A stretch of 64,000 bases of DNA from Octopus vulgaris (Eukaryota). The stretch lies in assembly GCA_951406725.2 (NCBI GenBank), contig OX597821.1:17360001-17424000 (forward strand), in the 5' to 3' direction. This document shows positions 1-64,000 of the stretch, piece after piece. Each line of letters begins with the position of its first letter. The first letter of the stretch is position 1. The position numbers and the translations under genes are program-made. A model generated the notes under the pieces. That model ran no database searches, had not been told where the DNA came from, and saw nothing but the letters and a program-made list of their open reading frames with translations.

Positions 1-68
1 ATGCCACAGAAACCGGGAAACAGGGCCAATGAGCCTGGCTAGGCTTGAAAAGGGCGAGTAAAAAAAAA
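1..68 (+). mobile_element. 3' end of tRNA-headed SINE (family B)
   Basis: gccacagaaaccgggaaacagggcc..atgag.ctggctaggctt matches the tail of the SINE at 21999-22280; ends in an A-run. Confidence 0.75.
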
Positions 69-310
69 GATTACTGTCTTTGAAAGTCATTGGAATAGAT
101 ATTGTGCTTCCTCGACAGATTGGAAAGGTATTATTCACCTCAGATTGTATCATGGATAAATCAACAAGTTTATTGTTTTTCACATCAGACAAACAGCTAG
201 AAAAATAAGTCGAAGGAAATGAATATTTATGTATCGGTGGATATGTATAAGTTTATATGTATGTATATGCATACCAAACATATATATATATACACACACA
301 AACATGCATG

Positions 311-343
<33 letters not shown>

Positions 344-440
344 AGCTATGTATGTATGCATCTATATGAATATGCAGGCACACATTCAAGCATTTAAATA
401 AATATATGAAATATGAAATATATAAATAAATATATTGAAA

Positions 441-670
441 GGCGGTGAGCTGGCAGAAACGTTAGCACGCCGGGCGAAATGCGTAGCAGTATTTCGTCTG
501 CCGCTACGTTCTGAGTTCAAATTCCGCCGAGGTCGACTTTGCCTTTCATCCTTTCGGGGTCGATAAATTAAGTACCAGTTACGCACTGGGGTCGATGTAA
601 TCGACTTAACCCGTTTGTCTGTCCTTGTTTGTCCCCTCTGTGTTTAGCCCCTTGTGGGTAGTAAAGAAAT
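441..670 (+). mobile_element. Full-length tRNA-derived SINE (family A) with Tx1-like 3' tail
   Basis: A-box-like tggcagaaacgtta, B-box gagttcaaattcc, central gcctttcatcctttcggggtcgataaa..agtaccag; flanked by direct repeat gaaatatataaataaatatat (415-435 / 666-686); 3' tail matches the LINE 3' end at 35309/38839. Confidence 0.85.
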
Positions 671-1826
671 ATATAAATAAATATATGTGCATACTAAAGT
701 GTATGTATGTATGTGTGTGTGTGGTGTGGGAACAAAACCATATATGTATGCATGTATATCTGTTTCGAGCAGAGCAGTCAATTGCATCACTTAAGTTAAT
801 TAAACGAAACCGTTTCTCTTCACCTGTCTAGATTGATCATTGCGTATCCCAGTAAAAATCGGATTACAACGTTCGCCACTAAGAAAATTATTTTGTTTTC
901 TATGTATTAAAAGCAGCAAATACACAGCATATATTAAAGAATGAATGAAGTACTTGGCGATATTAATACTGACTTTTCAAATCTTTTTAGTATGGTTGTG
1001 TCTCAGGGAAATTAAATAAACGCAATGATGAAAAACGCAAGATATTTTATTTTATTTTTCAAAAAAATGTATTCTCACATTAATTAACTTTGCAATTGTC
1101 CAACTATCTTTGTCTAGTAAACCGCCAATTGTAATTTAAAGCAACATATGGATTTCCGTCTGAAATTTCAAGGATTTCCTATTAGAATTTGTATAACTCT
1201 ATAGGGTGCATGTATGGACGTGTGTTTAAGATCTTCGCTATTACGTCATTTCGCGTTTAGATCAGATTCATGACCGTTTGAGGAAGTGTTTTCTGCTAAT
1301 CCTGGTCAACAAACAGTTTGAGTTTTCACTATAGCTATGGGATTATTTTCATTGCGATTCTGCTTCCGAAGGAAGGTGGTTTTCGTTGTACACCCTGCAT
1401 GATAGAAAACAAAACCTGTCAAAATACTCAGTAGAGTTACGGTCATCCAACAACTGGGAGTGACAGAACCTTGGTCTTTACTGAGACATCTCTCTAGGAG
1501 AGAAAATTTTTAAGTAACGCCCGCTTAGTTGTGATACTGGAGATCTTGCTGTTGCTTGTTACTAGCCTAGTTGTATTTGTAGTTGCAGCCGTTCTCATTA
1601 ATATCTAGGATAAGATGATTTGTCAGCGATGGCCATACTCTTTAACATGTTCATTCGTGCAAACCTGTAGATGTCCATCACTCCTTAGTTGGAATTCTTG
1701 GAGCTTTAAGAGACTATTCTCCACCACTCCAAATCTCAGCCTCCGGCAAATATACAAGTATATACGCTTAGTATATGTGGTTAATAATGTTTCTTATGGT
1801 AGTGGTGCTTCTATTTCATATGTTTG

Positions 1827-1915
<89 letters not shown>

Positions 1916-1916
<1 letters not shown>

Positions 1917-2167
1917 GAGGCGCAATGGCCCAGTGGTTAGGGCAGCGGACTCGCGGTCGTAGGATCGCGGTTTCGATTCCCAGACCGAGCTTTGTGTGTG
2001 TTTATTGAGCGAAAACACCTAAAGCTCCACGTGGCTCCGGCAGGGGGGGTGGAGATCCCTGCTGTAGTCTTTCGCCACAACTTTCTCTCACTCTTTCTTC
2101 CGTTGGCCTGCTCGCTTAGCCAGCGGGGTGGCGTCATTTGAAGGGTAAAACAATGCGAAGCGCATTG
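1916..2167 (+). mobile_element. tRNA-derived SINE (family B head, tail variant 1)
   Basis: tggcccagtggttagggcagcggactc...gtttcgattcc (pol III A/B boxes); head nearly identical to the copy ending at 22834; follows a (TA)n tract. Confidence 0.85.
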
Positions 2168-2190
2168 GTCAGCTACATATAGATATATAA

Positions 2191-2226
<36 letters not shown>

Positions 2227-2522
2227 AAAGAATGTGTTTGTGTGGCGCACGCGTGCGTGTGTGTGTAAATGTGTTTTTTGGTGTCTATATGTATAACCTT
2301 TGTCAGCTAACTGGTCACTTCTCTTTTAACAGTCCTCGTCTTGGTTTACTTGGGAGACCAGAAACATGTTTCAGTGATATATATAAACGTATAAATACGA
2401 AAATATATGCAAATTTATAAATGTATATATATACTATATATATATATGTGTGTGTGTATGTGTGTATGTATGTATGTATTTATATATGCATACTTCTCCT
2501 CATATTTACATATGTGCGTGAA

Positions 2523-2606
<84 letters not shown>

Positions 2607-2781
2607 CATTCATGTATGTTTTCAAACACATTGTCAACATATTATGCAAGCTCTCTTGCTGAATCCATTAGTTTTAGTTGATCACACACACACCCATTGT
2701 TTAACAAGCGATAATTATGAAACAACAGAACAAGCTGTTCACTCGTTATTGACTCTTCTCACGGTCTGCTACTTATCTTAC

Positions 2782-2830
2782 CTCTCGGCCATCATTTTTC
2801 AATAATTACACAAGGGCGGCCATTTTGGTT
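2782..2830 (-). other. Candidate first exon of a host gene (ATG ATG GCC GAG AG|GTAAGA) with upstream YY1-like AAAATGGCCGCC
   Basis: Motifs read on the minus strand in non-repetitive sequence; no downstream exon identified. Confidence 0.25.
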
Positions 2831-3368
2831 CCACAGTCGAGTGTTTATATTTGCTTTTTCTTACTTTTCACTCTTATTTTCGTTTGTTTGTTTTAGTACT
2901 TTTGCTTATTTCGAGAGTTGTTTCTACCTTTCGATGATCTTTGCTTCTGTTACGGTTTGTTTTAATTTTCTTGTTATTCTTTGCTTTATTTTTTTTTTCA
3001 ATTTGTTATTTTAAAAGTTTGTTCAAGTTGTATAATTCCCTGTAAGCAATCTGATTAAACAATTTGAAATGAGGGTATACATCTCTTACCAGGGGTGATA
3101 TAAATGAACGTTCGTGTGGCATGAAGTTTAAATTAAATGAAAATCTGAAAAATCAATCTGTTTTGAGAAGAGTAAATGGATATTGTTTCTTTTTGGTTTC
3201 AGGTCGTTTATTTTTATATTACTCAATTGTTTATTGGCGTTATTCTTGTTCTTATTCATATTCTTCGTGTTTTCACGTAACGTTTTAGATTTTCTTCCAT
3301 TTCCACTCCGAATAATAACATGTTTCTTCCCCACTCTCGAATTCCCTCTCTGTCGATCTAGTTGCAAG

Positions 3369-3708
<340 letters not shown>

Positions 3709-4429
3709 TCATCTATACCCTCATCTATCACTGTCACTCCATATCTGAATATGTATTTCTCAACGGCTTTCTCTCCATGTTTTTTCTCTATCTCTCCTCT
3801 CTGTCACTATTGCTATCACTCTCCCACTACCTTTCTTTTTCTCTTACTGGGTCTGGATATCACTTTTTTTTTCTCTTTCTTCATTTTTCATAGATTTTTA
3901 CGATTCCAGGTATAAGAGAAGACAATTGACAGGAACTAGAGTTAAAAGGTGATACAACTAACACATCCAAGCCATGCTAATATGAAAAATCGATAAACTA
4001 ATATGGCAGAGTGGAGAGTGATATAAAAGAAGGGGATGGTGTAGACGCAGAATGGCATTTTGTCATGGCATCTGATTCGAAAACATGTTTGACAATTGTC
4101 TAGAATATTCTTAGTATCGAGAAGTGTATACCGAGCACAGCTTTTGGTTGACGTTAGTAGGGCACATGATGTTTTTATTTCCAATAACAAATTCTTGTTT
4201 ACCATTTAACTACTGATCTGAGAGAATGGTCAGAAGAAATGGCTTTTGTATGATTTACGTCGTTTGTTTTGTATATTCTCATCTTAGTCCGCATCATTTT
4301 ATTTTCTGTTCGAGCCATTTGCTATATCTTTAAACCAATTTAACAACTATTGGTTGCTTTGTAATAGAAAGCATTATTTTATACTGCTTATAGTTTCTTG
4401 CTATTGTCGACGTCATCGTCATCGTCGTG

Positions 4430-4566
4430 GTTTTGTTGTTGTTGTTGTTGTGGTGGTGGTGGTGGTGATGGTCGTCGTCGTCGTCGTGGTCGTGGTGGTC
4501 GTGGTCGTGGTGGTCGTGGTGGTGGTGGTGATGGTGGTGGTTTTGTCGTCGTCGTCGTTGTTATTG
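4430..4566. repeat. (GTT/GTG/GTC)n trinucleotide repeat
   Basis: Direct reading. Confidence 0.9.
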
Positions 4567-6363
4567 TTTAGCTCCAAGCCAATCTTGAACAACTTGCTGA
4601 CGAATAAAGAAAGGCATTCAAGGCAGTGCCTATCCCATCTTTCTCTCTAATATCTACGACTACACTGCCGAGATTGCGCACCTTTTCTTTATTACGTGTT
4701 ATCTGAGGAGATCCTGAATGCCTTTTTGTTGTGAGTTAAATGACATGTTGAGGCGCTTTTGCGTTCGTTCACTGTTGATGATATTCATACACTACCTCCA
4801 CCACCTTCACACAGAAATTTTGCTTCCACTTTACAAATATCAACGCACTGCAACCACTAGCTAAACGACCTATTGGTGAAAAGTTGGTGGGGCCCATCCT
4901 TTCTCTTCCTCTCCACCTGCTTCCAGAAACCACCCTTCTTACCCTGAGCAAATAAAATGTGTATCACCCTTTGTTAATCTTAGTGAATCCAACTATTTCT
5001 TTTTATCTCTTCATTTTTACTATGACCCACCCAACATAATCCGCACTAAACACTTTTTCCCAATTGCCATAAAATTACACTAAAAAACCTCCATACTAAA
5101 AATAACAAGATCTCTCTCGAATCACCTTAAATATGAAATGACACATTGGATAATGCAGTCACAACTAGAACGCAAATGAATAACACATTAGATAATGTAC
5201 TCCTGCATACAGCATAAACGAAGAATACTTTAAATGCTGAGGTGTTACAAGCATTATAAATAAAAGCCACTTTAGAAAATAGAGTCCTAGTTTTTTTTCC
5301 TGAGTAACATATTAAACTGCATCCGTTGGTGGGGCTCCAGTTCGAAAATTCTGGATTTGGAAGAGTGTGGAGTTACACTTTGACTGTCACTTACACTCTG
5401 GATATCACTCCCAGATTAGTTCAGCTTAGAGTGGTAGCATCTGTAAGGGATCTCAGTTATGGATCAAATAACAGAATAAGGTCATGTAACTAAGAATTAT
5501 AGAACTCGGGGAAGGACAAGTCATAGACATGTGTCACAAAGGTCTATTAGTGTACGGAAATATCTTGACTTCACAAGAACCAGTCCAATTAATTAAGAAT
5601 TACACAGGGCCTATACATTATGAAGAAAGTCGGTAGAGCAAACACCTGGTAGAGTAAATAGTAAATAAACTGACAGAAGACAACACAAACAATATCTTTC
5701 CCAAGAATAGTCATGAATCTTCAGACTTTGGTATAGTAGCATATATTTGTTGATGCTTGTAGGCATGGTACATGAAACGAGTCTTAGATATACATCGTGT
5801 GAATAGAAGATATGTGAAACCTTTCTGAAAATAGATATGTTACATCCGGGTTGACACTGGGTTAAATAACACCAACACCCTTCTAAAGTTCGACCCTAGT
5901 TTTAACCGATCAATCTGATCTATTATAAAGAGTCAGCAACTCTAAAGTATATGACCTCTCTTTCTTTAATTAGATAATACAAAAGTACATTCTATCGCTC
6001 AGATACATCAATTCCTAAATTCCAGAATGTTTAATTAATAGACACCTGTTTTTCGCTCATGCATTCTTTAACTCTAGAAAGATGCTATTGAAAATCAGCA
6101 TCATAATTTGAATTTGATTTTAAGTTATCTGGCCGAATTGGATAATTTTCACCACGTAAGTAATTATGCAATGAAAGAGAAAGAAAATCTTGTCACAAAC
6201 ATGCAGGACTTGAACTTCTGACATTCTAAACGAGTTCCAAATTCGAAGCATATAAAGAAACTAATGAGTGATATATCCTTGTCGGAGACGCAGATTCACA
6301 GAAAGTGGGGCGGACAAATATAAAAGATACAGACATGCATGCATATATACATAGACAGGTTGT

Positions 6364-6452
<89 letters not shown>
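6364..6452. repeat. (GATA)n microsatellite, uninterrupted
   Basis: Direct reading. Confidence 0.95.
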
Positions 6453-6511
6453 CAATAAATCCTGACATCGGAACTAAAAACTGGCACACTTTTACTTTTT
6501 TAATAATTAAC

Positions 6512-6542
<31 letters not shown>

Positions 6543-6651
6543 CATGCATATATATATTTATATGTAGACACACACATATATATATATACACACACAAACA
6601 TATATAAATGTGTGTGTGTATATATATATATACGTGTATGTGTGTGTATGT

Positions 6652-6699
<48 letters not shown>

Positions 6700-7039
6700 G
6701 TATATAGAGTCGTATGTGTGTAAGCAAGTATGCGTGTGCTTGTATGACTGCATGTGATTATCTATTTATATTTATCATCAATAGCTTTATCCGACTCACG
6801 TATTCCTTTTCTTACGGTTCACCAAAGATCTTTGCCATTTAGCAAATAATAGAAAATTATCCCTCATATTCAGTTTATTTTTTAGTACCATTTCCGTTAC
6901 ATTAGATTCCATCCATGCTAATATAATGGCGACTGAACTTTTGAAATTCCAACGCGTCTTACCGTTATCGTCGTCGTCGTCTTTGTTGTTGAATTACTTT
7001 GGTTATTTTATTGCTATTACTGTTGTTAAGAAAAAAATA

Positions 7040-7190
7040 GTGATGGATTGGCAAACATGGTAAAGTGTTAGACTAAGTTCGTTATCGTATATGGTTAAGA
7101 TAAGGCGTGTTTAATGGTGTGGTTTCAAATCTGGTCAGGTAATGATGTTAAGCCTTCATCCGTCCCAAGGGCGATAACTGATGTACCGTG
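7040..7190 (+). mobile_element. Highly degenerate family A SINE fragment
   Basis: ttggcaaacatggtaaagtgttagac...ggtttcaaatctgg...agccttcatcc..gataa..gtacc parallels 441-580. Confidence 0.45.
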
Positions 7191-7209
7191 CGTATCTTGG
7201 GAGAAATTG

Positions 7210-7600
7210 ATATATATTAGCGGCAGAGGCATTATTAATTCGAGAAGCAATATCTATTCCTTTTTAAACGTGGATGTTCTGTGAAGACAAATTATTCTGC
7301 ATTAGACACCTTGAGAGAAACTCATATTAGTTGTTGATGCAAAATGCTCTCTTGAACAAGAATGCATTTTGCACGAAAATCGAATCTGAGAGTTTTGGTA
7401 TCTACTATAACTGCAGTAGATACCATGAAAGAAGCTCTCATGCTGGCTGTCGGTGCAAAATGCACGCTTGTTAGCTGTATAAACAAGAGGGCATTTTGCA
7501 GCAAACTCCAATATTAGAGTCTTTTTCATGGTATCCACCGCAACATAGTTCATTCTAACAAAACATCTACGTTTATGTAGGGATAAATATTACCTCGCGG
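7210..7600. mobile_element. Foldback/MITE-like repeat, copy 1
   Basis: Start tatattagcggcagaggc shared with 8559; internal inverted modules (gtagataccatga...tgcaaaatgc vs gcattttgca...tcatggtatc). Confidence 0.5.
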
Positions 7601-7924
7601 AGGAAATTCAATCTAACCATCTTCAACGAATATGTCAATATGTGTTGATACAAGAAATCTTCCTAACTTTTTGCCTGTCCAAAGCATTTTCATAAGTTTG
7701 TCCAAAATGTCCATGCTTGTTTTCAAGTTTTAGTTAATCCTTGTTTAATGTGTTCTGAAAGATTCAAAGCTTTCATTTTCCTAAGTCCCAAGTTACTCTG
7801 CAGCTTGAAAGGAATTGAGAACTTGAATCATATATGATGCATGGACGCCAGAGAAATATGTCCTGTGTATCACATGTGATACACAGGACAGGCAAACGGC
7901 TAATACTCACAAAATGTGAACCTT

Positions 7925-8064
7925 TAAGGATTGGTAGTATCGTTAGAGTGTCAGACTACGTACCTTCATATATTTAGTGAAAACCTTAGGTTCTGAGTTC
8001 GAATCCTGCTGATGCTGAATTTTGCCTTTCATCTATCCAGATCGATGACAAAATATAATACCAG
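7925..8064 (+). mobile_element. Degenerate family A SINE fragment
   Basis: ttggtagtatcgttagagtg...ttctgagttcgaatcc...ttttgcctttcatc...ataccag. Confidence 0.6.
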
Positions 8065-8556
8065 CCATGAACTTTTGTCGATATAATTGATAGTCTTTTC
8101 CGTTAAGAACCGTGGATTTAGGGTAAATTTGAAATTACATTTTATATAAACGAAAACCACGTTAGATATTCTGATCGTAGATTTAAGAGTTCTCTCGAGA
8201 AGGTCTTCCCAATGCAGTCTACTTGTTAGTGGAACATCATTAAGATAAATGGAAATGTCGAAGCTTAAATATGTAGAGGCCGTATTCACGAGCGATGGGA
8301 TGCAGGAAGCTGAATTAGGATCACGGTAATGCACCACCTCCAGCATTAAAAAACCGAACTTTCTTCAATCCAGTTTTCGTGCTTATCCTCACTTATGTAC
8401 TACCGTGAATACAAGCGGTTGAAATAGGGTTCCTCCGAGGATTTCTAGAGTAACGTTTTTCGTCAGGGAGCGTGGTTTGGAGATCCAAGTCTAGTCGTTA
8501 AATCTCTGCACCAAGAGATCACAGCTCTGATACAAGGGGCGTGTGATTAGACTATA

Positions 8557-8790
8557 TATATATTAGCGACAGAGGCTGTATTAATACGGAGAGGTAGTAT
8601 TTATCCCCATCTAACAGAACATCCACGTTTAAGACAGGAGATGGCGTTGATTTCTCTCTCCACTAGTGATATAAACCAGCGTGCATTTTGCACCGAAAGC
8701 CATTATGAGAGGTTCTGTCATGGTATCTACCGCAGTAAAGTTTATTCTACCAGTACATCCACGTTTAAGTCAGGATATATATTACCCATG
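8557..8790. mobile_element. Foldback/MITE-like repeat, copy 2
   Basis: Same modules as 7210-7600, some in the opposite orientation. Confidence 0.5.
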
Positions 8791-9579
8791 TGATTAGAAT
8801 GTCACAGGAAACAATCGCAAGATGGATTCTTTAAACCAGTAGGACACCTAGGAATAGTCCGAGAATAAGATGTTTGAATAGTATTCATAGCCTCGAGCCT
8901 CGTTTAGTTACACTAGGGAATCCAACCAGGAAGTGGAATAAGAGTTGCTTCTAATAGGACCCTATGGAGGAGGTGCCTGAGGACGCTACCACCACGACTT
9001 CGCAGGAATAGTGGTTGTAAAACAAATGGATGGATAGATGAAACACGAAAAGGAAGAGTAAGTTCTTCTGGAATGCTGTTAGGTTTTCGCTCTACTTCAT
9101 CACAGCTGACATGGACCCTTTTGATTATTATTCTTTTCTGGTGGACCCTATAGCTATTTGATATTAAAAACTAGATTTATAAAAACTTTCTTTCAAAATT
9201 CCTGATTGTTTTTCGCACATTAATTTGTGTAGGTTGGAACTATGTAAAATGCTCGAGAAAGAAGCCTAGTTTTTTTTTGCAATACATACCAATACATACT
9301 TCGAAGACAAATTCTTTTTCAAGTGTCTTTAAAATACTATTCTGGGTCTCCAATTTACTCTTTTGTTGCGTAACCCCCCCCCGCCAAATCCTATATTGAC
9401 GCTAGAGAACCACTGGACTAAGCAATGATTTTAAACTTTACTTTACTCCTTTCTATAATCAACTTTACCATGATCTCTGTGAAACCAGTCAAATACTAAT
9501 GTGAGTAGCCCAATTCTTTACAAAATTGTAGTCTAGTCAAAAGAATATTTTTTATTGATTTTCCTTCTTAATACCAATA

Positions 9580-9646
<67 letters not shown>

Positions 9647-10329
9647 CGTTATTATTCTAATCTGCTGACTTTGTAATTGTTATATACGCGACAATAGATT
9701 AATTAAGTTAGTCAAAGTATGGAACTTTAAAATTCAGAAGTTCTGCAAAAACGGCCGACTAGCAACTACAGTAATTGATAAATGTGCAAGCCAGGAAAAA
9801 ACATTATGATCTATGTTTATAGTTACGAATAATTCATGTTTTGCTTCTCTTTTGTTAATCTGATATTTTATGATGAATAGAATGTCACGTAAAATACGAA
9901 ATTTATGATTATGAATTGAAATGGTTGTGTAATAGAATACATATATAAATCAAAATATGAGCCTGTATTTTGGAGATATAGCATAGATTTTATATGCATA
10001 AAGAGACGTTTTATGAGTATATAAAGCGCTATTTAAGTAGGTAGTAATAAATAAATATTTTTGTAAATTTGAACGTAACATAGACTAATATAGATTTAAT
10101 TATTGCTGAGCAGACTTATCACCAACGGCGTTCTAGCAATGGTTAACCCATCTTTATTTTCACACAGTGTATCGAAAACAATGTTAATTCACCTTTTCCA
10201 AGATGTAAGGTATGACTTGAGGGAAGTCTGGATGATATTTTAACTTTCTCACTGTTATTCAAGGGATTATACTTGTAGGTGTATACTTACTCTTATGTTT
10301 GTTTTAATCTCTCTCTTCTCTATTCTCTC

Positions 10330-10732
10330 TTGGGCCTTGACGAAGAGAGAAGAACAACATCGGCTTACGGCACTTAGAGCCATGCAATGTTGGAAATCTC
10401 GATAAGAGATCACATCCGGAACCAGCAGATCAAGGAAGGATAAAACTGGAGTGAAGGACGTCGATGCAAAATACTACCACGCAAAGCTACGATGGGCCGA
10501 TCATGTTACAAGGATCACTGACGATCGGTGGACCTGTGCAGTTGTTGAGTGATACCCGCGCGAACGGAAGAGACCATTCGGGAAACTTCCCACCAATCAG
10601 GTGGGAAATGATTTAAGAAAAATGTTTGGAACAACGTGGAGGAGAATGGCGAGAGCACTAGTGGAACAACTGCTGTGGCCAGCGGAGACGACTCGGCACC
10701 AGACAGCCTGGTTGATCCAGGTGATTCAGGTA
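10330..10732 (+). pseudogene. 3' fragment of an RTE-type LINE ORF2 plus tail
   Basis: Frame-disrupted translation ISIRDHIRN..KTGVKDV..KLRWADHVTRITDDRWT...YPRERKRP is typical of RTE-clade C-termini. Confidence 0.7.
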
Positions 10733-10769
10733 ATTAGTTTGAATCATTGGAATGTGGCTATACAAAAAA

Positions 10770-10867
10770 TAAATCCTGGGGTCGATTTGTTCGACTAAAG
10801 GCGGTGCTGGAGCATGCCCGGAGCATGCCCGGAGTCAAATGGCTGAAACAAGTAAAAGAATAAAAGA

Positions 10868-10868
<1 letters not shown>
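10770..10868 (+). mobile_element. 3' fragment of family C SINE
   Basis: ggggtcgatttgttcgactaaaggcggtgct...gtcaaatggctgaaacaagtaaaaga. Confidence 0.8.
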
Positions 10869-10964
<96 letters not shown>

Positions 10965-11052
10965 CGACGTGAATATACATATGTGCATATGAATTCATGT
11001 ATGTGTGTTTGCGCGTGTTTATATACATACATACATATATGCATACATGCAT

Positions 11053-11123
<71 letters not shown>

Positions 11124-11199
11124 CATACGCACATACATTCATACATACATACATACATACATACATACATACATACATACATACATACATACATACATA

Positions 11200-11457
11200 C
11201 GGGCTGTGTTGTGTTCTTGTGCAAGTCATTTTATTTCATGTTGCTCCAGTTCGCTCAGCTGTGGAAATGAGTTGCGACGTCACTGTATCAACCTTCGCCT
11301 TTCTCTTGGATAACATCCATGGCATGGCAAGAGAAAGCTGGTATGCATGGGCGACTGCTGGTCTTACGAAAACAATCTTGCCCGGACTTGTGCCTCGGGG
11401 GGAACTTTCCAGGTACAATCCCATGGTCATTCATGACCAAAGGGCTCTTTGCCCTTT
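11200..11457 (+). mobile_element. SINE body (family D, related to B), head missing
   Basis: gggctgtgttgtgttcttgtgcaagt matches the minus-strand head at 15683-15785; ttgctccagt..ctcagc matches 60500. Confidence 0.6.
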
Positions 11458-11472
11458 TCATTCACACACTAA

Positions 11473-11567
<95 letters not shown>

Positions 11568-11570
11568 CAT

Positions 11571-11875
11571 AGTAAATAGGGTAATAAAAATAAATTATTA
11601 TTACCAGTGACCTAGCACAAAAGACGAATTAGTCGTTAGACTATATGTTATTCAAATATAAATACATTAAAAGGCTTCCAAATAAAGAAGCGAGTGCTAG
11701 ATACAACAAAAAGGGGATGAATTCATGAAATGGAATGAAAATCAAAAACGTTTACCAACTCAGCTAATCCTGGTTAGCTGAGTTGGTAAACGTTTTTGAT
11801 TTTCATTCCATTTCATGAATTCATCCCCTTTTGTTGTATCTAGCACTCACTTCTTTATTTGGAAGCCTTTTAATG

Positions 11876-11884
<9 letters not shown>
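11571..11884. repeat. (TA)n-flanked element with near-perfect ~112-bp-arm palindrome (11656-11884)
   Basis: Arms are reverse complements around the loop tcctgg (11768-11773); 5' part resembles the repeat unit at 28795. Confidence 0.9.
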
Positions 11885-11930
<46 letters not shown>

Positions 11931-12174
11931 TCAGAAAAGCATTCGCGACGAATAAATATAAACATATATACATGAGTGCATTGCATTCTATCTGCTAGAA
12001 GAAACATCACGGCTTAATTTTTTACTCTTTGTCATTTTAATTTCTTATTACTGCTCCGTACTCGAGTGATGCTTTGTTCTTAAGCATATGTATAATGAGT
12101 CCTAGGAACAAGTTATTAGTATTGCTATGCCTAAGCAAAATTGATATTAGAGTGTGTGTGTTTTTTAGGTGGAG

Positions 12175-12310
12175 TTACGAATTCAGGAGGACGATTGGGA
12201 TCACGTGGATGAGAAAGGCGCGATCCAGAGAGGAGTAGACAGCGTGCTGTGACCAGCGGTGTCAAATGGACGCCTGACGGACTGGTCGGTCAAAGTGATC
12301 AAAGTGATAC
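12175..12310 (+). mobile_element. 3' tail fragment of an RTE-like LINE
   Basis: Resembles 10615-10732 (acgtgga.gagaa.ggcg...tgctgtg.ccagcgg...gtgat repeats). Confidence 0.45.
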
Positions 12311-13267
12311 GTGATTTCGTATTCGTCTTCATATACTATTTTCTGTAGGTGTTTTTATATATATGCACTAATGTTAAAAGTTTGGAGAGGTGAGTTTAGA
12401 TAGACTTCTTTGTAAGCTTTCTAACACACATAAGCTATGAAACCAAGTTTCTTGTACGGCTCGCATTTGCATGCATGCTTGTGTACATATGTGTGTGTTG
12501 TGTTTCGTGTATCTATATAAGTGCAATTATGCATAAAAGTGTCTCCGCGCGTTCCACACGCGCGCGCGCGCATACATATTACTTGAATTTTCACATAACC
12601 TTTTAACTTTGGACCTCCTCAGCTATGATTTTCCCTTTCATATTAGATTTTACTTTTATATTCGTAGGTGTTTATATTCTTCATTTTTACTTTTATTTTT
12701 ATTTTTACTTATTTATTTATTTATATAATTTTCTTTTTGCATTCTCTATTTAGCACCAACGACAACAGTTTTACTAAAAATCCTCATCAAATTTTTCCCC
12801 TTTTCAATTATGAATGACTATTTCGGTTCAACATTATATGGCCTTCTAAATTCAAATGCAAATTACAGTCCTCAGTTACTTTCAAAACAACAATTATTTC
12901 CCGGTTTTTTCTTCGTTTTTTTCCATTCACATTCTTCTTCTCGCATCTATCAGATAAAGCGCATTCGCGATTCTATAAATGAAAATTCAGGTTAACTACC
13001 AATTATCTGAAAGTAAAATAAACTCACCAATATAGATCAATTCCGACCACATTTATACTGAATATTTGGAAAGATTCTTGTATAATTATCTGTAAATTGT
13101 GTATTTTGATCACTAATTGATTACACTGCAGGAAGCGAAATTTGATGTCTCATAAACTTATATGTTTAATAAATCTCTTCGTCAGTAGATGTTTGTTGTT
13201 TCGTCTATCTTAATAACTTAAACAAAATCACGTGCACACTCACACACACAAAATAAGCACATACATG

Positions 13268-13331
<64 letters not shown>

Positions 13332-14368
13332 AGTTTCTATGGTGGTGTATAGAAAAATATATTAATCAATCAAGTTCCAGCCAAGTTTGATTTTCACATT
13401 TTATTATTTACAATTTTTAGAATTTTACAAAAATTATAATAATAGAATATTATATATTTACTGTGATAAAACTGGTACTTTCATGCATTATCATGCAATC
13501 ATCAAGTTTATGTAGTGATAATTTCTGTCGTGTTCTACAATAAACAACTGTAGTAAAATTATTAAATTTGTCCTTTAAATACGTTCCAATGGACTCCAGC
13601 AAGCTGAATCTTACGAACAGTATTTTGACCAATAAGTATGTGGCTTAAATGTCACGGTTTGGTGAGCGTGCCAAATAAGTTCGAACTGTATTTTGGTCCC
13701 AATGATTGGCTATCTTGCAAAGGGCCTTGGTACATCACTAAGACAGCACATTCGAAATTAGTTAATTCAAGCACAGAGAAGAGTGAATGTAGGTGCAATC
13801 CAACCACTAGGTTTCGATAAAATTTCCGTTTACCTTTTTTCAATCACAAGTAATGGGTTGCTCCAGATGTTACGCAAGAAAATCGATCTCGGACCTTCAG
13901 GTTGTGATTCGGATTTCTTATCCATTCGCTCATACTACGCCGCTGGAGGTCCCTTGCTGCATTCTCGTTAAAGTAGGATATAAGTCGCTGGTTGTCTGTA
14001 TATCAGCGGAAGTGAGATTTAGCCAGTATGCGATGTTGGAGGATGCCTATGGCTGATGAAGCCAAGAACTCGCTGAAAACACGTGATGCAACTGTTCCGC
14101 CCGCATTGCTTGACATTTCTGTGTTTTCATGCACCAAACGCCTATACGAGAGATTGATTACTGTAGTATTACGGCGTTCCTACAAGACATCCATGTTACG
14201 TAGGATACAAAAAGATGCCAGCATCTATGTGTGTGCGTGTGTGTGTGTGTGTGTGTGTACAAGGGAGAAAAGTAACACAGGAGTTGATATGTATAAGGAA
14301 AATAAGACAAGGTAGAAAATGCTACGTGTAATGTTGCCTTCGTCATTAATCTTGAGGTGTGATTATAT

Positions 14369-14413
<45 letters not shown>

Positions 14414-14620
14414 TATAACCTTTTTTATGTGAATTATACAAAATATTCTATAATTATATACATAATTATAATCAGGGGGCAGCTAATTGCTTTGCTACGT
14501 ACCGAAATTAGAAATAGACGCTAATGTCATTTCAAACTACCATAAGTATCTCCGAGACAATAACACTTTTTTTGTGTAGGCAAAAAGAAAAAAATGAAGA
14601 GTCCACAAGACTTCGATTAA

Positions 14621-14680
14621 TCACAGACGCGTTTCGAGATTAAAGTAAATTATATTTACCTATTTGTCTCCTCAGTGTGA
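14621..14680 (-). ncRNA. Type I minimal hammerhead ribozyme motif
   Basis: Minus strand: tcaca-CUGAGGA-stem II (ga..gtaaat/atttac..tc)-GAAA-cgcg-UC-tgtga; stem I tcaca/tgtga is perfect. Confidence 0.75.
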
Positions 14681-14979
14681 TATTTCGAGTTATAAATTTG
14701 CCAGTGGTAGGATTAAATGTGGACGCGATCAAGCGTCATCGCATAACTGATATTCAACCGTACTCCCAAAAATATACAGCCGAATGTGAATACATATTTA
14801 TCCTTTATACCCACGTGTGTGTTACGAACTATACCGCAGCAAACTGCAGTATCGGTCAGGGAGTAAATTTAAAATTGTAATAATAATATAGGGTAAAATT
14901 AATTAATTAATTAATCGATCAATAAATCAGTTAATTAATTAATTAATTAATTAATCTTACCTATATTATTACTATATAG

Positions 14980-15013
<34 letters not shown>

Positions 15014-15136
15014 TATATATACATACATGCATACATACATACATGCATACACACACATACACATACATACATACATACATACATACATACATACATACAT
15101 ACATACATACATACATACATACATGCCCATACAATC

Positions 15137-15392
15137 ATAGGTGTGGCTATGTGGTATAAAACATACTTCCTAACCACATGGTTCCGGGTCCAGCCTCACT
15201 GCGCAGCCAGCACTTTAGGAAAATGCCTTGTGAGTAGACATAAGCTGAATGAAGTCCGTCGAATATATTATATATTGCGGCTCGGCAAAAATGATCGACA
15301 GAATTAGTACCAGGCATTCGACTAAAAATTCTTCAAGGCGGTGCCCCATCATGGCCGCAGTCTAATGACTGAAACAAGTAAAAACAGTAAAG
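15137..15392 (+). mobile_element. Internally deleted family C SINE
   Basis: gtggctatgtggta...aaccacatggttccggg...catggccgcagtctaatgactgaaacaagtaaaa. Confidence 0.75.
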
Positions 15393-15642
15393 GATACATA
15401 TGTATGTTTTTGGTTTTACAACATTTCATTGGGAAAAGCATCTTGAGGCGTGTTTGGAACGTGTGATTAAAATTCTTAAAGTCTGAACGCTTTCGTGTGT
15501 AGCCTTTTGAACTTTTTAACCCTATTTGAAGCTTAATGTTATTCAATACTATTACTTTGTTAGAATATTCAAATTTCCGCCTGTTTGTTCCGCTCTTATG
15601 CATCTAATTACTTTGACTAAAAATTCATTTATATTACATTAC

Positions 15643-15682
<40 letters not shown>

Positions 15683-15687
<5 letters not shown>

Positions 15688-15785
15688 ACTTGCACAAGAA
15701 CACAACACAGCCCGGTCCAAGAATTGAACTTACTACCTCATGATTTATAGCCCGATGCTCTAATACCTGAGCAAAGCGTCTTCTG
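15683..15785 (-). mobile_element. SINE tRNA head (family D)
   Basis: Reverse complement gives a degenerate A/B-box head followed by gggctgtgttgtgttcttgtgcaagt. Confidence 0.6.
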
Positions 15786-15854
15786 CATGTGAGTATTTCT
15801 AAGTTATTATGGATGTATTTGTATGTGCGTGTATATTTCAGTATATATATATGC

Positions 15855-15910
<56 letters not shown>

Positions 15911-15912
<2 letters not shown>

Positions 15913-16040
15913 TTATTGCCCACAGGAGGCTAAACACAGAGGGGACAAACAAGGGCAAAAGGATTAAGTCGATTATATTGACCCCAGTGTGTAACTGGTA
16001 CTTATTTAATCGAACCCTAAAGGATGAAAGGCAAAGTCGA
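15911..16040 (-). mobile_element. 5'-truncated family A SINE in a (TA)n tract
   Basis: Reverse complement matches 533-666, including the LINE-like tail tttgtcccctctgtgtttagcc..tgtggg.aataaag. Confidence 0.85.
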
Positions 16041-16091
16041 AATGCGTCATTACAATTTACTTCCCAAAAATCGAAATTATTTATGACTCTA

Positions 16092-16217
<126 letters not shown>

Positions 16218-16230
16218 ATATATATATGCG

Positions 16231-16473
16231 TATATGGATACAAAACGTCACAAAACGTAAACAACATGCAATACGAAAACGAGCAACTTTCGAAGCCTCA
16301 TATTGTCGTTAAATGCTCAAAATGTGGAGTAGTTGGACAGCCGATAAGTAATAAACGGTCGTTCTTTATGTAACTTGTCTTGTTCTCCATTTGTTTCTCT
16401 CGTTGTCTGCATACACAACTTTGTTTTCGTATTTCATGTTGTTTACCTTTTGTGACGTCCTGTACTCATATAT
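16231..16473. mobile_element. Element with ~50-bp terminal inverted repeats in TA-rich repeat context
   Basis: tacaaaacgtcacaaaacgtaaacaacatgcaatacgaaaac vs gttttcgtatttcatgttgtttaccttttgtgacgtcctgta; the terminus gtcctgtactcatata recurs at 61775. Confidence 0.65.
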
Positions 16474-17355
16474 GAACATATATATGTATGTATGTATGTA
16501 CATATATGTATGTATATATGCATATATATATATGTGTGTATGTGTGTGTGTGTGTCTGTATCACACATACACACACGCGCGCGAGCATACGCACACATAC
16601 ACACGCACATACACACACACACATACACACACACACAGACACATATATACATACATATATATATATATATATATGAACAAGAAAATTTCCATTTCAAATT
16701 TGGAATAATCTTATCCCTGTTTGACTGTTAAGCTTTTCATTTATTTATTTATTTATTTCATCAAGTTTTTTATTTATTTTATTTATTTGTTTTGCTTCCA
16801 TTGTTTCACTTTATACTTATTTTTGTTTGTTTCATTTATTTCGTTTTACATTTTATTTTATATTTTGATTTTCCTTTGCTGCATCTGTTTGTATTTGTCT
16901 TAAATTGCTGTATAAGTTTCTACAATGTTGATATCTTTATTGTCCTCTTGTTTATGTATTTGTTTATTATTATTCCTTTTCAGTTTTCATTCCGACGCCA
17001 ACAAGGCGCTAGAACACCTCAGGAATAGAAACAACGTATCGATCTTCCCATCTGGAATGTTAAGTGATTGGGATCGATTTTTGGTTACGTATCTGTTTAT
17101 TTAGCTCGTGTTTCTCTGAAGGTTCTGATTTCTGATTGTATGTGAAAGTACGCCAGTACCTATGTGTGTGTTTACGGGCGCTTGTTTGCATTTATGTGAT
17201 TGCTTGATTATATATGTATATCTATATGTATAGATGTGTGTGTTTGTGCATGTGTATGTATGTGCATATAAATATATACATATATATGGATATATATGCA
17301 TATATATATAAATGCAAGTATATGTATGTACATACATATAGATATATACATATTC

Positions 17356-17448
<93 letters not shown>

Positions 17449-17604
17449 TACATATATGTGTGCATGTGTTTATAAGTGTGTGCGTTTATACATATATATA
17501 TATATATACACGTATCATTATATATAGATATTTATATGTATATATATACGCATATATATATATATGTATATTTGTGTATATATATATATGTATATTTGTG
17601 TATA

Positions 17605-17664
<60 letters not shown>

Positions 17665-17976
17665 TGCTTTTGTTTTTTATTTATTTATCTCCCTACACGT
17701 TGCTTAAGGTCAAAAAGCAGACTTGATCATGGACAAACAGATACGGATGCAGGGTAGCATTGATAGGTGAGTAGAGGAGTATACATACGGTTTCGATAGA
17801 TAGCTGATATACATGTGTGTGCGTGTGCATGTGTGTGTGTACAAAAATATACATAGATATGTACTTATACATATAGTTACAGAAACACACATACTTATAC
17901 GAGGATGATGAAAATACACCTTAAGCATTTAAAAGGTGCATAGTAAAAACTTTCTTAGGAGACATTTCACTCATTA

Positions 17977-18012
<36 letters not shown>

Positions 18013-18087
18013 CATCTATGTATCTATCTATCTACCTGACTATCCATCTATTTATCTATCAATTTATCTATCTATTAGATATGTATG

Positions 18088-18147
<60 letters not shown>

Positions 18148-18259
18148 AGTGTGTGTGTGTGTATACTGTATATAGATATATATATATATATTGTATTTAT
18201 TTTTCAGTCTATCTCTCTATCTATCTGTCTGTTTATCTATATGTGTATGTTTGTGTATG

Positions 18260-18305
<46 letters not shown>

Positions 18306-18622
18306 TGTATGTATGTATGTATGTATGTACGTACGTATGTATGTATGTATGTATGTATGTATGTATGTATGTATGTATGTATGTATGTATGTATGTATGT
18401 ATGTATGCAAGCATGTTTGTAGGTTCGTATGTATTTATGTATATTTGTATGTTTACATGCATGTATGTATATGTTTCTATGTATACTTCAAAAATGTATT
18501 TCTGTACAGGCATGGTTCTGCCAAAGACCTCATTAATAGAAAATTTTAGAAAGCTAAAAATTAACATAACTTTATATAGACTGAGTAAAAACAATCCAAG
18601 GCAAATATATTACGATAAACAT

Positions 18623-18790
18623 ATAGGCGTAGGAGTGGCTGTGTGGTAAGTAGCTTGTTTACCAACCACATGGTTCCGAGTTCAGTCCCACTGCGTGGCA
18701 CCTTGGGCAAGTGTCTTCTACTATAGCCTCGGGCCGACCAAAGCCTTGTGAGTGGATTTGGTAGGCGGAAACTGAAAAGAAGCCCGCGTA

Positions 18791-18856
<66 letters not shown>

Positions 18857-19084
18857 TGTGTGTGTTTGTGTGTCTGTGTTTGTCCCCGTAGCATTGCTTG
18901 ACAACCAATGCTGGTGTGTTTATGTCCCCGTCACTTAGCGGTTCGGCAAAAGAGACCGATAGAATAAGTACTGGGCTTACAAAAGAATAAGTCCCGGGGT
19001 CGAGTTGCTCGATTAAAAATGATGCTCCAGCATGGCCGCAGTCAAATGACTGAAACAAGTAAAAGAGTAAAAGAGTAAAAGAGT
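18623..19084 (+). mobile_element. Full-length family C SINE (tRNA head, CORE-like segment, internal (TA)n(TG)n, (GAGTAAAA)n tail)
   Basis: tggctgtgtggtaag A-box, gagttcagtccc B-box-like, ccttgggcaagtgtctt; about 10 copies in the window. Confidence 0.9.
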
Positions 19085-19188
19085 ATATATTAAATACCCT
19101 TGGATGTAATCGTGCCTCGGGTATATAGCGTTACTTTATCTAAATATATTTGCCTCAAGTTGTCTTCAGTTGGGAAGACATGTCAGTA

Positions 19189-20415
19189 CGAGGGGCGTTC
19201 AATAAGTAATGCCCCTGACCCACTTCCCATAGGAGTAGAGTAACGAAACTTGGCACAGTTATTAGTCTTTTTCTACATAGCAACCATCCAGAGTTACGCA
19301 TTTCTCCCATTGTTTGATGCAGCTCTGGAGACCGTTTTTGTAGAAGACCCCAGCTTGGTCCTCCAACCTGAACGTGACTTCAGAAATCAAGGCTGCATCA
19401 TCTGGGAAACGCTTTCCTTTCAAAAACAACTTCATGACTGGGAAGAGGTGAAAATCAGAGGGTGCAAGGTCAGGAAAGTAGGGGGATGGGGGAGGAGTTC
19501 ATAGCCATACGCCTGTGCTTCTGATCTGGCGACAAGCGAGTTGTGAACCGGAGCGTTGTCCTGCAGGAGGAGGATGCCTTTGCTGATCTTGCCCCGCCTC
19601 TTGATTTTGATAACTTCTCTTAATTTCCTCAAAAGTGAAACATAATAGGCTCCTGCAATTGTGGTACCCTTTGCCAGGAAATCTGTCATCACTACTCCGT
19701 CCTGGTCCCAGAAGACTGTGAGCATGACCTTGCCAGCGGAGGGCTGCACCCTTGCCTTCTTTGGAGGGGGTGAGTCACGGTGCTTCCACTGCATTGACTG
19801 GGCTTTGGTCTCTGGATCATCGTGATGGACCCAGGTTTCATCCTGTGTAATCAGTCTTTTGAAAAATTTTGACTCATCTTCTTGGCACATCTCCAAATTC
19901 ACCCTCGAGCACTCGACGCGTTCTTGCTTCTGGAAAGGCGTGAGCAACCTGGGAATCCATCTGGCAGACACCTTTTGCATATGCAAATGGTCATGAATGA
20001 TAGTTTTCACAGACCTGGTACTAATCTTGACCTCATGGGCTATTTGGCGAATAATTATGCGTCGGTCTTCCAAAATGGCAGCCTCAACTTGACGGACAGA
20101 TTCCTCATCAATGGCAGAAGGGGCGACCAGATCTGAGAGCTGTTTCCACAGAGTTCTGACCATGTTTGAATTCACGATGCCAGCGTTTTACAAGGTCATA
20201 TGATGGGGCATCATCACCATAAGTTACTTTCATTTCATCAAAAGTCTCCCGTGGTGTGCGTCCTTTCAAATACAAAATCCGGATCACTGCTCGACACTCA
20301 ACATGCTCCATTTCACACTTGACTCGGTTCAAACACCTGTAAATCAGAAACCACAATTTCAGCTAGATCAAACAACTGCAAGTGGGTCAGAGGCATTACT
20401 TATTGACGTCTCTCG
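19189..20415 (-). mobile_element. Mariner transposon (irritans-like), full length, TA TSD
   Basis: TIRs cgaggggcgttcaataagtaatgcccctgacccactt / aagtgggtcagaggcattacttattgacgtctctcg, each flanked by TA. Confidence 0.92.
19262..20311 (-). pseudogene. Mariner DD34D transposase with frameshifts
   Basis: MEHVECRAVIRILYLKG HTH; WIPRLL, TQDETWVHH, LQDNAPVH, PDLAPSDF motifs split across frames. Confidence 0.9.
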
Positions 20416-20480
20416 TATTTGTGAGCAGACGTGTGTACGTGTATTTCAGAGTATAGACAGATAGAGAGAGAGAGGGGGGG

Positions 20481-20551
<71 letters not shown>

Positions 20552-20662
20552 GATAGATGAACAGACAGACAGACTTTTAAAAATATTGCACCATCAGTAA
20601 AGAAAGTTATGGAAGAGACACTAGAACGGTTAACGACACAGACAAAAATGTGTGTGGGGGGG

Positions 20663-20724
<62 letters not shown>

Positions 20725-20799
20725 TATGTGTGTCCATGTGTGTACACCTATGTATATAATATATATGTACATATGTATATACACATATATATGCTTATA

Positions 20800-20851
<52 letters not shown>

Positions 20852-20933
20852 CATGCATGTATATGTATCTATGTATGTATATATATACATATATGTGTAT
20901 GTATGTATGCATGTATATACATATATATGTATG

Positions 20934-20995
<62 letters not shown>

Positions 20996-21357
20996 CATGT
21001 ATGTATGTATGTATGTATGTATGTATGTATGTATGTATGTTTGTATCTAGCTAGCTATCTAAATTTATACTCAGATACGTACACACTTATCTTGGTGTTG
21101 TGTGCGTCTAATTGCAATAGCTAGCAATATTTATTTCAAAAAAAGAAAATTATAACAAAATAAAATCTTTCAAAGTTCACAAGTTTTCCATATTTATTTC
21201 TATAAAACATCGATGTTTTTCATTTCGTATCGATGGTTATGAGCGTTATATTTTTTGGTATACAATTCCTGTTACTTTGTTCTTTTCATTCGAAATATTT
21301 TGCATTTATGTTTTAAGAGTTATTTTCAATGATTTTTTTTCTTTGTGTGTGTGTGTT

Positions 21358-21407
<50 letters not shown>

Positions 21408-21418
21408 TGTGTGTCTGT

Positions 21419-21457
<39 letters not shown>

Positions 21458-21547
21458 CGCGTGCGTGTATGTTATCTCAATTTCTTTCAATTTCTTGTTA
21501 GAGATATCTCTGAATAATGTGATAGATACACACATACGCACAAACAC

Positions 21548-21659
<112 letters not shown>

Positions 21660-21998
21660 GTATATTTACTAATAAATATACATATATTCTGGTACAAACA
21701 CGGATACTCACACGTAGATGCATGCAAACACGTATACACATGAAGACAGAAATGTGGAGACCGATTTGGGTAAACATTTTACGGTTATTTCTAACAGATA
21801 GTCCGTTTACATAGATGTCCCTCATACATCTCCATTGTCCTTGTCTTGTAAAAAAAAAAACGTAATTGCTATATTAGGTAATGTATATAGTCCAAAATGT
21901 ACAAAAAGGTGAGATTTAACAGCTGGAGCGCTTTCTTGATGATACACAGAACAAAATATAAATTTAGTAGTTGTATATAAATTTAGTAGTTGTATTAC

Positions 21999-22280
21999 CC
22001 AGTGTTTAGGGTAGCGGACTCGTGGTCGGAGGATCGCGGTTTCGATTCCCAGACCGGGCGTTGTGAGTGTTTATTGAGCGAAAACACCTAAAAGCTTCAC
22101 GAGGCTCCTGCAGGGGTGGTGGCGACCCCTGTTGTACTCTTTCGTCACAACTTTCTCTCGCTCTCTCTTCCTGTTTTTTTAGTAACGCTACGATGGCCTG
22201 GCGTCCCGTCCAGCTGGGGGGAATGCATACGCCACAGAAACCGGGAAACAGGGCCCATGAGTCTGGCTAGGCTTTAAAAG
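21999..22280 (+). mobile_element. Family B SINE (tail variant 2)
   Basis: Head and body match 1916-2100; tail matches 1-60 and 60550-60600. Confidence 0.85.
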
Positions 22281-22499
22281 GTCGACGTTTATCGTTTCAT
22301 TAGCACGGCAGATAGGAATAAAAGAGTATGTGTTCAATAAACGAGTAGAATAAAAATTGATGTGTGAGTGCGTGGAGAAAACAAAAACGAGAGGGACGAC
22401 GGAAAGAAGTTGTAAGATCACCTGCACGATTCGAACGCAGCGTCTGCTGACAACCGTATATCTGTGACAACCACTACACCAAAGTGACATCATATGGAT

Positions 22500-22834
22500 G
22501 GAAGCACTCCGTCGGTTACGACGACGAGGGTTCCGGTTGATCCGATCAACGGAACAGCCTGCTCGTGAAATTAACGTGTAAGTGGCTGAGCACTCCACAG
22601 ACACGTGTACCCTTAACGTAGTTCTCGGGGATATTCAGAGGGATACACAGAGAGTGACAAGGCCGGCCCTTTGAAATACAGGTACAACAGAAACAGGAAG
22701 TAAGAGTGAGAGAATGTTGTGGTGACAGAGTACAGCAGGGATCACCACAATCACAACGCCCGGTCTGGGAATCGAAACCGCGATCCTACGACCGCGAGTC
22801 CGCTGCCCTAACCACTGGGCCATTGCGCCTCCAC
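22500..22834 (-). mobile_element. Family B SINE (tail variant 3)
   Basis: Reverse complement starts agtggaggcgcaatggcccagtggttagggcagcggactcgcgg; 3' part differs from the other copies. Confidence 0.85.
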
Positions 22835-23740
22835 TAACATCATATGCTTGTTCGTACAAAGAAGACTTGACCTAACCTAATTTGCTTCACTGATCTTGAA
22901 ATGAGTAATTTTTCAGCTCAAGAAGTCACTCCATGGATTTATTTACTTGTTCAAGATTGATTCTCAACCTATGAATTATCTCTCTGGTTCTAACGCTTTG
23001 AAATTCTTTTAACAGCATTATATTTTACGCCAGTATTTTGACATAAGCTCTTGTATTTTTTATTTAGGAGTTGTAAGGAGCTTGTAATTTAATGAAGATT
23101 TGACTCCCTGAACCTCAAAGCTATGGAAAAGGCTTAGAAGTGAAGCTTATTTTCAGAAGTAGGAGATCAATGGAGTTTCGTTTAATCATATATCTGGCCA
23201 TATCTTGGTCTTTCATTTTCAGTTCGGTAAACTGATATCATTGGGTTTATCAAAGAATCAGATGCGTCAACAATAGCAATTCAGGAACCCTCTGGTTATT
23301 TCCACTTTCAGTCAGATTTGTCTTTGATTTCTAATTTTCTCACGCCAACTGATTTGATCTTTATCTTTCTTAAACAGGTCATCTGTTGCTCGGTATAACG
23401 GTGTGATGTTTCTCAATACTTCACAGTTTACAAGGCATGCCAGCAAAATGTTGTTCTCCTGTGAGACTGATATAAAATCCTCGGAGAAAATTGATTCTCT
23501 TCCTTTTCACTCTGTTTTATTAGAATGTATGTATATTGTCTTGACTAAAATGTTTCTTAACTTGCTCGATAGCATCTACTTGGAGGTGTTGTGAGCGCAC
23601 GAGGGGTGAAAAACGTCAAGGGACGGTCTAGGGGATTTGACTGTTTAGTCATCATTTTTCTTAGAAATAAAATACTTAAACTTGATACACCGGTTATATT
23701 TTAAACGGATTTTCAGTAAACTGTTTTGAGATTAATTTAT

Positions 23741-24146
23741 GAGGAATGGCTGTGTGGTAAGTAGCTTGCTTACCAGCCACGTGGTTCCGGGTTCAGTCCC
23801 ACTGCGTGACACCTTGGGCAAGTGCCTTCTACTATAGCCGCGGGCCGACCAAAGCCTTGTGAGTGGTATTGGTAGACGGAAACTGAAAGGAGCCCGTCGT
23901 ATATGTGTATATATATATATATGTTTGTGTGTGTAAATGTTTGTGTGTCTGTGTTTGTCCCCTTAGCATCGCTTGACAACCGATGTTGGTGCGTTTACGT
24001 CCCCGTGACTAAGCGGTTCGGCATAAGAGACCAATAGAATAAGTACTAGGCTTACAAAGAATAAGTCCTGAGGTCGATTTGTTCGACTAACGGTGGTACT
24101 CCAGCATGGCCGCAGTCAAATGACTGAAACAAGTAAAAGAGTAAAA
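23741..24146 (+). mobile_element. Family C SINE
   Basis: Aligns along its length to 18623-19084. Confidence 0.9.
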
Positions 24147-25062
24147 GTGTAAGAGATTGTATTATCAACTGGCAAAAAAAATGACTGATGAAGCATAAAG
24201 GTTCAAAATAATTTCTTTTTAGAAGTCCTCGCACTTTTTAGTACACTTCATAACAGTTTCAACTCAGAAGACATTAATCCATGCACATATTGTGTTTTGT
24301 TTTTTTAAAGAGCATATACTGTATGGGAGAGAATTAAAAAAGAAACTGAAATAAACCACCGTGCAAATCAGCTTGTTTGATAAACATAGACAATGTTTCT
24401 TTTGCTTCTTTTGGGGTTTTTTCTGTAAATCATCGGAAGAAGGCTTTTGTTAAACGACATGCAGTGATAAGATAAACTGCAAAAAAAGGTGATAACCACA
24501 GGTTTACATCTCACATAGCAGCTGTTTTGTATTATTTACAAACATTGACGTATATTACAGTACTGTGGATTTATATGTATAAATTTACAACTTTACAAGC
24601 AGCAGCAATGCCTTCATATGATGCATACAAAAAGATGGCTGTATTTTGGACCCAGCATACTTAGATACAACAGAGACATCTATGGATGATGTTCTTATAC
24701 AATCGTCATATTATAAAGCCATCATACTCAAATAGTCTGAATGATTACCACAACGACTACCATCACTTGAAATATTCTCTAACCTACCTTTTCTGTCGAT
24801 TTTCTTCCAGCTCTTTCATTCACACTTACCTACTTAGTGTAATCAATCAGTCATCACATCAATCAATCAAACAGTTAATGACCACTTACATTAAACGCTC
24901 GTTCGGTTGTTTTCAACCATAGTCTATAACTCGCACCCAACACCAACACCGCTCCTATTTCTCTTTGTAAATCATTGGCATGCTCCTACATAAAACGCTT
25001 TCTCTCCCTCTCTCTCCTTCTTTTTCTCTCTCTCTCTCTCTCACCATATATATATACATATA

Positions 25063-25094
<32 letters not shown>

Positions 25095-25383
25095 GATCAC
25101 CCTCTGTCAAGTACACACAAACTCACATCGACCGATACGTTAATGTGTTTGAGGTTTGGTACGTTTGGCGTTGATGTCATTGGAATTCTAATCAAGATAT
25201 GTTGTTTAATTCGCCTCTGCGATAAATATTCCACATTTGCAGACATATCAATACTAGCTTTCATTATCGAAACAGTTAAGTGAAGATAATATATAAATGA
25301 TGTGTGTGTGTATGTGTGTGTGTATGTGTATGTGTACAAGCACACACAAACACATGTATATTTGTGTGTTTATATATATATAA

Positions 25384-25448
<65 letters not shown>

Positions 25449-27549
25449 TGTGTGTGTAAATATGCATATGTCTATGTAGATGTATGCTTGTATATATTAG
25501 AGCTGAGAATTTACATGAACGACTCAAAAACCAAGTGTTTCGTGCGTACACACTTGTCAAGCTTAGTGGCTTAGAAAACTCAATTCCCAATACTCCTGTT
25601 GGGAATTCCTATGAATACATGTCCGGTCTCTTCATTAGGCTTTCTCTGGGAGTAATGTTATAATTTATTAAGGTCTAATATAATGTCCAGAAGTTCACTG
25701 TAGTTATTTGGATTACAGCAGCATTGATGTTTAGGCTAAATCTGTTGAATATCTTTAGTTTTTTTTCTAACTCTATCCATAACGTAACCGTTCTTAATAA
25801 TTGAAAATGCCAGACTTTCGTCTTTGTATCAACCCAAGTTGAGGTGAAAACGCTTCTTGAAAGTATCCGGGATAAATAATCGAATAGTATCCGAAGACTC
25901 TGCTCCTTCTTAAAACCTCATTGAAATGTCGAGTAATGGGTCATCTTTTTTGACCCAGGAGGAATCGCCATTACAAAACAGTGACTTCCTAACGTCCGTG
26001 ACTATTCTAATGCCATGTGCACTTATCTAAGTTAATCGCCTCCCGAAGCATAGGGATTTCAAGAGGGGTCTTTTCGTTAAGGAAGTATATGAAGCTATTT
26101 AGATATAGAAACCCGTTTAATTTATCCTTTAAATATCCTATAGCTCAGAACGTTTTATTGCATGTGGAGATATTATAATTATCCTCTTGCATCACAATTT
26201 TCGATACACGACTGTATTAGATTGTTTCAAGGCTGACTGGACTTATATAGACACTTAAGTTTACAAGTCCAATACATGCAGTTACAGTAGAATGTCGTGG
26301 CCAAAGACATTTTCTTTTTTGTTTTATTCCTTTTCAGCAAACAGATTCTATTAATTTTCCAACAAAACAGATGCAACCGTGTGCATTTGACAATGTTTAG
26401 ATGTGCTTCTATCGATATAGTTGTAAATTCATACGGATATATGTACATTATAACAAGTATATATTTTAAGAGTTATCATATATCACAGTTTGCATATTTG
26501 GCTTAGGTCATGCGTGTAACCCAAACTATTGTAATAATCTGGAAAATGCTTGATTATAAGGCTGAAATGTGTTAATGATAGGAGGGAGATCTTGAACAAA
26601 TCGACCGTGTCTTCAGAATATTGTTAAAGCAACAATTATACTAAATGTCTCTTTAACTAATACGATAACAACTAGAACCTTTCCAGACCAGGCTCTCTAA
26701 TTGTTAAGAATGTAATTTATTGCTTTGTCGTTGGAAACTAATGTTAAATAAAATATATTGTATTCGTCTCAATCACTACAAGCCTCTATATAATCAGAGC
26801 AAATATTCAGAGCTTCATCTTCACTACTGGCAGTTAGGAATCTTCTGATCTAAGACTGCCCCAACACTAAGTGCAAACTCTCACGGAACAATTTTCAGTT
26901 ATTTGTTAAGATCTTTTGTGCTTTGATTATGATGACATTTAATATGAACCATCTCAGTAATCAAATATGATTGCAACTGGTAATCAGATATCCGAAGCAT
27001 GTAAGATTTCTCACCCTTTTAATCTTCGCTTTCTGTGAAAGTTGGGTATAACAATTTATGATGCTTCTATATAAAGTGTGCGTGTTGCCATTCTAAATGA
27101 AAATTAAACGTGATAACTTTGAACTTTGACTCTAGATGAGCCTTTTAGCATTTTCAGATAATGAATTCTTCAATCAAAAATTATTTTAAATGAAATCAGG
27201 CGCTAAAATTTATCCAAGCATAATTGTGTGTGAATGATGAAATGTAGTGGAGCATCTATGCAGATAAGGCGTTCACCAGATACAACGGATAGCTTGTTTT
27301 AGTTGTCAGCAGCCTGTACAGCGGAAGACGACAAAAGGTTGTAGTTTGCATGCGTAGATTATTATACACCGTGTATAATTTTGTAGATAGCTATTTTTGA
27401 ATATCCATATCTCGACTGTAAATTTACGTATAGATGTCAAACTGAAAATAACTTAGATTCAGCATCTGATGTTAATAATGAAAAATGAAGGATAATATGG
27501 ACACACAAACACTCACACACACACACACACACACATACAGAGAGAAAAC

Positions 27550-28412
<863 letters not shown>

Positions 28413-28717
28413 GTCATCTGTGATATATATGAAAGGTCAAACAGCCACTAGAGGTCGATCAGATATGCATTCAGTTATCTCAGAATTACATCTTAGTCTT
28501 CGTTTTCTGAATAAGTGAAGTTCTAAAGCTTATCATTCTTTTCTTCTTTCATTTTCTTTTTTCATTCCAGAGAAATTATTGCTGGAATTTGGTGATCTTG
28601 GAAGCTTCTGTATTTCTTAATCGAATAAAATGTTGCAATTCGTAATTTCTAACATTTCCAATAGAACTGAAATAGGAAATATTCCTCCAATCACACAAAT
28701 TCATATACCATAAATAT

Positions 28718-28782
<65 letters not shown>

Positions 28783-28790
<8 letters not shown>

Positions 28791-29444
28791 GGTGATCAAT
28801 ATAGGGTGGCAAAAAATTCAGCAGAAATTATTTGCCACCAGCGGCCTAGTGGGAGAAAAGTAAATAGTCAGAGACTATTAATAAATTCAACAGCAAAATT
28901 AAGGAACGGCCATAATAGGCCGTTCAACCCACTAGAAATAGCAGCCAAGGCTTCAACCGCAAAACAATATTAATTCCGTAAACCAAGAGAAAATTAAAAA
29001 AAACATTTACCCTGTAATACCTTATACAATGCATCGTTTCGTCTATTTTTTAATGGTAAATCAACCTGATTAAATTAAATCAAGCTAATCTTCCATAGGC
29101 CAATAGATTCATCAGTAAAGTAAGCCAGACGGGACAGATATTTTCACGAGGCAGCACCACTACTGTCTCGGCTATATCTGACCTAAAATTTTCAAATCAT
29201 CGTACTCGCGCCAAATTTATCGGCAGCAAATATAAGCTGCCGATTCCATTTCGGAATTAAACAGAAAATTCATAATTAATCAATATAGGGTGGCAAAAAA
29301 TTCAGCAGAAATTATTTGCCACCAGCGGCCTAGTGGGAAAAAAGTAAATAGTCAGAGACTATTAATAAATTCAACAGCAAAATTAAGGAACGACATTTAT
29401 ATATATATATATATACATTTATATATATATATATATAAATGTCG
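28783..29444 (-). mobile_element. (TA)n-flanked partial tandem repeat (114-bp direct repeats, period 484) carrying a hammerhead; PLE pLTR/retrozyme-like
   Basis: 28795-28908 and 29279-29392 differ by one substitution; hammerhead motif lies between them. Confidence 0.7.
29019..29121 (-). ncRNA. Type I hammerhead ribozyme motif with extended stem II
   Basis: acttta-CUGAUGA-atctatt...aatagac-GAAA-cgatgcattg-UA-taaggt. Confidence 0.7.
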
Positions 29445-29647
29445 AGAGTAAAGGAATTTTGTTAACATCTTCGTTCGACTCCATTCTTTCATTTATTCAT
29501 ATACAACACACAAATTTCTGCACATGAACCCGAAGTTTCTACCCTTGGACAGGTCGCTTCAACCGTGTTTCTGACGTGAATTTGCTACCCTGGTTTCGGT
29601 TCAACGAATTTTCCATGCTGACGATAAACATAGGATAATTCATTCAC

Positions 29648-29715
<68 letters not shown>

Positions 29716-30048
29716 TTATTTATATATACACACATATATATATATATAGAGAGAGAGACAGACATAGATGGACTGCTGTTGTTGTTGTTGTTGACACTGC
29801 TGTTAGATCTACTTACATATAGGAAACTAAATTCGTGACGAAAGGAAATGAAATGCTGAAGCTTTGCTAGAAGCAGTCATGATTGAAGTGAAAAGTTTCC
29901 GGTTATAAATCGAAATTCTATTGCGACCTTTACGACTGATCAAGGCACGTTTGTGTGTGGGAGCGGATGATCATTATGCGGCGCATTCAGTTTTTTGCAT
30001 GGAAACTGGGTAGAAACTGCTTTATATATATATAAAGGTTTTCTACAA

Positions 30049-30100
<52 letters not shown>

Positions 30101-30199
30101 CATACATATATATACATAAACATATATATATTTTATATATATACATAAATATATATATATATGTATATATACTTTATTTGAAGCAGCAGAAAATTCAAC

Positions 30200-30247
30200 A
30201 AAACGTGTTACACTGAGTTTCCCATTGCCGTTCATCGGACAGTTTTT
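30200..30247 (-). ncRNA. Degenerate hammerhead-like motif in a TA-flanked insert
   Basis: aaaactgt-CCGAUGA-acggcaatgg-GAAA-ctcagtg-UA-acacgtttt; core variant and weak stems II and III. Confidence 0.4.
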
Positions 30248-30300
30248 GCTAGAATTATTACTCTTTTTTCCACCTTGTTTCACATTTATGTGTTTACTCC

Positions 30301-30428
<128 letters not shown>

Positions 30429-30433
30429 TAGAG

Positions 30434-30514
<81 letters not shown>

Positions 30515-30809
30515 TAGATATATATTTGTAAACAGACACACACACTCACATATACACACACATAGTTGAAAAGTCAGAAGTTTCGGTTGTCGTCCGGTAA
30601 GAAATCCAATTACAGACTTCAGCCAAAATTAAAAGAAGCAGTATACTCCAGAGCTATGCGAAACAAAATTGACCAAGAAGTGACCGAGAGACAAATAACT
30701 ATTTCGCTGTTGTAGCAGCTTCTCAATGTCATATACTCATGTCACATCCGAAACAAAATCGAATCAGTAGGAATTTTATCCTTATGACGTTAAACGGGGT
30801 AATTTACGC

Positions 30810-31131
30810 TGAGGGTAATGCATTGAGAGCTAGTAGTGACCTTCACGAGACAGTGTGCCGAGTGACATCGCTGTGAAATTTGGTGATCATGGGCATGCTG
30901 TAGCATAGTCTGCAAGTTTTCCATCGACAGGAACAAAAAAACCAACGCGAAAGTTTGCGTTAAACTTGGGAAGTGGCTGTTTGGTAAGTAGCTTGCTTAC
31001 CAACAACATGGTTCCGGGTTCAGTCCCACTGCGTGACACCTTGGCCAAGTGTCTTCTACTATAGCCTTGGGCCGACCAAAGCCTTGTGAGTGGATTTGGT
31101 AGACCGAAACAGAAAGAAGCCCTCATATATA

Positions 31132-31183
<52 letters not shown>

Positions 31184-32004
31184 TGTGTTTGTCCCCCCAA
31201 CATCGCTTGACAACCGACGCTGGTGTGTTTACGTCCCCGCAACTTAGCGGTTCGGCAAAAGTGACCGATAGAATAAGTACTAGGCTTACAAAGAATAAGC
31301 CTTGGGGTCGATTTGCTCGACTAAAGGCAGTGCTCCAGTATGGCCCCAGTCAAATGACTGAAACAAGTAAAAGACTAAAGAGAGTAAAAGAGAGTAAGTC
31401 TGCTACAGACATTAAGCATGCTTCGACGAGCTTACAGTGACGAGGCAATGGGTCGTACGCAATATTTCGAGTGGCACGGGCGCTTCAAGAACGTCTCAGG
31501 AAGATGATGTGCGATCTAGAAGACCTGCCACAAGCATCACCCCCGGAAATGTAGTAATGTGCATCGAGAATTCATCCCGCAGAGCCAGACTGTCAATTGG
31601 GAATTCTACTGCAAAGTTTTGAAGCGTTTGCGGGTGGGCATTCGACGAAAGGACCAGAACTATGGAGCCGGAATTATTGAATTCTCCACGACGACAATGC
31701 ACTCTGTCGCCGAGCTCTCCTCACTTGTGAGTTTCTGGTCAAAAACATGGTATCGCTTCCACACCCGCTCTAATCGCCAGATTTAGTACCATCTCTTCCC
31801 CGAGATGAAAATGCAGCTCAAAGATCACCGTTTTGACACCGCTTTCGAATTGCAAAAGACCCTCGATTCGCTTACAGAAAACAACTTCCAGGCCGGATTC
31901 CAAATTTGGCAGGAACGTTGAGAGCGGTGTATTGCTGCGCAGGGTGACGATTTCGAAGGAGATGATGTAAAAACTTTGGTAAATAAGGTACTTTTTTATC
32001 AATC
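30810..32004 (+). pseudogene. Decayed, internally deleted mariner transposase interrupted by a SINE
   Basis: VCVKLGK|SAT..MLRRAYSDEAMGRTQYFEWHGRFK; HREFIPQSQTVNWEFYCKVLKRLR; LHDDN; RCIAAQGDDFEG. Confidence 0.8.
30972..31394 (+). mobile_element. Family C SINE nested in the mariner
   Basis: Aligns to 18623-19084; aagt is present at both junctions. Confidence 0.88.
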
Positions 32005-32762
32005 ACTAGCAGACATACCCGGTGTTGCTCGGGATTTAAATGACATAGTTTGTATTTAAGGTACAGTTAAGTTGAACCATGTGATAGAGAAAAGTGCAGC
32101 ATTGACAACAAAACATTTGTGGAGCAAATGTAGGGCTAATTCGACCAAGTAACATGTCATGATCTGTTTGGAAGATTCCAGGCCCTAATCTTTTCATGGA
32201 AAAGTGGGTGGAGCATGTAATTTTTGAACGCACCAAAAAGTTCTCAGTGGACGTCCTCTCCTTTGCGGCTCGGTGCTGCCGCTACCACGCTGAACAATCA
32301 GTAGATACAGGAACTACTGATAAATTATGATAAATTAAGCCTGAGGGAATGCTCAATAGCACCATATGAGAGAAATCTACATGAAAGAAACGGCATGGTA
32401 AGGGTGGGGATTGGTTGAAGCTGTTAATGCAGCATTCCTCGCCAGGTGAATACTACGCTGCTCATCGCTTTCCATTGCTGTCGCAGCAGCTATACATGCA
32501 TCATCTTTTGATTGTCTAATTGGCGTCACATGTGACGATTCATCTACTCTCCTTCATTACAAATTCTCTACTACTGCTGTTTTTCGACCAATGAAGAATC
32601 TCTTCTTTGGAGACATTATGTTAAGAAATGAGACGTAATAAACCAAGATGACTATTGTACACTAACAGTGAAATGTCAAATAAAATTGGTAAATAATATC
32701 AATATCTTAGCAAATTTTAAGAAATACATACAATGAACTGAGATGACACTGTTATGTTAATA

Positions 32763-34073
32763 TTAGGTTGTCAAGAAAGTTCTTGCGGAATTTTTAATTT
32801 TGGTTTTAAATTATGTATTTTCAAATTAATTTTCGTTAAATTACTTTGATTTTATACATCATTTTAAAGCCCGTTTTTCGCTCTATCTAATCATGTTACT
32901 CTTTTTCTTTTGAATAATTAGGCCATTTTTTCCCGGAACGTTGAATACAACATGGACAAAAAGCAAATTCGGACAATTTTCTTATTCCAGTTCAAGATAG
33001 GCCGAAAAACTGCTGAAACAGCTCGCGATATCAACGATGCGTTTGGCCCAGGGACCACTTATGAACGTACAAAACAATGGTTTTTTCAAGAAATTTCGTA
33101 AGTCACAAGAGCCTTGAAGATGATAAGCGTAGTGGTCGGTCATCGGATATTGACAACGACCAACTAAGAGCCTTAGTCGAAGCCAATCCATGCACAACTG
33201 TTCGAGAGCTTGCTTCTGAATTAGACGTAACGTATACGACAATTTCCAACCACTCGAAAGAGATTGGAAAAACAAAAGAAATACTTGAGAAATGGGTATC
33301 GTACGAATTGAACAATAAAAAAACGCCGTTTTGAAGTGTCGTCTTACCTTCTTTTACGCAACAAAAACGATCCATTTCTCGATCGGATTGCGACTTGCAA
33401 TGAAAAGTGATTCTTTACGACAACCGGCGACGCTCAGCTCAGTGGTTGGACGCCGACGAAGTCCACGGCACTTCCCGAAGCCAAAGTTGCACCAAAAGGT
33501 CATGGTGACTGTTTGGTGGTCTGCGGCTGGTCTCATCCATCGCAGCTTATTGGATCCAGGTGAAACCATTACGGCGGAGAAGTATTGCCAGCAAATAGAT
33601 GAAATGCATAAGAAACTCCAACAACAGCCAGCATTGGTCAATAGAAAAGGACCAATTCTTCTCCACGACAACTCACTGCTGCACGTCGCACAACTGACCC
33701 TGCAGAAGTTGAACGAATTGGGCTACAAAACTCTGCCTCATCTGCTTACTAGACTACGAAACTCTGCTTACTACGAAACTCTGCCTCATCATACTTACTA
33801 GACCTCTCGCCTACCGACTATCGCCTTTTCAAGCATCACGACAACTTCCTGCATGAGAAATGCTTCAAAAACCAAGACGATGCCAAACACGCCTTCAACG
33901 ACTTCATCGCCACCAGAACCCAGGATTTTTACGCTACTGGCATAAATAAACTTGTTTCGCGTTGGAAAAAGTGTGTTGATTCTGATGGTGCTTATTTTGA
34001 TTAATAAAGTTTTGTTTGTTTGTGCACCTGAATTTAAAATTTAAAAACTGCAAGAACTTTCTTGGCAGCCTAA
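32763..34073 (+). mobile_element. Mariner transposon (cecropia/Hsmar1-like), TA TSD, nested in the Helitron
   Basis: TIRs ttaggttgtcaagaaagttcttgc / gcaagaactttcttggcagcctaa flanked by TA. Confidence 0.92.
32952..34004 (+). pseudogene. Hsmar1-like transposase with frameshifts and stops
   Basis: MDKKQIRTIFLFQFKIGRKTAETARDINDAFGPGT; KVMVTVWWSAAG; ILLHDN; DLSPTDY. Confidence 0.9.
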
Positions 34074-34230
34074 TAATTAAATGTCAATAAAAAAACACTA
34101 ATATCAGTATTTTAAAAGTCTAAAGTATTTTAAAAGTTTATTTTAAGAATCTAAAACCATCTCTGGAGTATAAGTAATGTATGTTCCCAGTTTGAAGAAA
34201 ATCGGTTGCGAACTTCAGAAGTTATGCGCG

Positions 34231-34287
<57 letters not shown>

Positions 34288-35182
34288 TGAGTTTTATATT
34301 ATAGCGGTTATTATAGCTACCTTGAACTTTCTCTTAGGTTATATTATTATAGTATATTCTCTATTTAGTTTTGTTACAGTAATGTAATGCTATTTATTGT
34401 TTTCTATTGGGAAATAGATTATTTTATTTGGCTTTTCTGAGTAAGGGTGAATATAATGACTGAACGTCACTTATAACTTAAGTGTTATCATTATACACAA
34501 ATCCGAACTACAGTATATAACGCCATAGAGATATATACTCATGAAACGCTATGAATATTAACGACATGTATGTATAATATTTTCTTCGTGTTCATTTAAC
34601 CGCTATAAGAAAATATAATTTAATGATTACAGAAATGCATATTTATTTATACTCAGTTGAAAAAAACGTGAGAAACATTTTCTTAATTAGCTTTTTTATA
34701 TAAATATAACATTTTATATTATTTATATGTGAAAGGAAAGATAATTTTCGTAGAAGTACGACTAGATATTCACTAGCTAATTCATAAATCTAACTAATAG
34801 ATTAATCAACAATTCAAAATAGACTTGTGATTTTCTTTGGACATGGCATGAAAATCACCAATGTCTCAAAGGAGTGAGTGTCGTGGAGTTCAGTTACATC
34901 CAACAAACACTAAAGTTTTTCCCAAAATCCAGGGTTTTATAACTGCTCAACTTGACTTAAAAGAATCGAAATCCATTATAAATATTCTTGATGTAACTTT
35001 TTAGAATCTTTATATGAGCAGTTATATTAACCAATGGAAAAAACGAAAATAATAATTCTTCGGCAATACGACATTACGTCATATTGCCAATTCGCGCCGT
35101 ATTTCAAAATAGCTAAAATGGCTACTTACTACAATATATATAGATAACTACTCCTGATAGAACCTTTGATACCACATCGTAC

Positions 35183-35236
35183 ATAGATAGATAGATAGAT
35201 AGATAGATATAGATAGATAGATAGATAGATAGATAG

Positions 35237-35296
<60 letters not shown>

Positions 35297-35307
35297 TGAG
35301 ATAGATA
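35183..35307. repeat. (GATA)n segment 1 of the LINE-occupied tract
   Basis: Direct reading. Confidence 0.95.
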
Positions 35308-35308
35308 A

Positions 35309-38838
<3,530 letters not shown>

Positions 38839-39139
38839 CTTTCTTTTATTAGCCACACAGGGCTGAATACAGAGGGGACAAATACAAATGCAGAGCTTTT
38901 CTTTTCGAGGGTGGAAAAAAATAAAAATGTAAGATTGCGATCAAAAGGGATCGAGAGGAGGAAAAAAAAAGGAAAAAAAGAAAATCGTGTATCACAGAAA
39001 TAATGGTGTAAACATTGATATAACAAGATTGGGTTCATCCGTGGGAAGAAAAGCCTACAGAAAAGACCACGGGAACCCCAGTCAGGGAGGAAATAAACAC
39101 ATGAGGTCAAAAATGCTCTCTTTCTTTCTTTTTTACGAT

Positions 39140-42100
39140 CTACAGGATCATGCTCAAAATGGTTTCGTTACTAGCACGCACCATCTTTGCAACATTCACC
39201 CATCTTTTATTGAATCTTTCGCGAGACAAAACTTCCCTCTCCATTCTCACCTTCCTTTTCAAGTGGTACTTGAAAAAGTTGATGAGCGAATGGCCAGAGA
39301 GGTAAGTGTTTGTCTCTAATCCTTTCGCTCGAGTCCACCACACACATTCTTTCACCATGGCCACCAGTACGATGAAAACTGCCTTGCCTTCCCGGTTGAG
39401 GGAAGGGGGCGGAGCAATTCTCACGATAGACTCGGCCGATAGGCGGATTCGTCCCACACGTGACAGCAGCCGTTCGGCATAAGCCCACAGGTCGGAAATG
39501 GTTGGACATTGCACGAGTGCGTGCAGAACGGTTTCGTCGCTCTGACCGCATCTCGGGCAAGTCGGTCCAGTGTGTCTGGAACCGTGTCTGTAGAGCTTAT
39601 CCCGAACAGGTAATGCTTCTCGATAGCACTGCCAGGCCAGGGATCTTTGGTGATTGTTCATAGGTCCCGGCCCGAAAGTTGTCCTGAACAGGCGGGTCAG
39701 GTGTTCCTCGTCGACGCCCAGACTCTGCCCGAGTTCGTCGTCGCACCTCCCCTCCACTAATCCTCTATAGAATGCCTTTGTTGTGATGGAGTCGCACAAG
39801 TTCGATCCCGGACGGCAGAGTTGCTTGAGAGCAACGCGACACTCACGGTGCCATTCGCCTAGCCTCGGTCTCTGCTTGATCCATGACTGTAGTTCGTCCA
39901 AGGAGACGAGCTGCGGGAAAGCGCGCCGCACAAAAGGCGACCACCCCTGTTCACCGTTGTCTATGAAGCGCCGGAGATGTCGCAGTCTCAGCGCATGTCT
40001 GCGCATCATCAACCACGGCATGCCCAGCCCTCCATTTAGCGGGTGTTGGCAGCAAATGGATCGCCTGACCATCGGAACGTTTCCCTTCCACAAGAAGCGG
40101 AAGAGTATGCGTTCCAGTTTGGTGATGGTAGGGTCGGGACAAGGCACGACGGTCAGACGGTACTCGATGACGGATGCGATGTACGCGTTCGCCACCTCCG
40201 CCCGACCTTTTAGGGATAGCTTTCTCTCAGTCCATTTCTGGGTGAGAGTAGCCACCCTAGTCGTTATCTCGCCCCAGTTCTTCTCCATTTGGAGGTCCGG
40301 ACCGAACCAGACCCCGAGCAATTTAACCGGTCCGTCCGTCCAGCGTCCCACGATGGAGACGCTGTTGGACGGCATGGGCTTGCTTCTCCAGGTGCCGAGC
40401 CGCAAGCCCACTGACTTTTCCCGGTTAATTTTTGCTCCCGTTACCGCTTCGTATTCTTTCAGTGTCTCGCCGACCAGCTCGATGTGCTCGTAGCTCGACA
40501 CTATGACGGTGACGTCATCCGCGTATGCAGACACGCTCCTCCCGCATCCCAGCTCTCGTGGGATGCCCCTCAGCGTCGCCAGTTTCCGCAGTAGTGGCTC
40601 AAGAGTCAGTACATACAGCAGCGATGAGAGGGGGCATCCTTGACGAACCGAACGCATGATGTTAAAAGGTCTGGATAGATGACCATTTACGCGAACTACT
40701 GAGCGGATGCCGCTGTATAAGGCAGCGATCCAACTGCGGAAAACTGGACCGAAACCAGCCGCTTTGAGGACAGCCTCCAAGTAGTGATGGTCTACCCTAT
40801 CGAAGGCTTTTGATTGATCCAAATTGATCAGCGCCCCACCCATGCCAGGATTTTTAACTACCCTGTCTATGATGTAGCGCATCAGATGGAGGTTGTCATG
40901 AATACTTCTACCCGGCACGGCGCATGTTTGCGCCTTGTCGATTAGTTTCTTGATGACAAGCGCCAACCTCTCGGCTAACACCTTGGCCAAAATTTTCAAA
41001 TCTGCGTTGAGCAGAGTGATGGGCCTGAAATTATCTATGACGTCCCCCTTGTTTGGGTCTTTCTTGATCAGTGCCACTGCTCCTCGCTTTACAAAAGCAG
41101 GAATACTCCCGTTCTGCTGCCAGTTGCAGTAGACAGCTGCCAAGACGCCTCCAAACAAGTCTGGCATATGAAAATAAAATTCGTAGGGCAGACCATCCAA
41201 GCCTGGTGACTTGTCTCTCGCGCAGCCTACCATCGCATCCTGTACGTCCGCAGCTGTGATAGGCTTTTCACAAGACTCCACCTCCCTTGCTGAGAGTCGT
41301 GGCAAGGCATGCAGGTAGGCACTAAAGTCCACTCTGCTTTCTGACTCACCACTTGTCCCAAACAGTTGGGTGAAGTGTTGTTGAAAAACCCCACACATCC
41401 TTTTAGGCTCGAGTAATTCGCGCCCCTGTTCATCTATAAGAGACTTGATGGTGGCTCTGTTGCCTCGTTGCGTCTCCACCACTCGGGCCTCTTGGGCGGC
41501 TCCAACTCCTTCGTTCCTCAGAGCACGCATCCTAGCTCTGACAACGCATCCCTCGTGTTTGGCGTTGAGGTGTTGGTCGAGGGCCAATCTCGCCGCCAGT
41601 ACGTTGGACGCGATGCCAGTTCTAAGTGCCTCTTCTAAAACCTTAACTAATTCTCCCTCTACTCTATTTCGGTCTAATGCTAGGGCTCTACTGTATCTGA
41701 CTGATTCTGCTTTAATCGCTTTTTTAGGGAATACCACCATCTGTTGTTGATGATGGTACCCGTCAAAGCTCTCTTAACTAATGTGCTGATCCGGTCCCTG
41801 TAAACCTGTCGTGCTGTAAAAGACGCGTTCAGTTTCCAGTAACCAGGACCCTGCCTATGTGTCTTATCTAAGTCAAGTGTACAAGTCACAAACTTGTGAT
41901 CTGTGTAACTGACTATATGAAATTGTGGACAACCTACACTATTTTTATCTATTGTCCTACAGAATACTCTATCTAAGTATGATCTGGACGACCCGATGCG
42001 GTTACTCCATGTCCACATTGGCACATTCGGGTGGTCCAGTCGGTACCTGTCAGACAGTTGGAAACGTCTGAGCAGGTCTTTGAGGCATTTGCATCCCCTT

Positions 42101-42576
42101 CTATTGCTATCTCTGCCCACGTAGTCTAGATGCGTGTCCAGGGTGGCATTCCAATCCCCCACTAAAAGTAAAGGACGAGACGTTCCCATGAAAGACTCTA
42201 GACGTCGAAAGAAATCTGGTCGGCCTGTTAAGGACGGAGCATAAACTGCTATCAGTCGAAAAGCACACTCATTGCTGCCATCGACATCCAAAACGACCAG
42301 CCTACCCTCCGGGTCTAGGAAATTTGCTCTTACTTTGAGATCCAGACTCTTCCGGATAAGCACCGCGGTGCCACCTCCGCCCATTCTCGGTAGACACGGA
42401 GAAAAATAAATGTTGAAATGTGTACCGAAAATGTGCTGGAGTGCCCGCAAGCTGTGGAGTCTGGTCTCACTGATGGCTATGATATTCAGATTTAGTGACT
42501 TGATGTCATTTAACAGGTAGCCTTGTTTCCAAGGCGACCCCAAGCCACGTACATTTATACTACCTATTCTGAGCAT
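39140..42576 (-). CDS. ORF2: APE endonuclease + reverse transcriptase + CCHC; one homopolymer frameshift at ~41722
   Basis: SINVRGL, SETRL, GDWN, SYLDRVF, TDH (APE) in ORF 41680-42594; RT motifs and CPRCGQSDETVLHALVQC in ORF 39140-41740; the sister copy has 7 As at this site and stays in frame. Confidence 0.92.
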
Positions 42577-42618
42577 GTTCCGATAAAAGTGCAAAAAAGG
42601 AAAAGGAGAGAGAAAAGG

Positions 42619-44757
42619 TTACTTGTTTTCCGAAAGTTCTTTGTCTTTCACCTCACGGTCTTCTTCTATGAGGCTTTTATACAGTTTTTTTGATGAGTAC
42701 TTTTGAAATCTCCCTACTGCATCAGGGTAAAGAGATTTCAGGGTGCTGTATGTGTTCTGTGTCACGTGTATTATTTTAATGTGTTGTGGTGGTGTTGTGT
42801 GTGGGTGGTTACTTGTTTTTATGTCGTTTTCAGTAATGTTAGTGTTTGACCTAATGTGTTCCATTAGGTCGTGGTTGTTTGTGTTTATGGCTGTCAACAT
42901 TTTTGGGGGGTTTGATGATGGTGTGTTTGTGTTGATGTGTGTGTTTTCTGTGGATGTTTTTGTTTCGGGAGTGGTGTATCTTCCCGCTTTGTTTGTTATT
43001 TTTTCTTTTCTTTTTTTCCCCTTTTTCTTCTCCCCCCTGTGGCTATTTGCCAATCTTCCGTGTCTTCTTCGTCTAATGACAGATCAGACGAATCGGAGTC
43101 TGGAAGAGGGAAAGTATTGGGGTCTATTGTCGACTGTGTTGGTTTTGTTGTTGGTGTTGGTTGGTGAGCGTTTGGTTGTGGTGTGTGCGGTTTTGGATGT
43201 GGGGTTTGGGTATTTTGTGTTTGAGTGATTGTGGGTATTGTTGTGTTGTTTAGGGTCTCAATTTTGTGGGGATTTGGAGTTGTAATTGTTTCTTCATTTA
43301 TGCTGGGTGTCTTTTTGGCAGATGTCCTTGGTTTGGGAGTTGGTATATTCTTGGTTGTTGTTGTTGGTGATGCTGCTTCTGTTCTTGGTGCTGCAGTTGG
43401 TGTGGTTGTTTGTTTGGTGAGGTTTGTTCCTGCAAAAAGTGGTGTGGGTAGTAGACCTTGTTTATTTGTTTTTGTTTCCGGCTGCTGTTGTTTTCTTGCG
43501 GCAGATTTGCAGTCTTTTTTGAGATGTTGCTCACTGCCGCATATGTAGCAACGTGGTCTTTCTGCCATCGACGACCACATATAACTTGTGGTCGTCTGAT
43601 ACACATATCTGGGTGGGTATTTTTTTTATATCTTCATGATGTATATGTAGAAGAAATTCTATTTTCTTTCCCACCCAGTTTTTATGCTCTGTGACTGTGG
43701 TTTCCAAAATAGTATAATTCGCCATTTTTATGCATAAAGCCTTTACAAGCCATAGACTATTGGCTATTTTGGGGACATTGTTTAGAGTGATCTTAGTCAC
43801 TTTCTGTCCCCGATAGCTTGGTGTAAGTTGGAGTTCATCTGAGTGAAGAGTTAGCGTTGAGAAATGTCTAGCTAACTCTTCGGTGTAGAAAACGACTTGT
43901 ATGTGGGCAAATTTGTTCCACCAGGTTACATATTCTTTGTGATCCCAGATGGGTTTCAGGCACTTCTCTATTTTGCCTGTGTTGGCCTTCTCTGGGATTT
44001 TTGTTTTTTTGTTAACTATTTTATAAATGATTGTTCGTCTTTTTTCATTTTCCAAAATATCTTCTGGTATGTTAATTTTTACGATACCTTCTGATTCTGT
44101 TATTTTGATGTTCGTGTCCTGTAATTGTTGAGCCGTAAAGTATATTGTTGTTTTTTTTTCTTTAATCGCCTCAGCGAAATTTGTTGTTGTTTTGTTATTG
44201 TTGTTGCTTGTGGTGATGTTGTTGGCTGCAGTTTGTAAAATTGGTGTGTTAGGTTCGATCGTGCAAGTAGGAAGGGGTGGAAAATTGCCTGCGTACTTTA
44301 GTCCTGCACTAGGGCAAAATTCGACATTTCGTTTGCTTGTCGTCGTTATTTTTTCACTTGTTGGTGATGGAGTGAGCAGTGGTTGAAGGGAGTTGTTGTT
44401 GTCGTCGTTGTTGTTGTTGTTATTGTCGTTCTTGGTGACGGCTGTGGTGTTGGTAGTATTTGTAGCATTGACGGCACGGTCTTTGGTGGCGGTGATGGTG
44501 ATGTTGGTGTTGTTATTGGTGGCAATATCTTTAGTAGGGATAGCAGTTTTAGTAGCAGATTCTGCCATGGTGTTGGTGGTGGTGGTGGACTCACTGATGG
44601 TGTTGACGGTGCTTGGCCTTGCGACCTTTGTTTTGTATTTGTTGCTGTTGGTGGTGGTGGAGTTGTCAGGTTCGGCGTATGCTAACAGAGCATCCTGTTT
44701 TTCTGTTTCTCCGTCACGCTTGACTTGCAACTCAGCCTCGTGGTGGTCAGTGGCCAT
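42619..44757 (-). CDS. ORF1: Thr/Asn-rich N-terminus, globular mid-region, CCHC zinc knuckle, basic C-terminus; two apparent frameshifts
   Basis: ORFs 43531-44787, 42996-43604 (CYICGSEQHLKKDC) and 42619-43053 overlap at purine runs. Confidence 0.8.
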
Positions 44758-44980
44758 TTTGGAAATAAAATGGCTAAATGAAACCACGAAGGCTATGAGA
44801 ATTTTTTCTTTTAAATTTTGCCCACAAGGGGCAAAATTTTGTGTCGATATTTATCAAAGGTTTACAGTGGATGTTGTTGTACAACTTTTAAGCAAAAAAT
44901 GTTTGTCAATATACACTTTTAAATAGTCAAAATAAATGATTACCTTCGGAGCCGAAACGACATCACATCCGTCAGTCAAG

Positions 44981-46649
<1,669 letters not shown>

Positions 46650-47532
46650 TGTTTCTTTATTAGCCACACAGGGCTGCACACAGATAGAACAAATTACAAG
46701 GTAGAGGTAAGGTAGAGCTTTTCTTTTGAAGGTTTAAGAAAGAAAAAAAAAGAAAAAAAAAAAAAGGAAGGGGGAGTTTCGATCAAAAGGGATCGTAAAA
46801 GGAGAGAAAGAGGACAAAAAAAAGGGGTTTAAAAAAAGGGGGGAGGGAAAAAAATTGATCAATAGGGATCGTTATCACAGAAATGTCAATATGAAGTGTA
46901 AAGGGGAGGACAGGTGAGGTTTACCCGTGCAAAGAAAAGCCTACGGAAAAGACCACGGTAACCTCGGTCAATGATGTCACATTTTATATTTCTTTTTTTT
47001 TTTTTTTTGCAAATAAGCAACTCTCTGTTTTCGATTTCTGGGTTCATAGGACTATGCTCAAGGTGGCTTCGTCATTCATACGTGCCATTCTTGCTACATT
47101 CACCCATCTTTTTTAAAACATTCGCTAGACAAAACCTGCCTCTCTACTCTCACTTTCCTTTTCAAGTGGTACTTGAAGAAGTTGATGAGAGATTGACCAG
47201 AGAGGAAAGTGTTTGTCTCCAATCCTTTCAGACGCGTCCACCAGATACATTCCTTCGCCATAGCCACAAGGATGATGAAAATAGCTCTTCCTTCCCGTTT
47301 GAAGGAAGGAGGCGTGACAATATTGACGATAGACTCAGCTGATAAACCGACTCGTCCCACACGTGACAGCAGTTGTTCGACATAAGCCCACAGGTCGGAA
47401 ATTGTTGGACACTGAACGAGTGCGTGCAGAACGGTTTCGTCGCTCTGACCGCATCTCGGGCAGGTCGGCCCCGTGTTTCTCGAGCCGTGTCTGTAGAGCT
47501 TATCCCGAACGGGTAGCGCTTCTCGGTAGCAC
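46650..47532 (-). mobile_element. Tx1-type LINE subfamily 2, 5'-truncated copy (~0.88 kb)
   Basis: ORF2 C-terminus homologous to subfamily 1 with a distinct 3' UTR; ends ggctaataaagaaaca|tatc. Confidence 0.93.
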
Positions 47533-47947
<415 letters not shown>

Positions 47948-49120
47948 TGTTTCTTTATTAGCCACACAGGGCTGCACACAGATAGAACAAATTACAAGGT
48001 AGAGCTTTTCTTTTGAATGTTTAAAAAAAAAAAAAAAAAAAAAAAAAGGTAAGGGGGAGTTTCGATCAAAAGGGATCGTAAAAGGAGAGAAGGAGGACAA
48101 AAAAAGGGGGTTAAAAAAAGGGGGAGAGGAAGAAAAAAAAAAAAAAAAAAATTGATCAATAGGGATCGTTATCACAGAAATGTCAATATGAAGTGTAAAG
48201 GGGAGGACAGGTGAGGTTTACCCGTGGAAAGAAAAGCCTACGGAAAAGACCACGGTAACCTCGGTCAATGAAGTCACATTTTATATTTCTTTTTTTTTTT
48301 TTTTTTTGCAAATAAGCAACTCTCTGTTTTCGATTTCTGGGTTCATAGGACTATGCTCAAGGTGGCTTCGTCATTCATACGTGCCATTCTTGCTACATTC
48401 ACCCATCTTTTTTTAAAACATTCGCTAGACAAAACTTGCCTCTCTACTCTCACTTTCCTTTTCAAGTGGTACTTGAAGAAGTTGATGAGAGATTGACCAG
48501 AGAGGAAAGTGTTTGTCTCCAATCCTTTCAGACGCGTCCACCAGATACATTCTTTCGCCATAGCCACAAGGATGATGAAAATAGCTCTTCCTTCCCGTTT
48601 GAAGGAAGGAGGCGTGACAATATTGACGATAGACTCAGCTGATAAACCGACTCGTCCCACACGTGACAGCAGTTGTTCGACATAAGCCCACAGGTCGGAA
48701 ATTGTTGGACACTGAACGAGTGCGTGCAGAACGGTTTCGTCGCTCTGACCGCATCTCGGGCAGGTCGGCCCCGTGTTTCTCGAGCCGTGTCTGTAGAGCT
48801 TATCCCGAACGGGTAGCGCTTCTCGGTAGCACTGCCAGGCCAGGGATCTCTGGAAGTTGTCCATGGGCCCTGGCCCGAAAGTCGTCCTGAACAGGCGGGT
48901 CAGGTACTCCTCGTCGACGTCCAGGTTCGCCCCGAGCTCGTCGTCGTACCTCCCCTCCACTAAACCCCTATAGAATGCTTTGGTTGTGTTGAAGTCACTT
49001 AAGGTCGACCCAGGACGGCAGAGTTGCTTGAGAGCAACGCGACACTCGCGGTGCCATTCGCCCTTCCTCGGCCTCTTTTTGATCCACGACTGCAGTTCGG
49101 TCATGGAGACGAGCTGCGGG
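47948..49120 (-). mobile_element. Tx1-type LINE subfamily 2, 5'-truncated copy (~1.17 kb)
   Basis: Open frame PQLVSMTELQSW...CPRCGQSDETVLHALVQC...ATLSIVL* (stop 48343); near-identical to 46650-47532. Confidence 0.93.
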
Positions 49121-49557
<437 letters not shown>

Positions 49558-49653
49558 TACATGTGTGTGTGTGCGCGCGCGTGTGTTTTCACCGTGACCA
49601 AGACAACAGCCACTGAGGATTATGTCCAGGTGAAGAAATATTGTCAGTAATCG

Positions 49654-49735
49654 CTTTGAGACCGCAACCCGTTCACTGACAAAATTCCGTGCTGCGTCAG
49701 TGAACTTTGTCAGTGAACAGGTTGCGGTCTCAAAG
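49654..49735. repeat. Hairpin with ~34-bp arms
   Basis: ctttgagaccgcaacccgttcactgacaaaattc / gaactttgtcagtgaacaggttgcggtctcaaag. Confidence 0.85.
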
Positions 49736-50563
49736 AGACGAAAATATTTCGACAAATTAAATTTAGATGTTGAAGTGAATCGAACGGATTTTGTGTTTCT
49801 TAAATGGCTTATAAACACCTTCCACGCTGCAATTGTTAACGTTCATACATTTATCTGTTAAATGGGGATAATACTACTGCTTGGTCACTTGGCACTGCAC
49901 TAGTACAGAAAATATCTCTACATTTTCGTTAAAACGTAACACTTTAAATTAATGGAAATCCAGATGATATTTCTAAGGTCAAAAAAGTATACAAAGGCTT
50001 CCATTTTGGTACTAAAATAAAAGAAGAAAACGAAGGTAGAAGAAAGTTAATGTATCTTGTGACAACTAAACTAATAAATGAAATAATATTTTTTTTATGT
50101 ATATTTCATTTTATTTATATTTTGTTTCATTCATTGGTGATAGTTATTTGGCATTCGTTTCTCTAACTGATCGAATGGCTATGGAATGGCACTGAAAGAT
50201 TTGTTATTACGTCAATAGGTTTCAGAATGTAGTATCACAAAAGCTGACAAAATTGTCTGTTAAGATTGTTTATTAAAATTCATTGATCATTTAATATGCC
50301 AATAAGATCTGATTTGTTTTTTATCCTTATATGTTCTTCTATTTTCTTTACATTTTAAATGAATCGTTATATTTCACTGACATCGAGAGAATCTCTTCAA
50401 TATCTTTATTATTTTACACATAAATATGGAATGAAATATGGAATCAAAATCGATGAGCTATTTCTGTATGTGTGTATCAAGTGTCTGCATCCCAGTATAG
50501 AGATGTACGTATGTATTTTATATGTTTATGTATCACTAGATATGTAATATATATTCTTCTATT

Positions 50564-50718
50564 CGTTTACTTGTTTCAGTAATTTGACTGCGTCCATGCT
50601 GGAGCACCGCCTTCAGTCCAACAAATCGAGCACAGTACTTATTCTATCGATCTCATTTGCTGGACCGCTATGTTACGGTTGTCAAGCGATGGTGCGGAGA
50701 CAAACACAGACACACGAC

Positions 50719-50761
<43 letters not shown>

Positions 50762-50925
50762 GACGGTCTTTTTTCAGTTTCCTTCTACCAAATCCACTCA
50801 CAAGGCTTTAATTGACCCGAGGCTATAGTAGAAGACACTTGGCCAAGTTGCCACGCAGTAGGACTGAGCTTGGAACCATATGGTGGGTAAGCAACCTACT
50901 TACCACACAACCACGCCTTCACCTA
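50564..50925 (-). mobile_element. Family C SINE, degenerate
   Basis: Reverse complement aligns to 18623-19084. Confidence 0.85.
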
Positions 50926-50950
50926 TATATATATATCAAAATACACACAG

Positions 50951-50983
<33 letters not shown>

Positions 50984-51025
50984 CTATATATACATATATA
51001 TATATACATATATATACATATATAC

Positions 51026-51074
<49 letters not shown>

Positions 51075-51193
51075 CATTTAACATATTATTTGTATATTTA
51101 TGTGTATGTGTGCGTGCGTGCGTGTGCGCACGAGTACTCACACACACTTATACTTGTGTACATACATTAATTCGTGTGTGCATGTGCAGTTCG

Positions 51194-51247
<54 letters not shown>

Positions 51248-51313
51248 ACTATCTATCTATATCTATAGATATATATCTGTAAATGTTATATGTGACAATT
51301 ATTCGGTAGCCAT

Positions 51314-51374
51314 GATAAAACTCCGAGTTTCGGATGCCGAGGTGGAAATCCACGCCGCCATATCTTCAGTTATC
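51314..51374 (-). ncRNA. Type I hammerhead ribozyme motif (minus-strand copy)
   Basis: gataa-CUGAAGA-...gtgg attt ccac...cggcatcc-GAAA-ctcggag-UU-ttatc. Confidence 0.65.
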
Positions 51375-51415
51375 TGGCCATCGGAAAAATGCTATCCGAT
51401 GTTATACTATGGCCG

Positions 51416-51475
51416 GATAACTGAAGATATGGCGGCGTAGATTTCCAGACGGCATCCGAAACTCGGAGTTTTATC
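51416..51475 (+). ncRNA. Type I hammerhead ribozyme motif (plus-strand copy)
   Basis: gataa-CUGAAGA-tatggcggcg...cggcatcc-GAAA-ctcggag-UU-ttatc; stem I gataa/ttatc. Confidence 0.65.
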
Positions 51476-51577
51476 TTGGCTACCGAATAATTGTCACATG
51501 TTACATTTACAGATAAATTACTCTATTTACATAATATCGAGGTCTCTTTCTTTCTTTTGTTGTCTTACCGTTCTTAT

Positions 51578-51630
<53 letters not shown>

Positions 51631-51869
51631 TATATATTTGTGCTTCTGTGTGTGTATAGTTTTGTATGTCATGTGCGCGCGTGTGTGTGTGCTTATCTGT
51701 GTATATAGACAAGCATGATTAATTATAACATATGTATATACATATGTGCGTGTGTGCGCGTCTATACATATATGCATGTACTCACACACAAATTCACGTG
51801 CGTTGTGTACATGTATACATGCATGTGTGTGAGTATGTGTGTGTGTACGTGTGTGCGCATGTATGTGTG

Positions 51870-51972
<103 letters not shown>

Positions 51973-52189
51973 GATATGTACGTATGCATGCTTGAAAGTA
52001 TATATGTGGAAATGAGTAACACTTTGATATATTTCGATTTATGTTTAAAGGATATGTATAATTTCAAATTTTCTTTATCGTTCAATCTATCTTTGTCCAT
52101 TATTCTTGACGTTCAGTTTCTTGTAACATCGCTCTCTATCTTTTCCCCATTCTCTTTCTTTCTCTTTCGCTCTCACAATCTCACTTTTT

Positions 52190-52466
52190 GTATGTATGTA
52201 TGCATGTATGCATGTATGTATGTATATATGTATGTATGTATGTATGTATGTACGTACGTACGTATGTATGTATGTATGTATGTATGTATGTACGTATGTA
52301 CGTATGTATGTATGTATGTACGTACGTATGTATGTATGTATGTATGTATGTACGTATGTACGTATGTACGTATGTATGTATGTATGTATGTATGTATGTA
52401 TGTATGTATGTATGTATGTACGTACGTATGTATGTATGTATGTATGTATGTATGAATGTATGTATG

Positions 52467-52500
<34 letters not shown>

Positions 52501-52502
52501 TG

Positions 52503-52536
<34 letters not shown>

Positions 52537-52578
52537 TGTATGTATATATGTATATATGTATGAATGTATGTATGTATG

Positions 52579-52610
<32 letters not shown>

Positions 52611-52716
52611 CATGTATGTATGTATGTATGTATGTATGCATGTGTGTATGTATGTATGTATGTATGTATGTATGTATGTATGTATGTATGTATGTATGTA
52701 TGTATGCATGTATGTA
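52190..52716. repeat. (TATG)n microsatellite with TACG variants
   Basis: Direct reading. Confidence 0.95.
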
Positions 52717-53056
52717 TCTTCGAGATTAGAATAAATTCTACCGAATATAGAGATCTCAACAACTGTAAGATGTGGAAAGTTTATACTTTATGTAAATGTT
52801 TTCCACCGCAAAAGTAATGTCGCGATCAAATTTAAATTATATACATACAAGCATATATGAATCTATATATGTATGTATGAATGTATATATGTATGTATGG
52901 ATGGATGGTTGGATGGATGTGCTTATATGTGAGTATGTGTATATAATTACTTATATGCATATTTGCATAATATACATTTGTGAATATATGCCCATGTATA
53001 TATATGATATAAATGCATATGTATATATCTATACATATGTATGTCCATATATATAT

Positions 53057-53145
<89 letters not shown>

Positions 53146-53357
53146 GTGCTGCTGTTGCTATTCCAACTATTACTACTATTGCTATTACTAATACTACTGC
53201 TGCTGCTGCAGCTACTACTACTACTACTACTACTACTACTAGTGCTACTACTTCTACTATTACTACTTCAAGTATTACAATTATTATTAACACTACACAA
53301 CATTAACAAAGGATTCTTACGAGCCAACGAGAACTTCCGTAAGTGTGAGAGAGACAG

Positions 53358-53383
53358 ACATACAGGCATACAAACATTCCGGC

Positions 53384-53414
<31 letters not shown>

Positions 53415-53475
53415 CATACATACATACATGCATGCATACATGCATACATACATACAGGCATACAAACATTCCGGC

Positions 53476-53506
<31 letters not shown>

Positions 53507-53563
53507 CATACATACATACATACATACATGCATACATACATACAGGCATACAAACATTCCGGC

Positions 53564-53594
<31 letters not shown>

Positions 53595-53833
53595 CATACA
53601 TACATACATACATACATACATACATACATACATACATACATACATACATACATACATACATACATACATACATACATACAAACATTCCGGCTTACATACA
53701 CATACATACATACATGCATGCATACATACATACATACATACATACATACATTCATGCATACATACATACATACATACATACATACATGCATGCATACATA
53801 CATACATACATACAGGCATACAAACATTCCGGC

Positions 53834-53864
<31 letters not shown>

Positions 53865-53993
53865 CATACATACATACATGCATACATACATACATACAGG
53901 CATACAAACATTCCGGCTTACATACATACATACATACATACATACATGCATGCATACATACATACATACATACAGGCATACAAACATTCCGGC

Positions 53994-54024
<31 letters not shown>

Positions 54025-54401
54025 CATACATACATACATACATACATACATACATACATACATGCATACATACATACATACATACATACATGCATACATA
54101 CATACATACATACATACATACATACATACATACATACATACATACATGCATACATACATACATACATACATACATACATACATACATGCATACATACATA
54201 CATACATACATGCATGCATACATACATACATACATACATACATGCATATATACATACATACATACATACATACATACATGCATGCATACATACATACATA
54301 CATGCATGCATACATACATACATGCATGCATACATACATACATACATACATACATACATACATACATACATACATACATACATACATACATACATACATA
54401 C
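53358..54401. repeat. (TACA)n array with an interspersed 24-bp unit caggcatacaaacattccggctta (7 copies, one partial)
   Basis: Units at ~53363, 53455, 53543, 53680 (partial), 53813, 53897, 53973. Confidence 0.92.
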
Positions 54402-54499
54402 AAGAGATATACATATTGTTTCAACCGGTGGTACACCTATGAAGTTCTAGTGAGCTAGCTTTCTGTATTTGCGTTGATTTGTGAATATATAATTGCATT

Positions 54500-55190
54500 C
54501 GAGTGAGTTTGAGGACAGCGAAGTTCAAAATTGGAAAAGGAGTTCGTCAGGGCTGTATTCTTTCTCCATACTTGTTCAACACCTACACTCAGTCTCTAAT
54601 GCTAAATGCAACACAAGAAGAAGATGGCACCAAAATACAAAGCTTGCAAATTTCTTATCTAATTATGCAAACGAGACTGATCCACTTGCCACGACTGAAA
54701 CCGAACTAAAAGAAATGATAAACAGGGTTGAGACGCTATCAAATATTCATGGTCTTTATTTCCACTATAAGAAAAGAAGAAGTCATGGTTGTAGAAGAAA
54801 ATAAAGTAAATGTTAACATCAAACTAGATAGTGAAAGACTTGAATAGGTTCAATTGTACCCAAATTTGGATCCCAAATCTCTGATGAAACCTTGTGTAAG
54901 TCAGAAATTAAGACAAGAACGTCCTTGGTGAAGCTTAATAATGACTAGAGCAGCAAAAATGTCCCGACTAAGTTAAAAACAAGGTTAGTGCGAGCGTTCA
55001 TTTAACCAATAGGCATCTATGGTTGCGAAACATGAACTCTGAATACATTTTAAGAGAATATAATCATTGTATTTGAAATGTTGGTGTCTCGGAGAATGTT
55101 ACGAGTCTCTTACAAGGACCATCGGACAAATGAATGGGTGTTCGAACAAGTAAGAATGGTCAACACCCGAATATTGTGAAAAAATAAAAG
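54500..55190 (+). pseudogene. Decayed RTE-type LINE reverse transcriptase fragment
   Basis: FKIGKGVRQGCILSPYLFN; degenerate YADD (YANE); GIYGCET*TL; RMLRVSYKDHRTNEWV. Confidence 0.8.
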
Positions 55191-55204
55191 CTCATCTTTT
55201 GATG

Positions 55205-55482
55205 TGGGAAGGAGGGGGGAGGAAGGGGGAGGAGGGGGAGAGGAAGGTGGAGGAGGGGAGGAGGAAGAAAAGGAAATAGTAGAGGAAATGGAGAAGGAGG
55301 AGGAATATTAGAGGAAGGGAAGGCAAAATGAAGAGACATAGAAGAAAACGAGGCGGAAGAGAAGGAAGAGAAAGGGGTGATTGTTGTTGTTGTTGTTGTT
55401 GTAGTAGTAGTAGGAGGAGGAGGAGGAGGAGGAGGAGGAGAAGGAGAAGGAGAAGGAGAAGAAGAAGAAGAAGAAGAAGAAG
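55205..55482. repeat. Purine-rich low-complexity / compound trinucleotide repeat
   Basis: Direct reading. Confidence 0.9.
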
Positions 55483-56261
55483 TGAAAGGGTTGGTGTGTA
55501 GACTGAGCTTGTGTTGATGACGGTGGTCTTAGCAGAGAAAGAATTGGGAAGATGACAAAGCTTAGGATGACTGACAATGTCGCTTTGAATGCCAAAGTCT
55601 AAAGGCAATTCATTATTGTTTTATATTGTTTTATATTGTTTTATATTGTTTTGCGTTGTTCTCTTGAAATTAATTAAATTAAAATAGAAGAAAAATAGCA
55701 CTCATCTTTAGACTGAATATTTTCCATGATTTCCTGAGTAGCAAAGTGTCATATTAGTTTAAGCTGAGTTTGATCTCGTCTAGTGTCATTATGACGAAAT
55801 ACGACAAAACGAAGGGAGAGAAAAAGCAAGGAAAAGCGGTAGAAAATAAAAGAAAAATGCGCAAAACAACATGGCTTCGATCGTGGTGTAAATAAATTTA
55901 TTTTATTTCCTGTCATAAATTTAATGCTATTTTTGGTTTTGTATTTTTATATTTTAATTTTCTAAATATTTTCTTCCCTATCTTATCCTGGATTAGCTTT
56001 CTACTTTCTGCGCTTTGTACTGTCAACATAACAATAGCTGAAAATACAATTTTTTAAAGTTTGTTTTACTTATGTGTTTTTGTGTGTTTATTTTATGGCT
56101 TTGCTTGTATTCTTTTTTTTATTCAGAATTTTGTTCGATCGAAATCATTCATTTTCTTTATAAATACATGTACGTGTGTATGTAAGCAAGTATATGTGCA
56201 TATATGTGTATATGTGTGTATGTACATACATACAATGTATGCATGTTTGTATGCATGTTTG

Positions 56262-56293
<32 letters not shown>

Positions 56294-56345
56294 TGTATGC
56301 ATGTATGTAGGTAGGTAGGTAGGTATGAATGCATATATATGTGTG

Positions 56346-56394
<49 letters not shown>

Positions 56395-57309
56395 TCACAT
56401 ACATATATATATGGTATGTGTACGTTCATATATATGGTATGTGTATGTGCATTTGCGTGTACGCTTGTATATAAGTGTTTGTGTGTTTTTGTGTGTGTGT
56501 GTGTGTGTGTTTATCAGTGTTGATTTTGTAATGAAACAAATGGCATTCATGAGAAACCGTCAGAAGTTTTGCGTCATAAAGCTATCAAATTCCTCAAATC
56601 AATATTTTCGCAGTCTTTCTCTTATTTTGCCAAGTGTTTCCGATGTTGTGTCACATCAAATCGTGGTCAGAAACAGTTTTAAAATTAAATCTTTTCACAT
56701 CGTGAATGGCGGGGGGGGGGGCGAAAAGAAGTGTAAACATAGAAATATACAAATACATTGAATTAATTTTAGAAAACAACAAAATATAAAGAAATATTAG
56801 CATTTCAATATTGTTTATTTTCTCACTTAAAACTTACACACACATACACGCGTGCATGCCTTTCCCACACATTTCAAATACAGGTACACATATATGCTTC
56901 ACGAACACATTTCACATGCATAGATACTCCTCTTTTTTTCTTTCTTTCTTATCTACACATATGCATCGTATACGCCATATACGTCGTGTACACGCAGCTT
57001 ACACACATGTACTTCAAAGAAGCTTATGCGTCGACGTTTAACCTGTTGGAAATACCTACTAAATACCTTTCAAAATCCTTTCAGCATACCTACGCGAGTG
57101 TGCCCTCACCCATGACTTCGTTTTCTCATATCATAACTTTCAGAAAATTGATATATTTAAATGAAATTTTCTACAACTGCTTTTCAGATAGTGAAGATAC
57201 CAATTGTATCCGAATTTAACGTAAATAAAACAGAATCGGTGGACAATCACACGTATATATTGATTGATACATCACATCCTTTTTTTCAAAATCAAGTTTC
57301 ATTTTGTAG

Positions 57310-57394
<85 letters not shown>

Positions 57395-57781
57395 GCGCAA
57401 CCACCAATTTTCTTTTTGTGTTTTTGGGGGGTTATTCTTTTCATATTAAATTCGATATAATCGTAATCCTAATCTGCATCATTTGAAAGGCATTTAAAGA
57501 AAATTTCATGAGAATATTCATTTCTCTGAAAGTTATGAGCAAACAAATTTGATTCGTGTGAGTGTTACATCAATAACCATTTTACAAGTTCTTCTGTGTC
57601 AGATTGACTCTTATGAATGAAGGGCTCTCAAAATTGCATTTAGTTTTCAGATAGGATAGCTTCCCCTCCCAGGGGCACGACATAGAAAAGGGCTATAAGA
57701 ACATAAACGACACTCAAATTCTTTTTTTCTTTTTCACATACATACAAACATACATACATTACATGTATGTACATATACACA

Positions 57782-58140
57782 TAGGCGTAGGAGTGGCTGT
57801 GTGGTAAGTAGCTTGCTTACCAGCCACCTGGTTCCGGGTTCAGTCTCACTGCGTCTTCTACTATAGCCTTGGGTCGACCAAAGCCTTGTGAGTGGATTTG
57901 GTAGACGGAAACTGAAAGAAGCCCGTTGTAGATATGTATATATATATATATGTTTGTGTGTCTGTGTTTGTCCCCCCAACATCGCTTGACAACCGATGTT
58001 GGTGTGTTTACGTCCCCGTAAAGAGACCGATAGAATAAGTACTGGGCTTACAAAGTCCTGGGCCGATATGCTCGACTAAAGGCGGTGCTCCAGCATGGCC
58101 ACAGTCAAATGACTGAAACAAGTATAAGAGTAAAAGAGTA
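57782..58140 (+). mobile_element. Family C SINE
   Basis: Aligns to 18623-19084 with small deletions. Confidence 0.9.
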
Positions 58141-58373
58141 ATATTAAATTCGATATAACCGCAACCTTAATCACCGCCATCAGAAAGGTATTTGAAGAAA
58201 ACTTTATTCAAAAATATCCATTATCCTGAAAGTTCTTAGGAAACAAATTTGACTCATGTGAATTATACGAAACTCATCTTCTTAACCCTACCGAAATTTT
58301 TTCACAGTAAATTCCTTTATAATCGTAATATACACAATCTGAAAGATATTTATAAAAAAAATTCACTATATAA

Positions 58374-58724
58374 TAGGCGCAGGAGTGGCTGTGTGGTAAG
58401 TAGCTTGCTAACCAACCACATGGTTCCGGGTTCAGTCCCACTGCGTGGCATCTTGAGCAAGTGTCTTCTGCTATAGCCCCGAGCCGACGGAAACTGAAAG
58501 AAGCCTGTCGTATATATGTATATATATATATATGTGTGTGTGTGGTGTGTATGTGTTTGTCTGTCTGTGTTTGTCCCCCTAGCATTGCGGTTCGGCAAAA
58601 GAGACAGATAGAATGAGTACTGGGCTTACAAAGAATAAGTCCCGGGGCCGATTTTCTCGACTAAAAGGCGGTGCTCCAGCATGGCCGCAGTCAAATGACT
58701 GAAACAAGTAAAAGAGTAAAAGAG
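58374..58724 (+). mobile_element. Family C SINE
   Basis: Aligns to 18623-19084 with deletions. Confidence 0.9.
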
Positions 58725-58799
58725 AATAATATCCATTTTCTGAAAGTTAAAAACTAGGCAGGGATAAAGCTCATTTTCGAGTCATATAGATACATAGGG

Positions 58800-59003
58800 A
58801 TTTGTGATGTATATGCTCCCCACCCCTGTTTTCGGGATGCCGTTCCGTCGAACGAATACTCATTTTTGTCAGCTAAATGGACTAGAACAACGTGAAATGA
58901 AGTGCTTTGCTCAAGAATACAACGTATCACCCAGTCTAGGAATCGAAACCACAATCCTACGAAGATGAGTCCAACACCCTAACCACTAAGCCACACGCCT
59001 TCA
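58800..59003 (-). mobile_element. Family B/D-related SINE
   Basis: Reverse complement gaaggcgtgtggcttagtggttagggtgttggactc...gtttcgattcct. Confidence 0.75.
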
Positions 59004-59389
59004 TTTGTTCTGAAAGTTATTAGGACGCAAAAACCGCTAGCTGGACAGTTGTGCAGGTATGATCTCCTACTCTACCGCATAAGCAAAGGTGGGTCAAAAT
59101 GCACCTGCGATTAAATACACAAAATGAATGGATGATCATCACGGGAATATTCTGGAAGTAAGCAACAGCACAGGTCCACATTCTTTCAGTAATTACAACA
59201 AAATATATATCTTTCCCCTCTTTTTCATTCCTTTTCATGTACCTCATACACTTATTCCTTCTTTTTATCTCTCTCTCCTCTCTCGTGTTCACTCACACAT
59301 ATGCTTGCACATATATACACACACACATGCAGCTAACACACATTCTCCCTGATTCACACTTTTTTTCTCAGCCACACGCACATACACAG

Positions 59390-59430
<41 letters not shown>

Positions 59431-59667
59431 TACACACAAACAAGCATATGCACACACAGGCATATATACACATCACGCGTAATGACCCAATGATGAAATC
59501 TCTCTCTACTCAAATAATCTGCTAGAAGTAGCGACCAAATCTCTCTCAAATTACACTTCCACTTTGTTAATACAAAAAGGATACCTAACATAAATTACTC
59601 CCTGAAAAGAAAGAATGCTCATAGCTGGGACGCCTTTGGTTATTGATCTGGAATTAAACTACAACAA

Positions 59668-60022
59668 CGCAGGAGTGGCTGTGTGGTAAGTAGCGTGGCA
59701 TCTTGGGCAAGTGTCTTCTGCTATAGCCTCGGGTCGACCAATGCCTTGTGAGTGGATTTGGTAGACGGAAACTGAAAGAAGCCTGTCGTATATATGTATA
59801 TATATATGTATGTGTTTGTGTGTCTGTGTTTGTCCCCCTAGCATTGCTTGACAACTGATACTGGTGTGTTTACGTCCCCGTCACCTAGCGGTTCGGCAAA
59901 GAGAACGATAGAATAAGTACTGGGCTTACAAAGAATAAGTCCCAGGGTCGAGTTGCTCGATTAAAGGCGGTGGTCCAGCATGGCCGCAGTCAAATGACTG
60001 AAACAAGTAAAAGAGTAAAAGA
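59668..60022 (+). mobile_element. Family C SINE
   Basis: Aligns to 18623-19084; B-box region deleted. Confidence 0.9.
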
Positions 60023-60393
60023 GAGAGAGAGAGTGACCTCACATACAATGGGCTAACAAGAGTACCTCTATCGAGTTGCTAGAACTGGCAACGAAGTATC
60101 ATTCAAATCACATGCTACAGTTCTAAAATAGAAATATCTTATTGGCTAATGTGATCCTGATCATAGAACTGCCCAATCAGTTTTGGCCTTGGGTTAAGCA
60201 ACAATGAGCTGATACACAAGCACACTTACTCATTTTTTTTCTATCGTTCTTTCACGTGTGTGTCAAGTGGAAGACTGCTCGTGTTCGGGTACGACCATTT
60301 ATTAGGTATAGACAACAAATACATCTTAAAGTAAAACGTAGCCGCGAAGGCGACAGGTGAATCACGACCTCATCCACCTGTATTAATCTATCA

Positions 60394-60603
60394 TGGAGGT
60401 GTGTTGCTTAGAGGTTAGGGTGTCGGACTCGTGTTCGCAAGATTGTAGTTTCGATTCCTGGATCGAGCAACGCGTTCTGATCTTGAGCAAAACACTTCCT
60501 TTCGCTTTGCTCCAGTCCACTCAGCCGGTAAAAAAGGGTGATCCTACAACGGACCGGAATCCTGTCCAGGTGGGGAATATATACGCCATGAAGCCAAGAA
60601 ACT
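60394..60603 (+). mobile_element. Family B/D-related SINE
   Basis: ggaggtgtgttgcttagaggttagggtgtcggactc...gtttcgattcct; tail resembles 22190-22245. Confidence 0.75.
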
Positions 60604-60763
60604 GACAAAGAAACATATGAAACGTCATGACGCCAGAAGATAAGTTTACCTTTACCCAATTAACCTATTTTGAACCCTCATAAAACACGGATCTCCAGAA
60701 GTGATAATATTTCATCGTTGTATTCATATGTAAAACCCGGCTGTCACAACAACTTTAAAATAT

Positions 60764-60964
60764 CTTTTACTCTCTTTACTCTTTTACTTGTTTCAGTCAT
60801 TTGACTGCGGCCATGCTGGAGTACCGCCTTTAGTCGAGCAACTCGACCCCGGGACTTATTCTTTGTAAGCCCAGTACTTATTCTATCTGTCTCTTTTGCC
60901 GAACCGCAAAGTTACGGGGACGTAAACACACCAGCATCGGTTGTCAAGCAATGCTAGAGGGACA
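60764..60964 (-). mobile_element. 3' half of family C SINE
   Basis: Reverse complement matches 18880-19084. Confidence 0.9.
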
Positions 60965-61192
60965 AAAAAGATTCTGCGTATCAAACTGATTCTTGTGAAT
61001 GAAGAGTTCAGAAAACTGCATTTACTTTTCAGATAGAATATCTTATCTCAGTGGCAAAACATTGAATGGGACGATCAGGAAATGGACGATTTTCAGCTTT
61101 TAAATCGGGGTATTTTCCTTCTAAACAGATTTTTGACGAGAACTAGAGAATTCATCTCTCCTGATATCCCCTTGATACATACACACACACAA

Positions 61193-61234
<42 letters not shown>

Positions 61235-61419
61235 GCACGCACGCACACACCTACGCATACATCCCGCATACATGAAGCATTAAGGAATGTGAATCTGATT
61301 CAACCTGTTATTAAATACTTACAACTCCAAATGAGTCGAACGCTACTTACTTTCTATGATGCCATATGAACAAAGACCAAACTAAATTCCCTGCTCTCAG
61401 CTATATATATATAGGCTTA

Positions 61420-61782
61420 AAACAAAAAAGCCCTCAATGTTGGTTTCATTGTCCTATTTTTATTCTTTATGTGTACTGTATTTTTGTTTGTATTGCTTTT
61501 ACGTCCTGTTCTTGTCACTCTTTTTCTTTCCTTGTTTTACCCCTCTGCGAAAGAAGTTTATTTAATTCATTTTGCAGGAAGGACTGCTTCGGCCGGATCG
61601 TGTTCTCCCCTTACCTTCGAAACACGCATTGAGTCGAACCAGGGGCAGCTGATGAAGGGGAATATTCCTTGTATTGTTTGTCTTGTACTCTGTTTTCTCG
61701 TTGTTAAAAAAAGTCCATTTCCTAGTTTGTTTTTATGTTTTCGTTTCTCGTTGTGTTCTACGTTTATTTGTGGTGTCCTGTA

Positions 61783-61790
<8 letters not shown>
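61420..61790 (+). mobile_element. TA-flanked element related to 16231-16473, with hammerhead-like core fragments
   Basis: Terminus gtcctgtactcatata; cGAAAcacgcattgagTC...CUGAUGAagggg at 61610-61665. Confidence 0.45.
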
Positions 61791-61846
<56 letters not shown>

Positions 61847-61900
61847 GATGTATGTACGTACATATATGTATGTATGCATATATTTTATTTATTAAATTAT

Positions 61901-62052
<152 letters not shown>

Positions 62053-62203
62053 CAGATAGATAGATAGATTAGTGTGTGTCTGTATCTGTGTATGCATGTA
62101 CATACATATATGTACAAACGCACACACACACACACGTATATATATATATACATATACATATACATATATATATACATGCATATATATATGTGTGTGTGTG
62201 TGT

Positions 62204-62235
<32 letters not shown>

Positions 62236-62502
62236 TTGTGTACATGCAAAAATATATATACATACATAGATATATCTATATTTAGAAGAATATTGTTAAC
62301 AGTGACTTCAAAGTTTTGGCGGGTTAAGCCATATTCCGACAGGCTGAAACTTCGGAGTCACTGTCAGCAACATTCTTGTATAAGAATAACATATTTGTAC
62401 TCCACAAAAGTACAGAGTAACCCATCAGATTAATGTAAAATTGTTTTCTATTATAACTGAACATAAAAATAACCAATAATATGCATCATAAATATATACA
62501 TT

Positions 62503-62503
<1 letters not shown>

Positions 62504-62570
<67 letters not shown>

Positions 62571-62701
62571 GACTGACAGAGACTGACAGAGACAGACAGA
62601 GACAGACAGACAGACAGAGACAGACAGGCATACAGACAGACAGAGACGGACAGAGACAGACAAACAGAGACTGACAGAGACAGACAGACAGACAGACAGA
62701 C

Positions 62702-62736
<35 letters not shown>

Positions 62737-62862
62737 TAGACTGACGGAGACTGACAGAGACCGACAGACAGACAGACAGAGACAGACAGAGACATACAGA
62801 CAGAGACTGACAGAGACAGACAGACACACAGACACACAGACAGATACACAGACAGACAGACA
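62504..62862. repeat. Compound GATA/GA/GACA microsatellite
   Basis: Direct reading. Confidence 0.9.
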
Positions 62863-62913
62863 TATGGATAGTACGTACTGCTCTCTCACTCAATAATAAT
62901 AATAATAATGATG

Positions 62914-62970
<57 letters not shown>

Positions 62971-63033
62971 TTTTTTTTAATTTCATAATTTCATAATTTT
63001 ATTGTCTCCCTCTCCCTCTCTCTCATTCTCTCA

Positions 63034-63069
<36 letters not shown>

Positions 63070-63795
63070 TCTTCTCGCTTCTTCATATTTTTTTACCTCC
63101 CTCCTTTTATCTCCCTTTCCTCTCGATCTCTACATCTCTTTCTCTCTCTCTTTCTCTCTTTCTTTCTCCCCCCCCCCCCCAGTTTCTCGATTTCCTTCTT
63201 TGTTGTCTTACCTCTACCCCTATCCCTATCCCTAACTCCTTTTTACATTTCCACAACATTTTGTGAAATATTAATATGTCGAAACGATTCTTTCTAAATT
63301 CAGACTTTATTCATTTCATAACGTGTCTGGTCGCATATTGACCCTGCACTGTTGTGCAACAACAACCGCATATTATTCGCTGGAAGGTGTGTGATGGCAT
63401 CTATTATTGATTAATGCCACATTGATCTGTGGTTTTTTGAAGAGATCCAGCAAATAGAATTGACCATTTTAGTTCACATGAAAGACTATTTTTATTCGTT
63501 TTCTTTCTTTTTTTATCCACTCTGCTGTCGTCGCTATTTTTGTTGTTGTTGAGGTGATTGCTAATGTTGTTGTTGTTGTTGATGACGATGATGATGATGA
63601 TGTTGATGTTATTGTTTCCATTGTTCTTGTTGTCAATGGAGCACAAGAGCAACAGAAAATTTATTGCTGCAAGCAGTTTGAGTGCATGTATTAACGATTC
63701 ACTGAGCTGCAGCGTTTTCTAGGATGGGTCAAATGGCAACTGTTGAAACAGTTCTCATGAAACAAAGCTTGTTCACTTGTTTTTATTACATCTTT

Positions 63796-63797
<2 letters not shown>

Positions 63798-63863
<66 letters not shown>

Positions 63864-63908
63864 TAATAATAATAATAATGATAATAATAATAATAATGAT
63901 GATAATAA

Positions 63909-63939
<31 letters not shown>

Positions 63940-63966
63940 AATAATGATAATAATAATAATATTAAC

Positions 63967-64000
<34 letters not shown>
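63798..64000. repeat. (TAA)n microsatellite
   Basis: Direct reading. Confidence 0.95.

What the first reader, a model, noticed from the sequence alone, without database searches (positions are those of the whole stretch)
441..670. tRNA-derived SINE shares its 3' tail with the Tx1-type LINE (candidate LINE-SINE pair)
Seen: the SINE ends tttgtcccctctgtgtttagccccttgtgggtagtaaagaaa; the subfamily 1 LINE ends tttgtcccctctgtattcagccctgtgtggctaataaaagaaag. A second SINE copy (15911-16040) has the same tail. The full copy has a duplication of up to 21 bp, consistent with TPRT. Known: shared 3' tails mark stringent LINE-SINE partnerships, mostly with L2, CR1 and RTE; L1/Tx1 partners are uncommon. Inference: this SINE is mobilised by this LINE lineage.
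Basis: partly seen in the sequence, partly recalled or inferred. Interest (0 to 1): 0.8.

Follow-up and report, generated by a model that had tools for sequence, protein, structure and literature searches.

The report
Octopus SINE carries Tx1-type LINE tail
A very abundant short mobile repeat, likely from an octopus, ends in nearly the same 35 to 50 letters as a long retrotransposon of the L1/Tx1 group, so it is likely copied by the enzyme of that element or, more likely, of a close relative with a different landing site, a pairing rarely described for this group.

Summary
Observation confirmed. The SINE spans 439-671. Its end matches all four LINE 3' ends in the window: 36/43 to subfamily 1, and 28/35 ungapped and flush to subfamily 2; 0 of 1000 shuffles reach this. 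The 21-bp duplication is real. Contigs of four public runs cover the tail at about half the depth of the core, so it is not a rare chimera; a sister SINE has the same head and core but another tail from about 606. The LINE is L1/Tx1-group, and its end is conserved between subfamilies that differ at 34 of 104 four-fold sites. Against 'this lineage' as the mobiliser: all 8 LINE junctions lie in (TATC)n, neither SINE copy does, and the terminal hairpins differ in loop and register. Most likely the tail came from this Tx1-like group and a sister family drives the SINE. The comparison with all LINE families could not be run: no genome is held. Known L1-clade tail pairs are three, in plants and algae; ten literature searches showed no animal case.

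The parts
439..671 (+). Full-length SINE copy, 233 nt
   Evidence: Depth in four runs rises over 100-fold at 433-443 and falls after 674; loose ends before 439 and behind 671
439..529 (+). tRNA-like head: box A-like 451-461, box B 515-524, acceptor-like stem, long internal hairpin
   Evidence: Motifs; fold of 441-530 at -42.8 kcal/mol, z -4.37, 0 of 200 shuffles; no ARAGORN or Rfam tRNA hit
530..606 (+). Central body, shared with a sister SINE that has another tail, with an old copy at 7987-8090, and in part with the body of SINE family B
   Evidence: Loose ends behind 606 in all four runs
607..671 (+). Swappable 3' module; 628-671 (weakly from about 618) is LINE-like; terminal hairpin 647-659
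415..435 (+). Left copy of the 21-bp target-site duplication
   Evidence: Identical to 666-686; only two copies in the window
666..686 (+). Right copy of the duplication; its first 6 nt overlap the SINE's 3' end (candidate priming microhomology)
   Evidence: priming is inferred
15906..16040 (-). Second, 5'-truncated SINE copy ending in (TA)n
   Evidence: 86% identical over 138 columns; junctions
38839..44980 (-). Full-length (6.1 kb) L1/Tx1-group LINE, subfamily 1: ORF1 with zinc knuckle, ORF2 with endonuclease, RT and zf-RVT; each ORF is split by one frameshift; (TATC)n on both sides
35309..38227 (-). 5'-truncated subfamily 1 copy, 99.7% identical to the full copy, (TATC)n on both sides
47948..49119 (-). 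5'-truncated subfamily 2 copy (82% amino-acid identity to subfamily 1), (TATC)n on both sides
46650..47532 (-). Second 5'-truncated subfamily 2 copy, (TATC)n on both sides
38840..38882 (-). LINE subfamily 1 terminal tail shared with the SINE (also 35310-35352)
   Evidence: 36/43, E=1.8e-6; hairpin pair probabilities 0.93-1.00 in 3' UTR context
46650..46684 (-). LINE subfamily 2 terminal 35 nt shared with the SINE (also 47948-47982)
   Evidence: 28/35, ungapped, flush
44813..44839 (-). Perfect 11-bp hairpin in the LINE 5' UTR whose stem core and CUUGU loop equal the SINE's terminal hairpin
   Evidence: -13.3 kcal/mol, z -3.64; 15/16 match, E=0.048 against the LINE and 0.49 against the window; may be chance

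Best explanation
A high-copy SINE with a likely tRNA-derived head ends in a 35-50 nt segment that matches the 3' end of an L1/Tx1-group LINE; it likely gained this tail from that LINE group by a template switch, and is likely copied by the ORF2 protein of a sister family that does not target (TATC)n. Shown: shared flush terminus, family-wide presence of the tail, tail exchange point near 606-612, constraint on the LINE end, a 21-bp duplication, (TATC)n placement of the LINE but not of the SINE copies. Inferred steps: RNA polymerase III transcribes the SINE from boxes A and B; ORF2p binds the tail (pyrimidine tract, small stem-loop, A-rich end); the endonuclease nicks AT-rich DNA; the RNA's last bases pair with the nicked strand (6-nt overlap at 666-671); target-primed reverse transcription gives a copy with a 15-21 bp duplication.
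For: Tail match beyond chance. SINE and LINE end at the same base and neither has a poly(A) tail. Depth over the tail (631-641) is 0.52-0.65 of the core peak in four runs of four studies and three organism labels (summed depth is not a copy number). A sister SINE leaves the alignment at 606 with another tail in all four runs, so the tail is the exchanged module on the SINE side. The two LINE subfamilies differ at 34 of 104 four-fold sites, yet the 18 nt around the terminal hairpin are identical, as expected for a cis element. At least three further sister lineages of this ORF2 exist in public proteins, at 60-70% identity to subfamily 2 over the C-terminal part (one is named as Argonauta hians). 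O. vulgaris has 80 L1-Tx1 consensus families, 13 recently active (PMC13282606, Table 1 and supplement).
Against: No sister family's 3' UTR was seen, so the proposed partner is not identified. The comparison with non-Tx1 LINE tails could not be run (no genome held). The shared segment is short. Its 5' part (613-636) also resembles a mid-body stretch of SINE family B (20-22 of 24), so only 637-671 is LINE-specific. The SINE hairpin is weak (z -0.25 and -0.15; pair probabilities 0.3-0.5) and shows no covariation with the LINE in either register (only three independent lineages). The tRNA origin is not confirmed by any model hit. Only one duplication was seen.
Confidence: 0.55

Rival explanations
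1. The (TATC)n-inserting family itself mobilises the SINE. Its microsatellite preference would come partly from read-through RNA pairing with the target, so a SINE RNA with a different 3' end would land elsewhere.
For: The tail matches both subfamilies. LINE copies end with no poly(A), directly in the repeat. The SINE's last 6 nt equal the first 6 nt of its duplication, which fits priming by pairing. Subfamily 1 is young (99.7% between copies). Read-through pairing in R1-clade elements is recalled, not checked.
Against: Kojima 2015 states that target choice is mainly set by the endonuclease, and SINEU-3 inherits it (313 of 347 copies; PMC4494074). The hairpin loops differ, and loops decide specificity in ZfL2. 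Contigs over the SINE are mostly 90-95% like the window copy with CpG decay, so most copies look older than subfamily 1.
Confidence: 0.2
2. The tail is a relic. It came from this LINE group once, but the SINE is now copied by a relaxed enzyme, or by an unrelated LINE, that reads only the A-rich end or a general hairpin.
For: Shifted hairpin register, weak folding and no covariation. A sister SINE with the same head and core does well with another tail. Target mismatch.
Against: The SINE tail is 80% identical to subfamily 2, more than the 67% between the two LINE subfamilies at four-fold sites, which points to a recent transfer or to constraint. There is no poly(A).
Confidence: 0.13
3. The direction is reversed or indirect: the LINE took its end from the very abundant SINE, or both took it from a third, non-Tx1 element that is the true partner.
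For: The SINE is far more abundant and is built of exchanged modules, one shared with family B. No full LINE library was tested.
Against: Two diverged LINE subfamilies share the end, and their conserved block continues upstream of the SINE-like part. On the SINE side the tail is the swapped module.
Confidence: 0.1
4. Chance or convergent resemblance of two AT-rich ends.
For: The segment is short and holds an AATAAA-like motif.
Against: 0 of 1000 and 0 of 5000 shuffles; 28/35 flush against a background best of 21/35.
Confidence: 0.02

Closest known systems
L1-clade tail pairs in plants and algae: ZmSINE2/ZmSINE3 with LINE1-1_ZM, SINEX-3_CR with L1-1_CR (Ohshima 2012 PMC3472496, passages; Ohshima 2013 PMC3747384, passages and Table 1)
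   Same: tRNA-headed SINE sharing a short (45-80 nt) 3' end with a hairpin with an L1-clade LINE whose end is more conserved than its body
   Different: Animal host; target-specific Tx1-type LINE; no poly(A) or poly(T) tail; no compensatory changes shown here
SINEU with Tx1-Mar in crocodilians (Kojima 2015 PMC4494074; parts 1, 3, 4 of 5 read)
   Same: A SINE linked to a Tx1 element
   Different: There the link rests on a shared target and shared 5' heads, and no LINE sharing the SINEU-1 3' end was found. Here the 3' end is shared and the target is not.
Stringent L2/CR1/RTE pairs such as UnaSINE1-UnaL2 and ZfL2 stem-loops (PMC4176376, passages; PMC3747384 Table 1)
   Same: Shared terminal stem-loop as the likely ORF2p recognition site
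   Different: Other LINE clade; those tails end in short tandem repeats; recognition was shown by assay, here it is untested and the loops differ
Kibi, Koshi and crocodilian microsatellite-targeting Tx1 families (as described in PMC4494074)
   Same: Tx1-type LINE inserted in a microsatellite
   Different: Targets there are (TC)n, (TTC)n, (TTCC)n or (TTTC)n; here (TATC)n; no SINE partner is described for them in the parts read
Octopus SINEs OK, OR1, OR2 (Ohshima and Okada 1994; seen only as a citation; the name OK is recalled)
   Same: tRNA-derived octopus SINEs; this family may be one of them or already be in Repbase/Dfam libraries
   Different: Could not be compared: the paper and the SINEBase supplements were not readable. 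No octopus pair is in the 58-pair table.

Membership tests
tRNA-derived SINE (SINEBase definition) | Short (<700 bp), interspersed, at least 100 copies | tested here: met
   233 nt; 663,022 of 40.6 million contigs laid in run X1, with sharp edges and unrelated flanks; exact copy number not obtainable
tRNA-derived SINE (SINEBase definition) | At least 60% identity to a tRNA over 60 nt; pol III boxes A and B | tested here: inconclusive
   Box A-like and box B motifs and an acceptor-like stem; no ARAGORN or Rfam tRNA hit; no direct tRNA alignment made
tRNA-derived SINE (SINEBase definition) | Transcribed by RNA polymerase III | not testable with these tools
   No internal run of four T is compatible; run X16 is only guessed to be RNA
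tRNA-derived SINE (SINEBase definition) | Retroposition marks (duplication, 5' truncation) | tested here: met
   21-bp duplication in 1 of 2 copies; the other is 5'-truncated with no visible duplication
Tx1 clade LINE | ORF2 with APE-type endonuclease, RT and C-terminal zinc motif, L1-group affinity | tested here: met
   PF03372, PF00078, PF13966; best solved relative human L1 ORF2p E=3e-49 against R2 E=1e-19
Tx1 clade LINE | ORF1 with gag-type CCHC knuckle (feature recalled) | tested here: inconclusive
   zf-CCHC E=7.5e-4, 19.9 bits, just under the 20.8 cut-off
Tx1 clade LINE | Target-specific insertion (common in the clade) | tested here: met
   8 of 8 junctions of 4 copies in (TATC)n, same orientation; all in one array, so not independent loci
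Tx1 clade LINE | RT tree placement with named Tx1 references | tested here: inconclusive
   Tree of 37 RTs puts it among fish, turtle and lancelet elements, apart from plant, algal and fungal ones, with open deep forks; no labelled Tx1 or mammalian L1 reference was in the tree
Stringent LINE-SINE pair | Shared 3'-terminal sequence | tested here: met
Stringent LINE-SINE pair | Conserved stem-loop with the same loop or compensatory changes | tested here: inconclusive
   Both fold a 4-bp hairpin at the same place, but loops are 5 and 6 nt, register is shifted, no two-sided change
Stringent LINE-SINE pair | Same insertion signature as the partner | tested here: not met
   For the (TATC)n families: 0 of 2 SINE copies in (TATC)n; no such flank among 24 loose ends shown. 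Lowers 'this family is the partner', not 'the tail is Tx1-derived'.
Stringent LINE-SINE pair | Best tail match among all LINE families of the genome | not testable with these tools
   No genome held; collection scans gave no relatives
Stringent LINE-SINE pair | Tail-dependent trans-mobilisation | not testable with these tools
   Needs an assay
MetaSINE superfamily | 66-bp Meta domain after the tRNA head | tested here: inconclusive
   No resemblance by eye to BivaMeta-SINE1 or BivaMD-SINE1 in part 1 of 4 of the supplement of PMC4824008; no alignment computed; dropped as a lead

The most novel reading that the evidence does not exclude
The first animal SINE shown to ride an L1/Tx1 element through a shared 3' tail, and one of the most abundant repeats of its genome, is driven by the (TATC)n-specific enzyme itself yet lands outside the microsatellite, because in this Tx1 lineage the RNA's 3' end, not only the endonuclease, picks the site.
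Probability: 0.18. Interest if true: 0.8.

Novelty: new variant of a known kind. Interest (0 to 1): 0.5.

Why it matters
Tail sharing between SINEs and LINEs is textbook, but the L1 group is the stated exception: 3 of 58 pairs, all in plants and algae, out of over 800 L1-clade families (PMC3472496). Ohshima proposed that sequence-specific RNA recognition was ancestral in the L1 clade and was lost in mammals and most plants. An animal Tx1-type pair would add the missing animal example and give a short, testable cis element with no poly(A). It would also name a likely engine for part of the octopus SINE expansion (SINEs are 11.6% of the O. vulgaris genome, PMC13282606). The mismatch of landing sites makes a direct test possible of whether endonuclease or RNA sets the target.

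Tried and rejected
No whole genome is held, so no genome-wide tail survey. Tail patterns: 0 loci in viral contigs, 0 in prokaryote genomes, 3 loci in metagenomes, none with any similarity to the window's SINE or LINE (taken as chance). ORF2 relatives with DNA: none in viral or prokaryote collections. No RNA holder listed for the LINE; run X16 is only guessed to be RNA, so expression is not claimed. ARAGORN and Rfam: no tRNA hit. MetaSINE lead dropped. Motif searches in supplements of PMC4758252 (4 files searched, 1 not searchable) and PMC5804259 found no matching SINE; SINEBase supplements were not readable; Albertin 2015 is not held; these may hold the family's name. The ESM Atlas gave only unnamed RT clusters; cluster look-ups gave no clade names. 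Pair counts showed no covariation in either register (one search was mis-indexed and is disregarded). The sister SINE's tail is not in the window. Family B's tail does not match the LINE ends (scores 14-16). Earlier findings of this scan: nothing. Ten paper searches listed no animal SINE with a Tx1 or L1 tail; Repbase, Dfam and most subscription journals were not searched.

Full report
Setting. The window is animal DNA rich in microsatellites. The closest named relative of its LINE protein is from Argonauta hians at 65% identity, so the host is likely an octopod; this is an inference. No whole genome is held.

The SINE's last 42 nt align to four places in the window, and each is the 3' end of a LINE copy on the minus strand: 36/43 to two copies of subfamily 1 (E=1.8e-6) and 33/42 to two copies of subfamily 2 (E=2.7e-4). 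Shuffles do not reach these scores: 0 of 1000 for the full copy against each of four 3' UTRs, and 0 of 5000 when only the tail is shuffled. The last 35 nt match subfamily 2 at 28/35, ungapped and flush at both ends; the best unrelated site in the window has 21/35. The second SINE copy (15906-16040, minus strand) is 5'-truncated and carries the same tail with 5 changes in 35. The 21-bp duplication is real and occurs only twice in the window. Its first six bases are also the SINE's last six, which fits priming by base pairing (inferred).

The SINE family. Contigs of four public runs (four studies, three organism labels) were laid on 400-700. 663,022 of 40.6 million contigs were laid in X1, 634,414 in X4, 326,638 in X15 and 6,895 in X16. 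Depth rises over 100-fold at 433-443 and falls after 674, and loose ends mark 439 and 671 as the bounds. Depth over the tail (631-641) is 0.52-0.65 of the core peak. Summed depth is not a copy number, but it excludes 'a few chimeras'. Most differences are C>T and G>A, as in old methylated copies. All four runs show a loose end behind 606 with one other sequence: a sister SINE with the same head and core and a different tail. So the tail is an exchanged module. The head has a box A-like motif, a box B and an acceptor-like stem, and folds strongly (z -4.37), but neither ARAGORN nor Rfam calls it a tRNA. The tRNA origin is likely, not shown. One of the runs may be the source of the window.

The LINE. 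One full-length copy (44980-38839) and three 5'-truncated copies lie in tandem in one (TATC)n array; all 8 junctions are in the repeat. ORF2 has endonuclease, RT and zf-RVT domains; ORF1 has a weak zinc knuckle. Each ORF of the full copy is split by one frameshift. The best solved relative is human L1 ORF2p (E=3e-49; R2 1e-19). A tree of 37 RT domains (37 of 40 chosen rows; 3 were too short) places it among fish, turtle and lancelet elements with unresolved deep forks and without named Tx1 references. L1/Tx1 group is secure; Tx1 proper is likely from the target and ORF1 type. The two subfamilies differ at 34 of 104 four-fold sites, yet the 18 nt around the terminal hairpin are identical. The hairpin is well predicted in all four 3' UTRs (pair probabilities 0.86-1.00). 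This fits a constrained cis element, as in stringent LINEs.

What does not fit a direct partnership. First, the target: neither SINE copy is in (TATC)n, and no such flank is among the 24 loose ends shown (1620 rows hidden). In the one known Tx1-SINE case the SINE inherits the target (313 of 347 SINEU-3 copies; PMC4494074). Second, the hairpin: the SINE has a 5-nt loop in a register shifted by one base, the LINE a 6-nt loop; the SINE's fold is no better than shuffles (z -0.25, -0.15) and there is no covariation. In ZfL2 the loop decides which protein binds (PMC4176376). Third, 613-636 also resembles a mid-body stretch of a second SINE family in the window, so only 637-671 is LINE-specific. Sister lineages of the LINE exist: three more in public proteins, and O. 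vulgaris has 80 L1-Tx1 families, 13 recently active. Their 3' ends could not be fetched.

Mechanism. Most likely (0.55) the SINE took its tail from this Tx1-like group and is copied by a sister family with another target. Next (0.2), the (TATC)n family does the copying and its targeting depends partly on RNA pairing with the site. A relic tail read by a relaxed enzyme (0.13), reversed or third-party origin (0.1) and chance (0.02) follow. Together, a Tx1-group origin of the tail has about 0.88. Transcription, binding and mobilisation are all inferred.

Comparison with print. Ohshima's survey lists 58 pairs, three with L1-clade tails, all in plants and algae, and none in octopus (PMC3472496 passages; PMC3747384 passages and Table 1). 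Kojima's SINEU-Tx1-Mar link has no shared 3' end (parts 1, 3 and 4 read). The 2026 O. vulgaris annotation (parts 1 and 2 of 3 read, supplement searched) counts families and names no pairs in those parts. Passages of PMC4758252, PMC3531059, PMC5786205, PMC8967140 and PMC10294476, and parts 1-3 of PMC4824008, gave no Tx1 tail pair. Ten searches found no animal case, but Repbase, Dfam and the 1994 octopus SINE paper were out of reach, and so abundant a repeat is probably catalogued already.

Verdict. A real feature and a new variant of a known kind. The shared tail is solid; the exact partner is open. Interest 0.5.

Noticed in passing
window 44839-44813 (-), LINE 5' UTR: Perfect 11-bp hairpin with the same stem core and CUUGU loop as the SINE's terminal hairpin (15/16; E=0.048 against the LINE). 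The sister SINE's tail also reaches a CTTGT after a GC-rich stretch at the end of the 30 letters shown. Could be a shared protein-binding motif, or chance.
   Followed up: partly
window 489-671 and 438-502 (joints): Recurrent joint from the SINE's end (671) to internal position 488/489 in 48, 52, 40 and 9 contigs, and a rarer joint from 502 to 438/439. Either nested insertion of the SINE into itself with a duplication of about 15 bp, or partial dimers made by template jumping at the loop of the head hairpin.
   Followed up: partly
behind window 606 and before 505/508 (loose ends): A sister SINE family with the same core, a variant head and a different tail; its partner is unknown and no copy of its tail is in the window.
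   Followed up: partly
window 18630-19057, 23742-24131, 30969-31365, 50572-50918, 57789-58120, 58381-58706, 59693-60005, 60789-60965: A second abundant SINE family (B) with a tRNA-like head, an internal (TA)n tract and its own tail; it shares two short body stretches with the SINE studied.
   Followed up: partly
window 7930-8110 (+): Old, about 70% identical relative of the SINE's head and core with an unrelated 3' end.
   Followed up: partly
window 35309-49119 (-): Four LINE copies of two subfamilies stacked in one (TATC)n array; (GATA)n as a Tx1 target is not among the targets named in the paper read.
   Followed up: partly
window about 39040-39075 (-) and its match in subfamily 2: A second conserved block in the LINE 3' UTR (24/30 in two adjacent windows) with complementary ends, a possible further RNA element.
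   Followed up: no
window 1914-2101, 21998-22171, 22696-22834, 58809-59004, 60393-60584: Further tRNA-headed short repeats of other families.
   Followed up: no
window 11665-11875, 51277-51512, 49635-49750, 7241-7599 with 8670-8786: Long palindromic or inverted elements, MITE-like.
   Followed up: no
window about 54500-55160 (+): Decayed fragment of another LINE reverse transcriptase, by eye RTE-like; its 3' end does not match the SINE tail.
   Followed up: no
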